Source: Yuukianura sp. NJ FZ-2021 (taxonomy: Eukaryota). Taken from it: a stretch of DNA of 64,000 bases. A model generated the notes under the pieces. It ran no database searches, was not told the origin of the DNA, and saw only the letters and a program-made list of their open reading frames with translations. The first letter of the stretch is position 1. Each line of letters opens with the position of its first letter. Positions 1 through 64,000 of this stretch are shown one piece after another. The DNA lies in the NCBI GenBank assembly GCA_046563655.1, contig CM102285.1:13950001-14014000 (forward strand), in the 5' to 3' direction. The position numbers and the translations under genes are program-made.

Positions 1-896
1 TGTAAAAAATCGGACTAGTGGAATTAGTAATCTCTGGTCCACTTGAGTCATTTCGCAATCTAGCAGCGATTTCCTCTTTAGGGCAAAGTGTCAGCATTTA
101 GTCTTTTTACAACTGAAATTCACAAACTCATCAGTTTTTGGAAGCACATGAACAATTTAAAACGGATGACAAGGACTTTGGATTTCAACATAACGCTCCC
201 AATTGAGATTTCGACATTTTTACATTCTTCATATGTACATTTTCACAAATGTACGTTTCTACATGCGTTTCTACATATTAGACGTTACATTTAAGGAAAT
301 TCCAGCTAATCAGCCAATAGGAAACCACTGTTGAGTCATCGGGACAACCACAAGCAAATCTTGGAAAAATGTCATTTCCTTTTCCTCTTTAGCAATTTTT
401 TGCAATCCAAGTTCCAATTGCGGATATTGGTTTAGGAAATTTTAGATTTTCAATTGAATTCACCGAATTGAGGCTCTAGCGGTGCGGTAAGGTTTAGAAA
501 TGCTCACTTGTTGAAGGATTTTTGGATGAGGATCAAGAGGAGGGTTGTTGACCTTTGGCATTGATCCAAAGCCCAGAGGATGATGAATCTTCATGATAGT
601 TTTACTGTTTTCTCTGTCAAGGTTATAAAAGTCACTGATGAATCAAGTAATTAGTTGATGAGGAGTGATTTCTTGCACCTCCTTCTTGATGTTTTGTGAT
701 GAATTGAGATTGAATCCTATTGAACCAGTTTGTGTTTACCTCTAGCCGGTTCTTTCTCCCTCACCTGTTTATACTTTGTTGTTAAAAATCGTTGGACCGT
801 GTCCTGGCCCAAGAACTTTCTTAATTCATCGTTTCATGTCCAAAAAAAAAGATCAACAAGGACCAAACGAAGGTTCCTTTGCCTTTGAGTCGTAGC

Positions 897-906
897 CCAT
901 ATTTGG
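897..906 (+). promoter_or_regulatory. CArG box (SRF site) CCATATTTGG upstream of actin, distal copy
   Basis: Perfect CC(A/T)6GG; context GCCCATATTTGGCCATG is nearly identical to the proximal copy; CArG boxes are established actin regulatory elements. Confidence 0.6.
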
Positions 907-1705
907 CCATGGACAGAGCGATGAAAGATGATTGTTTGCCACTTCATTCATGTGTTCACCCAAAAGTCCAAGAATTCCACACAATAGAGGATGCGATGAT
1001 GCCAAAGTCGGTCTGCTAAACTTAAGAAGAAGTGCCCATAAAAAGCACACCTCGTCACATCCAGGGTTAGACGCAACCTTGATGGGTATCCCCATCCCCA
1101 CTGAAATCGGAAAATAAAAATAAATAATAAAAAAATTAAACATATATGTTATGTACTTCTATTACAGTAATATGTACTTTTAGAGTTTTTCAATAAATAA
1201 TGCCCTTTTCAATAAAAATGTACTATTGAGCAAACTAAAACTTGTAATAAACACTCTCTTTTAATTACTACCGGATAATTAATTACTCATAGCTTTTTTT
1301 TTCTCTGCATTTAAATTAATTTAATTAAACTGATTTAAATTGTAACATTAGAATTAGAAAAAATTGGAGCCATGGATTTTGGTAAAAACCATTTAATTTT
1401 TTAAAGTTATAAATTGTTTTTAAATGCTACCCATTTCGCCCCAGTCAAATTGATTTGAAAACGTTTTAAATTAAGTTACGATTAATTTTTTTTAACGCAC
1501 TTTTTATGATTCAATTACTAATTTTAGTAATGTGTAATATGTAATAAAATAAAAACATCTAAAAAAGAAAAAATAATTTATTTATATCTGTTACCCTTTA
1601 CCCAGATACCCGGGTAATGCCTAACCCTGTCGTCTGCACCCCTCCTTTTCCCTCAAAGGAAGCGAGGGTGACAAGAGTAAGTTTGAGCCGGGGTTGAGGG
1701 ATTGA

Positions 1706-1744
1706 CCAATGGGAGGACTCCATACAACTTATGCCCATATTTGG
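1706..1744 (+). promoter_or_regulatory. CCAAT box plus CArG box (CCATATTTGG at 1735-1744) upstream of actin
   Basis: CCAAT at 1706-1710 followed by a perfect CArG about 275 nt upstream of the actin ATG. Confidence 0.65.
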
Positions 1745-1999
1745 TCATGATTTTTGTAAAAGCAGAGGGGGAGCTCAAGCGCAGGAGAGGGGAACTCTAC
1801 GGCTAGAGCTGGCGTTCGTCATGAAAATTCCACTGAACACTACGTCCTGCTCTACCCTGTGGATGGACTCCTCCATAAAGCCTCTCTCCACCGAAAAGAC
1901 TCCAAACTGACACTTCCCTCGGTCACTCAGTCGCCGGTTCTCTCTCGAGTAGGTCATCCTCTACTTGTCTCTCTTCTCGTTCGTAAATCCTCAAGTTAA

Positions 2000-3733
<1,734 letters not shown>

Positions 3734-4179
3734 AGAGCTCGCACAGAAGAAGAAAGAAGAGAAAGAAGCGTCCGCCTCATTCCCTCAAAAATCTAAAGTC
3801 CAAATTTCTGTTTCCATTCCTTTACGAATCATTCTACAAAAACACTCCTTTAGAAAGCTTTTCATTTCCCTGGAGAAGACATTCCTTTATTTAACTTAGC
3901 CTAATAGCCAAGAGTTCTCAAAAAGAAATGTTAAAAATAAACACTTCTGTATTTAAAATAGTACTGGAGGGGTATCGTGCCTTTTTATTGCGGTTTTCTT
4001 GCTTTTCTGCGAGTTTTCCAGTTTTTTCTGTAGGTTTTTCCGTTTTTCTGTCCGTTTTCCAGTTTTTTCTTAACGTTTCTGGGGTCAGTCAGTCTATGAA
4101 TTTCGCTTAACGTTGTACAAATTTTTCGAATTTTTTTTTTCGTTTTCTATTTGTAGGAATTTTTAGTTTGAAATTTTTT

Positions 4180-5511
4180 CTAAACTCTTTTATCCACTGA
4201 TTGGATGAGTTGTGACAGTCGTTGTGACTTGCGTTGAACTCGACGCGCATGAGCAGTTGCTTCTTCCAGGAGTTTGTCTAGGCTTTCGAACTTGTCAAAC
4301 GTCAAGGTCATGCGCCTTGCTGTGATTGGTGGATTTGTGGGCCAATGAAGATTCGTGTGACTGCGGGATCGTCGGGGTGCTGGTCCGGGTTCTGGGCGGG
4401 ATGCTGATGCAGGATCCAGTATCAGAGGAATTGATGCTGATGCTGGATTCAGTATCAAAGGAATTGAAGCTCTTGAGGTTTCACGAGTAGAAATATTTTC
4501 GGTACCGGTTTGATGATTGGCGGTTTCCGGTATTTCAACGTCACCAGTTTCAAGTTTCGTTTCGGTATCGGTACTGGTACCGGCATTAGTCGTGTGATTA
4601 CTGCTACGGTTAATTTGAGCTCGTTGTAGAAGTGACGACGGTGTGGTACCGCGGCGTACCCTGGGCAGTACCTCGTGCTCTGCTAAGTCGGAGCCACGAA
4701 ATCCGCTGTCTGCGTCTGCGCTTGCGTGGAACGTCGAATCAGTCTTCCAGTATTTCACCTAAAGTGAAAAGTTCAATTAACTACTTCTAATTACATGTAA
4801 TTACATACAATTACTTGTAATTACTTAATGTTAATTAAGTAATTAGCTTACTTTTTCCATCCAGCTGGAGCAGCATTCACTCAAAACGTCAACAGTAGTT
4901 TCCGTTGACTGGTCCTTGGTCACTTTGGGACAAAGTTGGCGCTCTGACTGGCATTTTCTAAGGGAACTTTCACCAAGGTCACCGCGGTCAGCACGGTCTG
5001 ACCGGTCAGCACGGTTTCCGCGAAACCGCATTTGGTCAATCGTGTTTTCAGCATCAGCACATTTGAGACTCAAGTCTTGACATGCTTCTCTAAGACTATT
5101 GATCACCATATCTTTTTCCTTAAGGGCCCTCAAACTCTTACGAAGTTCAGTTTTAGTCGTTTCTGGTGAAAGTTGACTTTCTCCAGTTTGGTCAACTTCA
5201 CCCAAGTACAAGTCCTCCAAGGATAAGCTCAGTTCTGGACGACTCTGAAGGGCCAGGGCCCTTGACTGCTCCTGCCGTCCCTTCATTTCCTTAATGTACT
5301 TGGCAACTTTACTAGTTCTTGTAGGAGGATACTCGGCAGCATTTTGACTGTTTCCGCCAGTACTTTCACCGTTTCCGGCAGTATTTTGACTGTTCCCGCC
5401 GCCATGACACTGTTCTTCCTTTTGCTCTGATTTCGAAGCACTAACTGCAACTTTTTTTCTTGGAATCAAAGGAATCCTGGACAAAAAAGTTTTTGATCCT
5501 CGCGTGTCCAT
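4180..5511 (-). CDS. Uncharacterised two-exon protein, low complexity with a coiled-coil segment; exons 5511-4852 and 4758-4180
   Basis: Two long ORFs joined in frame by a GTAAG...TTTAG intron; ATG in AAAATC context; heptad-like ELRKSLRALKEKDMVINSLREACQDLSLKCADAENTIDQM; no family recognised. Confidence 0.6.
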
Positions 5512-7109
5512 GATTTTTTCATTTAGGTTTCGATTTTTCTCCAAACTTTCTCTTTTTTTTCGTTTTCAGATAAATTTCACCACTTTTTTGTAGAAACACA
5601 AAGTGAAAGTTAGGAAATTGAGTTCTAAACAGTGATTGACCGAACTACATGTGTATTTCACAGGTTCTGGAAGGAAATCTGTCTGATGGTAGGTTTTGGG
5701 TTGAAGTTTGCTAAATTTGGTACTGACACGCTAGTAACGTTAAGTGTAAGTAGCTTTGATTTGTCCAGGAATCCAGAATATGTGGACCGTATGGTATGAG
5801 GAACACACAGTGAGTCATGGAAAATCACTTTCACTTTTCAAAGATACGTGGAGGTATGTTCCACTTTTCTTCCAGAAAGTTGAAAATTCCTTACAGAATG
5901 AGCCTGAAACTGCATTTGCTCGGTGAACTTTCACTTTCGGAGTTCAACTTTCTCCGTCGTCATTTCTTATTTCTATGACAAAGGAAGACACAACACAAAA
6001 GCGAGTTCGATTGCACCATACTTTTACAAATGCTGAGAGTATACTTTTACAAATGCTGAGAGTATACTTCCTAGTTCGGTGACTATTGATCAGTCCTTAG
6101 CCAATCCGGGACTGAAACTTAAGTTTAAGTTTTGTACTAAAAAGAGGGGAAGAACAAAAGTGAAAGCAGAGATGATCGATCCATCCAGAAAAGCACTTGA
6201 GTCCTCTCGATCCCTTGAAGGGAGACACACTTTTCCTGTTTTAAAAAAAATCACGTCTGTGTCACAGATCTCTGCTCATTCTGCTCAGTATGAGTCAAAA
6301 TGAGTCACTGTAATTCAAAAATTCTTGGAAACGGGAAATCTGGAGCAGGTTTTCCACTAATTTTAAAAATTTTGAAACCAGATGCACACAGAGAAATTTT
6401 CAAGGGTACTTGAAGTACCCACTCCGGATTGAGAATATGCACCGAAAAGTGAAATTTGATACTTTTTGGAAATATGGGCAGGGAGAGGGGCCCTTAGCAC
6501 TTGCTGAAGAAGATGAAGCTGGATTACTGAAAATGAACTACACAGCGATGTTCCTTCACAAAGCTTGCTTTATTTCAAAATTTTAAAGGGCTTTGAAATT
6601 TTGAAAAATCCAGAGAGCCCTTATTTCCTGTCCCGACGGACCCTTAAGTCCTCCTTCTGTTTAGTGTGGATCGACTGATCGTAAATCAATGTCACTTTGG
6701 TCCAACTGTTCAAAAACGACTAAAAACCGACAAATGAAGAAACTTTTAAAAAGAAAAATCGAAGTTCTCGGACAAAAATCTCTATAGATTCTTTTTCGAA
6801 TTTTCTAGACCACGCTAACGTCTAGGAATTGTGGTTTTCGTAACCTATAACTTAAGCAAAAATGCTACAAGATGCTCTCAAAAATTTTGGTTTTGCTAAT
6901 TATTTTTTTTTAACCAAAATCTCAAAATTTCGAAACCTCAACTTCCTAATTATTTTTAACGTCAGTTTAGTTGGTTGCGTATAAGATTCTGTAATACGGC
7001 TGAAGAATGGTTTGTACCTAATTCCATAAAACGCAAAGACAGGCCATTTTGTTTCAATTGGAACAACGGCGTGATGGACAAGCAAAAAAATTATAACATT
7101 TTTTTTCTC

Positions 7110-7260
7110 TCCAATTGCAAATCTTGTTCTTGACTCAAGTGGGCCTTGTGCATTGCAATTTTGTTTGCACATAACAAATCTTGACTCAAATGGGCCTTGC
7201 GCAATGCAATATTTTTGCAATTTGCAAATCTTGACTCAACTGGGCCCTGTGCATTATGTT
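7110..7260. repeat. Degenerate tandem repeat, 3 copies of about 50-55 bp
   Basis: TCTTGACTCAANTGGGCC(T/C)TG(T/C)GCA recurs near 7129, 7179 and 7229. Confidence 0.7.
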
Positions 7261-7618
7261 TGCCGTGTTACATAACTCCATCGTACCAAAAATTTCAAGT
7301 CAAATTCGAATTTCATTTGCAAGGCACCAGCGCGTCTACCTGTGCTTTTTTTCTGAATACTAATTTCGAAATCGTTGTTGTTGCAATTTGTAATTCTCGC
7401 AAATATTCCGTGGAAGGCGTTAGGAAGCACTAGAGAAGTTGCTGTTTTTTTCTACCATCTTAATAAACACGTAGTATATTGTATGTCAATAGGTTACTTT
7501 TCAATTTACTAATTAGTAAGTTAAAAGTGTAATTAGAAAGTCAAGATTCAATTATCTGCTAACTTCCTGTTCTGCTCTGATTGGCTTGTAATTGTTGTAA
7601 AGTGATCTTCTTTAAAAG

Positions 7619-8308
7619 ATGAACTTCATTTCTACTGGTGCTGTCATCTTATACGTTCTGCTTACTGCCAAAAATGGTATGATTTTGATTCACGATAAAA
7701 TCTGACATGTTTTGAGATAAAAGATGTAAGATGAAAGATAAAATATTTCTGAGTTGAATTCTGAAGCGTAAATAACTTTCACTTTTTAGCTTCAGTTGCA
7801 GGAGATGGGACGCTTCCAGAAAAAGGTGAAAGTTCTGGAAAATCCGGTGCTGACGTGGTGAACTTACCAGGTGGTGACATGGTAACCTTAGCTGGTGGTG
7901 ACATGGCAACGTTAGCTGGAGGTGACATGGCAACCTTACCTGGTCTGTGCCTGTGTCAAGAGTTTCGGTGTGACAATGGTTCCCGGTGTCTCCACAAATC
8001 CAAGGTTTGTTCAGGAATTCCGGAGTGTCCAAATTCGGAAGATGAGAATTTAGAGCGTTGTGACGCTGCAAAACGGAAGTTGCACAAAGTTCCATGCAGG
8101 TAGAAAATGCAAAGATTTTTGAAAAGTGTTTTTGAAATTTTGATTTTGAATAGAAACTTTTGTTTTTTATTTTTAAAAATGAAGCAAAGACGAATTCAAG
8201 TGCAAGTTTGGCGGGTGCATAGATTTGAAGAAAGTTTGCAACAACGAAATCGATTGTTGGGGAGGAGTGGATGAAGCGACGGATTTTTGCAACTGGGTTA
8301 ATAGTTGA
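7619..8308 (+). CDS. Small secreted protein: signal peptide, GGDM(V/A)TL(A/P) repeats, two LDL-receptor class A domains; exons 7619-7676, 7790-8099, 8185-8308
   Basis: Exon 1 MNFISTGAVILYVLLTAKN is hydrophobic; splices stay in frame; CQEFRCDNGSRCLHKSKVCSGIPECPNSEDE..C and CSKDEFKCKFGGCIDLKKVCNNEIDCWGGVDE...C fit LDLa spacing; AATAAA at 8345. Confidence 0.8.
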
Positions 8309-8386
8309 ATTTTCAAAAATTGCAAACAATTTTGATTTTTTTTAAATAAATTTTATTTTTCTTTTTTTTTTTTGGAGAATCAAGGA

Positions 8387-9055
8387 TTACCGTAAATCCT
8401 TCGTAATTAACTTACACATGATCGGTTTCGGTAAAATCTTACACGTCGAAATTAGGAATTTTGCGAATGAATGTACTTTTGAGTACCGTAAATCTCCAAC
8501 TTTAGCTTCCTTTTTATTCCACCTCCATTTTTGGGCGTACCAACTCCTCAGTGGCGCCAAACAAGCATGGGCAACTTCGTGACTCTTGACATGCGCATAA
8601 CACGAAATCAGGAATCCATTGACCACTAACGTTCCACTTTTGGTCAACGGAGCAAACGCACCTTGCAGAACTTCCCGCTTAACGTTTGTCACTGCTGCAG
8701 AGATGACAGTGTTGTCATTTTTCTGAATTCTGATCAAAGAGTCACCGATTTTGACATTTTTCGCTGCCAATGTTTGTCCACTGTCCAGAAATAGTAAGTG
8801 TTCTGGAGAAATCAACAGCCGATGATGACCTTTGACCTCAATTGACACAAATTCTACCAAAGGTTCTGGATCATAGTGGATGTAGGTGTAAAACTTCGTT
8901 GAAGAAACTGTTGGCGCCAATTTCTGCTTGAGGCTTCTACTTGGAAACTTTACGGTAACAACGTCGTCGAATTCCCGCAGTTCCGGAATTTTCTGGACAC
9001 CGGATTTCAGAGTCCAGACTTCCGCTGACGACGGGAAACAACAACAAATACACAT
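8387..9055 (-). CDS. Stand-alone Hedgehog-type Hint + sterol-recognition (Hog) domain protein 1, with a 5-aa N-terminal peptide MCICC
   Basis: CFPSSAEV start, block B ISPEHLLF, AKNVKIGD, GAFAPLTKSGTLVVNGFLISCYA, SRR-like HEVAHACLAPLR...HSFAKFL; single open 222-aa frame. Confidence 0.92.
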   Translation of the reverse strand: MCICCCFPSSAEVWTLKSGVQKIPELREFDDVVTVKFPSRSLKQKLAPTVSSTKFYTYIHYDPEPLVEFVSIEVKGHHRLLISPEHLLFLDSGQTLAAKNVKIGDSLIRIQKNDNTVISAAVTNVKREVLQGAFAPLTKSGTLVVNGFLISCYAHVKSHEVAHACLAPLRSWYAQKWRWNKKEAKVGDLRYSKVHSFAKFLISTCKILPKPIMCKLITKDLR

Positions 9056-9234
9056 CGGAATCTTGTGGCCGCTATGAAATGACTTGCCAAGGTCAAATCA
9101 AGAATTTCGTAAAAGTAAATTTACGAATTTACAGCGCGTAAATTTACGAATTTACGAAATACGTCGCACAGAGTTAAAGGTACAGAAATTTAGCACTAGG
9201 ATTATTCACTGTTGACGGTTGAGTTTGGATTTTG

Positions 9235-9287
9235 GAATGAGGCCAGTTACTCAATATGTTCGTGTCTTTTATACCGGAAGGAACATT
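9235..9287 (-). promoter_or_regulatory. Core promoter of Hog gene 1: ATGTTCC motif, TATAAAAG (TATA 9273-9267), initiator TCATTC (9240-9235)
   Basis: Motifs read on the minus strand; same architecture as the paralogue; no ATG between the initiator and 9055. Confidence 0.65.
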
Positions 9288-10174
9288 TACACGGATGATT
9301 ACACTTTTTACAAGTAAGCATGCTACATACTACGCAATTGAAGCTAATTCAAGTATGAGTAATCGAGATAAGTTGAATAACTAATTATTGTTTGTAAGTT
9401 AAAAAATTATTAACATTAATCACGTTTAACCGGCTCTCACAGTTTTGATGTTTATGGTATAACCAAACGCAAAACAAAGTGAAGATTTTCCTGTTTACAA
9501 TTTTTCGTTATACGAAATATTAGTTAAAATTTTTCACCGTAAATTTTTGTAATTTTTGTCTATTGCGACAAAAAGTTGCGCAACTTCTGTAAGTACCATC
9601 CGCGTCTAATACGAGCTGAAAAATCACGAAGTTGAAAATATTTCCAACAATTCTTGAGTAGTTTAGTTTGAAAATCCATTGACGTAGGCGTGCGAAAATT
9701 TTTCAATAATTAAAAAGTCCGTTTTGCTTTTACGCCGTACGTGATCAATTATTTTGAAAAGTTGCACGAAACAGTGAAATTTTGCCATAGGTCAGCGAAA
9801 GGTTTCCAATTTCAAAATTCAAAAATTCAAAAAATTTCGAACAATGAGGTTATGCAAAATGCATTTTCTGGTCTTCTTGAGAGAAATCCTTAAGACCATC
9901 GGAATTCCCCTTTGTGTTTAAAGTTTAGTTAAATTAATTGTTCAAAACAAACTAATTCTGAGAGCAATTTTAAAAGCAAAACTGTTTGTTTCAAAAGACA
10001 TGAAATCGAAATGTGAAAAAATTTCCAGGTTTTCGTGAAATGAAATGACGTATACGTGAGAATCAGGTGAAGTTTAATTCCTTTTTCGTGTTTATTTGAA
10101 TTACTGAACAAAATTTAATTGTTCTAAACCAAACAATTTCTCAGTAGTTCTGTAACTCTTGTGTCTTTTTATTA

Positions 10175-10855
10175 TTATGCCCGCGTAATTGTGAGAACTT
10201 TCTCCGTAATCGGGCTGGGAATGACCTTGGACGTGGAAAGCAAAAACTTTGCAAATCCGTTCATTTTGCTGAACTTCAAATTTTCCTTGTTTTTGGCAAA
10301 TTTCAGGGAATTCCTTGGCGAAGGTGACCTCATGGAGTACCACGTTCGGAGTGGAGCCATGGCGGCATGAGCAAGGTCATGACTCTTGACATGCGCATAA
10401 CACGAAACCAGGAATCCATTGACAATCAGAGTTCCACTTTTGGTCAACGGTGCAAACACGCCTTTCAGCACTTTCTTGCCAATGTTAGTCACGGTAACCG
10501 GGACAACGGAGTAGTCCTGTTCCTTGACCTTCAGCAGAATGTCACCGACCTTCACGTTTTTGGCGGGAACTGGTCGTCCATTTGCCTGGAACAGAAGATG
10601 TTCCGAGGAAATCAAAAGGTCATGACCTTCTTCTGTTCCAATTGACACGAATTCTGCTGTAACTTCTGGGTCATAGTGTAGATAAGTGTAGAATTTAGTT
10701 GCGGAGACTGTTGCTGAAGATGAAGTCTTGTTTTGACCTAGGTCAATTGTCAAGATTCGCTCAAATGGTCTCAGTTCTGGAATTTTCTGGACACCGCTTT
10801 TGAGTGTCCAGACTTCAGCTGACGATGGAAAGCAAAATGGTAGACAGAGACACAT
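10175..10855 (-). CDS. Stand-alone Hedgehog-type Hint + sterol-recognition (Hog) domain protein 2, with a 7-aa N-terminal peptide MCLCLPF
   Basis: CFPSSAEV, ISSEHLLF, AKNVKVGD, GVFAPLTKSGTLIVNGFLVSCYA, HDLAHAAMAPLR; CAACAATG start context; clear paralogue of 8387-9055. Confidence 0.92.
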   Translation of the reverse strand: MCLCLPFCFPSSAEVWTLKSGVQKIPELRPFERILTIDLGQNKTSSSATVSATKFYTYLHYDPEVTAEFVSIGTEEGHDLLISSEHLLFQANGRPVPAKNVKVGDILLKVKEQDYSVVPVTVTNIGKKVLKGVFAPLTKSGTLIVNGFLVSCYAHVKSHDLAHAAMAPLRTWYSMRSPSPRNSLKFAKNKENLKFSKMNGFAKFLLSTSKVIPSPITEKVLTITRA

Positions 10856-10959
10856 TGTTGAATGACGCCGGTTTTGTTCAAGTTGTAAAATCTAAAATTT
10901 TGAAACTTTAAAATTTCGAAAATGGCTACAAAATGCTGTGTTTCAGTTACAAGTTTTAT

Positions 10960-11009
10960 GAATGAGCGTGATGTTTAAACGGTTCACAACTTTTATAGAA
11001 AGGGAACAT
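10960..11009 (-). promoter_or_regulatory. Core promoter of Hog gene 2: ATGTTCC motif, TATAAAAG (TATA 10997-10991), initiator TCATTC (10965-10960)
   Basis: Same motif order and near-identical spacing as gene 1; no ATG between the initiator and 10855. Confidence 0.65.
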
Positions 11010-12152
11010 GACACTACTGACGTACGCTTTGTGTGACGTTGACGTGCTAAATTTGTGGGACCATACTCGTACGTATACTTGCTTTTTTTAACGTTTTAAG
11101 GACGTCGATGCCTCGGAAGTTCACAAGGTCATCAAAAATGCCTCAGTTTTAAGCAACATTGTTAAGAAATTCAACTAAAGTAGACTAAAATGTAAGTTAT
11201 GTGCAATATTTTCAACATTTTGGCTAAAAAGCGTGACTAATTGATTTAACACAAATTAGTAACTACTAACGTCCAATTAATTGCTGTTCGTTATGGTCAG
11301 TAGACTACTCAAAAGCGTTTTATTTCGATTTTCAAAACAAACCAAGGAGCTGCAGCAGTTGAGATTTTAAAAATTTCAAAAATACTTGGCAAACGAAAAG
11401 AAGCTGTAACTTTTCTTAAGAATTTTGGACATGAATTGTTGTGAAAAAGTGAAAGGGACCATGTAATAGGGGGTACTTGAACTTAATAGTTAGAGATCAT
11501 GACCACTGTGACCTGATTTTCTTCGTCACGCCATTGACATTTCCTCTCCCACCCATGAAATCCAAAAGTGACAGACATCACTGCACTTTAACTATTAATT
11601 ACTATGCACTTTTCAACTTTTTAATTGATGCGGTGGTACTTCAAAAGTATCAAAAGCAGGTAAACAGGCCCAAATTGTTGTCAACAAATTGCTGCGAACA
11701 AACTGTTGCGAACAAATTGTTGTGTACAAATCGTGATGAACAAATTGTCGTGTACGAACTGTTGTGTACAATTTGTTCCCGAAACTTATTAAAATTCAAA
11801 TTAATTTTTAGACAGAAAAGGTTAGGCTAAACTCCAATTTATTTTCCGCACAGGTTAGGTTAGCTAACATGTTACTGGATTAAATATTTCGATGAAATTT
11901 TCCAAAAACTTCTATGAATATTTCAAAAAATTTTCCCATGAATTGTTCTAGTTCATTCTACCTGTAATTGTTTCAGAATGGTCAGATCAATTAACTAACT
12001 GAATAACCATAACTAAATTGAAAGAAGAAAGAAAGATGAGCCTTTTGTGAGTGTTGTGTGATGTGTGTCATTTTGGCGGTAAAGTTGAAAGACAAATCTG
12101 GAGCCTTTGTATTGTTGTTTTAGTAGGAAGAGATTCTGTGGGATGCTAGATG

Positions 12153-13772
12153 TCAAGCGATGGTGTAGAGATGATTATGGCGGTGGATAATTGTTCCTCT
12201 GCCTTGATTTACTGCTGAATGGAAGCCGGTAAGAGTCTGTTCAAGTTGCTTGTCACCAAAGGCGTAGTCAGTTGAGTTTTGCCTGTTTGAAGAATCGGAG
12301 TTTTCAGTTTCAGTTTCGGCTAAAGACAACAAGACTTGCTGGAGCAGAGATTCCGATAGAAAGCAGGCTGGTGGTTTAGACGTGTTTCCTTTGTGAGTCA
12401 GATCCAGTTGTGATGGCAGCGTGAATTGAGCTGGTGAAAATGATACACTTGAGAGCAGAGTTTGGCTGAGAGTGATGACTTCTGGAGTGAGAGTTGACGA
12501 GGTCAAGAGAGTAGCCACAAGAGTTGCGTAACCGATAAATGCGATTGTCACCACCTTGAAGTGTATAAATCAATCATGAAGAAATGCTGGGAATTAATTA
12601 GATTAGAGATTGTTGTGGGGCTAAACGTTTTTGCTTACTTGGAAAACGTAGGTATACAGAATTGGCCAAAGAATTTCCCAAGGGAGGAACACATTGGAGA
12701 TGGCGGTGATGTCGGTGTAGGTCATCCAATTCCGACGCTGACTTTCTTGGCAGCTTAGGGAGAGTTCCACTTTGTTCAACGTCGACAGATACTCGTCCAG
12801 GTCAACTTTTACGTTCCATTCCTAGAATAAGAAAAGAAACTTAGAACAATTCCTGGGAACATTACAAATGTTGCCTCAACTTACAATGGCACACAGGAAC
12901 TTGATTTCGAGTTGGTTGAGGTGTTGTTTATCAAATCCAACTGTTTTGACCCAGTCCGAGTTGAAAACGCCGTACTGTTCCCCGTCATCCTGCTCAAATT
13001 TACTAGCCACCAGCTGATGAGAAACAAAATTCGTTGAAAACGTTGAAAAAACGAAAAAATAAAAATCAAACTGAAAAATTTCAACTTACAAGAGCCACCA
13101 CGAAGAGTTCCGAAGGCTTGCAACTGGCAAGATACTTGGGATTGTTTTTGTAAAGTCTTTCCAGGTAAACCAAAGCCATCATAACAGCAGTCGGTGACAC
13201 ACAGGCATTCCGTCCAATTTCAGAGGCCATGTCCAGATCCAAAAAGTCCAGCGTATCCATTTCCATTTTCAAAGTTCCACTTGTAAAGGCATTTACAGCT
13301 AAAACTGTACGCAAAAATAACATCAATTTTATGCCAAAAACGTTCACGCAAACCAAAAATTCTTACTTGTCAACGGGAAGGATGGCCTAGGCGTTGTCGG
13401 AAGACGTCCACCGTAGTAAAGCGTTTTTCCAATTCGTTTTCCAAGTGCAGAGTAGTCGTCAAAAATTTCTTCGTCCGAATCCGTTTCAGCAGCAGTCGTC
13501 GTCACTCGCTCGGGAGTCGTCTTTCGAATGATATTCGTCTTCGTCGTTGAACGAGTACCACTTGCATGTCCACGACTTGAACTAGTAGCGTTGATCTTCG
13601 CCTTGTTTGACCTAGCAGACCTTGACGATGATAACGATGATGACGACGTCGCAGTCTTACTTCTGCAGTGTTCATCCATGACAGTTGATGAGTCACTTAC
13701 TGCGCAGAAGTCGTCCTTTCCTTCGTCTCCAATTCGGTCACCGTTTCCGGTTCCCGACAACGGTGTTTTCAT
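12153..13772 (-). CDS. CNPPD1: Cyclin Pas1/PHO80-domain protein CNPPD1, about 5 coding exons; start codon uncertain
   Basis: RIGKTLYYG.LP....PSFPLT, IGRNACVSPTAVMMALVYLERL...YL....PSELFVVAL, then LVASKF and LEIKFLCAI-EWNV, hydrophobic C-terminal segment. Confidence 0.85.
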
Positions 13773-14904
13773 TCTCACAGGCCTTTATCGTATGTAGTAA
13801 CCGTTGAATTAGTCACTGAAACGCAAAATGAAATGAATGAATATTACTTCTACAAAAAGGTAAGAAAAGTGCAAGGAAAAGATGATCTCAGACAGATTTT
13901 GCAAATTCGCGAAAGAAAGCGGAGTAGAAAAGGGAGTTGCAATTGAAAACTCGAGAGAGATAGGAAACACGGAAGAGCCAAATGAAATTTGCACATACCC
14001 AGACCCAAACCACGGATAATGCTGATGACCTCAGTACTTAATGCGAAAAAGATCGTGATGGTAAAACAACGTAGAACACGAGTAGGTTAGCAAAAAACAT
14101 GTGGTTTTACTTTTCCAAATTGTTTATCATCATCTCACACTCACATCCCTCGATCCCTATGCCTCATTTCCCTCTCTCTTCCCACCTCTTGTGTTAAAAA
14201 CTCAGCTCTGTTGAAGTAAACCGAGAGTATACATTGAATAGAGTATGATACTTTGTAAGAAAAATAGCATATTGAACAATTAAAATCGACAACGTTTTTC
14301 GCTTCTTAATCAATAATCATACGTATGTACACAGGACTAAGACCGGTTAAAATAACATTGAGAGTTGTGTTCAGTTTGAAATTAAAAAAAATACCGAAAA
14401 GCAAAAAAAATGCTCTTACATTGCAAAAACCAAATTGGAAAATTCCAAAATTAAAAGTACTGTAAATCTTAGTCCTGAATACTATATTTGAACTGATAAT
14501 CAAACATTATAGTACTTTATTAATTTATTTCGATACAAGCAATTATGAAATTGTTATGAGTATAGTATGATCGATTGATCTGTTACATTTTAATTGAGTG
14601 GTTACAATTAGTTTGATTCTGTTGCACGTCAGATATTTTGTGGATGCTCATGCGTGTTTACGTGCCACATGCTTCTTGTCTTGCCATTTTTCATCCTGGG
14701 TTTGGTGCGCCTCTCTGCCGAAACCGATTCATTACAGATTGCGGCGTGGTCCGGTTACTGTGTGCTTTCAAATTTTTTAATTTCTTACAACGGGAAATCA
14801 TTGTAAGTTCATGATTTTTGGAGGAGGTCAAAGGTCATACACCAAGCTGTGTTTAATTACTATGTTGGTTTTACTTTACAGAAGGAATTCTGCACTTAAC
14901 AACT

Positions 14905-15617
14905 ATGTCTGACGCAGAAGGGTATGTGCCTTTTCTTTTATCGGCTTCCTTCATGTTCATAGCTGAAATGGTAAATGTTAATTGATTAAATATGTTAATT
15001 TGTTGTAGAGATGATGTTCCCACTGTGGTTGACTCCGGCAGTGGTGAATTCGACATCAACAGTGCTCTCCAAGAGGTTCTCAAGTTGTCCCTGATTGCCG
15101 ATGGACTTTCTCGTGGACTCCATGAAGCAGTCAAGGCACTTGACAAGTGAGTTTTAACGTTAAAATTAAAAGTTAAACAGTTAAACATCTTATGATGAGC
15201 TATTCAGGCATCCCTCTTCCTAAAGAGGAGTTACCCCCTCAACCCTGCGGATTATGTCATTCAATTACTGAAATTGTCCATGTTTACATTACAAATGACA
15301 GAAACAGCACAGGACTTGTGTAACAGTATGGTTTTTTTGTTTACAGACGACAGGCTGTCATGTGTGTCTTGGCTGATGACTGCGATGAAGCGATGTACAA
15401 GAAGTTAGTCCTTGCTCTTTGCAGTGAACATGGCATTCCGCTGCTAAAAGTCGACAATAACAAGAAACTCGGCGAATGGGCCGGACTTTGTAAGATCGAC
15501 AAGGACGGGAAGGCACGAAAGGTCGTGCGATGTTCCTGCGTTGTAATCAAGGACTTTGGAGCGGAGTCACAAGCCAGGGAACAAGTCCTGGAGTATATCA
15601 AGATGCATGGAGACTAG
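14905..15617 (+). CDS. RPS12: 40S ribosomal protein S12; exons about 14905-14921, 15010-15147, 15347-15617
   Basis: [60 protein letters not shown]. Confidence 0.96.
15192..15271 (+). ncRNA. Candidate intronic box C/D snoRNA
   Basis: C box ATGATGA (15192-15198) and D box CTGA (15268-15271) spanning 80 nt inside a longer RPS12 intron; ribosomal protein introns commonly host snoRNAs. Confidence 0.4.
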
Positions 15618-16347
15618 TTCTGTGTTCCCATTGCCGGAGTGGCCATCGGTCTTGTTATTCTTTTTACAGAAATAAATCTTGACACTCCAGTCGGCTCTTT
15701 GCTGTGGTTCCTTTATATTTACTTAAGTTCGTAGAGTTAATTACTTAGCTTTTAGACTAGAAGATATCAGTAAGCTTTAATTGTTAAATTAATTAACAAA
15801 TTAAATTAATCAAATGGTTTGGTTTAATATTTTATTTCCCGTTTGCCCAACTATGGTGAGGGTGGAACTTCGGCGGGAGTCGCGGATTTGAAAAATTGAA
15901 TATTTTGGTTGCGAATTTTATTTTCTTGTTTTGAAAAAAAAGAACATAAGAAAAGAAAGTGACACACTGGTACTGGACGCTGGACGGGACGTGGACACTT
16001 TTGGACAGTCATATCATCAATTAACAATTGATCAATTTAAGTAGAAAAGATTTAGTATCGCTGTTAATTAGTTAAAACGTGAGTCCATAATATCAACATC
16101 CAGTTTAGGTAAGGGGACGAACTATTAAAAGAAATAATATTCAAACAAAATAAGCTGGTAAGAAAAAAATTACGACAAATTTAAACCTTTTGAAAGGCGA
16201 CAAATTAACGATTTTGTTTTTCGGCAGGCCTATTTTCATTTTGGAAGTGCGTGAGTCGAATGACGTCCCCAGTGTCTGGTTTACTGTGGAACCGGAACGT
16301 ATGAACAGCAACGCTACATTATCTCCAGCAAAGGAATAACTGCGACG

Positions 16348-19768
<3,421 letters not shown>

Positions 19769-20397
19769 GGTGAAGTTGCCCTTATGACCTTGTAACCTTG
19801 TTAAAGTCTATGTAGTTTGCTAATTATGTTAGAATTTAGAAGCTGCGTCAAGAGTGGACTCGAGCTGAATAAATTTCAGAAAAAGTCTAAGATTTGCTAA
19901 GATTTTAGCACCGGTTGGGCATCATTGGAGGCTCTGAGCACCGCTTTGTCTACAGCGGCCCACGTTCTTGTGAAATGAAAACTGAGGGAAGCCAGGCGAA
20001 GAATGAAGAAGGTGTTGAATGAAGGTGTGTTTTTAGAGGTAGAAATTCTTTTGTGTCCATTTCAGAAGAAGGTTTGTGAAGTTTTGAGAAGATGCAGAAC
20101 AAGCCCCTGGGCTTATTCTGCTTTTTACTTCAAATCTTCAACTTGTTCTTCACCTGAACAAGTGCAAGACGCACCTCTATTTTTTTCAACTTTTAATTTG
20201 CGAGGGAGGTTCTCCACTTTTCCACTAATAAGACTTTCCAGAGACGCAATTTAGCGAAAAATTAGTAGAATTGAATTTTTGTGTAACTTAGAGAGCTAAA
20301 GTTCAAGAATAAGGTAAGCATTCCATGGCAAAAGTTTTCTAAAAGTTAGAATATTGTGATTTTTCAAAAATTTTAACTGTTTTTTATGTTTCAGAAA

Positions 20398-21455
20398 ATG
20401 GGACTGAAAACGTTGGGAATCGTTTTGGGAGCGGCGATTTTCTGGATCTGGATGGACCCGGCAGTACTTGGTTGCAATGAGGCTGTTTGTGCTTCAATCG
20501 TGTCAAAGTGTACGCTAACGAAATCTTGTAAATGTGAACTGCGGAATTGTAGTTGCTGCAGGGAGTGTTTCGACTGTCTCAGCTACTTGTACTCGGAATG
20601 CTGTTCATGTGTTGGTAAGTGCCGTTCTAGAAATTTTCAGTTTAAAATTGCATGAACTTTTGAACATTTTAAGTTGTGTCCACACTGTTAATTTTGAATT
20701 GATTTTTTTAGAACTTTGTCCGAAACCGAATACGACGCATCACGTTTTGACGCAGAGTCAAGTAGGAGACTTGAAGGAGCCGATGCCAGATCTATTCAAT
20801 ATTTTAACAGAGGAGGTTGACGTGCAAGGACGGTGGTCAACCTTTACGTTTCCAATTGACATTGACCAGTCGTGGTTTCAACCAAAACCAAACACGGATG
20901 TATCCAATACTGCTTATAGTAAGTGATTTTTCGAAACTGAACTGGAATTGTGGAATTTGAAAACGTTTTTGTGAGTTTTCTAATCGATGTTGTTTGTTTG
21001 TAGCGATTGCGGATGGAAAAATTCTGATAGACAGTTCGCGAGACTTTGTGACTGTCAATTGTACAGTGGCTTACATGTCAACTTGTATGCCCTTGAACAA
21101 GTGCAAAAATTCGTGTCACTCGATGGGAGCCAACTACTTCCGGTGGTTTCATGACGGATGTTGTGAATGTATTGGACGAACTTGTATCAATTATGGAATT
21201 GACGAAAGCAGGTTAGTAGAACATAGTTCGTAGTTATTCAATTGATCAATTCAGTGTGGAATTTCCTTACGGTGGTACATTCTTGCATCTTGTTTAATTA
21301 CTTCCTGTTTCCTGATTTCTAGATGTTCTAGTTGTTCGCTGGATGACGAAGTGGACGACGTTGCCGAAGATACTGACGGTGCAGAAGCGACAGTTACAGA
21401 AGAAAAAGCCGCTGAAATTACTGACGAAGGCGAAACACTGTCTAGCACAAGCTAA
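20398..21455 (+). CDS. tsg: Twisted gastrulation BMP modulator, 4 coding exons
   Basis: Signal peptide then CNEAVCASIVSKC...SCKC...CSCC..C..CL..LYSECCSCV; C-terminal NCTVAYM..CM..NKCK.SC.SMGA..FRWFHDGCCECIG.TCINYGIDESRC. Confidence 0.95.
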
Positions 21456-23026
21456 AAGAAACGTTTGAAAACGTTTCGTATTGACCTCTGGACCTGACAG
21501 GATGGAGCTGATACTGACCGAAAAAGTTGAAAGAGGCTAACTTCAATATTTTTATGTTAAAATGCAATATGTAATGTTACCATTTATAACCCGAGTGGGC
21601 ATTTTAGCTTAAGTGTCCAGTAGTGTGCTTGGACTCTGGAAATTTTTCAGAAAGATTTCACATAAGCAGGGCAAATAGGAAAAAGTTGCGCAACTTTTGC
21701 TGTAATAATTTCTTCCCTGCCCGACCTTGACCTTTTTCTTTAGATTTTAACATTAAATACATTTTAATCAATTACTGTAGTTAACTGTGGTTTATGCTGC
21801 AGATGTGACCTTCGTGACCTCCTTTTTCATTTTAGGCTGCAACTTGTGCCTGCAGCGTTTGATACTAAGTGTGGCAACACTGTTTGGTTTTGCGTGTGAC
21901 AAGGCAGAGAGGTTTGATGATGCAGGCAAGAGAAGTGGAGCCTGCTTTTTGTTGATTTTTTTCACACTTCCATTCCATTTCTGCTCTTGCTGATGTCCGT
22001 GTCTCCTGTCTCCTGAGGGCACTACCCTGTTTTTTTGTTGTCAGTTTGATATCCAAGATTCAGAAGAAGTCAGAAGAGGTCATCCATCCCATCTTCCCCA
22101 CACGGTAAATTCGGATAACAACGTTACGGTCCTGTGGTCAGTAAAAACGGATCTTAAAGGCGAGGAAACCAAACAACGGAACGGGTACATTTTTCTGTCT
22201 GTAATTTCATATCCCATGTCCAGATACTCAACTGATCTCAGCAAGTCATAAATTCATTATTAATTAGTTCTACTTTTCGTTTTGGTTTAGATCTGACATC
22301 CGGTTTTCCCGAGAAACACCGACGTTAGTCGATCGGCGTCCGGCGTGCCTGCCACACCTTAAAATCTACCTGTCGGCCGGCCGGTTACGGTGGTACAGCC
22401 AAACGGTGACAATTGGACATTCGAAAAGTGTTTGGCGACGTTACAATCCTAGCCCTGAGTGCACTGGAGCGTAAAGCCAGTGCCGGACATCAATCGGATC
22501 AAGGTTAAACGTAAGGATTGTTTATTTTTGGCGTATGTAGTTCACGATTTATGTCTCTCCTACGCATGCGCAAAACTGACCGTGCCAGTTATGTCACACT
22601 AATCTCGGATGAGCCGGAATGGAAGAATAAGCCAGTTTACCGTTAACGGACCACTTATCGAGTATAATTTTAGCCTTAAGTCAATTCCAAGTTGGAATTT
22701 CCAACGCATGACATGAATTTGTGTAACCGTTTGACAACCAATAACCCTGAACAACGTGGTAACCCCTCTTCAGATTACGTGTATCGATGTGTGTGACGTG
22801 TGTGGAGAACTGGAGCTGTGATCTTCGGACTTCTTATCTCTCGCTATGATAAGTGCTAAACACTTAGGAGTTAGGGCATGCATGTTACCTAAGATTTACA
22901 TCATTGGGGGCTCATCTCCCCACTAATAGCATGACTTTAGTCTGTTCTCATGTCTCAGACTCCTGTCATCACACTTGATTCAAGAAACTAAACTTTTTGT
23001 ATTGATTTCAGGTAGCGGACTTTAAA

Positions 23027-26000
23027 ATGGACACAGCCTTTGACTTCCAGATGCCACTTCTAGTGGTGTCTCTTGCCGGAGCAGCAGGAGTAATCATTTA
23101 TCTCATTTCCGTTTTTGGCATTCGAGAGAAGACGTTCGAGGAAGCCATTGCGTCTCAGAAGGAGATATCACAAGAACTTCTTGGAAAGAAGGAACAGCAA
23201 AAGAAGAAAGCAGTGAAACGTAAGGTCAAGGCCAAGAAAGAAGACAAACCAAAGGAAAAAGAAGACAAACCAAGGGAAAAAGAAGACAAACCACCAAAGG
23301 AAAAGGAACAAGCGGAGAAAGAGAAGGAAAAGGAAGTACATCACTCCCATCATCCTCATGTTGAGATCTGTCCTCAACCGATCATTCTGGATGAAAACCT
23401 TACTCCTCGACGTCCGTCACTGGCTACTACAGGACGTCGTGACTCCATCAAATCAATTCTTGTTAACAAAGCAGAAGTTAGTCCTGTTGGAGAAGGAGAT
23501 GTCATTGTCGAGGCCAATCACTTTGAAAATCGACATCCCAAAGATGACTTTGAACTGAAGAAGCAAATAAGCACTGAAGATGAGATGCCAAATGGAAATG
23601 GATTGGTGGATGACATTGAGAATGAAATTGAAGAGGAAATCATTGAAGCTATGGAGGCTGTCCAAGTTACAACTCAACCTGTACCACCAGCAGCGGGAAT
23701 CTCCGAAAATAATGCTGTCGCTAACAACAACGCTCGAAAACCGTCAAAGAAGTCCAAGAAGGCTACTCTTGTCGCTCCTCCTTCTGACCTCAATGCTACC
23801 AAGCTTGTTTCTGTCATTGACAAAACTTCGTTGACCAGAGACGAAATCCAAAATCTGATTGAGTATCTTCTCAACAGACAAGTTGATGCTGGAATTGCAA
23901 CTGATTGGGTCAACGTAAGAACTTTAATTAATTATTAGGAACTAATTACAGTAGTAAAACCGTCAATTGCAAGTTGCTGGCAACATCGTAAACTGAGTAG
24001 TTGGTTTGATTGGCGGCTACACCGCAAACTTTTTTAATATCGAGTGGGATTGAAATACGCAAAGCATCAACAGCTGATTTGTTTAAGGTTTTACATTCCC
24101 CCCAAAATTTAAGTTTTATCGGTGTTGCAACACAAAAGTTGAGAGGCCTACTTTACTAAACTAGGTTAAAAAAAGTGGAATTTTGAAAGTCTTTACTGTT
24201 TTTTTTAGAAATCGAAAGCTGATACGACTGCTTCTTTGAAGAAAGCTTTGGCAGAAAAGGAAGCTCAACTTGCAGAAGAGAAGGTTATGGGTGAATCGCT
24301 GCAACTAAAGTTGAAGGACGTTCGGCAAGAATACAACGCCGAGAAGAACCGATTTCTCGGAATGAAGAAGGCCTTGGAAGATAGAATCACTGCGCTTCAA
24401 CAAGAATCTCAACAATATCAAATTCGAATCCAACAGTTGAATGTTGTGATCAGTGAGAAGGCTAACTTGGAACGCCAACTCCAAGAATCACAACGTCGTT
24501 ACCAGGCTCTGGAGAATGAGAATGTCAACATCAAGAAAGTGTTGAGTCAAGACCAAGGTTTCCGGATGAAAGCAGAGGGTCTGGAGAGAGAACTGGAAAC
24601 TATACGCACCCAGTGCGCTCATCTTGATAGCCAACTCAAAGCGGCGCTTCATTCAAACCAAGAATTGGGTGCTCAAAACCGTGGACTCCAAGAACATGCA
24701 AGAAACCTCGAAACGAAACTGGCTGAATACGAACATCTTCAAGGATTTCATGCTCAGCTTCAAGAAAGAGAGGCTCATTTGGTTAATGAATTGAAGCACA
24801 TGGAGGCAAAAGTACTGGAAGCTGAAGGAGAGAAAAATGGGCTGAAAGATAAACTGCGAGAAATTGAAGAGGAAGTTCGTGTGAACAAGGAAGAAGCTGA
24901 GAGAAAAGTTGAGGTAAAATCTTAATTACTTTAGGAGTATTATGAACAAGTTATGTAAATGATACTGACACTACTAAAATTTTTTTCAGGAGTTTCATCA
25001 AAATGAAAAACACACAAAGAACTTATTGGAAGACGCAAAGTCAAACTTGACCCAACTTGAGAATCAACTGAAATCTAAGGAGTCTGAATTGAAGAAATTG
25101 CAAGATGAGAAAAATAGTTCGACGGAAGAGCTTCATCTCCGGAATAAAAAACTTGAGGAGGACGCAGTTGCATTGGAGAAAAGGTTAGATTAGTGCCATT
25201 GTGTTGTGTATGCTTCGAAGTGGATTTACAGCAAACTAAGGATAAGGTGTGACTAATTTTTGATTCTTCTTAGATTGGGGACAGCAGATTCAACTGTCAC
25301 CGTTCTCCGTGCAGAAACCCAACAATTGACGGACAAGATCTCCAAAACCGACTTAGAAATCCATAGTTTAAATTCGAAGAATAAGGTTAGCTATACTATA
25401 CTATTTACATTTTGATCACATATAATTTTGATTTTAGGCGTGTCGTTTTTCGGTTTTAACCTAATTTATGTCTATTCCAGGAGTTGGAAGAGGAAAATTC
25501 CAAACTTGCAGAATCTTTACGTCTGAGTGCAAGTAATTTAGAAGCACAATCCAAGGCAGCTGAATCCCACGCCGAAGTAGTGGAGAGAACAGCAAAGGAA
25601 GCCCAGTTACATTCAATCCAAGACCTGTTGGAATCCATTTCAGGAATTACAGTACAAAAGGTAGAAATATATATAGTTTTTCTCTATTTTCATTTTTATG
25701 TCAGTTATGTCAATTAAAATGTTTATGTTTTATAGAATTCCGAAGGTTGGATGACAGATTTTATGAACGACTTGACCAATAGGTTGACCCCACCCAAAGA
25801 AGACAATTCAGCCGACCTTGAGAAAATTGAGAAACTCGAGGGTGAAGTGCAACACTACCAAAGAACACTCCAGAATACGGTGAGTTATCGATTTAGCTGA
25901 GCATTTTTGGTTTCAAAATTTTGTAGTTTTTTTTTCAAAATTTCCTAATTTCTTCAAAATTCTTGTTCCAGGAGGCAATCCTGAGTCGTCTTGAGCAGAG

Positions 26001-26650
26001 TATTGCAGATTCAGAGAAAGGTTGGGAGGAAAAGCTGCAAGCGAAGAATGCAGAATTAGAGGAAGCCCTTAAGGCTCCTTCACTTCAGGCTAATGTAGCT
26101 CACCTAGAAGTTGAGTTGAACCTACAAAGGGAATCAAATGCTAAACTTATTCAGCTAAACAGGGATCTCGAGGAAAAACTTTCCAATTCTCACTCTCAAA
26201 AGGAAGACGTAAGTTCGAATCCGAAGCTTTCTTTTTTGTGTATAAGGTTTGGTTAAAAATTCACACTTTTTAATTTTGTTTTCGTAGACCGTGTCCATAG
26301 CTTCACTGGAAGAGCTCAAGGTTGAGAATCAGGAACTTCGAGCCGAAGTTGAGAGACTTAGCCACGCTCCACATTCAGAAGTTGCTACAAATGGAAACGG
26401 CACATCACCCAAACTCAATAGTTCACCTTCCACAGTCAGTGTTGATGTAAGACTTCATCAAAGTTACAAAAAACTTCGAAGAACTTTGTTTTTCATCAAA
26501 AACGTGAAACTTGAATGTAACTTTGTTTTTTAGTCAAAGGGAAGCGAACACCGAAGTGCAGACAGTGAGCTTCTTTCACCTACGGGAACAGGAGAAACGA
26601 AGAAGAAAAAGAAGGTACTGAGCGGGCTCTTCGGGAGTAAAAATAAGTAA
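23027..26650 (+). CDS. Kinectin / ribosome-binding protein 1 (p180)-like ER membrane coiled-coil protein, multi-exon
   Basis: N-terminal TM followed by GIREKTFEEAIA and a Lys-rich stretch, LTRDEIQNLIEYLLNRQ...W motif, long coiled-coil exons, LQRTLQNT|EAILSRLEQS. Confidence 0.8.
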
Positions 26651-27814
26651 AAACGAAAGTTTCCCCGGGCCCCCCAGCCCCATTCGAAATTCATTCCCCC
26701 TTAGAAAGGAAAAGTTAACTTAAAAAGTCAATTTAAACTCACAATTTAAAGTTAGAGACTTAAACACAATTTAGGAATCACACTACTTAAAAGTGCCCTT
26801 GGGAGTTTGAACTTAACCCATTGTTTTTGTTTTTCTTCCCTGTAGACATCCATCCTCCGTTTGAGTAAATTAATATATTTTGAGTTGGGCTAAGGGAAAC
26901 TCCTCTGGGCGGAACAAAATCAAAACTTTGACCCCACGGCAAAAAATGATAGGAACCCACGTCAAAAAGTTTGACCCCACGTCAAAAAAGAGAAGGACAA
27001 GGAGGGAGAAACAGGTTTCTGTGGCGGGAAAATTTTTTCGCAATTTTCCTATTCCTTTTTTCCGTTTTTGTCTGCATTTATTGTTTTTTTTTCTCTTTTT
27101 GTTAAATGTAATTTCTTGATTATTGCTTAAACTGGGCCGCTTTTCCTTTTCCTTCCAGAAGTTTTTGAGTCCAAAAAAACCGAAAAGCAAAAAGAGTACG
27201 ACAGGTAACGAATTATCGGTAAAATTTTTTTTTGTGGGTATCGGAGCAACATTTTTGGGTAATTTTGCAGTTTAGCTAAAATCTGTCTACAATGTTGTTC
27301 CGTCTGTCTCCTTTTTGCTTCCAAAACGTAAAATACTTTATGTACTTGTGGGGAAATATTGCTTTTTGTTGTGCTTAATTTTCTGTGGGTGCTTTTTAGT
27401 GTAATAAAATTTTTGGTTCCATCACAATTTAATCAAATATCACAGTTTCAGTGGTTAAATTTAGGTTAATTGACTTTGACTCCCAAAAATTAATTGCTCT
27501 TTCTAACTTTTGGGCTATGTATATTTTTTTTTGCAATTTGACCAAATACAACGCTGCATTTCTTTTCACTAGTTTCATAACAATTTTCTTTGAAAAACAG
27601 TAGAATGCTTCTCAAAATTGCACGGTTTTTTAAAAGTGGGAATGAAAACAATGGTAAGCGGGTATTGGTGGTGGTGGGACGGTGTAGGCGGGGCTTAAAA
27701 ACTGCACAATTGTGAATGTGGGGCTTTCCAATTCCAAGCACCATTTCGCACCCTGACTAATCTTTGCTTTGATAACTTAATTTTCAATTAATGTGGATAA
27801 ATTAACTTCTTTAG

Positions 27815-27847
27815 GCTGCTTCTGCCAAAAAGGAGAAAAAGACTTGA
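27815..27847 (+). CDS. Probable alternative terminal exon (AASAKKEKKT*) of the kinectin/RRBP1-like gene
   Basis: TTCTTTAG acceptor in frame with the AAG|GTACTG donor at 26614/26615. Confidence 0.45.
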   Translation, partial: AASAKKEKKT

Positions 27848-28467
27848 ATTGAAGACGAAAAGCAACATTTTAAGCGTCTATGTCAAGGGAGTCCACAAAC
27901 AGCAAAAAATCTAACAAATTGCCATGCCTCTTCTGTTCTTTGCAGCTCCTCTTAATTAAAAACACTTGCTAATCATGGTTACGATCTTTCTGTGCTGCGC
28001 AGCATCTTTTACTGTACAACTTTAACTGCAACTCTCATTAAAACTTCGTACTGTGTCTCTGTTTACTGTTTGTGACGAAAATTAATTTAAGAAAAAACAC
28101 ACGCCAATCTATCCAATTTCCTCCACCAAAACCTGTATTTGTTGATTCTCATCTTCAGAAGAAAAGAAAACTGAGGTTATAAAAGATAACATAACAAAAG
28201 GGAAGAAAAACGAGTTTTTAGGAGCAATTCTCATTATAAGATTGTGAAGAAGTTTTCAAGTTTTAGATTTCATGAGAAGTTAATAATTTATTTAGTTTCT
28301 ACTAAAAAGAAGACAAAACAAGTTGTTATTTGGTGAATGGGGGGAAAAGTGGAAATAAAACAAGAAAAAGTTATGCAACTTTTGGTTAGAATTGAAATTC
28401 TTCTTGTCACTTTTATCTAAAAACTGGTTCAAGTTTTTCAACTTTTCGTGTTTCCTTTTTTGGTTGG

Positions 28468-28817
28468 CGTAAACCTAAAGTGCATCCGTTGTAACCACCG
28501 GCACTATTTTTGTATCCACTCAGTGGCTGACAGTGGCGATAGATATTCACTTTTTTGACGTTTCGTCCAGTGGATAATATATTTCATCCAATTATATCCG
28601 GAAAAAATGGCTGGATGAAATGGATAGAAATGGATACTTACACCTAATTTGATGCAGATGGAAGAAATATTTATCCATCCGACAACACTGGTGGTTGCAA
28701 TGCAGTTGGTATGTTAATGTTGTTTTTAAACTTTTGTATCCACCTGAGTGCAACCGTACGGTGTAACCTCAGGGTGCTTACACTGTGTGGTTACAACGAA
28801 TGCAACGCAGGTTTACG
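28468..28817. mobile_element. MITE-like element with imperfect terminal inverted repeats of about 31 bp
   Basis: Left CGTAAACCTAAAGTGCATCCGTTGTAACCAC versus reverse complement of right end CGTAAACCTGCGTTGCATTCGTTGTAACCAC; non-coding interior; no clear TSD. Confidence 0.5.
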
Positions 28818-29043
28818 TTAATATCTTTCGTTTTTTGTTTTTTTGGACCAAAAATCTGATCCCAGAGCCTTTTATTATTCAGAAAGGAACAAAGCCAAGG
28901 CGAGGAACGAGACGAGAGCAGCCGAAAAGCTAGTTAATTACATTTAAATTTAAGTTAACCCTAGCCTCAGTTTTTTTGAAATCTTTGGTTTTTCTACTAG
29001 ATTTTTTGAAAATTGTGCTGAAAAGCGAGAAAAGTGTTAATTT

Positions 29044-32000
29044 CTAAGGGATTTTGGGCGCTGTGGTGGTGGTGTTGGTTGTGTTATCTTGTTCTAGCAA
29101 CTCCTTCCAATCAACATCTTCATCTTCAATGTCCACCGACGCTGCTCCAGCGATTCCAACAATCGCTGGAACTTCTGTTGCTTCCGACGTCTGTGATTCC
29201 AGTCCCTCTTCAATTTCAGACAGCAGTTCTTCCTTACTGAACTCCTCGAGCACGGCGGACTCCAGTTTTTCAAATTCGTTGAGTGAGGATGACGATGAAG
29301 CGGGTCTTTTGAACTTGTCTTCATTTGTACTGCCTTCAAGGGACCCCTTGGGGGTACTTGAAATCAACTCTTCCTCAATATCTTCCAATTGGTGAAGATG
29401 ACTGGACAAGAGCATGTTGCCATCTTCGTTTGGTTCGTCAGCGTCTCCAGAAATGCGGGACTCAAAAGTCGATTCTTGGTGGGACACGCCACAAGCCGCT
29501 GAAGTTCCAGCGATTGACGAAGTCAAGGTGACTCCTCCAGTGGCAGAAATTGTGCCAAGGTCACAGGTAATTCCTTTGGAAAATCCACCTAAGGTTGGTT
29601 CGTCTTCGCCTAACGTTGATTGGCTCTCAGTTAAACTCCCGGGAGTTTGATACTCCGAGCTGGAAATGAAGGCTAACGTTGACGAATCGGAAGATTTCGG
29701 ACGATCTTCGCTGGTCAGACGAGGACTACGCTCTTCACGGGCAGTAAAAAATGAAACGGTTGACGACGATCCGACCACTCCACAGGCTGAAGACTGTTTC
29801 GAATCAGTCGAAACCTGAATTTTCAAAAAAGATTTCAAAATTTCGAAAATTTTCAAATTCAGTTATTTTTGAAAAGTTTTGACCTTGGGTGTTGGATCGT
29901 CAGTCGGTGTCACTCCAGCGCTCGACGCTTCAGACGCCGCTTGCAGTCTTTCCTCCACGCGTTCCTCAATTTCTTCAATAAGTTGAACTGCTGCCGTCGT
30001 GGCCAAGTTTTTGTCGTCTTCACGGTTCGGTTCGTCCGGTTCGGAATCGACCGTCGGTTCGGGTTTCGGTTTTTCTAGGTTTAGTCTCATTGGTATTGGC
30101 GGTGCTTCGATAGACTCCTCATCTTCATCTGAAATCGCTGCTTCGTCGGCTTCCAGCTCCGTTTGGCCCACGGGGGACACCGAAGTAGCCCGACTGCTGT
30201 CTTCATCAAAAGCGGCTTTGAATCGAGATTCAGGAAACTGATCTTGACCTTTGACATGGAAAAAACACGACAAACATGGAAAAATGGTAATTATTTTGAA
30301 ATTTTGAAACTTTTTTTGAAATTTTATTTTCCCAAGGAAAAAAGAGAGAAAGGTAAGAGAGAGAGGTAAAGAATAAGAAAATTGACTAAAAAGGAAAATA
30401 ATAAAGCGAAAGCTCTATTCGGCTGCTTGCGGTGGGATTCGGCTGGAGGAGGAAGTGTCGAGACTTGACAGCGCTTCAGCGATGATTCCCTCAACAATAT
30501 GATTGGCAACTGCGCCCTCCTGACCAGATTCGACACTGATTTCATCATCATCATCATCATCACGATGATCATCATCATCATCATCACTTTCCTGCATCAT
30601 TGCCCGATGATGATCTGCCCAACTTCTCTTTTCCATAGTATCTGTAAATTTAGCCCAAATTAACCCAAATTTTAACTAAATCCCAACAAAAATCCAATTT
30701 TTAGCCCAACAACTACTGGATGCAGCAGTTAGCAGCAAACATGCCCGGGCGGATTCAGGTTTGTTAGAACACAATCCATAGTTAACTTAATTTTCAACAC
30801 AGTTTGTTAATTTGAACACATTTAAGAGTTAATTTTCACAAATTAGTATCGTAGTTAAGTTAGTTGCGACGAAGAGACATGCAGCGATTCGTTTGAAAGT
30901 TAGTAGTTGTGTTAAATTGTGCGTTTCTGGACTTATAGTTGGTAAGACAAATTCGGATTCTTGAAATCTGTTAGACTAATCAATTCCATTACTAAGCAAA
31001 GTACTTGAGTTATGGTTAACGATTTGCAAATGCTTGGATGCTGCCAAAGTATGGAAATCAGCCGACCTGGTTCTGATTCTGAGCTGGAAGTTGAACGGGA
31101 TCTGTGTTCAGCGTCACGGGTATCGTCGGACTCGGGTTCTTCCGGAAACTTTCCGGAAATTTGTTCCGTTTGGTCGGTATGCCTCGAATCTTTGTCTTCT
31201 TTAGGCTTTGAATCTGCCGGTTCGTCAGCCTTGGTCAAACGTTCTGGTTCCGCGTTCAAATCGCTGCGGGCTTCTGAGGTAATAGGAATTTCATGTTCCT
31301 CGTGCTCTGACTCTGTACTGGAAGCATTTTGCGTTTCAGCCGGTTTCAGCCAATCAAGTTGCTTCTCTGGTTCTGGACTGGAGTGAGATTCCGGTTCGGC
31401 TTCGGCTGGAGTAAGCCAATCAAGCTGCTTCTCTGGTTCTGGACTTGGCTGAGTTGGGGGTGGAGCTTCGGTTGGAGTTAGCCAATCAAGTTGCTTCTCT
31501 GGTTCTGGTTCTGGACTTGAGTGAGATGGCGCTTCGGCTTGAGTTGGTGTTAGCCAATCCAGTTGTTTTTCTTCCTCTGGACTTGATTGTGCTGGTGCCT
31601 CTGCTGGTGTTAGCCAGTCAAGTTGTTTTTCTGGTTCTATTTCTGGACTGGACTGAGTTGGTACTTCAGATTCGGCTGGGCTTAGCCACTCAAGCTGCTT
31701 TTCTGGTTCCGGACTTGGTGGTTCGGCTGGCTTCAACCAATCAAGTTGTTTTTCTGGTTCTGGACTTGGCTGAGTTGGCGTTTCGGCTTCAGTTGGTATT
31801 AGCCAATCCAGTTTCTCTGAATTGGGCTCCAAGTGAACATCTTCTGCTGGACTTCGTGGAGGAGCCTCTTCAGTTTCTCCTTTGATTTCTTGCCGCTGCT
31901 CAGATTCTGTTTCCTTTCCAGTTTGTAACAAATCTTCATCTTTTTCAATTTCCTCCGGACGAATCTCATTGGGTGGCTGTGCATTGAGATCTTCTAAACT

Positions 32001-35000
32001 CTTTTGTTCTTTTACGTAACTCTCAATTTCATCTTCCAGTGCATTTTCAACTTCCTCTTGAGTTGGGTGGTCTTGTAGCACTGGAGCTGCTTTCTCTTTC
32101 AAACCATTTTGGCTAGCTACCGCTACCGCTGCAAGGTTTTCGCCAACTCTTGCTTGTTTCACTTTTTCTGGAACAGCGCCCGTTTCTGAGAATAGCCCAT
32201 TGTTTAAAATTTGTTTCAACATTTTATACAATAATACATATATTTACACTGTAACATAGTTTATAACATGCAATTCACTAATCTATTAACGTATACACAC
32301 GTACAGGTCTAAGTCCGAAACTCGTCAATTGATACTTCCCAGATTAATTTGACCTCAAACCTAATTGACACTAATTTTGACAACCAATTTCGTTGGCTGA
32401 TGAAACAACAAGGGGCACTTTTAGTAATTTACTTTTAAACACCAACTGCCAACATTTCCAGTAGTACTGCCAACATTTTCAGTAGTACTGCCAACATTTT
32501 CAATAGTACTGCCAACATTTCCTAAAGTTTACCAATCTTCGGTGTTTGTTTACCGTAATTGTTCTAATAAGTGGTGCAGGGTGCATAAATAGTTTTTGCA
32601 AATCAAAAGAAAATTGAATTGGGAAGAAAATGGAGAAAAACTTTGAGTTTTAAAAGTTTTAAAGCCAAGACATGGACACAAACACAAATCGTCCACCGAA
32701 GGGAGGTGTCCACGGTCCGTGGTCCACTCGTGACATGGCCAGTGACCGGACATGGCCACCCAAAAGTGGACAGTAGAAGGTAGTACAACGACACTTTTGT
32801 TTCATTTACGATGTATCCACTCACCAGAGTCCGTGTTAATGTTGTTGAGTATTTCCTGCTCAAAGGCGAAGGGCTCGGTATCTGGAGGGACCAAAAACAA
32901 AAGAGGAGTAAAAAGAAGCTCCATTCGACAAGGTGAGGTCAAAGGTCAAGTGAGGTCAAGTTTCTAAAGGACCAATGGGAGAAGCAGTCTCTCAGCAGAA
33001 GCAAGCTTAGGCATAACAAGCATTTAACACTAACTTAACACTCTCTCATAAGTTAATCTTACCATCAGCAAAACCCGGGAGACTTCGGACTGTTCCTGGA
33101 CGAAGGTCAAAGGTCAAAGTTAAGCTAAACTTGAAACGATTTGCGAGGCACAGAATAAAATTCCACTAATACTGTAAATATTTCAACTTTTTCAGACTAA
33201 GTTTTGCTTATTTTTTCTATTTGGCACTACTCCGACTCTTGTTGTTCCGGACAGTCTCCGGATGCTGGATTTCAGAAAGTTTTGACAGTATAATTAAACT
33301 GGAGGATCGGAGAGAGGACTTCGACAGTATTGGAGGGGAAGGATTGTGTTCTCTGCGTGGATTGACTCATACCGCCCTCTGACGAACTTGATAGCACAGG
33401 GCTGGGAAGGTCCGCTGCCGATCCGACTGAAGATCCAGAGCTAGAACGAGCCGAATCGGCCGATCCGGAGGCAACCGACGCCGATCCGGAATCCGTAGTT
33501 ACGACAGATTCGGCAGAACATGGTGTTTCGTCGGTTCCACGCGGCGGTGAAAATGTTGGTTGCAGTTGAACGACAAACTGCGACTGCTTGGCGACCGCTG
33601 GCGACACAGAGGCTCTCTCTTCTTCTTCAGCTGACGACGACGACTCTTCCGTTGTCCAGGTAACTTCTTCTCTCTTTTCCACCGTGACACGCTGATGTAT
33701 CAGTTCCGGATCGGCATCTTCGTCACTCGTTTCCAAAATAGGTTCCAAATGTTCTCCGCTCAACTGAACTTGTGACTCTCTCCGATGTGCTTCCAGCATT
33801 ACCGTGTCCTCGGTAAACGTAAAAGCCCGAACTTCGTCCGATCCTTCCGAACCATCTTCGTCCAGCTCCAGCGGCAAGTCATCTTCATCCCAACTCCGGC
33901 TTAGGCTAACTTCAGTCTCTTCTTCATCCACCGCCACGGCCACCGCGGCGGTGCCAACAGTCTCTCTCGGCAGGTCATCAGTGTCAACACTCTTCGTTCC
34001 CGTGTCCACTTGAGTCCCCACACACACATCGACATGGATGCCCTGAATTTCTAGGACAGGGCTGCTCCCTTTGTCCACATAAGTGGACCCTTTACCCTCA
34101 TCTACGAGCAGCGTCTGACTAGAAACGCTGATTTCCGACACTTCAGCTTCGGTTACTTCTTCGGGTTCTTCCGGCGGTTGCGGAGTGTTCGGAAACGATA
34201 AACCGAATCCCGTGTCTCCGGTTGAGTCCAGCGACGGAGTCATGGACGCCGCTGTAACCAAAGGAACCTTGTCACATTCTACCGAATCGGCCTTTCCGAA
34301 CCGAAACCGAATGTCTACGAACCGGTACGTTCCGGTACAGGGCTTATCTCTGCTTATCCCAAAAATTCCTAACCAAATGCATCCAACGAGCAACCGCAAA
34401 GCAACAAAATACGACGCAACGCCCACAGTAACAAACACAAACTCCGTCAAAGTAAGAAAAACCAAATAAAAATCTAAAATCACAGAATTTCATAAATTTT
34501 AAAACATCAAAGGAACACAAGTTTTCGAAATTTTGAAAAAAGGTGTAACAAGTGTCGCGTCAGATCAACAACTAAAAGGTACAATAAGATGAAATAAGAC
34601 TAAAAAAAAACGATAAAATGTAAGTAAACGAAAGCAAACCGATGAAGCAAACAGCATTTTGAGAGACAGTCTCCACAATCACACTTGGGGAGATACGGGG
34701 ATGTTGAAATTTTGAAAAATTCAAAAATTTTGAAAAAAAAAAATTCAAAAAACTTCGTTCTTACGTTGCTGGACATCCTTCTCTTCCGGACCATACTTGA
34801 CTTCGTCCGTTTCATAGGAAGTGGTCATGGGGCTGAATGAAATGCTGGCTTGTTTGGGTACTTCTACTTGTGACACGTCTTCAATTGACTCTGAGTCCTT
34901 CATGATGTCCTCTTCGTCATAAGATACGTTCCTCCCCTTCTCGGTTTTCGTTGACTCTATTTGTGTTTTTGCTATGATTTGCTCCTCCAGATCAGTCACT

Positions 35001-38000
35001 CTGTCCAGAGAACTGATGCACTGCTCCACAATGTCCTCTCGGTGGATTCGATTGAGCGCCTTCTCCAAGTTGTTTCCAGTGGCACGGTCACCAGCCTGCT
35101 GCATCCACAGTCTCAGCATCACCGTCGCTTGCTGGTACGGACTTTCGGCATACCTAAGACAAAAACGACACATTTGGGTCAAAATAGCAGCAAAAGTGGA
35201 AATTAATTTATATAAATTAAATAATTAATCTATTATATACTAATGATAAGTTACAGTTGACAGCAGGACTTTTGGAAAAGTCACGATTAGGCTGAGAAAA
35301 TTACTAAAGTGTATTTTCCTAATTCATGAGAAATTTAAAAAATTCCAAAGTATTGTTTTTTTAAACACCATCACACCTTCTAACTTTCTACAGGAGGAAT
35401 TTCGGAAAAGTCACGATTAGGCTGAGAAAATTACTAAAGTGTATTTTCCTAATTCATGAGAAATTTAAAAAATTCCAAAGTATTGTTTTTTTAAACACCA
35501 TCACACCTTCTAACTTTCTACAGGAGGAATTTCGGAAAAGTCACGATTAGGCTGAGAAAATTACTAAAGTGTATTTTCCTAATTCATGAGAAATTTAAAA
35601 AATTCCAAAGTATTGTTTTTTTAAACACCATCACACCTTCATCAAAAAAAAAAAAAAAATCAAAAATCTTCCTTATAGACTAAAACAATTAGGACGATTG
35701 CACTGACTTCGGGCGGCGCCCTATCAAGCCTGATGAGTATGCTTGTTGTAACATAAAATTAAAATATAATAAAATCCTATAACATAAAGTATAATAAAAA
35801 CTTACTCGTCTGCAATCATGGCAATATCTTCACTACCGATTCCAAGTTCTACTGCCAGTTGACGCCAGTCTTGGCCTAGAAGATTGGCCACATCAGATAG
35901 TCTCAAATCCGCTTTATGGATTTCCCCAGTTTGTTGTGGCACTCCAAACATCGCAGTGCGCAAGCCCGATCCATATCTGTCACAAAGCATAAAAATATAA
36001 TACAATAATATAAATATATCATTTAAATCCAAATGTGCTTGCAAGTATTTCGTGTTTACCTGGAACCGTAAGGAAGTCTTGGAGAAGAAACACAAGATGG
36101 TGGTTGTGACAGAGGTTCGTCTGGCAGTATGTCAATGGGAAGGCTGATGTTGAGGTTAACTGTTGGTGGAACTTCGTGATCTGAACTGGTCCCTTTCGGT
36201 TCTTTCCGGAACACGATTCTGCCTACTCCGCCAGCATTTGAGTCTCTTAAGCGTACCAACAGGCCGAGCCGATTCTCTCTAAAGGCATAAAATTTCAGCC
36301 GAAGTTGTTCACCCGATTTGGAAACTGGACTTAAATTTCCAGCCATTTCGAGGTATTGGGGTTTCCCTTCCAGAACTTCCACGTCTTTACTCTTGGCAAC
36401 TTCTGTAAAGTTTTCCAGGCCTTCTAAAGTTTTATCCTCACGGTCATCTGTCATACAGAACACTCGGAGTCGAGCTTCGTTGGGGTCAATTCGTTTAGCA
36501 TAGACCAGGAATCTGGAAAAAACGAATCCAAAATTTCTAAATCTTGAAAAAATGAAGAAATTTTGAAAAATCATAACTTTTTTTTTTGAAATGTTACTTT
36601 GCCATGAAGGGGACAATGATTGCTTCTCTGTAGATCTCTGTAGCAAGGCGCGTGAGTTCATTGGTTCCTTGACGAGAGTCAATGAGCCAAAACCGTGCTG
36701 AAACTGTGGTGGTGAATGAAACATGATCATTGATGAATGTAAGTGGAGTGGATCCAGTGACATCCTCCCACTGCGCACGCGTGCTTCCGCCAGTAATTGA
36801 ACAAAGTAATCGGAGGCTGGAGTTTGGATCTTTGCTTGATGGCAAAGGAATTGACAGGGAAATGGGTTTGTGGAACTTCCGACGTCGCGGTTCCACTGTG
36901 ACGATTGGTGACACGCTCAGTTTGGATCCATGTTTTGTAACCAGAGCAAGTGGAATGGGATGAGCCTGGAAACAAATTGGATAATTTTGAAAAAAAAATT
37001 TCAACCAAAATCAAAAACAAATAAAAAATTTATGATCAATTGGTCACTCTTGAGATCCAGAAGCCACTGGGTTGTCTTCTTCCAGAAAAAGAAGCAAAAC
37101 GTCATGTCACACGGCTCAACTTTCAAAAATTTTGAAACATTTTGAACACACAAACATGCAATTAGTACAAGTTTTAAGTTCAAGGACAAAAAATTCAAAA
37201 TTGTGAAGCAGTGGAAGCATAAGGGGAATGCAGAGCTCTTGCACTGGAAGCAGTTTTTTGTTTCGGAGGATGCTAGGAGTTCAGCCCAACACTAAAAAGT
37301 TTCTAAAATTTTGAACTTTCAAATTTTCGGAGCTTCTTTTTTTTTGGTAATTTTGAAATTTCGGATTTGCGGAGCTCCATTTTTAACATTTTGAAATGCA
37401 AGAGCAATGTAAAAACTTTATGGTTCCACGGCTTTCCCCGAAGATTTATTTTTCAGGTGAAGACTAGAAGATGAGTTTTTTATTGGGCCGAAGTCCCAGC
37501 GTCCATCCACACACTTTTTGAAATTTCGGAAGTTTTTTAAAACTTAGTATTTTTCAAAGTTAGTTTTTTAAAAGTTAGTTTTTTGAAAGGGCTTAGTATT
37601 AATTAGCTAATAGCAGCAAAGTAATCTCAACTTTTAACACACACACAAAGAACAATAAAAGTTAAAATTCTGTTTCTCGTGAGTAAAAGACTAGCATTTT
37701 TCTTTTTAGAGATGCGAGAGAGAAGCATTTTGTTAGTTCTGCTTGTGAGATCCATTTTTTCTAGTTAAGCTGGCAGTTGATGTAGCTCAATAACGTACAA
37801 TTCTTCAATTCAAGACGAGTAGGAGGACACACCATGGTTTTTAGTTACACATTTACCAGGTCACAACCCAGCGCTTTCCCCTGCGAATGTTGTTGACCAC
37901 AATCTTGCGACGACTCTCTCCCTTGCTCACCTGAATTCCAACTCGAATCCGTTTTGTCAGAGCTCCCGCTGGAAATGTCGCCGTAACTTCCTTCACGACG

Positions 38001-41000
38001 CTGCTCGATACGACACCACCCTCTGCAAAACGAAAATCAGCGACTTGATATTTGTCATCGGACATGGATGGAGCAAACTCGAATTTCAACATGGATTTCC
38101 AGTAGTTTTGAAATAAAAAAATTCTCACCGGGTCCAACGGCATGCACTTCTTGTTTAATTCGCGAAACCAAAGCAAAGTACTGCGGAAAGTCCGTCGTTG
38201 TGATCCGAGTAAGTCGGTTTACTTCCAATTCTGCAACACAAAGCACAATTAACGTAAAACCAGGTTTTTAGGAAACTGTTGTCAAATTTTGTGAAACTTT
38301 TGTCAAATTTTCTGAAATGAAGTCACCTTTTGCTTGTTGTTCCGATTCCGGATCCGACGTGTGTTCTCTCCAAGTAATGCCATCTTCGCTTCTCAAAACG
38401 ACAATTTCGCGTTCACCGGTTCTCATACTTGCGAAATGCGGCACATCAATTGTAACTTTTCCCAAAAACTTGACTCCCACTGGACCAAGTTCCAAAATTC
38501 TACTGGCAAGAGCTTCTCCTTCCATCAGTGGTGGGGGATGGGCTAAACGTTCCTTCCGCAAGTATTTACAAGTGACACGAGTTGGTGCAGGAGCCGTTAA
38601 CGGTGGAATGACAACCCGAATTCCAGAATGGCGACATCCACGCATCGCTCCGCCACGAGCATCCACCATGAACGAAACCAGAAAACTGAAAAAATCAATC
38701 AATCAATTAACATTCACGCAACTTAAAAATCAAAACTTGTAAATTCTTACTTTCTCCAATGAAGTTTCCTGATTATGAGTTAGCATGTGAGTTAGAAAGC
38801 GATTAAGACCAAAGTTAGTCAAAAATTTGAACCAATCAAAATCCAGTTCTTACCCAACTCCTCCTCCTGGCGCACTCATTGACAATTCCGATGCTGCTCC
38901 AGTAGTTCTGATCTCTTCCATGTCATCCATTGCTCCCTCGACGTCCATCGGCATAGAATCGTCTCCAAGAGACTTCATGTCATCGACGGTCAAGTATTTG
39001 TAGACTTCCGGTTCGTCAACGCCCTCATCCTCTGAGTCACTGGCCAATCCCTCCAACATGGTTTCCGGAAGAACAACTTTGTACTTGTCAATTGTCGATT
39101 CTTGTTTTGTGACACGACGAAGCGATTCCACCACCGAAACGTAGTTCAGCTTAGATGCAATTGACAGCGGAGTTTGGGATGCCTACATAAAGGAAAAATG
39201 AACTCAACTTTCCAAAAAAAAAAATTAAATTTTGAAAAGTTTAGTTTCATTTACCGCATTCAAAGCGTCCGGTTCAGCTCCCTTCTCCAGCAAAACGCTG
39301 ACGGTTCCAGCCTGTCCTTGTTGCGCAGCTATGTTAATGATAATAAAGATTCACAATTTAAGCAAACTAAATTCTATAACAGCGTATCAGACACGCGATT
39401 CTGCTGGTGATAACTAACTTGTTAGCTAATTGCTACTGATACTTGCAAAAATAGAAAATTAAACGGAATTTTACCATGATGCAAAGGTGTGTTTCCGTAA
39501 TTTGTCTTTGCTTGGATATCGGCTCCATTTTGAACAAGATACTTGACCATTCCAGAGTGTCCAAAATGTGACGCTGAAAAAAGCAGTACAAAATCACTAA
39601 AGTTTTGTTCTAAAATTTAAAAAAATTTCATCAAGAAGTTGTAACTGACCAATGTGAAGTGGAGTGTAACCAGCAGCAGTACGCGGATCAATTTGAACGC
39701 CTGTTGCTCTCAGCGTATCTGCAACTCCAACTCGATCTTCTTGTGCTGCAAGATGAAGCGGGGTCAAGTGGTTCTAAAAAACATTTTTAAAATTATACAA
39801 AAATGGATCAATTTGCTACATATTTTTCAAAATTTCAAAAAGAAAGTATATTTTCAATTTTACCTCTGCAACTGGAGACGTTTCAGCTCCATGTCCAATC
39901 AACATCTTCACAAATTCTAAATTTCCTTCCATTGCAGCGATATGGACCTGGAAAAAATACAAAAATCGTATCAAAATTCAACTCAAACTCTCAAAAGTTC
40001 AAAATTCAAAATTCTTCGGAAATTCTAGTTCAGAAAAACTTACTGGAGTAAATCCAGCCTTGGATCTTGCGTTGACATCTGAATGTGGAATCAACTTTGC
40101 ACCAATTTCAAGTTGATTTTTCTTTCCAGCAATATGAAGTGGAGTATGTCCATTCTTCGTTACAGCTCTTGGATCAGCTCCAGCATCCAATAAGATCGTC
40201 GCAATTTGCGGATGTGCATGTGACGTTGCTACATGTAGAGGTGTCAATCCATTCTGAAAATTTGGAAATTCTTGTTTTATAACTTTCAGAAATCATAAAG
40301 TTTCGTGAATTCAACAGCTTCAGGAATTATAATTTTACCCTTCCAACAGCATTCGGAGGAGCTCCCTTCGCAATAAGCAGTTTAGCCACGCCAGCATGTC
40401 CGTTCTTTGCCGCCAAATGCTGCCAAGTACAAACAGTTTGTCATCAGTTCCAAACTTAAAATTGACTATGAATTTGACACTTCAAAATTGTTGAAACTAA
40501 CCAATGGCGTGAATCCTCTGCTTGTCTCCGGAGCAGCGGCTGCTCCGTGGTCCAGGAGCAACGAGCAAACCTGTGGTGAGTAGAGCATCAAATAGACAAA
40601 CACAACTGAAAAAGTTCTATTTTAAGCCCTGTGTCAGCCATTTTAAGCCATTGCTAAAGAGTGCACCCGAACAGTAGTTCCAAATACGAAAGGAGTACTT
40701 AAGTGTGTGCAGACATAAGCCCTTGAAGGACAGAGCAATTTATTCAAGCGAACAAAGAAAAAGAGGAGGACTAGAACAAAAGAAGGCAAGAGAAGCTATG
40801 TTTGACCCAACCGAGAGATGAAATACGTAATAGAAACAAGATGGCAGATCCTGAGCTTAAGCAACCGCCTCACCTCTTCTTGACCCTCCTTCGCACTGAT
40901 GTGCACTGCTGTCAACTGCTCCTTTGTTCTAAAAACACAATTTTCAAAATTTCGAAACTTGGTTTCAAAATTTTCAAAAATTTTCCCTTTTAGGGAGAGA

Positions 41001-44000
41001 AAGTTGGCTTACCTGTCATCCGGATTGGCTCCGTGTTGTAGGAGCAGCATAACCAAATCGCTGTTTCCTAACCTTGCCGCTGAAACATGAAAATTAAAAA
41101 ATTTTGTTGTAAAATTATTTTCAAAATTTCAGATTCCATAAAGCATCTTGCAACTTGACTAACAAATTCTTCAGTCCGTGCTTACCAATGTGTAGTGGTG
41201 TCTGTTCCTCCTGGAATTTCGAAAACATAAAAACCAAAATTCAAAAATAGTTTCAAATTTTGAAAATTAAACTATGATTTCTGCTTTTTTTTCTCTTACC
41301 TTAGCTTTTGAGTCAACTGAAGCTCCGTTTCTGAGCAGAATGCGCACAATGTCAGTTTGGTTTGCTCTTGCAGCGAGATGTAAAGGAGTTTCTCCACGAA
41401 CAGTTCTAGCTTCCACTTCAGCGCCATTTTGGAGTAGGAAAATGGCAATATTCATGCATCCCATGAAAGATGCAACGTGGAGTGGAGTAAGACCAGACTC
41501 CGTGCTGGCCTCAATACTCGCTCCATGCTGGAGCAGCAGTTCCACAACCTTGATCCGATTCTTCTTACAGGCAATGTGACTAAAGTAAAAACAAAAGTTC
41601 TAAAACTTCTAACTTTTTAACATATAAAAGTATCCTCAATGTTGTAAAACTCACAGTGGAGTGAATCCATTGAGAGCCCTTGAATTTGGATCTGCCTTTT
41701 TGTCTAGCAGCAACTTTGCTACTCGTACGTGACCGCAATGCGCAGAGACCTAAATTGTACACCATAAAATTGTTAATTAGACAAGAAACAAATTCCGTAC
41801 AACAGTAAGTGCTAAATGTCGGCTTTTCCTAACAGTATTAGCATTGCGTGACTGGAATTTTACGTCTCAATTTCCCCAAATTCCGTCCCAGAAACAAAAT
41901 ATTTCTGACAGAATAGTGCTAATTACTTCACCTAGAAAAAATTTCGTCATCCGCAAATTTTTTCAAGGTTATTACTCAAAACCGGGCCGCCGTAATTTGA
42001 TTTTCTCCAGAAAATTCTATTTGCTCTTTCCTTATCCCACTTTGCGCCAAATTTTGAGTTTGCGTGACAGCTTTTTGGAAATCGCTGATCTTTGATAAGA
42101 AGTGTCGCGGCAGTGCACCGCGGGCGTCTTTAACTTAAGTTTAAGAGTGCACAAATGAAACCTTACATGCAACGGTGTCAAGTAATCAACGGTGACATCA
42201 TCCACTGGAGCTTTGTGGAACAATAAAATTCTGGCTGAAGGAACGTGGTCACCTTGTGCCGACCTGGTTAACAACAAAACAGAAAAAATAAAATCGAAAA
42301 CTCGAAAAATCACAACTCACCAAAAATCACAACTTCACTTAACTCTAAGTTAAATCTGATTTCTTAAACATTAAGTTTCAAACGACTTACATATGGAGAG
42401 GAGTTAGACCATTCTACAAACCAAAATCAAAAATGAAAATGATCTCACATTTCAAGAAACTGCTAAAAAGAAACATTAGTCTGTTCGGAAGTTGGTTTAC
42501 AATTTATACCTTAGTTTTTGCTCCTATAGCCGCACCCTTCTCTACTAATAAATCAACCAGTTGTTCGTGACCAGATCTTGAGGCACAGTGCTATAAGCAC
42601 AGAAAAAGTAAAAATGTGCTTATTAAATCTCCTTTTTGATTACATAAAAACTTGTTTCGCAACGATTGTTTTCCTTAACTCACCAACGGAGTAAGTCCAT
42701 CTCTTGTTTTTCCCCCAACGTCTGCTCCCCTTTCAATAAGTAAACCAGCCACAGCACTTTTACCCCACTTGGCGGCAACTTAACACAAAATTGTCCAATT
42801 ACGCATCAACAACTTCACTTTCAAAGTAACACGTAAGTGTAATATGTACGTGTAGACTAATACGTACGTACGTGTACTACAGTACACGTACATAACACGT
42901 ACCGTGGAGGGGAGTAATTTGATGTTTAGCTCTGAAATTGACATCAGCGCCTTTATCAAGCAGGAGGGTTGCTACTTGGGCATTGCCGTAATGTGCAGCT
43001 ATATGTAGCGGAGTGAAGTTTGATTTAGAAGTGAGGTCAGGGGTGGGGGATGACATCAGCAGAAGACCAGCAGCACTTAGGTCATTCTTCTTTGCAGCAA
43101 TGTCTGTAATGGAAAAAATCAACTTTAGAAAAAAATCATTTAGCAAGTTAATTAAGACTTTCGTGATTTCTGCTTACGCAGAGCTGGTAGTCGAGCCTTG
43201 CCACGAGAATCGTGAGAAAGAAGCAAGGAAACGACCTTGTCGTGGCCTTGTTGCATTGCAACTGCAAGAGGAGTGAAGCCATCTTCGGTGGCCAACGCCT
43301 GGTTGGCTCCGTTACTCAAAAGGAACTGCACAACTCCATCATGGTTTTCTTGGGCTGGAACAAACCAAGTTTTAATTAACGACTTAAGTTTGGATTCAAT
43401 TGACATTAACAAGCTTCTTTGTCTCTGAATTCAGTTGCCTTACATGCCATGTACAGAGGACTAAATCCATTTTGGGACTGAACGTTGACATTGGCTCCAC
43501 TCTGGACAAGAAGTTTAACCACATCTTCCTGACCGGCTAAAAATAAAACCAAAAATAAGCGCTTCGCTTTTAAAACAAAACTCAGTTTAGTTCCAGGTCT
43601 TTGTGACATCGACATCGGGAACACTTTTTGAACATCAATTCAAAAAAATCAAAAATCCGATTACTTACGCTACGATTACTTTTAAAATACTATTTTTCGT
43701 TAATCCCAGCATTTTTGTCAGTTTTGACTTTAGGACTTTAGAAAGTATTTTGAGCTCACCCAACGCGGCAATGTGGAGCGAAGTATTTCCTTTTTTAGTG
43801 GCAGCGTTAACATCAGCCCCTCTTTTCAGTAGTTCTTGAACAACTGGAAGATGACCATCTTTCGATGCCAAATGCTGCAAAACACAGAAAAAGCATGTCA
43901 AAAATCATTTATTTGTTTAAGCTCAGAAAAGCTCTCATTACAGTCTGCCAGTGCCACCAGCATAGCAGAAACAGTTCTGTTCCATTTCGAAATCCAAGGC

Positions 44001-46239
44001 CGAATTAATTGAAAAGAAGCTAAAAACAATCAAAGTGGAGGAACTTACGAGAGCATTGAGTCCATTGGCATTTGAAGTATTAATGTCAACCGTATTGAGA
44101 TACTCCAGAACTTTTTCTAGATTTCCAGAACGAGCTGCTCTCAGAAGACCCGTTCCTGGTTCAGACTGTCAAATTAAACAACAAAATCAATAACAATCAA
44201 AGAATAGAATCCAGAATTGGAAAATTGATAGCTCAAGGAAAAACCGAAATGTCAGGAACAGAAGGTAGGCGTAGGTTTTTTCATTTCAGGAAAACAGAAA
44301 TCTAAAACCTAACAAAAACTAACGTAAAAATACAATTGAATCAATAAATGAAAATAAAAGGCCACTTCCTTTGAAGCATCCTGACGGTAATGGTAACGGT
44401 AATGGATAAGATAACAAAAAATTGGTTTGTTCCGTTCCAACAAACCTGGAAACGTCTACAAACTGGCACGTATTTTCCCATGACCTTGACATTTAAAACT
44501 GCAACAAAAATAAATCCTACCGCAAATGCTAAAAAACCAACTCCATAAAACAGCCTAATGTAAAACCTAACATGAAAACTGAAAACCTAACTAAAAGTTA
44601 GCCTAACTAACCTAATGGTCGCCAAAACCCATAAAGTGAACCCACCCACACACCCTTCTACGTCCATAAATCATTACTATTCCTCTTCCTAATCAAGTAA
44701 AGAACAAAACCATGACGTCATACACCTAAAATCAACAACTTTTGGTCATCCCTGTACAAGAGCCCCACCAAGGTCAGCTGTCTGTGCTACAACAAGAGTT
44801 TCCCACCAAGGTCAACTGTCATCGTCACCATCATCCATCCTAATCCTGCTCCTTAATGTTAAATTTAACTATGATTTAAATCTGACAGAGTGATCTCACT
44901 CCTACATTTTAGACACCTCTTAAGTGAATCATGATTGATATCCGATATTGCTCATCTTTAGACAAGCGCTGGAACGCAATGCGGTCAAGGTTAGCACTGG
45001 AAGCAGAGCGTTAAAGCCTTGACAGTTTGTGGTGAAGCAGCGCAGAAGTGCCACTCCCCGATCGATATGAAGGAGGCGAAAAGAGCTTTCTCTCTTTCCG
45101 GCAGCCTTTCAGCGATACACTATGACTTTAAGACTAAAACCGGAAACTGGGACAATACATTGACTAATTACAAAATAAGAGTCTCAATTAATCGAAATTG
45201 TTAATTACCGACTGGGATGACTCTGTGACCATTTTGACGATGTGTTAAGACTAGAAGAAACACAGAAACTGAAAGTTCTTAGCTGGACTGAGACCTAGTC
45301 ATGACCGAACTCCGGGAGAACTCAAACGGAACTGAGCTGGAATTTGACGAGGGAGGGAGCAGAAGGTACCACCGCTGTTGCCAATGTTAGGACCCACCAT
45401 ACTCGTTGTCTCTTGCTAATCAATCCAACTTATACTGAAATAAAGTCAGGCCTTGCGCTTTGCTCACACAATGCTAAAAAAATAAAAGTGAGCAAAATAC
45501 CACATCCGCCCTTCTTTCAGTCGTCCCGAGTCATCATAGTAAGTAAGTCTGCAGAGACATAGAATTCTGCAGCGAGTGGAAACAACCCTGGTTGGGTTTA
45601 GTACTAAAAGCCGATCTGAATCTGCCTTCGAATCTCTCCCCTGCTCTATTGTTATACCCATCCCACTCACTCACCCTCCAACAAATACTAACCAAACGCA
45701 TCTCCCAAATTACTAAACTAAAATTTAGTACGAAACTTCCAAGATCATCTCAATTCACACTTCACAGTTCTGGGAGAGCAGGACGTGGGACAGGACACAC
45801 AGAGGAGGACGTAGGACAGGCCTCTGGGGGTGAAAATCCGTCACTGCTTTCCAGAAATCCGGATTTCTCATTTCGATTGAAAGATGAAAAATCCGGGTTT
45901 CAGAGTTACATAGGATTTCACATAAGAATGTTTTTTCAGTTTCTCAGAATTATGGACAACGTTCGTTTTAACTAAATTTTTCTGATTTCGACGCCAATTT
46001 TCCAATAGTCCATACGCTGAAATAGAACAAGAATCCGTTCAATCCGGATTCCAATTTTTTGAAATCCGGATCTAGAAAGGACAAATATAGCAGGACGTAG
46101 GATCCGCTTGTGCGACAGGACAGGAGATGCTGCAGAAATACTTTCAGAGATTAAAAAGTTCGGTTTTTTTTTTGTAAGAGACGGGTATTAAGAGGGTACT
46201 TACGCCAAGGCTCGTCATTGAAGCGATTTTCTTGAACAT
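29044..46239 (-). CDS. Ank2-like: Ankyrin (ANK repeats, ZU5-ZU5-UPA, death domain, long alternatively spliced acidic tail); first exon 46239-46204; many small exons
   Basis: [17 protein letters not shown], repeated TPLH motifs, [46 protein letters not shown], death-domain [13 protein letters not shown]...[17 protein letters not shown]; tail exon connectivity is uncertain. Confidence 0.92.
31330..31820 (-). repeat. Coding tandem repeat, 8 copies of about 17-23 aa ([11 protein letters not shown](T/K/S)P.E) in an ankyrin tail exon
   Basis: Visible in ORF 30933-32231 and in DNA (AGCCAATCAAGTTG repeats). Confidence 0.9.
32446..32520. repeat. Minisatellite, about 4 copies of roughly 21 bp (TACTGCCAACATTTTCAGTAG)
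   Basis: Direct reading. Confidence 0.8.
35274..35640. repeat. Perfect tandem repeat, 130-bp unit, about 2.8 copies, in an ankyrin intron
   Basis: GGAAAAGTCACGATTAGGCTGAG starts at 35274, 35404 and 35534; followed by an A-run. Confidence 0.95.
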
Positions 46240-47396
46240 TTTTGGCTTTTCCCGAGTGTTGTGTCCTTATGGAAGTGTCGAGGCAGAGCCAAGTTGAACT
46301 TTCACTGATTTTTTTTTCTGAAAAAATTGGAAAATTTTACAAAAATTTTGAACAGCACAGACACAACACACAAAACTGAACTAACTTGTCCGTTCCTCCA
46401 ACGGCCCTGCAACACTTTTCTGTCGCTGGTCTATCACCAGCAGCTTCTTTCAGGAAAGCTCTAGTTTTTGGCAATAAGGCATCTCCTCGTAACTAAAAAT
46501 AGAGATTAAAGACTACAAACTACTAGAAAAGCAAGGAAGAAGGCTAAGAAAAGTATAAGGAAGAAGACAAGCCGGCCCAGAGACACACAAACAATTTCTA
46601 CCACACCCAACAACACCAAAAGTACAACTTAACAGACTCATCGCATCTCATTCATTTCAGCGTTCTGGATGCCTAGACGCTAGACGTTGAGAACAGGAGC
46701 ACCCCAGAATCCAACGGGTCTGGAACTGCTCAAACATTAAGCTTGTGATGCTGTTAGTGTGTGATGCTGTGATGGTGGAGAGAGAATCATGACTACTTTT
46801 GGATTTTTAACTAGTACTACTTTAGTCGAAATGAGGCAATAGTTGAAAATGAAGCTGGAGGGACTTTTAATCAAGTCTAATAAGAGAATTGTCTAAATTT
46901 TAGAAATTGAAAAATATAGACAGAAGCTTAACAGTGAAACAGTGTCCGTGGAGCTTATAAAGTTTACGAGCAGAAATTGTTATCACAAATCACAATTGTG
47001 AAGCATAGACATGATTTCGAATCTAAAGAAAATCTGAAACACCAAAAACAAAAAGTTTAGTTGAAGTTTTTGAAATTACATTTTGAAATGTAGAAAGTTT
47101 GCGATTCCGCTTACGGTGAGACGAGAGGTCAAGATTTTTGTCCTCCATAAGCTTTACGTTTGTCCCAAAATTTTAAACTGGAAAGTCTAAGCTTACAGTA
47201 AAATGAACATACGCTTAGCAAAACGTAAGCTTTGAAAAAAAAAAAATGGGAAAAAATTCAAATATGTAGTTAAGATTAGTCAATGATTTTATTATTCAAA
47301 GTTTGGAAAAATGGAAGATTCGTGTCATGAAATGTAGCAAAAGGTTTGCAAATTGTTTAACGTAATGTTTATAATGAATTTGAGAGCGTTTAGAAT

Positions 47397-49498
47397 TCAG
47401 TATCTGTCGTTTACCAAGTAAGGTTTGATGTCTACTTGGCCATGGAACGTATTCAAAACGTTGACACACGCATCACTTGGTTCGTACGCATCGTATGTGC
47501 TGGTCAAAATTTCGATCTTGTCCAGTTGTGGAATCTGTTTGAGAGCCGTCAGGTGAATGACCGCCAACACAATCGACGCCGGAGTGTTTGCGAATTTTAG
47601 CGTTTTCAAATCTGGATTTTCAAAAAATCAGAAATCAGTTTATCAAAAATTCATAAAAAATCAAAAACGAGTTTAAAAATTTGAAACATACTGCACAAGT
47701 TCCCAAGTTTTGGACGAGCTGGACCGTCACCACGGTCGAGATTAGTTTCAGCTTGTTCCAAATTGGATGGAAGGATCATTTCCAATGAAGAGTCTTTGTT
47801 CAGAATTGGCCGAATCCCACCGGTAATCTCCTCCCACCAAACAGTCACCAAATCATCATTGAAACTAAAAACATACGGGCCTCTGTAATTGTAGTCGTCG
47901 CCATCCACTTCTTCATTGTCGTCCGTGCGATCATTTTCTACAATATGATCATTCTCTCCAATTTCGTCATCACTACTGACGTCGTTGTCATGAATCCCAT
48001 CATTGTCGTCATTGTCTTCAAAGTCATCAATAATGTCATCCCGATCTCGATCCAATCGTAGACCCTGGAACGTGACCTTGAGCTGTGTCAAGCTCAACAT
48101 GTTGGTCAACACAGGGCCCAGCAGAGCATCAATTCCAGTCACCATGTCCAATTTCGTCACGTTTGGGAATTTCGTTGACCAATCGTATGTTGGCACCGTC
48201 GCTGGAATTGGAAATGGTAGTTGCTCAATCAGTTCTGGGTGTCCATCAATCACAAGTTCTTGGACATTGGTAAAGACTTGGTCAGGATTTAATTGGTTTC
48301 CGTGTGGACCAATCACCAACTTCCGAAGAGATGGAACCTGACCTTGTGAAATCAACGGTGTCATTTCAAAAATCGCTGGACGATCTTCTTCATCTTCATC
48401 GATCCGATAGCCCCGCATCGTGAATCCAAAGTCCAATTCCGTCAAATACGACATTTCAGACGGCAGAGTCAGTGGGATGTTTGGTCCCCAGGAGATCAAC
48501 TTGAGTTTGGTCATGCGCGGAGACTGTGTCAGTTTCTGGATCCATTCGGAAATGAAATTATTGCGTCGGGCAACCATGGCGGCTTTTGGTTCAAACATAT
48601 CTTGTGGTTCAAGTATCAAGTACTTTGGTTTGAGATCTGAACGCAACAGTTCCCGAAGCAGGTAGTTTCTATTTTCCTCCGGTTCTTCGTTCAGAACGAC
48701 TTCGAGCCTCCCAAGGTCAACAGATCCGAACCTTTGAAAAAATTCACGAACGGCAGAGCGATTGGTGGTGTACTGTTTTAACGTAAGGTTGCCAGTACGC
48801 AAATTGGGGCATTTCTTGACAATTTCATTCAGCAAGGGAATGATGGTGGTGTTAACGCTTGCGTCAAAGTGTTCCAAATTTTCAAACTGTTGTAATTCAG
48901 CAACAGGAATTGCGTTGCGTTCACGAAAACGTAGGTGAGGTCGACCGTAAATATTATCCTCTTCGACCGACAATTTGACCAGATTTGGAAAATTGGTCAA
49001 AAATGTCTTTACCTTCGCCTGCATTTGATCATTAGCTTGACGCATACTGGATTCCGCACTGCTCCGAGTACGTAGACAACAGAATCCGTCGCCAGTCGTG
49101 ACGTGAATCTGGAGGGATTGTACGCTTGCGCCGTGCACCCCGGCGAATCTTTGAATGAGATCCAAAGCAATGCGCATGAGCTTGACGTCAACAGTGGCGA
49201 AAGAATAGAAATTTGACGTCGCTGGCAAGGGTTCCGGAAAGACACGAATGAAGTTAGTGATTTGATCGCTGGTGAAGAATTTTACGACGCATTTTTTGCT
49301 GCGTCGAATGACGTGGTAGGCTTCATTTTCCCAGTCTTTGTTGACAAGGCGTGCAGTTAACTGATCAGGAAATGGCAAACGAGCGATGACCTCTCGCAGA
49401 ATGAGACAATCTAGCATCTAGAACAGAAACGATCTTGTGTGACATTGTTCGCTGTGGTACGATAGTATACAATTCGTTACCTTTACGTACGACTCCAT
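47397..49498 (-). CDS. F-box/LRR-like protein, paralogue A; exons 49498-49481, 49417-47692, 47611-47397
   Basis: N-terminal F-box-like LILREVIARLPFPDQLTARLVNKDWENEA; degenerate LRRs (FPNLVKLSV, CPNLRT, VPSLRKLVI, FPNVTKLDM); acidic insert; in-frame GT-AG introns. Confidence 0.75.
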
Positions 49499-50271
49499 CG
49501 GTGAATGTTTCACTGAAGTTGACCTCAAATGACCTTTGACCTTCAACGATTCACAAGAAAAAACCCGAGCTCGAAAGACCTAAAAAAAATGCAATAAGCT
49601 CCGCTTCAATAGATTCGCCACGTCCCGAAATTTATACCGTAGAACACCAAGTCAAGGTCAGTAAACAAAGTCTTGCTATTAAAGAAAAACTATTTGGTTG
49701 TCAAGACTACCAGTCCATTATAAATTGTAATACAGAGGTCCAAATGACGCTGCGTAAGACTATTATAATCAATTTTAGCAGAACTAATTTTCTCAATTGG
49801 AAATAAAAAAAATATTGAGACAAAAGCTAACAGTGACGTCGATTGAGCTGTATAAAGCTTACGAGCAGAAATTTTATGGCAATTTACAAATTGGAATACA
49901 GAGATGACTTCGAATCTAAAGAAATTCTGAAACACTAAAAAAATTTTTGGGTTGAAGTTTTTGAAATTACTTTTTGAAAGGAGAAAGTTTGTGATTGTCC
50001 TTACGGTGAAAGGGCAAGACTTTTTTGTCCATAAGTTTTGCCTTTGTCCCAAAATTTTAAACTGGAAAAAGTTTTACGTAGAACGTAGTACGCTTAGAAA
50101 AACGTACGCTTTGAAAAAAAAGGGGAAAAAAATCAAATATGTAGTTTAGATTATTCAATGATTTTATTATTCAAAGTTTGGAAAAATGGAAGATTCGTGT
50201 CATGAAATGTGGCAAAACGTTTGTAAATTGTTTAACGTAATGTTTATAATTAATTTGAGAGCGTTTAGAAT

Positions 50272-52389
50272 TCAGTCTTCGTTGTAGTTGAACCCGTCGT
50301 TTACCAAGTAAGGTTTGATTTCTACTTGGCCATGGAACGTATTCAAAACGTTAACACAAGTTTCAGCTGGTTCATACGCATCGTATGTGCTGGTCAAAAT
50401 TTCGATCTTGTCCAATTGTGGAATCTGTTTGAGAGCCGTCAGGTGAATGACCGCCAACACAATCGAGGCGGGCGTGTTTGCGAATTTTAGCGTTTTCAAA
50501 TCTGGAATTTCAAAAAATGAGAAATCAGTTTTATCAAAAATTCATAAAAAATCAAAAACGAGTTTTAAAATTTGAAACATACTGCACAAGTTCCCAAGTT
50601 TCGGACGAGCTGGACCGTCACCACGGCCGAGATCAGTTTCAGCGTGTGCCAAATTGGATGGAATCATCATTTCCAATGGAGAGTCTTTTTTGAGAATTGG
50701 CCGAATCCCACCGGTAATCTCGTCCCACCAAACAGTCACCAAATCATCATTGAAACTAAAAACAATCGGGTCTCTGTAGTCGTCGTCATCCTCTTCATCA
50801 TTGTCGTCCATGTGAGCATTGCCTTCAATGTGTTCATTGTCTTCAATTTCATCATTGTCATCACTACTGACATCATTGTCACCAAAGCCATCGTCATCAT
50901 TATCATCAATGTCATCATTGTCGTCAATGTCATCCCGATCTCGAAACAATCTTCGATCCAATCTGAGACCCTGGAACGTGACCTTGAGGTCAGTCAATGT
51001 CAACATGTTGGTCAACACTGGACTTAGCAGAGCATCAATTCCAGTCACCATGTCCAATTTCGTCACGTTTGGGAATTTCGTTGACCAATCGTATGTTGGC
51101 AGAGTCATTGGAAGTGGAGATGGCAGTTGCTCAATCAGTTCTCGGTGTCCATCAATCACAAGTTCTTGGACATTGGTAAAGATTTCTTGTGGATTCAATT
51201 CGTTTCCCTGTGGACCAATCACCAACTTCCGAAGAGATGGAACCTGACCGTGTGAAATCAATGGTGTCATTTCAAAAATCGCTGGACGATAATCATCGTT
51301 TGAAGAATACATTCGATAGCCCCGCATCGTGAATCCAAAGTCCAATTCCGTCAAATACGACATTTGAGATGGCAGGGTGAGAGGTATCTTTGGTCCCCAG
51401 GAGAACAACTTGAGTTTGGTCATGCGTGGAGACTGTGTCAGTTTCTGGATCCATTCGGAAATGAAATTATTGCGTCGGGCAACCATCGAGGCTTTTGGTT
51501 CCCACATCATGCGTGGTTGAAGCATCAAGTACTTTGGTTTCAGATTTGAAAGTAGCAGTTCCCGAAGCAGGTTGTTTCTTTTTTCCTCCGACATGTTCAG
51601 AACGATTTCGAGCTTCCCAAGGTCAATAGATCCCAACTTTTGAAAGAATTCACGAACGACAGAGCGATTGGTCGTGTACTGTTTTAACGTCAGATTTCCA
51701 GTACGCAGATTGGGACATTTCTTGACAATTTCATTCAGCAATGGAATGATGTTAGTGTTAACGCTTGCGTCAAATTGTTCCAAATTTTCGAATTGTTGTA
51801 ATTCAGCAACAGGAATTGCGGTTTTTTCACATAGGTAAGTTCGATCCTCTTCGACCGACAATTTGACCAGTTTTTTAAAATTGTTCAAAAATGTCTTCAC
51901 CTTCGCCTGCATTTGATCATTAGCTCGACGGTTACTGGATTGTGCACTGCTCCAAGTACGTTTACAACCGAATCCGTCGCCAGTCGTGACGTGAATCTGA
52001 AGGAATTGTACGCTTGTGCCGTGCCCCTCTCCGAATTTTTGAAGGAGATCCAAAGCAATGCGCATGAGCTTGACGTCAAAAGTGGCGAAAGAATAGAAAT
52101 TAGACGTCGCTGCTGGCAATGGTTCCGGAAAGACACGAATGAAGTCAGTGATTCGTCCGAGGGTGAAGAATTTTACGACGCATTTTTTGCTGCGTCGAAT
52201 GACATGGTAGGCTTCATTTTCCCAGTCTTTGTTGACAAGGCGTGCAGTCAGCTGATCAGGAAATGGCAAAAGAGCGATGACCTCTCGCAGAAGGAGACAA
52301 TCCAGAATCTAAAACAGAAACGATTTGTGTTGCCTTGTTCGCTATAGCACTAATAGTATATAATCCGTTACCTTTGAGTATGACTCCAT
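50272..52389 (-). CDS. F-box/LRR-like protein, paralogue B (tandem duplicate of A); exons 52389-52372, 52308-50583, about 50501-50272
   Basis: Highly similar to paralogue A in protein, introns and flanks. Confidence 0.75.
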
Positions 52390-52909
52390 CAGTGAATTTT
52401 CCATTGAAGTTGACCTCAAATGACCTTTGACCTTCAACGAATCACAAGAGATAACCCAAGCTCGAAGAACCTAAAAAAAAGGAATAAGCTCCGCAATAAT
52501 TTTAACGATTCCCGAATCGAATCGTAGAACACCAAGGCAAGTCAGTAAACAAACAACGTCTTTCTATTAAAGAAAAACGATTTGGTTGTCAAGACTCCCG
52601 GTGCAGTATACATTCTATAAAAAAATATGTGTTATATTTTATTGTACTATCGAAGATAGATGGTATTCTGTTTTAACATTATCTGTCTGTCTGTCTGTCT
52701 GCCGTATGATCACGATTAATCAATAAAGTGAACAAGTGACGTTGATAAACATTTGCAGAAATGATCGCAAATTACAAAATGTGGATGAGAGCAGAGATGA
52801 CTTCGAATCTAAAGAAAATCTGAAACACCAAAAAAAAGTTTTTTTGGTTGAAGTTTTTGAAATTAACTTTTTGAAAAGAGAAAGTTTGTGATTGGCCTTA
52901 CGTGAGAGG

Positions 52910-53524
52910 TCAAGACTTTGGTTGTCCAGAACTTTTGCGTTTGTCCCACGCAGCTTTGATGTAGGGAATTGTGACAATTGCTACTGGTAGACGGATGAGT
53001 TCCATTACTTCATTGATGGCCACAGCACCAGCGAAATTCCCCATTTTGGGATTGATTTTATTGAGGTCGTAGTAGTCGGCGAGTGGGGTCATCCGAAGCC
53101 ATTCCACAACTCCCGCCTCTCCGACCAATCCGCTTTCAAGTACAGCATAAACGGAAATCATTCCACCAAAGTAGAGTGTAGAGTACCAAATGAAGAATGG
53201 AATTCCATATTTCTTGAACAGTGCTTTCACGCCTAAACCACCAGTTTTCGTTTTCAGCTTCCCTTCAACTTCAGCCACCGTTTCTTTGTACTGTTCTGTA
53301 AAAGATTTGTTGGGTTCAATACTTGCTTTTTCATCTCTCACGTACTTCGCAGTCTTCTTATTGCTGTCTGCGCCTGGGCCAGTCTTTATTGAACTTGTCG
53401 CTAAGCACCGATACAGCGATAAAGATCTTGATCCTTGGAGAATTAAATTCAAATCCGATCTGAATCTCACATTTACTGCAGCAGGAATTCCAGGGTTCTG
53501 ATGACTGTCAAACAATAAATCCAT
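52910..53524 (-). CDS. FAM210/DUF1279-like mitochondrial membrane protein; 5' end uncertain
   Basis: KALFKKYG + TM (IPFFIWYSTLYFGGMISVYAVLESG) ... GNFAGAVAINEVMELIRLPVAIVTIPYI pattern; basic N-terminal region. Confidence 0.6.
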   Translation of the reverse strand: MDLLFDSHQNPGIPAAVNVRFRSDLNLILQGSRSLSLYRCLATSSIKTGPGADSNKKTAKYVRDEKASIEPNKSFTEQYKETVAEVEGKLKTKTGGLGVKALFKKYGIPFFIWYSTLYFGGMISVYAVLESGLVGEAGVVEWLRMTPLADYYDLNKINPKMGNFAGAVAINEVMELIRLPVAIVTIPYIKAAWDKRKSSGQPKS

Positions 53525-54405
53525 TTAATGTTTTTGTATGTGGTCATCCAACAACAAGTCAACTATTGCGCGTAGATCGCAATACCATTTGACCGACCAT
53601 GGAATTCTTAGTAACTTTTAAGCTTTCTCACTTTTCATGTATGTACTATACTTACATATGACAATTATGCGATGACCATGGCCTACTTTGACCACTGAAT
53701 CCTGTTAAACACAAAGGTCTCGGACTCCATACTGTAATCAAAAGCCTTTGGTTGAACGATAATATTGGTGACAGACTTATCAGTCTGATGGATGATCCGA
53801 TTGACATCATGTGTAACAACTTGACTTTAAAGATTGGTTCCGCTAACCTCGTCTCAAACTTGTCACTAACTAATTTATCCTTAACCTTGAACCGACTATT
53901 TTAATTAACTCCAAAGAAGACAAAGGAAAAAGCATGTCAGACTGCCCGGCTCCGCAGTTAAAAATCAAAAACAGCTGTTTCTTTTACAGGTCGATGTAAA
54001 AGCCGCGTCATGTGGAAGCCAACCTCATTTTCTTGAGAAGCAACTGCTATGGGCATACCAACTCTAACTGCTTTAGTAAATTATAATTCATCATTAGTAT
54101 GATAAGTTACACCATGTATGAAACTAATTACTTATAGCATAATACATTTAAATTAAAGTAACTAATTAGTTGTAAATTAGAATGTTAAGACTTATACTTT
54201 GCAAATAATTAGTGACACCCTATGTGGGCGACATGTGTATTGTGAGGAACCTTTACATTTGCCAAAAGAAATTCGGATTGTTTTGAATTTGAAACCAGAG
54301 ATAGAAAATGTAAATTAGTGAGTGGATAATTGATTTTACTCTAAATTTCATATGTGTTGTGTGTTTGTGCTAATTAATTAACGTCTTCATCATTAGGTAG
54401 TTAGA

Positions 54406-56675
54406 ATGTTTTCAGCGTTGAAACGATTGACCAGATCAGGAACCACGGATGTACCTGTCCAACATTCTGGAGGGCCACAAGCTCTCCCCATATCGTTACA
54501 GAAGAAATTTGCCAAAGGGATTCAATATAACAGTAAATGGAAAAATTATTGCTGTAGATTTTAACTACATAACATGATTTAATTATCTTATTTTAATTAG
54601 TACGCAATCCAGGTTGTCAATGAAATATCATACGGAACCCAAATGTCTTGTAATGAAGGAATTTTTATCTAGTGTTCTCCTTTGCTTTTTTACAGTGAAA
54701 ATTATTATAAAAGGAGATCGGAATTCAGGTAAAACATGTTTGTTTCGAAGATTGCAAGGAGATAAGTTTCAAGAAGAGTACAATCCAACTAACGAAATCC
54801 AGGTTTGATTTGACATGGCAAAACATATGGACATAAATTGGTGTATGTCTAATTTCATGACCACTGTTTCATTGTTTTTAGGTTGCTAACATCCAATGGA
54901 ACTACAAAGCTACTGACGATGTTGTGAAAGTTGAAATTTGGGACGTTGTGGATAAAGCTAAGAAGAAGAAACAAGTATCTCAGACGCTTAAACTGGAGAA
55001 TGTTGAAGTGGCTCAGAATGATGAAGTTGAAGAAATTGCTTTGGACGCTTCATTTCTGAATGTCTACAAAAACACTCAGGGTGTTATACTTATTTTTGAT
55101 ATTACTAAATCTTGGTAAGCCAGTAACAGTAACTTATAAAATATTTCATACGAAACAATCACAAACTTTGAAACTTTCGTTTTTCTGTAGGACCTTCGAT
55201 TACGTGAAACGGGAGATTCAACTTATTCCCTTACATATGCCAATCCTTATCCTTGGAAATCACCGTGACATGGGTCATCATCGTGCAACTGCTGAAGATA
55301 CTGTGCTTTATTTTATAGAGAGCCTTGAACGGTAAGTCAATGTCCATGATTGGCTGGCTTGTGGGTTGTTAATCGATTAACTTATTTTACAGGAAACCGG
55401 GAAGTGGCGACATCCGATACTGTGAGTCATCCATGCGAAACGGTTTTGGTTTGAAGTTTATTCACAAATTTTTCAACTTACCTTTCCTCCAACTGCAAAA
55501 AGAAACGCTTCTGAAGCAACTTGAAACAAATGCTGAAGAAAAGTTGGTGACTATCGAAGAATTGAATTTTCATCTGGAGAGTGATGAAGCTAATTACGAC
55601 TTGTAAAGGCACTACTGCAACTAAGAAAGATGCTAATACTTTAATAGGATTTATATCCTTGTATTTTTAAACGACATTCATCTAACACATTGAAGCTTTG
55701 AATTATTTTCGTAATTCGTTCTAGATTTATCGACGGTTTAAGTCAGAAGCGTCGACAAGTTGCAGATGCGCTGAGTGCTCCAGTGCCAAAGATTACCATC
55801 GAAGAAGCACAAGCGATTGCTGCAGCAAGAGAAAAGGAGAAAGAATTGAAAAATGGAAACAACGCTTCGCCTGCTGCCGCTGCTGCGTCGATTTCAACCA
55901 ATGCAAATTCTGCAAACAATTCCACTCTGTCGGCCTCAAATACTCCAACGTCTCAGCGATCATCTTCTGCTGAACCTAATGCCAAACCCAAAAACGGTAT
56001 AAAACGTACCAAAAATTTCAAAATAGGCAACCAATTTCGAAAACTTGAATTCATTTTTTTTTCTTAGGTCCAGATGCAACGAAAAACGCTTCTCCGCTTG
56101 TACCAAAGTCGGCCTCCATCGCTTCTGCCGCGGCTGCACCAGTTGCTGTTGAGGCCAAACCAAATCAAAACTTGGATCCAGTCGATGACTTTGTTCCAGA
56201 CGAATCCGGGATGCTGGAAGCATCTTTCTTCAACGACACTGCTACTACAAAAGAAGATTTGAACAATTCAACCAGCATTCACAATACTTTTGAAAGTAGT
56301 GACGACGATGACGATGCTGGTGGAAATCCAATGGTCATGTCCTACATGGAAGACATCGATCCTGACTATCTAGTGGCCAATTCTGTACAACGAAACGAAA
56401 AACTTTATTCTTCTGAAGACGAACATGTACTAGTGGACACCACGAAAACAGTTTCAACACTTTCCGGGAAATCCCGAACTTCTTCGACCAATCACGGCTC
56501 TTCACCTGAACTTGAGCTTGGAACAAAAAAGAACAAGGACAAGAAGAAACACAAGTCCAAAACAAAGCATCGTCATGAGTCCTCCGGAACGAAGAAGCAA
56601 CAAGTGGATCTTGAGATGTTTCTGAACGGGTTACCACCAGACCAAAGAACTGTGGATAGTTATGAAGCACTTTGA
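54406..56675 (+). CDS. RABL6: Rab-like protein 6, multi-exon
   Basis: MFSALKRL...[77 protein letters not shown], terminal YEAL. Confidence 0.95.
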
Positions 56676-57538
56676 CGGAAATACTGGCAAGTATGCTGAA
56701 ATGCTGTCAAGTTATGCGGAAATGCTGGCACGCATGCGTTTATCAATCATAACCTAATGGACTTTGACTTATTTGATGTTATTTATTCTCAAAAGTAATC
56801 TAATTTTTGACAAATCATTTTGAAATTGACGGTGCAATTAAATTACGTTCCAGTCATCATAACTTGTCAAAAGTTGCGGTAATCTTTTGTGAAGCTTTTC
56901 AAAACTTCCTGACTAAACTCAAATTCTTACGGATGCAAACTTTCACTGAATTTGCCAAGTTGGGCCAATTTTGTTGTCCAATTAATTCCTAAATAAGTTC
57001 CTATTTGTGTCTGTCTGGCGATCCATTTTTAGTTAAGATGAACAAGCAAAATTAATTTTTGCACAGAACGCAGTGGGAACACTTCGCACTTTGCAGCACA
57101 AAAGGAGAAATTTCTTTTGTTGTGAACTGAAAACAGAATTTGGCGAAGACGAAGCTCCAAAGGATTAACATCTTTGGCAGAACAATCTGCATCTCTTCCG
57201 TAGTCTTCGTTCTGACTCTGAGGGGTACTCACTTGTGCAAATCAAGTTCAAAATCAAAATTTTCAAAAAATATCAAAGACTAAATAAAAGTTAAAGTTCA
57301 TCATAACGCTAAATTAAGTTTTTACGAATAATTTGAAAACAGGAAGCAATTTTTTGGAAATTCTCGGGCTAAAATTGTTGTGCTGCTAAAAACTCCCTGG
57401 TTTCAAGAAATTCAAAATGGAAATTCATAATTGTTCTAAAAGTTTTGAGTTTTGAACAATCCAAACACGACTTTAGATGTAAGAGAGGTCAAAGGTCAAC
57501 TTTTTTTGGGAAGTGACCAATGACCAGAAGTCGATGAC

Positions 57539-60500
57539 ATGGACCATAGACATGCGCACCACAACCATAGCCACTGTCACCATCACAACCAGCAACAACT
57601 ACCTCCTCCTCTGCCACCATTTGACCGGGTAATTGCTTAATTATTCAACTAATTAATTAATTGTCACTGAAATACCCAAAATGTAAGCTAAAGCTGTCAA
57701 AATTTTGATTGTGGTGGCCTGTGGATTTAAAAACAAACGGAAAATACCTTGTGCCAATTTCTTGTTTTCTTTTTTTAACCCCGTAAAATTCGCATGTACT
57801 TGACAGATTTGTGGCAACTGTCAAATTTTTCTTCCGTGTTTGTATAAAAAAAGTGCAGTAAGATGGATTTTGATGTTAAAAGATTAATATCCCGAAGCTG
57901 CGAAATTACATTTTTACCGCAATGACTTTAATTTGTTGGACGGTTCCACTTGGTTGACAGTCAATTTCCTACTAACCTTCAAAACATTTACAATCAGCAT
58001 CCAACGATCCGTTCAATTTTTAAAACCTTAACATTTGGACACTTTAGTTTTCATTTTTTCATACAAATGTAACACAACGAACTTAATTTTAATCTTTAAA
58101 CGCAAAATGACGCTCATTAAGGATTCGATTCAAGAGGAAGATCGTCTCCCATCCCTGATTTCTCACTTTCTTCAAAATTTCAGTTTTGAATTTGTGTCAA
58201 AAATTTTGACACAAAATTTGACCATGAAAACCAGAAAACTGAAAACTTGAATGTTTAAAATTCTAGAATTTTTTTTTTAGATATTCGAAGATTCGAACCG
58301 CATATAGTTGGCTTGCTAGAAAAAGTTTGAAAACCCTAATTGTTGATATTCATTTTACACTGAGATTTTGCATGGAATGTTTGAAGTTTGTAAGTTTTAA
58401 AATGAATCAAGTTTTGAATGGTTTTGTAAGGTAATAATGAGGTTATAGAAAATTTGTCAAAATTTTGAAAACTTTCTTTTAAATTTTGAAATGTGACGGA
58501 ATCTACCTTCTTTTCAGTTTAAATTTTTTTAAAATGTTGACCAAACTGGATCAAATTTTGGAAATTGCCATAACTTGGCGATTTTTTGCGTAAATTGGGT
58601 TAGGAATTCCGCGTGTTCCTGTGTGCCAATTTTTGTGTTTCCTGTGCCATGTCCATCCTTCCGGCACTTTTTTTATATGTTCAGAATGTGGGATACAATT
58701 GGATAGTTTTTCAAGGTGTAAAAAAAGTTTAAGTAGCTCAACTGAAGGGTAAACACTCACAAAAGTATGAACAAACGGTAATTTACGGCGTGCTTTGAGG
58801 TAATCCTCAACATTTTTTTTGCAAAAGTAGTTTATTCTGCTCCTTTGTCACATGTCAGAATTAAAAAAGACAATGTAATTCTGTTTTAAAAGTCCCACTG
58901 TGGAAAAATTTCACATGAATTGTTCTAAATTTTTACGTCATTTTACACTTAACACTTATACGCTCCACCACCGTTCCACCTTCGCCCCACCACAAAGCCC
59001 CACTTTCAATACGGGGAACTCAACTCCGCAACCTCAAAATCCATGGAACCATCACACACTTACATTTCTTTACAATTCACACTTTTCTTTGCAAAATTCA
59101 AACAAAATTCACACACATTTTTACAAATTCTACAAAATGCCAATTCTTTAATAATTCTGCTATTCAAAAACTCGAATTTCTGTGCTTCATGTGCCTACGT
59201 CATTTTTCAATAAAGAAATATTTCAGCAATAACTAAACTTTTACTAATAGAAATAAATAAATAAAACTAAACTTAAATAAAAAGTAAAAGTTATTAAATC
59301 TTTAGATTCATTTAAATACAACATTTGAGCAAACGGACAAATGTTCAAGAACTGCCACCTAAAGTTATTTATGAACATGAATGTTGAAAGTTTTTAATTT
59401 TTTTTTAGCATGGTGGTTTCCCAAGACGAATTTTCCCGCCATTTTCATCGACGAGTTCCAGTAGTTCGACTGATGGCGACATTCGTGTCAACAGCAAATG
59501 TTCAATGCATCGAATCCGCTGTGCTCTGATGTGCTGCGGAATTGTTTTAGTTCTGTTTGGAGCAATTGCTGGCATTTATATTACATGTACGTTTTCAAAA
59601 AGAACAGCGAATTTTTCAAAACACTTCAAAAACTTGGGATTTTTCAAAAATGTTTCTTTCAGATCAAATGCTAAATATTTCTCCAGCGATGGAACAGCTT
59701 TTTAGAGGTTCGTTTCAAATTGTTCAGGGAGATACGTTTAGGCAGTCCCTGATGAATCCATCGTCAGACGACTTCAGAGACACTGCAAAAAAGTACAAAG
59801 GAGCAATCGTAAGTTGCAAAAAATTCTGAAAATTTTGAAATCTTGCATTTTTTTTAATTTTTTTGCAAAGTGAAGTTAAATTTTTCTGGTTCCAGGATTC
59901 CATTTACTCGGAAAGCGTTCTCAGAACTGTTTTCCTGGGTTCAGAAATTTTGGCCTTTAGTGGGTAAGCGCAAGCGATTTTCAGTGTTAAGAATTTTTGA
60001 AAAATTTTGAAAAAAATCTTGTGTTAAAAACGTTTTGTCTAAACTTTGAAGGTTTGACAGAGGGGTGCTTACTGTTCAGTTTAATGTCAATGTCAATACG
60101 AATTTAATCCGAGTAGACGCGGGAGATTTATTTATTACGCTCGCTGAGCGCGTAAGGAGTGCCAAAGGAATTTTGTCTCCCCTCAACGTCACGATTGACG
60201 AAAAATCAATTGTCATACAAGGTAAAAAAAAAATAAAAACTCAAAAATTTAACATCTATCCAAAAACTTTAGACTTCTGTTAAAAATTTTCTACCAAAAA
60301 TACAAAATTTTAGAACGGAACATGGAATTTTTTTACCTTCCGTCATCAACAGACCGCTCAAATTCAAACACAAATTCTCCAACAGATCAAATCATGCTGG
60401 ACAACACTCTGTCCAGGTCAAATGTCACCACTCTTCAGCCATTCCCCACTGCATACCCCACGTTCCCCACGACCTTTGACCCCGTACCATGTGACCCCAT

Positions 60501-62397
60501 CGAAATCGACTTCTGCACCGAATTCAAATCCAGTACATTCCAGGAACAAAGGTCATTGACCCCCAGCATTTTAGCTCAAATGCGCCTAGTAGTTGCTTCT
60601 CGATGTCACCCCTTTGCAGCCCACTTTTTATGTTCCTGGGGCGTGGCCTGTGAAGGGCCCCTCCCTTGTGTAGACTACTGCCAAGAATTCCTGTCTAACT
60701 GCGCCGCAGTACTTCCGAGTGACCTCAAAGGTCAAATCAAATGTGAAGAACGACCGTCATGGCAGGGGTCATCAGGGTCATGTCTACCTAAACCTGGGTG
60801 TGTCGAGAACCTGTACAGGGCAGGTCAAGGTCAAAGAGTTTGTGACGGAGTGATGGACTGCAGTGACTTCTCGGATGAAATCAAATGCCCTTACTGCAAA
60901 CCTGGACACTTCCACTGCGGATCTGGACGAAATTGTATCTCTCCGGACAAAAAATGTGAGTTTAAAAAAGTTGACCTTTGACATTTGATATCGATTTTTG
61001 ACCTTGAACTTTGACCTTTCTTATAGGTGATGGGAAGAAGGATTGTCCAAACGGGTCAGACGAAAAGGCCTGTTTGACCTTGGCCCCTTCAGCGGAAGCT
61101 GCAGGCTATGTTCACCAATATTTCAACGAAGGTTTCATTTTCGTCCATGACCAAGGACGACTCGGGAAACTTTGTGTCGAGCGAAACGATACTGCGCCAG
61201 CATTTTGGCGCGTCGAACAACAAGGACTATTGCAAAACATTGGATCCTCGGCATGCGAACTTCTTGGATTCAGAAAAGTGGCTTTCGTCCGTGTCCAGTC
61301 TGACGTTGAGCCACCTCCAGGCGTAACCCCACCGTATGTCAGAATCCATGACCCCGGATCTTCTTCTGAAGTGACATTCACTGCTGGGCAATGTCCTACT
61401 AGGAAAGTACTTTATGTTGGATGCAACCACCTAGGCAAGGCGCTTGTAATCAAAAGTTTTGCATTTCAATTAATTGATTAACTTAATCGATTGATGATTA
61501 ATCGAATTAATCAGAGTGCGGACAACGACCGGCTTACTTGGACAAGAAGACGAACTTGGTCAGTCACGGAGACTATCCTTGGCATGCCATTTTGCTCAAA
61601 AATGAAAAACACGTTTGCGACGCAACGCTGATAACGTCACAGTGGCTGGTGACGACGCTAGAATGTTTTCGTGGTTCGGAAACCAAGGCCAAGTGGACAG
61701 TCCATTTCGGACGAGTGCGCATGAGCAGTGCCTCACCGTGGCAGCAAGAGCGCAGGATCATCGGAATGGTAATTTTCCAAATTTTGAAAAATTCAAAATT
61801 TCAAATTTTTGAAAATGTTTCTCTTAGGTCAAATCTCCTTTGGGCGATAACTTAGTTTTGATCAAAATGGCTTCGCCAGTGATTTTCTCCGACTTTGCCC
61901 GACATATTTGTTTGCCGGAAGAGCCCGAAGGTGGAATTCGGCACGGTCTGCCACCGTGGGGTCTCCGACCGTCCAAAATCTGTGTTCGGCTGGGCTGGAA
62001 CAAACAAGGTTAGCCTTGACCTAGTTGAGCTTTGACCTTTATGTGTTGACCTTTGACCTATTTTGTTGCAGATGAGGTGGTTGAGACCAGGATGCACGAA
62101 GTTGGACCAGAACTGTGTCCACCGATATCTTCTCCCTGGTTTCCGAACATCACTCGACCTCCGCTGTGTCTAGAAAATACTTTGCCAGGAAAAGACTGTT
62201 TACGTGAAGTTCGGATTCTGCCGGGAGCTCCCCTGTTTTGTCAAAATGAAGACACGAAGGAGTGGGTGTTGAGTGGAATTGCTCCAGGTCAAGGTCACCC
62301 CAAATGTGGGATCGAGAGGTACAGGGTGGCTGCGGTGGGTGGCTCCACAGAGTGGATTCTCAAAACAGTCGAAGTTCTCTCTCATAACACACCGTAA
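57539..62397 (+). CDS. Corin-like type II membrane mosaic protein (TM, SEA, Frizzled CRD, 2x LDLa, SRCR, trypsin-like domain lacking catalytic residues)
   Basis: TM LMCCGIVLVLFGAIAGIYI; SEA-like FRGSFQIVQG; CRD; CDGVMDCSDFSDE and CDGKKDCPNGSDE; LECGQRP; PWHAILLKNEKHVCDATLITSQWLVTTLECF; first exon 57539-57628 less certain. Confidence 0.82.
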
Positions 62398-62564
62398 ACG
62401 AAATTAATCATGAGTTGTATTACTAATGGGGGTTGTTTTTGGAGAAGGGGTGTTAAAATTAAGTTAAAATCAATTAATTAATTAACTAATTAATTAATCC
62501 AATCACTTATTCAAATCTATTTTATTGAAATTTTGAATTCTGACGAATAAATTATTAACATTTG

Positions 62565-62800
62565 CGACTGGCATTGAAGTTTAAAATTTCATGTCGATAA
62601 GATAGCCACGCTAAGCGTCCAAGTTCAAAATGTAAATTTTAGTGGCGCCAAAATTCAAAACTAAAAATTAAAATTTAATAGAAAAAACAAAAAAATTAAA
62701 AAGTGAGTGGCGTTGAAGTTTAAAATTTCGTGTCGATAAGAGTGTGACGCAAAGCGTCTGCTTTCAAAGTTTCAAATCTGAATAGCGCGAAAATTCAAAA
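62565..62800. repeat. Two degenerate direct copies of a roughly 135-bp unit
   Basis: TGGC(A/G)TTGAAGTTTAAAATTTC(A/G)TGTCGATAAGA near 62569 and 62708, each followed by AAGCGTC and GCG..AAAATTCAAAA. Confidence 0.7.
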
Positions 62801-63156
62801 AGTAAAAATCGGCTAAATTGTTTTTCGACAAAAGAATCAAATCCAACTTTACTTTTCCTTTTTTAGCACGAGAACGGTAAACCATTGATTGACATTTAAA
62901 GATTTAAAGTTTATGCCACATTAATTGATAAATTCACCAAATTAATTGGAAAGTTGCAATTGATTTATCACGAAACGAGGCGGAGATCTCAAATTGCTAC
63001 AAGTCGAAAAGTGGAAGTAAAAATCGACAAGATCGGGGTAAGTCATTCTAAAATTCGAAATTCCTTTGAAAATGAAATACACACTTGAAATGAAAACGCA
63101 CTTGCTGTTCTTCGTGCCGTAACTAAACCATGTGCATTTTTTGTCCAGCATACAAA

Positions 63157-63931
63157 ATGTTCAGACGACCAAAGAAACCGATTCGTCCAAGGGTGATAAT
63201 GATTAATGGAGAAGAAGAGGACGATGGAGACATGGACTATGAAGAAAGCAAGGCAGAAAACAATCCAGTAGCACCATCATCTCAAATACTGAAACCAGAG
63301 AAGATAAAGGAGGAAGTAAAAGTACCAAAGAAGTCAACACTGCTGAGTTTCAATGAAGAGAATGATGAAGAAGAAGATGAAATCTTCAAAGTCAAAAAGT
63401 CATCAGTGTCCCGTCGATTGATGAAAGAACGAAAGAAGAAGGAAACGAAACCCAAGAAATCTGATTCCAAACAGGCCACAACGACTGAAAAGGAGGAAGA
63501 TGCTGATGAGAGCATTCTCAAAGTCACAAACTTCGTTAGAATTCTTACCGGCCGAGAAGCAGAAGCCGTCGACATGGAATCCAGTGACGAAGATGACGAT
63601 ACTCATGTCAAATTCAAACCTCGACCGGCAGCAGATGCCGTTTCTGAAGTCCTAAGACGAACTCTTGAAAAAGAACAAATTCCGGATGCCAATTTGATTC
63701 ATGAGATTCGGAAGAAGAGACAAATGGCAAGAGATGGTGGAACAGGTGGAGCTCCGTTTATCCCTGTTGACGATTCTATCACTTACAAACCAAGCAAATC
63801 TCGACTAATCAGAGAAGATGAGAATGACCAGAGTGAAGATGACGATGAGAAGAGGATTGATTTTTCATTTGACTCGGTAAATGCTGACAGAGAGAGACGG
63901 AGAGAAGTTTTTGATGCAGCTCAAGATCAAG
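63157..63931 (+). CDS. PAXBP1: PAX3/7-binding protein 1 (GCFC family), first coding exon; gene continues past the window
   Basis: MFRRPKKPIRPR..., STLLSFNEENDEEEDEIFKVKKS..SRRL, IPDANLIHEIRKKRQMAR; donor G|GTAAGC at 63931; absent from the ORF track because the frame has no stop in the window. Confidence 0.85.
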
Positions 63932-64000
63932 GTAAGCATTGCATTGCCCTGTACCGAATCTTAAAGAAATCAAACCACTGTCTAAATTTTTCGTTTTTAG

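Follow-up and report, generated by a model that had tools for sequence, protein, structure and literature searches.

Two tandem open reading frames in the 64-kb stretch of DNA analysed here (the window) raise the question of what an autoprocessing Hog domain might act upon when almost nothing precedes its catalytic cysteine. To our knowledge, sterol transfer by Hog domains has been demonstrated for Hedgehog alone, and the other roles of these domains are largely obscure. The initial annotation regarded the pair as candidate precursors of tiny lipidated peptides. The reading preferred here, to which we assign a probability of roughly 50%, is that both are genuine genes, each consisting of one exon and transcribed on its own, for stand-alone Hog proteins of the cytosol with a sterol-dependent mechanism of self-release, and that the short leader serves as a membrane anchor.

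Architecture and active site of the two Hog proteins

Both frames run uninterrupted along the minus strand, as first described (Table 1), and their products are 55% identical over the full length. The gene 1 product is comprised of the leader MCICC followed by a Hog domain, namely Hint and SRR-like helices, while that of gene 2 bears the leader MCLCLPF, again followed by a Hog domain; the distance from ATG to catalytic Cys is 5 and 7 codons, respectively. Pfam Hint (PF01079, curated cut-off 29.7 bits) is matched at 107.6 bits (E 8.9e-31) by gene 1 and at 125.1 bits (E 3.8e-36) by gene 2, and no Pfam family except Hint passes its own cut-off in either protein, in keeping with the earlier description of a Cys-rich leader of 5-7 residues and no other N-terminal domain. 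The absence of a signal peptide, judged by inspection from the 5-7 residues ahead of the first Hint strand, likewise stands. Elsewhere in the window are genes for an ankyrin protein with ZU5, an LDLa protein and an Fz+LDLa+trypsin protein, a content of animal type, and a gene for a FAM210-like protein; no Rfam matches at the gathering threshold and no tRNAs were found in the window.

Table 1. Positions of the two Hog genes and of their candidate transcription signals in the window.
Feature	Position	Strand	Basis or placement
Gene 1 coding sequence, single exon, 222 aa + stop	8387..9055	-	ORF list; Pfam Hint; dN/dS vs gene 2
Gene 1 start codon and leader codons M-C-I-C-C	9041..9055	-	sequence, alignment
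Gene 1 catalytic Cys1 codon	9038-9040	-	directly after leader codons
Gene 1 putative TATA box, TATAAAAG	9266..9273	-	218 nt upstream of gene 1 ATG
Gene 1 Inr-like TCATTC, putative transcription start	9235..9240	-	33 nt after TATA box start
Gene 1 AATAAA	8352..8357	-	32 nt past first base of stop codon
Gene 2 coding sequence, single exon, 226 aa + stop	10175..10855	-	ORF list; Pfam Hint; model; alignment
Gene 2 start codon and leader codons M-C-L-C-L-P-F	10835..10855	-	sequence, alignment
Gene 2 Cys1 codon	10832-10834	-	directly after leader codons
Gene 2 putative TATA box, TATAAAAG	10990..10997	-	142 nt upstream of gene 2 ATG
Gene 2 Inr-like TCATTC, putative transcription start	10960..10965	-	32 nt after TATA box start
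Gene 2 AATAAA	10168..10173	-	overlaps end of stop region

The predicted structure resembles that of the Hedgehog autoprocessing domain (HhC), a member of the same Pfam family. The AF2 model (pLDDT 80.7) has as its top Foldseek matches 6TYY, the D46H mutant of HhC, and 1AT0, Drosophila HhC itself (E 7e-12 and 2e-11; TMt 0.86), and this match, together with the Pfam scores, bears out the description of both frames as complete Hog domains. Four helices are predicted in the tail at residues 159-225, with a low-confidence pLDDT of 47-78. The alignment to Hedgehog extends through this tail: with butterfly Hedgehog (38% identity) it starts at Cys1 and stops no more than 4 residues short of the Hedgehog C-terminus. 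The tail is conserved in 16 of 16 aligned family members; the modelled SRR-like tail is a putative sterol-binding region. Both proteins stop after it, with no C-extein, and the Intein_splicing profile scores only 16.3 bits, short of its 35.8-bit cut-off, so that neither is assigned to the inteins.

All of the motifs named at the outset are present, that is, CFP, S-x-x-H and APLTKSGT..VNG..SCYA, with the active-site positions being C8, H60, S83, H86 and C152 in gene 2 numbering. Across the 16 aligned members, Cys1, Phe2, His60 and His86 are invariant, and a Ser or Thr stands three residues before His86 in every one, as S-x-x-H in the window genes. Cys1-Phe-Pro, [ST]xxH and the SCYA Cys are features shared with Hedgehog HhC. 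The position of the Hedgehog general base, Asp46, is instead occupied by His (H60) in 16/16, and where Hedgehog bears GCF at its cleavage site, Gly never precedes Cys1 in this family. By analogy with the engineered D46H/D303H swap, for which the available parts of two papers report that autoprocessing was kept and the substrate range widened (PMC9163320, PMC12054796), the sterol-activating function may be retained by His60. The equivalent of Cys143 (C152 of SCYA) is kept in both window genes and replaced by Ser in 4 of 16 relatives; as the residue at this position is described as essential in SHh (PMC12054796, in the part available), mechanism or activity may differ in that part of the family.

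These proteins are not Hedgehog ligand precursors as judged in the window: there is no PF01085 match, and tblastn with three Hedgehog proteins finds the Hog part only. Hedgehog carries a Hedge domain and a signal peptide and is processed in the ER lumen, whereas the window genes encode only the 5-7-residue leader and their products are presumably cytosolic.

Leader composition and the proposed fate of the leader

An exhaustive HMMER search returned 4473 matches at E<=1e-3, and a tree built from 111 Hog domains places both genes within a 14-row clade (SH-aLRT 95) in which Met lies 1-7 codons ahead of Cys1 in every row and there are no long members. Three more micro-leader proteins sit just outside it, and all of the micro-leader relatives are metagenome gene calls. 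The profile search thus upholds the proposal that micro-leader Hog genes with variable leaders form a family, one that appears from these alignments to be conserved and is apparently undescribed: a search of open-access papers and bioRxiv turned up no account of any Hog gene bearing a Cys-rich micro-leader. Among long proteins, the relatives closest to the clade in the tree are of the GTPase-MACPF-Hint and MACPF-Hint types, and no treatment of MACPF-Hint fusions was found in the same literature. Since these relatives, in the three that start with Met, display no hydrophobic signal-type stretch in the N-terminal 40 residues, a cytosolic setting is favoured for the micro-leader proteins as well. 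A search for longer forms gave 4 matches, none close, the butterfly Hedgehog being the best of them.

The leaders are conserved in composition (Cys plus hydrophobic residues) and variable in length, at 1-8 residues after Met, and in sequence. Twelve distinct leaders hold 49 non-Met residues, 20 of which (41%) are Cys against 1.8% in the bodies, and none of which is D, E, K, R, H, N, Q or T, residues that make up 37% of the bodies. Residue 2 is Cys, Val or Gly across the family, and Cys1 is directly preceded by C, V, F, I or L (Gly in 0 of 12 leaders); a beta-branched residue at this position may retard the acyl shift. The leader is free of Cys in five relatives (MVFS[IV]), so S-acylation could not hold for the whole family. 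As the leader codons are rich in T and G, a constraint at the DNA level could also be conceived. The initial observation that the paralogues differ in their leaders and share an identical Hint start is sound, apart from the length of the identical stretch, which is 22 residues (CFPSSAEVWTLKSGVQKIPELR) and not 17. Recent gene conversion behind this identity is ruled out by the many synonymous differences, some 11 in the first 30 alignment columns (pS 0.57, pN 0.11), which points to selection as its source.

A mechanism may be proposed from these features. To judge from leader composition and the general rules for removal of Met and for S-acylation, the hydrophobic, Cys-rich leader, synthesised in the cytosol, would probably lose its Met, become S-acylated and so anchor the protein at a membrane, on its cytosolic side. 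Cys1, with the S/T-x-x-H motif, would then undergo an N-to-S acyl shift at the bond between leader and Cys1, with Cys152 as a possible carrier of a branched thioester. The SRR-like tail would hold a sterol, whose hydroxyl would be activated by His60, the residue that stands where Hedgehog has Asp as general base. The leader would thereby be passed to the sterol and the Hog body of ~24 kDa freed. The net outcome would be a single-turnover, sterol-dependent self-release from the membrane, with a tiny, multiply lipidated peptide-sterol ester staying behind.

In the original proposal the emphasis is reversed, such that function would reside in the leader once freed, as a sterol-esterified and possibly S-acylated micro-lipopeptide, and the Hog body would be a disposable enzyme joined to a core peptide that varies, in a RiPP-like arrangement. 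The conservation of active site and tail would suit such a precursor, as would leaders that differ between close paralogues directly before 22 identical residues, and HhC is described as taking arbitrary N-terminal peptides (PMC4695875, in the part available). Nonetheless, we consider this outcome unlikely. The membrane anchor is ranked above the peptide product because the leader conserves composition only, which for 1-8 residues after Met suits a lipid anchor over a receptor ligand; one member, with the leader MC|C, would upon cleavage yield a single Cys; the protein is presumably cytosolic, with no export route; and some 220 aa would be spent on each product of 1-8 residues. A comparison may be drawn to the borosin-type precursors of ribosomal peptides, in which a single-turnover enzyme is covalently joined to a short peptide substrate, an analogy only, given that chemistry, kingdom and fusion order differ from those of the Hog genes. 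A broader version, a shade more doubtful still, would make the genes ribosomal precursors of tiny lipidated or cyclised cytosolic peptides. Here the thioester at the end of a Cys-rich core of 1-8 residues would be resolved either by sterol, to an S-acylated peptide-sterol ester, or, once Met is removed, by thiols of the core itself, on its N-terminal Cys or its side chains, to a head-to-tail cyclic peptide or thiolactone. Such genes would parallel, in an animal, the enzyme-fused RiPP precursors, with a conserved catalyst and a core that varies.

It is also conceivable that no cleavage occurs. The Hog domain would then have taken on a new role in the cytosol, in sterol or lipid binding or in regulation, or else would act as partner to the long GTPase-MACPF-Hog relatives or as their decoy, with the leader as a permanent anchor. 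The lack of Gly at position -1, the Ser for C143 in the 4 of 16 relatives and the placement of the family as sister to multidomain proteins are each compatible with this, and the C. elegans protein hog-1, according to the part of PMC2362128 available, is also devoid of Cys at C143. The invariance of Cys1, Phe2, His60 and His86, however, would be unexpected, and the 22 residues by the scissile bond, the most constrained part of the paralogues, are hard to explain without catalysis, making a non-cleaving role improbable as well.

Gene starts and selective constraint

The preferred reading of self-releasing, membrane-anchored Hog proteins presupposes that the short frames are whole genes. The host is a eukaryote with introns, and the frames could be the last exons of larger genes, with exons for a signal peptide or cargo spliced on just before or within the leader: YAG sites that could be read in frame precede the ATG by 16 nt in gene 1 and by 36 nt in gene 2, and many "micro" Hog calls from metagenomes elsewhere in the tree are clear exon fragments of longer genes. 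Several findings render such an artefact very improbable. A scan of metagenomes gave 512 pattern matches and a single confirmed relative, the syntenic orthologue L001, which lies alongside an animal LDLa gene and is the sole relative whose upstream DNA was read. The 70 nt ahead of the L001 ATG hold a single YAG, and this precedes an in-frame TGA, itself 4 codons upstream of the ATG; in the window genes in-frame stops lie 15 and 13 codons upstream. No AG occurs between ATG and Cys1 at any of the three loci, the upstream in-frame translations show no mutual similarity, and the nearness of Met to Cys1 throughout the clade, with no long member, speaks against missing exons too. Moreover, tblastn with 16 queries against the 64-kb window recovers only the two Hint ORFs below E 0.01, and no exon there that could supply a Hedge, MACPF or AIG1 cargo.

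Each gene, in addition, appears to have a core promoter of its own, assigned by consensus match and with start sites deduced from it. The elements TATAAAAG and TCA[TC]TC, at a spacing of 32-33 nt, are common to gene 1, gene 2 and L001, and TATAAAAG has 6 occurrences in the window, where 2.6 would be expected. The resulting 5' UTRs would span ~183 nt in gene 1 and ~108 nt in gene 2, both without ATG, while in L001 one 2-codon uORF lies between putative start site and start codon; AATAAA follows the stop in all three. A further candidate upstream element of gene 1, TTCGTAAAT, was dropped, as its frequency in the window is near expectation (36 matches vs 28). Taken together, the TATA box and Inr, the in-frame stops and the orthologue make an upstream coding exon unlikely, and the short start near Cys1 looks genuine.

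The dN/dS of gene 1 versus gene 2 is 0.225 at a dS of ~1.6, with Hint at 0.27 and the tail at pN 0.35 versus pS 0.84, and against L001 dS is saturated with the ORFs still intact. By these substitution rates the paralogues are under purifying selection, the ratio being well below the neutral value of 1 that the first description had named as a ground for doubt. That the tandem, intronless pair with no known cargo should be decaying partial duplicates of a Hedgehog/Hog gene, functionless as pseudogenes or retrocopies, is barely credible in view of this ratio at near-saturated dS, the intact frames of both copies and of a distant syntenic orthologue, and catalytic residues invariant across the family. 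Scans with the family alignment confirmed no relatives among 130 pattern matches in viral contigs, nor among 46 in prokaryote genome contigs; an endogenous viral origin is rejected on the lack of viral relatives in the former scan and on the synteny of L001 with the animal LDLa gene.

Known relatives and implications

A caveat attaches to the premise that a secreted N-terminal domain is usual among hh-related proteins, for exceptions are already in print (as far as the available parts of the sources go), in hog-1 (PMC1636047) and in cytosolic AIG1-Hog fusions (PMC2362128, PMC7053062). The hog-1 protein of C. elegans and C. briggsae (W06B11.4) is described as an autoprocessing domain only, lacking a signal peptide as well as any remnant of an N-terminal domain, and as conserved between the two species (PMC1636047, PMC2362128); in the authors' view, loss of the N-terminal domain gave rise to this nematode protein (PMC2362128). 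The window genes resemble it in having a Hog domain only, no signal peptide and conservation across species, and the C. briggsae protein, with a leader of ~10 residues, shares His at the D46 position (PMC2362128). In the same account the hog-1 leader is charged and free of Cys and the C143 Cys is missing, unlike in the window genes. The window family, in contrast, has both the site and the tail in complete, Hh-like form and groups with MACPF-Hog proteins, in a tree from which hog-1 was left out. These differences in leader and C143 argue for an origin independent of hog-1, on the sequences compared. A Hog-only gene without signal peptide is therefore already known, and the Cys-rich micro-leader family is the part that is new and apparently undescribed.

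Other Hog proteins share single traits with this family. The Enoplea nematode proteins XC Shog1, XC Shog2 and Ts Xhog3 also have short predicted released peptides, of 15, 25 and 34 residues (PMC2362128, in part), which are secreted by way of a signal peptide, whereas leaders in the window family span 1-8 residues after Met and include no signal peptide. Glomus GmGIN1 and the snail AIG1-Hint protein are described in the available text as cytosolic GTPase-Hog fusions without signal peptide, like the window genes (PMC2362128, PMC7053062); GTPase-Hog and GTPase-MACPF-Hint proteins carry large cargo domains, of which the window genes have none.

A practical warning also follows, as the named protein records searched contain no short intronless genes of the micro-leader Hog kind, and such genes are thus missing from them. 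If the preferred reading is true, a leader of a few residues and its Hog domain would constitute a natural minimal unit of substrate and enzyme, and the family would offer a natural counterpart of the engineered Asp-to-His swap of the general base. Hog chemistry would then operate on the cytosolic side of membranes, in these proteins together with their GTPase-MACPF-Hog relatives, and could provide a sterol-dependent switch for release from the membrane, or a source of peptide-sterol conjugates.

Two stand-alone Hog genes and their relatives

The window carries two paralogous minus-strand ORFs that each encode a stand-alone Hog protein, a Hint domain with an SRR-like tail, in which only a few leader residues precede the catalytic Cys1. 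Their positions and Pfam Hint matches (see table; a slash marks the leader/Cys1 bond) bear out this much of the initial annotation. The Pfam scan of the two proteins returned no family besides Hint above cut-off, and they share 55% identity end to end. The surrounding gene content is animal, namely actin, a ZU5-domain ankyrin, LDLa modules and an Fz-LDLa-trypsin gene. Elsewhere lie two tandem paralogous ORFs, the first without a Pfam match, that encode an acidic, Asp/Asn-rich stretch close to the C-terminus, and a FAM210A/B-like gene whose product found no relative by word-based protein search, suggesting sparse coverage of the source lineage in public protein sets.

Features of the window and their positions
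Feature	Position	Strand	Description
Gene 1	8387..9055	minus	222 aa, starts MCICC/CFPSSAEVW; Pfam Hint PF01079 E 8.9e-31
Gene 1 in-frame stop	-45	minus	TGA, 15 codons 5' of ATG (from sequence)
Gene 1 TATAAAAG	218 nt 5' of ATG	minus	TATA box
Repeat GTAAATTTACGAATTTAC	9115-9155		exact 18-nt direct repeat, 2 copies 23 nt apart, in putative gene 1 5' UTR
Gene 2	10175..10855	minus	226 aa, starts MCLCLPF/CFPSSAEVW; Pfam Hint PF01079 E 3.8e-36
Gene 2 in-frame stop	-39	minus	TAG, 13 codons 5' of ATG (from sequence)
Gene 2 TATAAAAG	142 nt 5' of ATG	minus	TATA box
LDLa-domain gene, 3' exons	7765-8300	plus	converges on gene 1; GGDM[AV]TL[AP] repeats
Tandem ORFs	47651-49417; 50542-52308	minus	588 codons each, intronless
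FAM210A/B-like	52910-53524	minus	204 aa, complete, single exon; Pfam E 1.9e-8

A word-based protein search gave 16 matches, eight of them Hint-only proteins of 206-240 aa (P0001-P0008); no close longer form of the window proteins was found. An exhaustive HMMER search matched 4473 proteins at E<=1e-3, a number that fell to 619 at 1e-10 and to 7 at 1e-30; the matches listed comprise 150 of the 4473. phmmer located Cys1 in 112 of 171 sequences, in 29 of them inside the first 12 residues. Removal of 59 sequences without a placeable Cys1 (most lacking the N-terminal Hint part) and one duplicate left 111 rows for a quick IQ-TREE search under LG+G4. All relatives are metagenome records, and none occurred in the viral or prokaryote contigs of the two collections searched.

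Gene 1 and gene 2 fall in a clade of 14 rows (SH-aLRT 95; with P0001, P0002, P0021, P0023, P0008, P0022/P0167 and P0003-P0007) that includes no long protein. Twelve rows start at the leader Met, and the remaining two were extended 5' by the prokaryotic gene caller, P0001 by read-through of an in-frame TGA and P0002 from a GTG start; both keep a Met 4 codons ahead of Cys1, so that a Met stands 1-7 codons ahead of it in all 14. The suggestion that such genes form a family with variable leaders is thus borne out. The next node outward (SH-aLRT 96) adds P0024 (leader MVGFCL) and four long proteins of GTPase(AIG1-like)-MACPF-Hint or MACPF-Hint architecture (Pfam), with P0026 (MCLPLGIPC) and P0122 (MGICC) just beyond. 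Other rows with micro starts pair with long proteins elsewhere in the tree and are probably exon fragments; micro starts are thus no general gene-call artefact, and single gene calls are not to be trusted. A separate metagenome protein, P0025 (473 aa), bears two complete Hint modules in tandem (two matched stretches, total Pfam score 497 bits).

The leader, the active site and a putative lipid anchor

The leaders differ in length and sequence while their composition is constant. Past the Met, 12 distinct leaders comprise 49 residues, of which 20 are Cys and the remainder L, V, F, I, P, G or S, with none of D, E, K, R, H, N, Q or T; the Hog bodies contain 1.8% Cys and 37% of this polar set. The naive probability of such a composition, ~1e-10, is overstated, the sequences being related; the leader is compositionally constrained. 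Residue 2 is Cys in seven leaders, Val in four and Gly in one, and Cys1 is preceded by C, V, F, I or L, in no case by Gly. A small second residue permits removal of the initiator Met, N-terminal Cys clusters amid hydrophobic residues are typical of the S-acylation anchors of cytosolic proteins, and dually acylated proteins typically begin with Met-Gly and then Cys residues.

The Hedgehog active site is composed of C1, D46, T69, H72 and C143 (PMC12054796). In phmmer alignments to PDB sequences, the His of the LHYD motif occupies the position of the Asp in FLDRD of human SHH and of the His in the Drosophila D46H mutant (6TYY). The D46H replacement retains autoprocessing in cells (PMC12054796), and D303H preserves structure and activity while widening substrate range (PMC9163320). 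Across the 16-sequence family alignment C8, F9, H60 and H86 (gene 2 numbering) are invariant, and the residue three positions ahead of H86 is S or T in every member; both window genes have SCYA and four relatives SSYA. The AF2 model (pLDDT 80.7, pTM 0.75) predicts a Hint β core with pLDDT >90, followed by four helices of lower pLDDT (47-78) at the C-terminus, and best matches 6TYY and the Drosophila structure 1AT0 (TMt 0.86), then inteins. BLASTP similarity to a butterfly Hedgehog (38% identity) starts at Cys1 and stops no more than 4 residues short of the end of the butterfly protein. The window proteins have a complete Hedgehog-like active site, whose general base would be a His, and a conserved tail.

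Since composition is the one conserved property of the leader, the favoured reading is that the protein releases itself from a lipid anchor in a sterol-dependent manner. The protein would be translated in the cytosol, lose its Met and be S-acylated on the leader; an N-to-S shift at the leader/Cys1 bond and sterol attack aided by His60 would then free the Hog body, leaving the leader as a sterol ester. The initial annotation had proposed that the released peptide itself is the product, a reading that relies on the same chemistry but is unlikely; its interpretation finds partial support. A non-cleaving, sterol-binding role for the Hog domain ranks below self-release and is as unlikely as the peptide-product reading.

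Gene integrity

That an upstream exon was missed is very improbable. In-frame stops precede both start codons, the intervening translations have nothing in common, and tblastn of the window, for which the 16 query proteins included Hedgehogs, MACPF-Hint and AIG1-Hint, matched the two Hint ORFs only, with no cargo domain. TATAAAAG occurs six times in the window against 2.6 expected, and two copies lie ahead of these genes, each with TCATTC 32-33 nt downstream of the TATA-box start, no ATG from there to the start codon, and AATAAA beyond the stop; putative transcription starts were placed from sequence. Over the entire window, the core motif of the repeat in the putative gene 1 5' UTR is not enriched. 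The closest relative (51% identity) is encoded by L001, a 2480-bp metagenome contig that is syntenic, since the same LDLa gene (1595-1924) converges on the 3' end of its Hog gene; the neighbourhood is therefore conserved. Its promoter layout is that of the window genes (TATAAAAG at -134, TCACTC at -102), and its leader codons are ATG-TGC-TTG-TGC-GTT. The TGA read through in P0001 lies just 4 codons 5' of this ATG and the sole nearby YAG precedes it, so that translation from any coding exon joined at that site would stop before the leader. No AG lies between ATG and Cys1 at any of the three loci.

Decay to pseudogenes is the least credible account, given a dN/dS of 0.225 between the paralogues (dS 1.57; Nei-Gojobori), which is not neutral, and frames that are intact in L001 also, although dS is saturated there. 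The ratio is 0.27 in the Hint core, and pN is 0.35 against a pS of 0.84 in the tail. Direct repeats linking the genes are confined to coding sequence (spacing 1794-1800 nt). Recent gene conversion was rejected for the 22 identical residues after Cys1, which selection maintains, because pS (0.57) exceeds pN (0.11) in the first 30 alignment columns. Gene 1 and gene 2 are intact, selected, single-exon genes.

Known Hog systems and wider relevance

A Hog-only gene without a signal peptide, nematode hog-1, is already in print ("hog only" in the PMC2362128 supplement). Its C. briggsae entry there shares the His at the D46 position with the window genes, but its leader of ~10 residues includes charged ones and its C143 position lacks a Cys, whereas the window genes have uncharged leaders and SCYA. 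Glomus has a cytosolic fusion of an AIG1-like domain to Hog, and certain secreted Hog proteins have cargos predicted at 15-34 residues (both PMC2362128); snail AIG1-Hint genes without signal peptides are also described (PMC7053062). Searches of open-access literature yielded neither a conserved clade of Hedgehog-like Hog genes with Cys-rich leaders of 1-8 residues nor its kinship to GTPase-MACPF-Hog proteins.

Five metagenome proteins from outside the window, P0029 and P0070 (GTPase-MACPF-Hint) and P0040, P0046 and P0114 (MACPF-Hint), apparently lack signal peptides; the four other than P0046 are the long proteins most closely related to the micro-leader clade. No description of these architectures was found in the literature searched; they imply a pore-forming protein whose C-terminus could receive a sterol. 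The micro-leader Hog family is of interest to the fields of Hedgehog autoprocessing and protein lipidation.

Follow-up and report, generated by a model that had tools for sequence, protein, structure and literature searches.

Two intronless genes of Yuukianura sp. NJ FZ-2021 encode Hedgehog-type Hint proteins preceded by a leader of a few cysteine-rich residues

The 64,000-nucleotide stretch of DNA analysed here (the window) contains two minus-strand genes, A and B, whose products resemble the autoprocessing part of Hedgehog and begin only a few residues before the catalytic cysteine (Table 1). What could a Hedgehog-type Hint domain do with so short an N-terminal partner? A preliminary description of the locus had suggested that the leaders are cyclised head to tail, an N-terminal cysteine attacking the thioester formed by the Hint domain.

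Table 1. Positions of genes A and B, their parts and neighbouring features in the window
Feature	Position	Strand	Basis
Gene A, intronless CDS, 222 aa + stop	8387..9055	minus	ORF + Pfam PF01079
Gene A parts: leader MCICC, Hint module, SRR-like tail	8387..9055	minus	
Gene A leader, Met-Cys-Ile-Cys-Cys	9041..9055	minus	sequence read + alignments to Hedgehog
Gene A catalytic Cys codon	9038-9040	minus	directly after leader
Gene A codon equivalent to His60	8876-8878	minus	alignment
Gene A SRR-like C-terminal region	8390-8593	minus	equivalent of gene B region
Gene A AATAAA, ~30 nt past stop	8352..8357	minus	read from sequence
Gene A putative core promoter: TATAAAAG, 25 bases, Inr-like TCATTC	9235..9273	minus	pattern search
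Gene B, intronless CDS, 226 aa + stop	10175..10855	minus	ORF + Pfam PF01079
Gene B parts: leader MCLCLPF, Hint module, SRR-like tail	10175..10855	minus	
Gene B leader, Met-Cys-Leu-Cys-Leu-Pro-Phe	10835..10855	minus	sequence read
Gene B catalytic Cys codon (C8)	10832-10834	minus	aligned to SHH C198
Gene B His60 codon CAC, at Hedgehog general-base Asp46/Asp303 position	10676-10678	minus	phmmer vs 7e2i_G, 6td6_B
Gene B SRR-like C-terminal region, residues ~155-226	10178..10393	minus	Hedgehog tail alignment
Gene B AATAAA, ~80 nt past stop	10091..10096	minus	read from sequence
Gene B putative core promoter: TATAAAAG, 24 bases, TCATTC	10960..10997	minus	pattern search
LDL-receptor class A exon, convergent with gene A, synteny marker	7765..8103	plus	Pfam PF00057

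Both proteins matched Pfam profile PF01079 far above its cut-off of 29.7 bits, gene A with 107.6 bits (E 8.9e-31; residues 5-201 on profile positions 12-204 of 213) and gene B with 125.1 bits (E 3.8e-36). An AlphaFold model of the gene B product had a mean pLDDT of 80.7, rising above 90 over the core. Foldseek matched it to the Hedgehog D46H structure 6tyy (E 1.7e-11, TM 0.86) and to 1at0 (E 4.1e-11, TM 0.87); inteins, among them 3nzm, ranked after these two. The intein profile PF14890 reached 16.3 bits with gene A, against a cut-off of 35.8, and did not match gene B. The Hint core is followed in both proteins by a tail resembling the sterol-recognition region (SRR), not by an extein. Neither gene matched PF01085, the Hedge signalling domain, and a cargo domain is absent. 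These results confirm that genes A and B encode Hedgehog-type Hint/Hog proteins.

The cysteine of the CFP motif in both proteins corresponds, in phmmer alignments, to the catalytic Cys198 of human Sonic hedgehog (Cys1 in what follows). On the minus strand the junction of gene A reads ATG TGT ATT TGT TGT / TGT TTC CCG (positions 9055-9041, then 9040 onwards), encoding MCICC/CFPSS, and that of gene B reads ATG TGT CTC TGT CTA CCA TTT / TGC TTT CCA (leader 10855-10835, Hint from 10834), encoding MCLCLPF/CFPSS. The leaders are thus 5-7 residues long including the initiator Met. These codons bear out two observations of the preliminary description, that both frames open with Met-Cys and that the stubs end in Cys (gene A) or Phe (gene B) where Hedgehog has Gly.

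Cys1 was invariant in an alignment of 16 sequences (A2), in all 13 core relatives and in 196 of 260 aligned sequences, the remainder being N-terminal fragments. The Thr-x-x-H motif is S-x-x-H in both window genes, which is a conservative change: Ser/Thr-x-x-H was found in 13 of 13 core relatives, and among the 196 sequences the His was present in every one and the first position was Ser (81) or Thr (114) in 195. Both genes also have SCYA, the cysteine of which (C143) is reported in a 2025 paper to be required for Hedgehog processing; it is Cys in nine of the 13 core relatives and Ser in four. Where Hedgehog has its general base Asp46, both genes have His, as do all sequences of A2 (H60) and all 13 core relatives. 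This residue was rejected as a hallmark of short leaders, being the majority state among non-Hedgehog matches (120 of the 196 sequences; 72 have Asp, and these are Hedgehog-like). Gene B fits the D46H crystal sequence slightly better than the wild type (E 1.4e-7 vs 2.4e-6), and the engineered Asp-to-His swap in Hedgehog is described as keeping cholesterolysis while widening sterol tolerance (PMC9163320). The tails align with those of Hedgehog proteins through APLR.W and the G-I/V-H-x-Y/F-A motif region. The HWY-type motif is H-S-F in gene A and I-H-x-Y/F in relatives; gene B has N-G-F where H-x-F/Y is expected, its His being lost, and helices 159-225 of its tail are predicted at low confidence (pLDDT 43-70).

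The window genes share with HhC, the C-terminal autoprocessing domain of Hedgehog (Hint plus sterol-recognition region; 1AT0, 6TYY), the Pfam family, the fold, Cys1, S/T-x-x-H and SCYA, and their tail can be aligned with its SRR. They differ from Hedgehog in having neither a Hedge domain nor a signal peptide, in the residue before Cys1, and in a base His, as in the engineered D46H/D303H proteins, where natural Hedgehog has Asp. The catalytic apparatus is kept in both genes, and the proteins may still cleave themselves.

In a rival account the gene models are wrong: the Met would be internal, and a signal peptide and a conventional secreted cargo would be encoded in unseen upstream exons, as in other Hog proteins. 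The well-studied Hog proteins are all secreted, and acceptor-like sequences are found just 5′ of the ATG in L002 (TTCTTGTAG/AG ATG) and L003, two of the loci compared, and as TTTTAG at -41 in gene B. Against this, the stop-to-stop frames (8387..9097 for gene A and 10175..10891 for gene B) leave only 14 and 12 codons ahead of the Met and contain no other ATG, and in six of six loci an in-frame stop lies 3-14 codons 5′ of the Met, again with no other ATG. The start ATG has a purine at -3 in five of the six. Met opens the leader in all 16 sequences of A2, MAFFT placing these residues in differing columns, and many independent gene calls begin at the same Met. Comparison of the loci revealed no conserved upstream exon or common upstream coding segment; the paralogues and the orthologue share no upstream peptide, and the sole upstream match was one of 18 aa between L002 and L004 (E 0.006-0.009).

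A TATA+Inr element also lies 108-183 nt 5′ of the two ATGs, giving predicted 5′UTRs of ~183 nt for gene A and ~108 nt for gene B, both free of ATG. The pattern TATAAAAG-N24/25-TCATTC, which was built after the fact from the two sites themselves, matched twice in 64 kb against 0.01 expected, only upstream of genes A and B, and was found at none of 10 fetched loci; TATAAAAG without TCATTC is present at -134 in L001 and at -99 in L004. An Rfam scan of the window gave zero matches, and so no spliced-leader or other RNA clue. We consider unseen exons improbable; judged by their sequence context, the Met-Cys ATGs are very probably the true translation starts. A candidate signal peptide within the protein itself, MCLCLPFCFPSSA, was rejected. 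It is hydrophobic and has small residues at its end, but is just 13 residues long, its cleavage would take away the conserved catalytic Cys, relatives such as MG/CFPPEAEV lack the hydrophobic stretch, and the segment forms the first strand of the fold in the AlphaFold model.

Both genes are under purifying selection, with a dN/dS of 0.22 between them; on this value and the intact frames, pseudogenes were rejected. Over the first 22 Hint residues, which are identical, there are 9.0 synonymous changes per 16.2 sites and 2.0 non-synonymous changes per 49.8 sites, and the nine synonymous differences inside that stretch led us to reject gene conversion as the source of the identity. A recent retrocopy of a hedgehog 3′ exon was likewise rejected: position 46 is His, not Asp; true hedgehog-exon-like fragments have Asp and end in AAK[ST]GG/CF; and a quick tree grouped the family with long-cargo Hog proteins and not with arthropod Hedgehog, on an unstarred branch with weak support. 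The locus is conserved in another species. Metagenome locus L001 has the same convergent LDL-receptor class A neighbour (PF00057), 60% identical to that of the window over 55 aa (E 2e-23).

Sequence comparison places genes A and B in an unnamed family of leader-only Hog proteins of ~205-225 aa, with leaders of 0-9 residues that are mostly uncharged and rich in Cys. Leader statistics were drawn from 32 His-type relatives whose leaders do not exceed nine residues. Ten of 25 distinct leaders have Cys as their second residue, and in the wider family no other amino acid is as frequent at this position. Of 107 leader residues, 23 (21%) are Cys, whereas Cys accounts for 1.7% of the remaining sequence of these proteins. 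The pattern exceeds chance, although the binomial P of 6e-12 is indicative only, because the sequences share ancestry. D, E, K, R and H are all missing from 21 of 26 distinct leaders. Immediately before Cys1 stands Cys, Phe, Val or Ile, in place of the conserved Gly. A five-member sub-clade of the core group opens with MVFS[IV] and has no leader Cys, and other leaders are MV, MG, MS, MF or M alone (the last in P0039 and P0056). Gly follows the Met in MG/CFP (P0283 and P0321) and in MGICC (P0118). Cys2 is retained in the closest relatives, as MCLCV in the syntenic orthologue and as MCCC, MCF and MC in paralogue-like sequences, though synonymous sites are saturated. The conserved register, M-C-x-C, counts from the N-terminus and not from the junction.

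The cyclisation proposal would have lost its footing had Cys2 not been conserved in homologues; as Cys2 is kept in the closest relatives and is the commonest second residue of the family, it survives on this point. In the proposed route, Met aminopeptidase would expose Cys2, as Met removal before Cys is known to do, the N-terminal Cys would attack the Hint thioester at the C-terminus of the leader, and an S-to-N shift would yield cyclo-CLCLPF, cyclo-CICC or a thiolactone. Acetylation of the N-terminus could block the leader amine, and four-residue all-L rings are strained, which applies to the 12-membered cyclo-CICC. Pro is present in several Cys2 leaders (CLCLPF, CFPI, CFPF, CLPLGIPC). The combination of an N-terminal Cys with an intein thioester is established ligation and cyclisation chemistry according to the review PMC8114279, and an internal thiol, C143, has been reported as an acceptor of the Hedgehog thioester (PMC12054796). 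Engineered intein cyclisation (expressed protein ligation, SICLOPPS) resembles the window genes in bringing an N-terminal Cys and a Hint-type thioester together on one short peptide; it differs in being a laboratory system built on inteins, and a split intein keeps the two ends of the peptide within its active site.

Comparison across the family speaks against the proposal. Cys2 is absent from 15 of the 25 distinct leaders, including those of the MVFS[IV] clade, and some Cys2 leaders are only 1-3 residues long after Met removal (C, CF, CCC), too short for a lactam formed by native chemical ligation. Leader lengths vary from 0 to 8 residues once Met is removed and fit no single ring size. Intramolecular attack would need neither the general-base His nor the SRR-like tail, yet both are conserved, and no natural Hint-driven example was found in open-access papers and preprints. 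The premises of the proposal hold: the Met-Cys starts are very probably genuine, the Hint catalytic residues are intact and Cys2 is kept in the closest relatives. Cyclisation as the common function of the family is nevertheless hard to reconcile with leaders of 0-3 residues, with starts in Val or Gly and with the conservation of base and tail, and we regard it as very unlikely for the window genes, although ring closure of the six-residue CLCLPF stub of gene B is chemically conceivable. The broader idea, in which the Hedgehog-type Hint is a single-turnover peptide cyclase that releases lipophilic cyclic peptides, thiolactones or diketopiperazines, the thioester being attacked after Met removal by the N-terminal Cys or, in two-residue leaders, by the free amine, seems to us remoter still. 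If true, cyclic peptides would here be made by a ribosomal route that has no known natural precedent.

The leader need not be a product at all. The Hog domain itself may function as a sterol-binding or sterol-sensing module, self-cleavage (or Met removal in the M/CFP forms) being only a switch that frees the domain from a membrane tether or exposes its N-terminal Cys. Relatives with leaders of 0-2 residues (M, MC, MF, MG, MS) keep all catalytic residues. Leaders resemble slippage products of the first Hint codons: L004 has an exact TGCTTC TGCTTC, and runs of TGY are present in L002 and gene A. On the tree, short leaders arose repeatedly (10 label changes, at least five of them forced by starred branches). 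On the other hand, the syntenic orthologue shares Met-Cys-[Leu/Ile]-Cys with the window genes although dS is saturated, and this conservation and the strong bias in leader composition argue for selection on the leader itself. No established function of a free Hog domain was found in the open-access literature. We judge this account rather unlikely.

The leader cysteines might also regulate the protein and not anchor it. Substrates of the Cys/Arg N-degron pathway characteristically begin with Met-Cys, and Cys2 might be an oxygen- or NO-sensitive N-degron after Met removal; alternatively, a leader Cys could form a disulfide, or bind a metal with Cys1 and His60, and so gate the acyl shift. Inteins offer a redox-trapped parallel: precursors of this kind that carry a Cys in the N-extein are in the PDB (3nzm, noted above, is one of them), and the review PMC9163320 mentions zinc binding at the active site of Hedgehog. 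The cytosol is reducing, however, the register of the leader cysteines is fixed to the N-terminus instead of the junction, and Cys-free leaders of the MVFS[IV] type exist. In either form a regulatory role appears quite improbable.

Genes A and B are tandem paralogues in an arthropod genome and belong to a leader-only branch of the Hog family. We tentatively prefer, at somewhat less than even confidence, an explanation in which they encode probably cytosolic proteins that cleave themselves with the help of an external, sterol-like nucleophile. Translation would begin at Met-Cys and the protein would be made in the cytosol, because neither a signal peptide nor a cargo domain is present. The 4-6-residue uncharged leader of Cys and hydrophobic residues would most likely act as a lipophilic membrane tether, probably S-acylated. 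The idea of lipidation comes from the Met-Gly and Met-Gly-x-Cys-Cys starts of relatives, which we take to resemble myristoylation and dual-acylation motifs. The Hint domain would carry out the N-to-S acyl shift at the bond between leader and Cys1, and an external nucleophile with a hydroxyl group, bound by the tail and most likely a membrane sterol, would then resolve the thioester, with His60 in the general-base role of the Hedgehog Asp. Two fragments would result, either of which may be the functional product: the free Hog domain, now beginning with Cys, and a tiny, extremely lipophilic peptide, sterol-esterified and possibly acylated.

Hog proteins without a signal peptide have a precedent in GmGIN1 as described by Buerglin (2008, PMC2362128), where the Hog domain is presumably processed inside the cell; that protein differs in its large enzymatic cargo, the window genes having a stub. 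A related architecture was found at metagenome locus L005, which encodes GTPase, MACPF and Hint domains with His at the Asp46 position. Several features count against the preferred explanation. To our knowledge, every Hog protein with proven sterol transfer carries a signal peptide and works in the secretory pathway. Cys1 is not preceded by Gly here, the tail-motif His of gene B is lost and the tail model is of low confidence. Ser replaces the SCYA Cys in some core members, the MVFS[IV] sub-clade offers no leader Cys for acylation, and the M-only relatives may have nothing to transfer after Met removal.

Among the closest known systems are C. elegans hog-1 ('hog-only'), Xiphinema Shog1 and Shog2 and Trichinella Xhog3, in which, in the account of Buerglin (2008, PMC2362128), the N-terminal part is lost or very short, with predicted N-peptides of 15, 25 and 34 residues in the short proteins. 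Signal peptides are described there for the Xiphinema and Trichinella proteins, whose peptides would hence be secreted, whereas the window genes have no signal peptide and only their few Cys-rich residues before Cys1. The cnidarian Hint/Hog genes with novel N-termini and the lophotrochozoan Lophohog are likewise non-Hedgehog Hog genes that exist beside hedgehog, but have sizeable secreted N-terminal domains, and a leader of a few residues is reported for none of them. Neither leader-only Cys-rich Hog proteins nor non-hedgehog Hog genes in arthropods or rotifers were found in open-access papers and preprints. The leader-only branch is an unusual minimal form of the family, undescribed in that literature.

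Hedgehog autoprocessing has hitherto been studied only as the attachment of cholesterol to a sizeable secreted signalling domain. Here the enzyme carries no more than an uncharged Cys-rich stub, apparently free of a signal peptide, and the Asp-to-His base swap engineered in the laboratory occurs naturally. The proteins should be easy to express and test because they are small (~220 aa) and intronless. If they cleave themselves, they would yield a new tiny lipopeptide or cyclic peptide, or else the Hog domain would have a role of its own, for instance in sterol sensing or as a cleavage switch; either outcome, if true, would alter the view of the Hog domain. The finding of these genes would also mean that non-Hedgehog Hog genes occur in arthropods, contrary to the assumption in the 2008 survey (Buerglin 2008, PMC2362128) that hh-related genes were lost there.

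Genes A and B encode an intact Hog enzyme under selection behind a tiny, uncharged, Cys-rich leader (the residues from the initiator Met up to the catalytic Cys1 of the Hint domain), and neither has a signal-peptide-like N-terminus. The leader coordinates and residues in the preliminary description agreed exactly with the minus-strand reading. The two proteins are Hedgehog-type Hint modules, matching PF01079 with E values of 8.9e-31 (107.6 bits) for gene A and 3.8e-36 (125.1 bits) for gene B, against a cut-off of 29.7. They are 55% identical to each other, and no further copies were found in the 64-kb window by tblastn. In phmmer alignments to PDB sequences, Cys8 of gene B fell opposite Cys198 of human Sonic hedgehog, the catalytic residue that opens the autoprocessing domain, and its S-S-E-H and SCYA motifs opposite T-x-x-H and SCYA of Drosophila Hedgehog. 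The AlphaFold model of gene B (mean pLDDT 80.7, core >90) was closest to the Hedgehog Hint domain structures 6tyy and 1at0 (TM 0.86-0.87), with inteins next. The intein splicing profile did not reach its cut-off, and A and B are not inteins. They belong to the Hog family, but they are not Hedgehog, since they lack its Hedge domain, signal peptide, Gly-1 and Asp46.

Features of the window, with a slash at the junction of leader and Hint domain
Feature	Position	Strand	Remarks
Gene A open frame	8387..9097	-	first ATG at 9055; 222 aa; N-terminus MCICC/CFPSSAEVW
Direct copies of TTCGTAAATT(T)	9085-9175	-	several, in predicted 5′UTR of gene A; none comparable in gene B
Gene B open frame	10175..10891	-	first ATG at 10855; 226 aa; N-terminus MCLCLPF/CFPSSAEVW
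Paraplegin (SPG7-type m-AAA protease) exons	16264-18571	+	at most 82% identity with named arthropod proteins
Long exon with Pro/Glu-rich repeats	30933-32243	-	many tandem units containing [TK]PAE
Tandem intronless 588-aa open frames	47651-49417 and 50542-52308	-	closely alike; acidic Asp/Asn-rich tails in both
Cys-rich exons	60253-61481	+	LDL-receptor class A-like motifs

The catalytic residues were compared across the 13 core members of the leader-only group. Cys1 and Ser/Thr-x-x-His are kept in all 13, and the SCYA Cys in nine, with Ser in the other four. All 13 have His where Hedgehog carries its general base (Asp46 in Hint numbering, Asp303 in Drosophila). In the full set of 196 sequences, 120 have His there and 72 have Asp, which makes His the common residue in proteins other than Hedgehog proper. 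Asp303 is described as activating the cholesterol hydroxyl, and the engineered D303H protein (PDB 6TYY) as keeping structure and cholesterolysis while taking sterols that the wild type refuses (both PMC9163320). 6TYY is the top structural match to gene B, and a slightly better sequence match than the wild type. Approximately 70 residues following the Hint core in A and B align with the Hedgehog sterol-recognition region, including an A-P-L-R-x-W stretch; the position of the HWY motif reads H-S-F in A, N-G-F in B and I-H-x-Y/F in relatives. The tail helices are predicted at low confidence in the gene B model.

The Hog gene of metagenome locus L001 shows 51% identity and has the N-terminus MCLCV/CFP. 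An LDL-receptor class A exon lies approximately 300 bases downstream of it on the opposite strand, matching the exon beside gene A (PF00057 in both; 60% identity over 55 aa, E 2e-23). As the same exon adjoins in the matching position, L001 is a positional orthologue from another species. A and B came out as sisters in the tree, with the L001 protein closest to them (SH-aLRT 98); the tandem duplication is therefore younger than the split from L001. Between A and B dS is 1.57, near saturation (saturated against L001), and dN/dS is 0.22. The first 22 Hint residues are identical in the two proteins, yet their codons carry nine synonymous differences, which rule out gene conversion and indicate selection. 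Elsewhere in the window, a fragment of the paraplegin gene (18077-18493) reaches no more than 82% identity with named proteins; the best of these are all from arthropods (a springtail, a mayfly, a cockroach and a locust), which places the window in an arthropod genome. The Cys-rich exons at 60253-61481 may come from a gene like that of the LDLa exon beside gene A. No Pfam match was found in the repeat exon or in the one 588-aa frame scanned (47654-49417).

Several indirect lines of support, all consistent, suggest that the leader Met is the true start. In the two window genes and the four metagenome homologues with DNA, an in-frame stop lies 14, 12, 3, 12, 8 and 4 codons 5′ of the Met respectively, with no ATG between stop and Met in any of the six loci and a purine at -3 in five. 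Met opens the leader in all 16 sequences of a MAFFT alignment, which spreads these Mets over more than one column. Both window genes are preceded, as nothing else in the 64 kb is, by TATAAAAG, then 24-25 bases, then an initiator-like TCATTC; two matches compare with 0.01 expected, for a pattern drawn post hoc from these two sites. From these elements to the start codon it is 108 and 183 nt, free of any earlier ATG, and AATAAA follows the stop in each gene. A wrong or mis-annotated start is quite unlikely, the contrary indication being acceptor-like sequences near the ATG in L002, L003 and gene B. Blastn of 700 bases 5′ of the leader-only genes revealed no common segment, and the sole match in peptide comparisons of up to 4 kb upstream was 18 aa between L002 and L004 (E 0.006-0.009). 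The public gene call for the L001 protein, P0001, runs 20 residues 5′ of the Met-Cys start by taking an in-frame TGA as Trp (L001:551-622); read with the standard code, the TGA ends the frame three codons ahead of the Met.

Homologues were sought with HMMER against 1.8 billion representatives (4473 matches at E<=0.001), and by word-indexed and profile searches (the latter giving 187 matches at E<=1e-10). When 260 sequences were aligned to the family profile, 196 had the catalytic Cys, and 53 of these start with Met at most 20 residues before it. Seventeen of the 53 have Asp at the general-base position and look like last-exon calls of real hedgehog genes, because most end ...AAK[ST]GG/CF. The other 36 have His, and in 30 the leader is at most nine residues. 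Adding P0001 (start taken from L001 in the standard code) and P0002 (start at an internal Met) gave 32 proteins with 26 distinct leaders. These comprise M, MC, MF, MG and MS; MCF and MCCC; the five-residue MCICC, MCLCV, MCLLY, MCFPI, MCFPF, MGICC, MVCCC, MVFSI, MVFSV and MRTGG; MVGFCL, MCLCLPF, MALERGG, MKRPTWH and MSSRFSG, of six or seven; and MGWWIIPL, MPSPASLG, MYTNPRRL and MCLPLGIPC, of eight or nine. D, E, K, R and H are absent from 21 and charged residues present in five. Of the 107 leader residues, 23 are Cys, versus 1.7% of the remainder of the same proteins, and the second residue is Cys in 10 of the 25 leaders that have one; as the sequences share ancestry, the binomial P is only indicative. 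Regulation through the leader Cys, as an N-degron or by redox or metal, is very unlikely to be its role.

In a quick tree, 13 of the short-leader proteins, A and B among them, cluster with a single N-terminal fragment (SH-aLRT 89, not starred), while eight more lie dispersed. The short-leader label changes 10 times, at least five of them forced by starred branches. L004 (2711-2728) reads ATG TGCTTC TGCTTC, so that its leader repeats the two opening Hint codons exactly and in tandem, and TGY codon runs occur in L002 (3001-3015) and gene A. Several leaders resemble products of slippage at the start of the Hint codons, and leader length may thus change through replication slippage.

The preliminary description had proposed that the N-terminal Cys attacks the Hint thioester to give a cyclic leader peptide. 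Such chemistry is established for engineered inteins (PMC8114279), and acceptance of the Hedgehog thioester by an internal thiol is described in PMC12054796. Cys2 proved to be retained by the nearest relatives, and no other residue is as frequent in second place across the family (10 of 25 leaders long enough to have one), so the idea was not refuted on that count, and the six-residue CLCLPF stub of gene B could in principle close. However, Cys2 is absent from 15 of the 25, including an entire sub-clade of the core group, and some Cys2 leaders have just 1-3 residues once Met is removed. Ring size would vary across the family, and the conserved base and tail would serve no need. A four-residue ring, as for the gene A leader, would be strained. 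These sequence comparisons argue against cyclisation as the function of the family, and we regard it as most unlikely.

Known Hog proteins, as far as described by Buerglin (2008; PMC2362128), include a C. elegans 'hog-only' gene, nematode proteins with N-peptides of 15-34 residues once the signal peptide is cleaved, and a fungal protein without signal peptide; loss of hh-related genes in arthropods was assumed there. Lophohog and 'Hint-only' genes are mentioned in a 2022 study of annelids. No description of leader-only, Cys-rich Hog proteins was found in searches of open-access literature. Named records are rare; one is the 213-aa limpet protein P0330, with leader MPDHPCECCDDSCL. Atlas clusters of Hint proteins of approximately 217-225 aa are commonest in rotifers, which is a lead only. 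Locus L005 carries an 880-aa open frame (L005:997-3636, + strand) with a weak AIG1-like GTPase match, a MACPF/perforin domain (E 4e-15) and, at its C-terminus, a Hint module (E 1.3e-32) whose Asp46 position is His; such a Hog with cargo of pore-forming type recalls the fungal GTPase-Hog GmGIN1.

We tentatively propose, as a reading that falls a little short of probable, a cytosolic Hog protein whose leader would be a lipophilic tether, probably S-acylated. The Hint domain would make a thioester at the leader/Cys1 junction. The tail would hold a hydroxyl nucleophile, for which a membrane sterol is the most plausible candidate, and this would resolve the thioester with His60 as base. Relatives P0283 and P0321 start Met-Gly, and P0118 starts Met-Gly-Ile-Cys-Cys, leaders presumably resembling the myristoylation and dual-acylation motifs of Src-family kinases and G-alpha subunits. 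The main weaknesses of this reading are that the -1 residue of A and B is not Gly and that the tail His is missing in gene B; to our knowledge, moreover, sterol transfer is proven only for Hogs of the secretory pathway. Relatives whose leader is a single Met, too, may have nothing to transfer. As an alternative, a switch worked by cleavage, or a role for the Hog domain by itself, is fairly unlikely. A tethered leader with transfer to sterol would explain why base and tail are kept, why Cys can stand anywhere in the leader, why some leaders begin with Gly or are purely hydrophobic and why leader length varies, and would fit either functional product, a sterol-linked stub or a released Hog domain.
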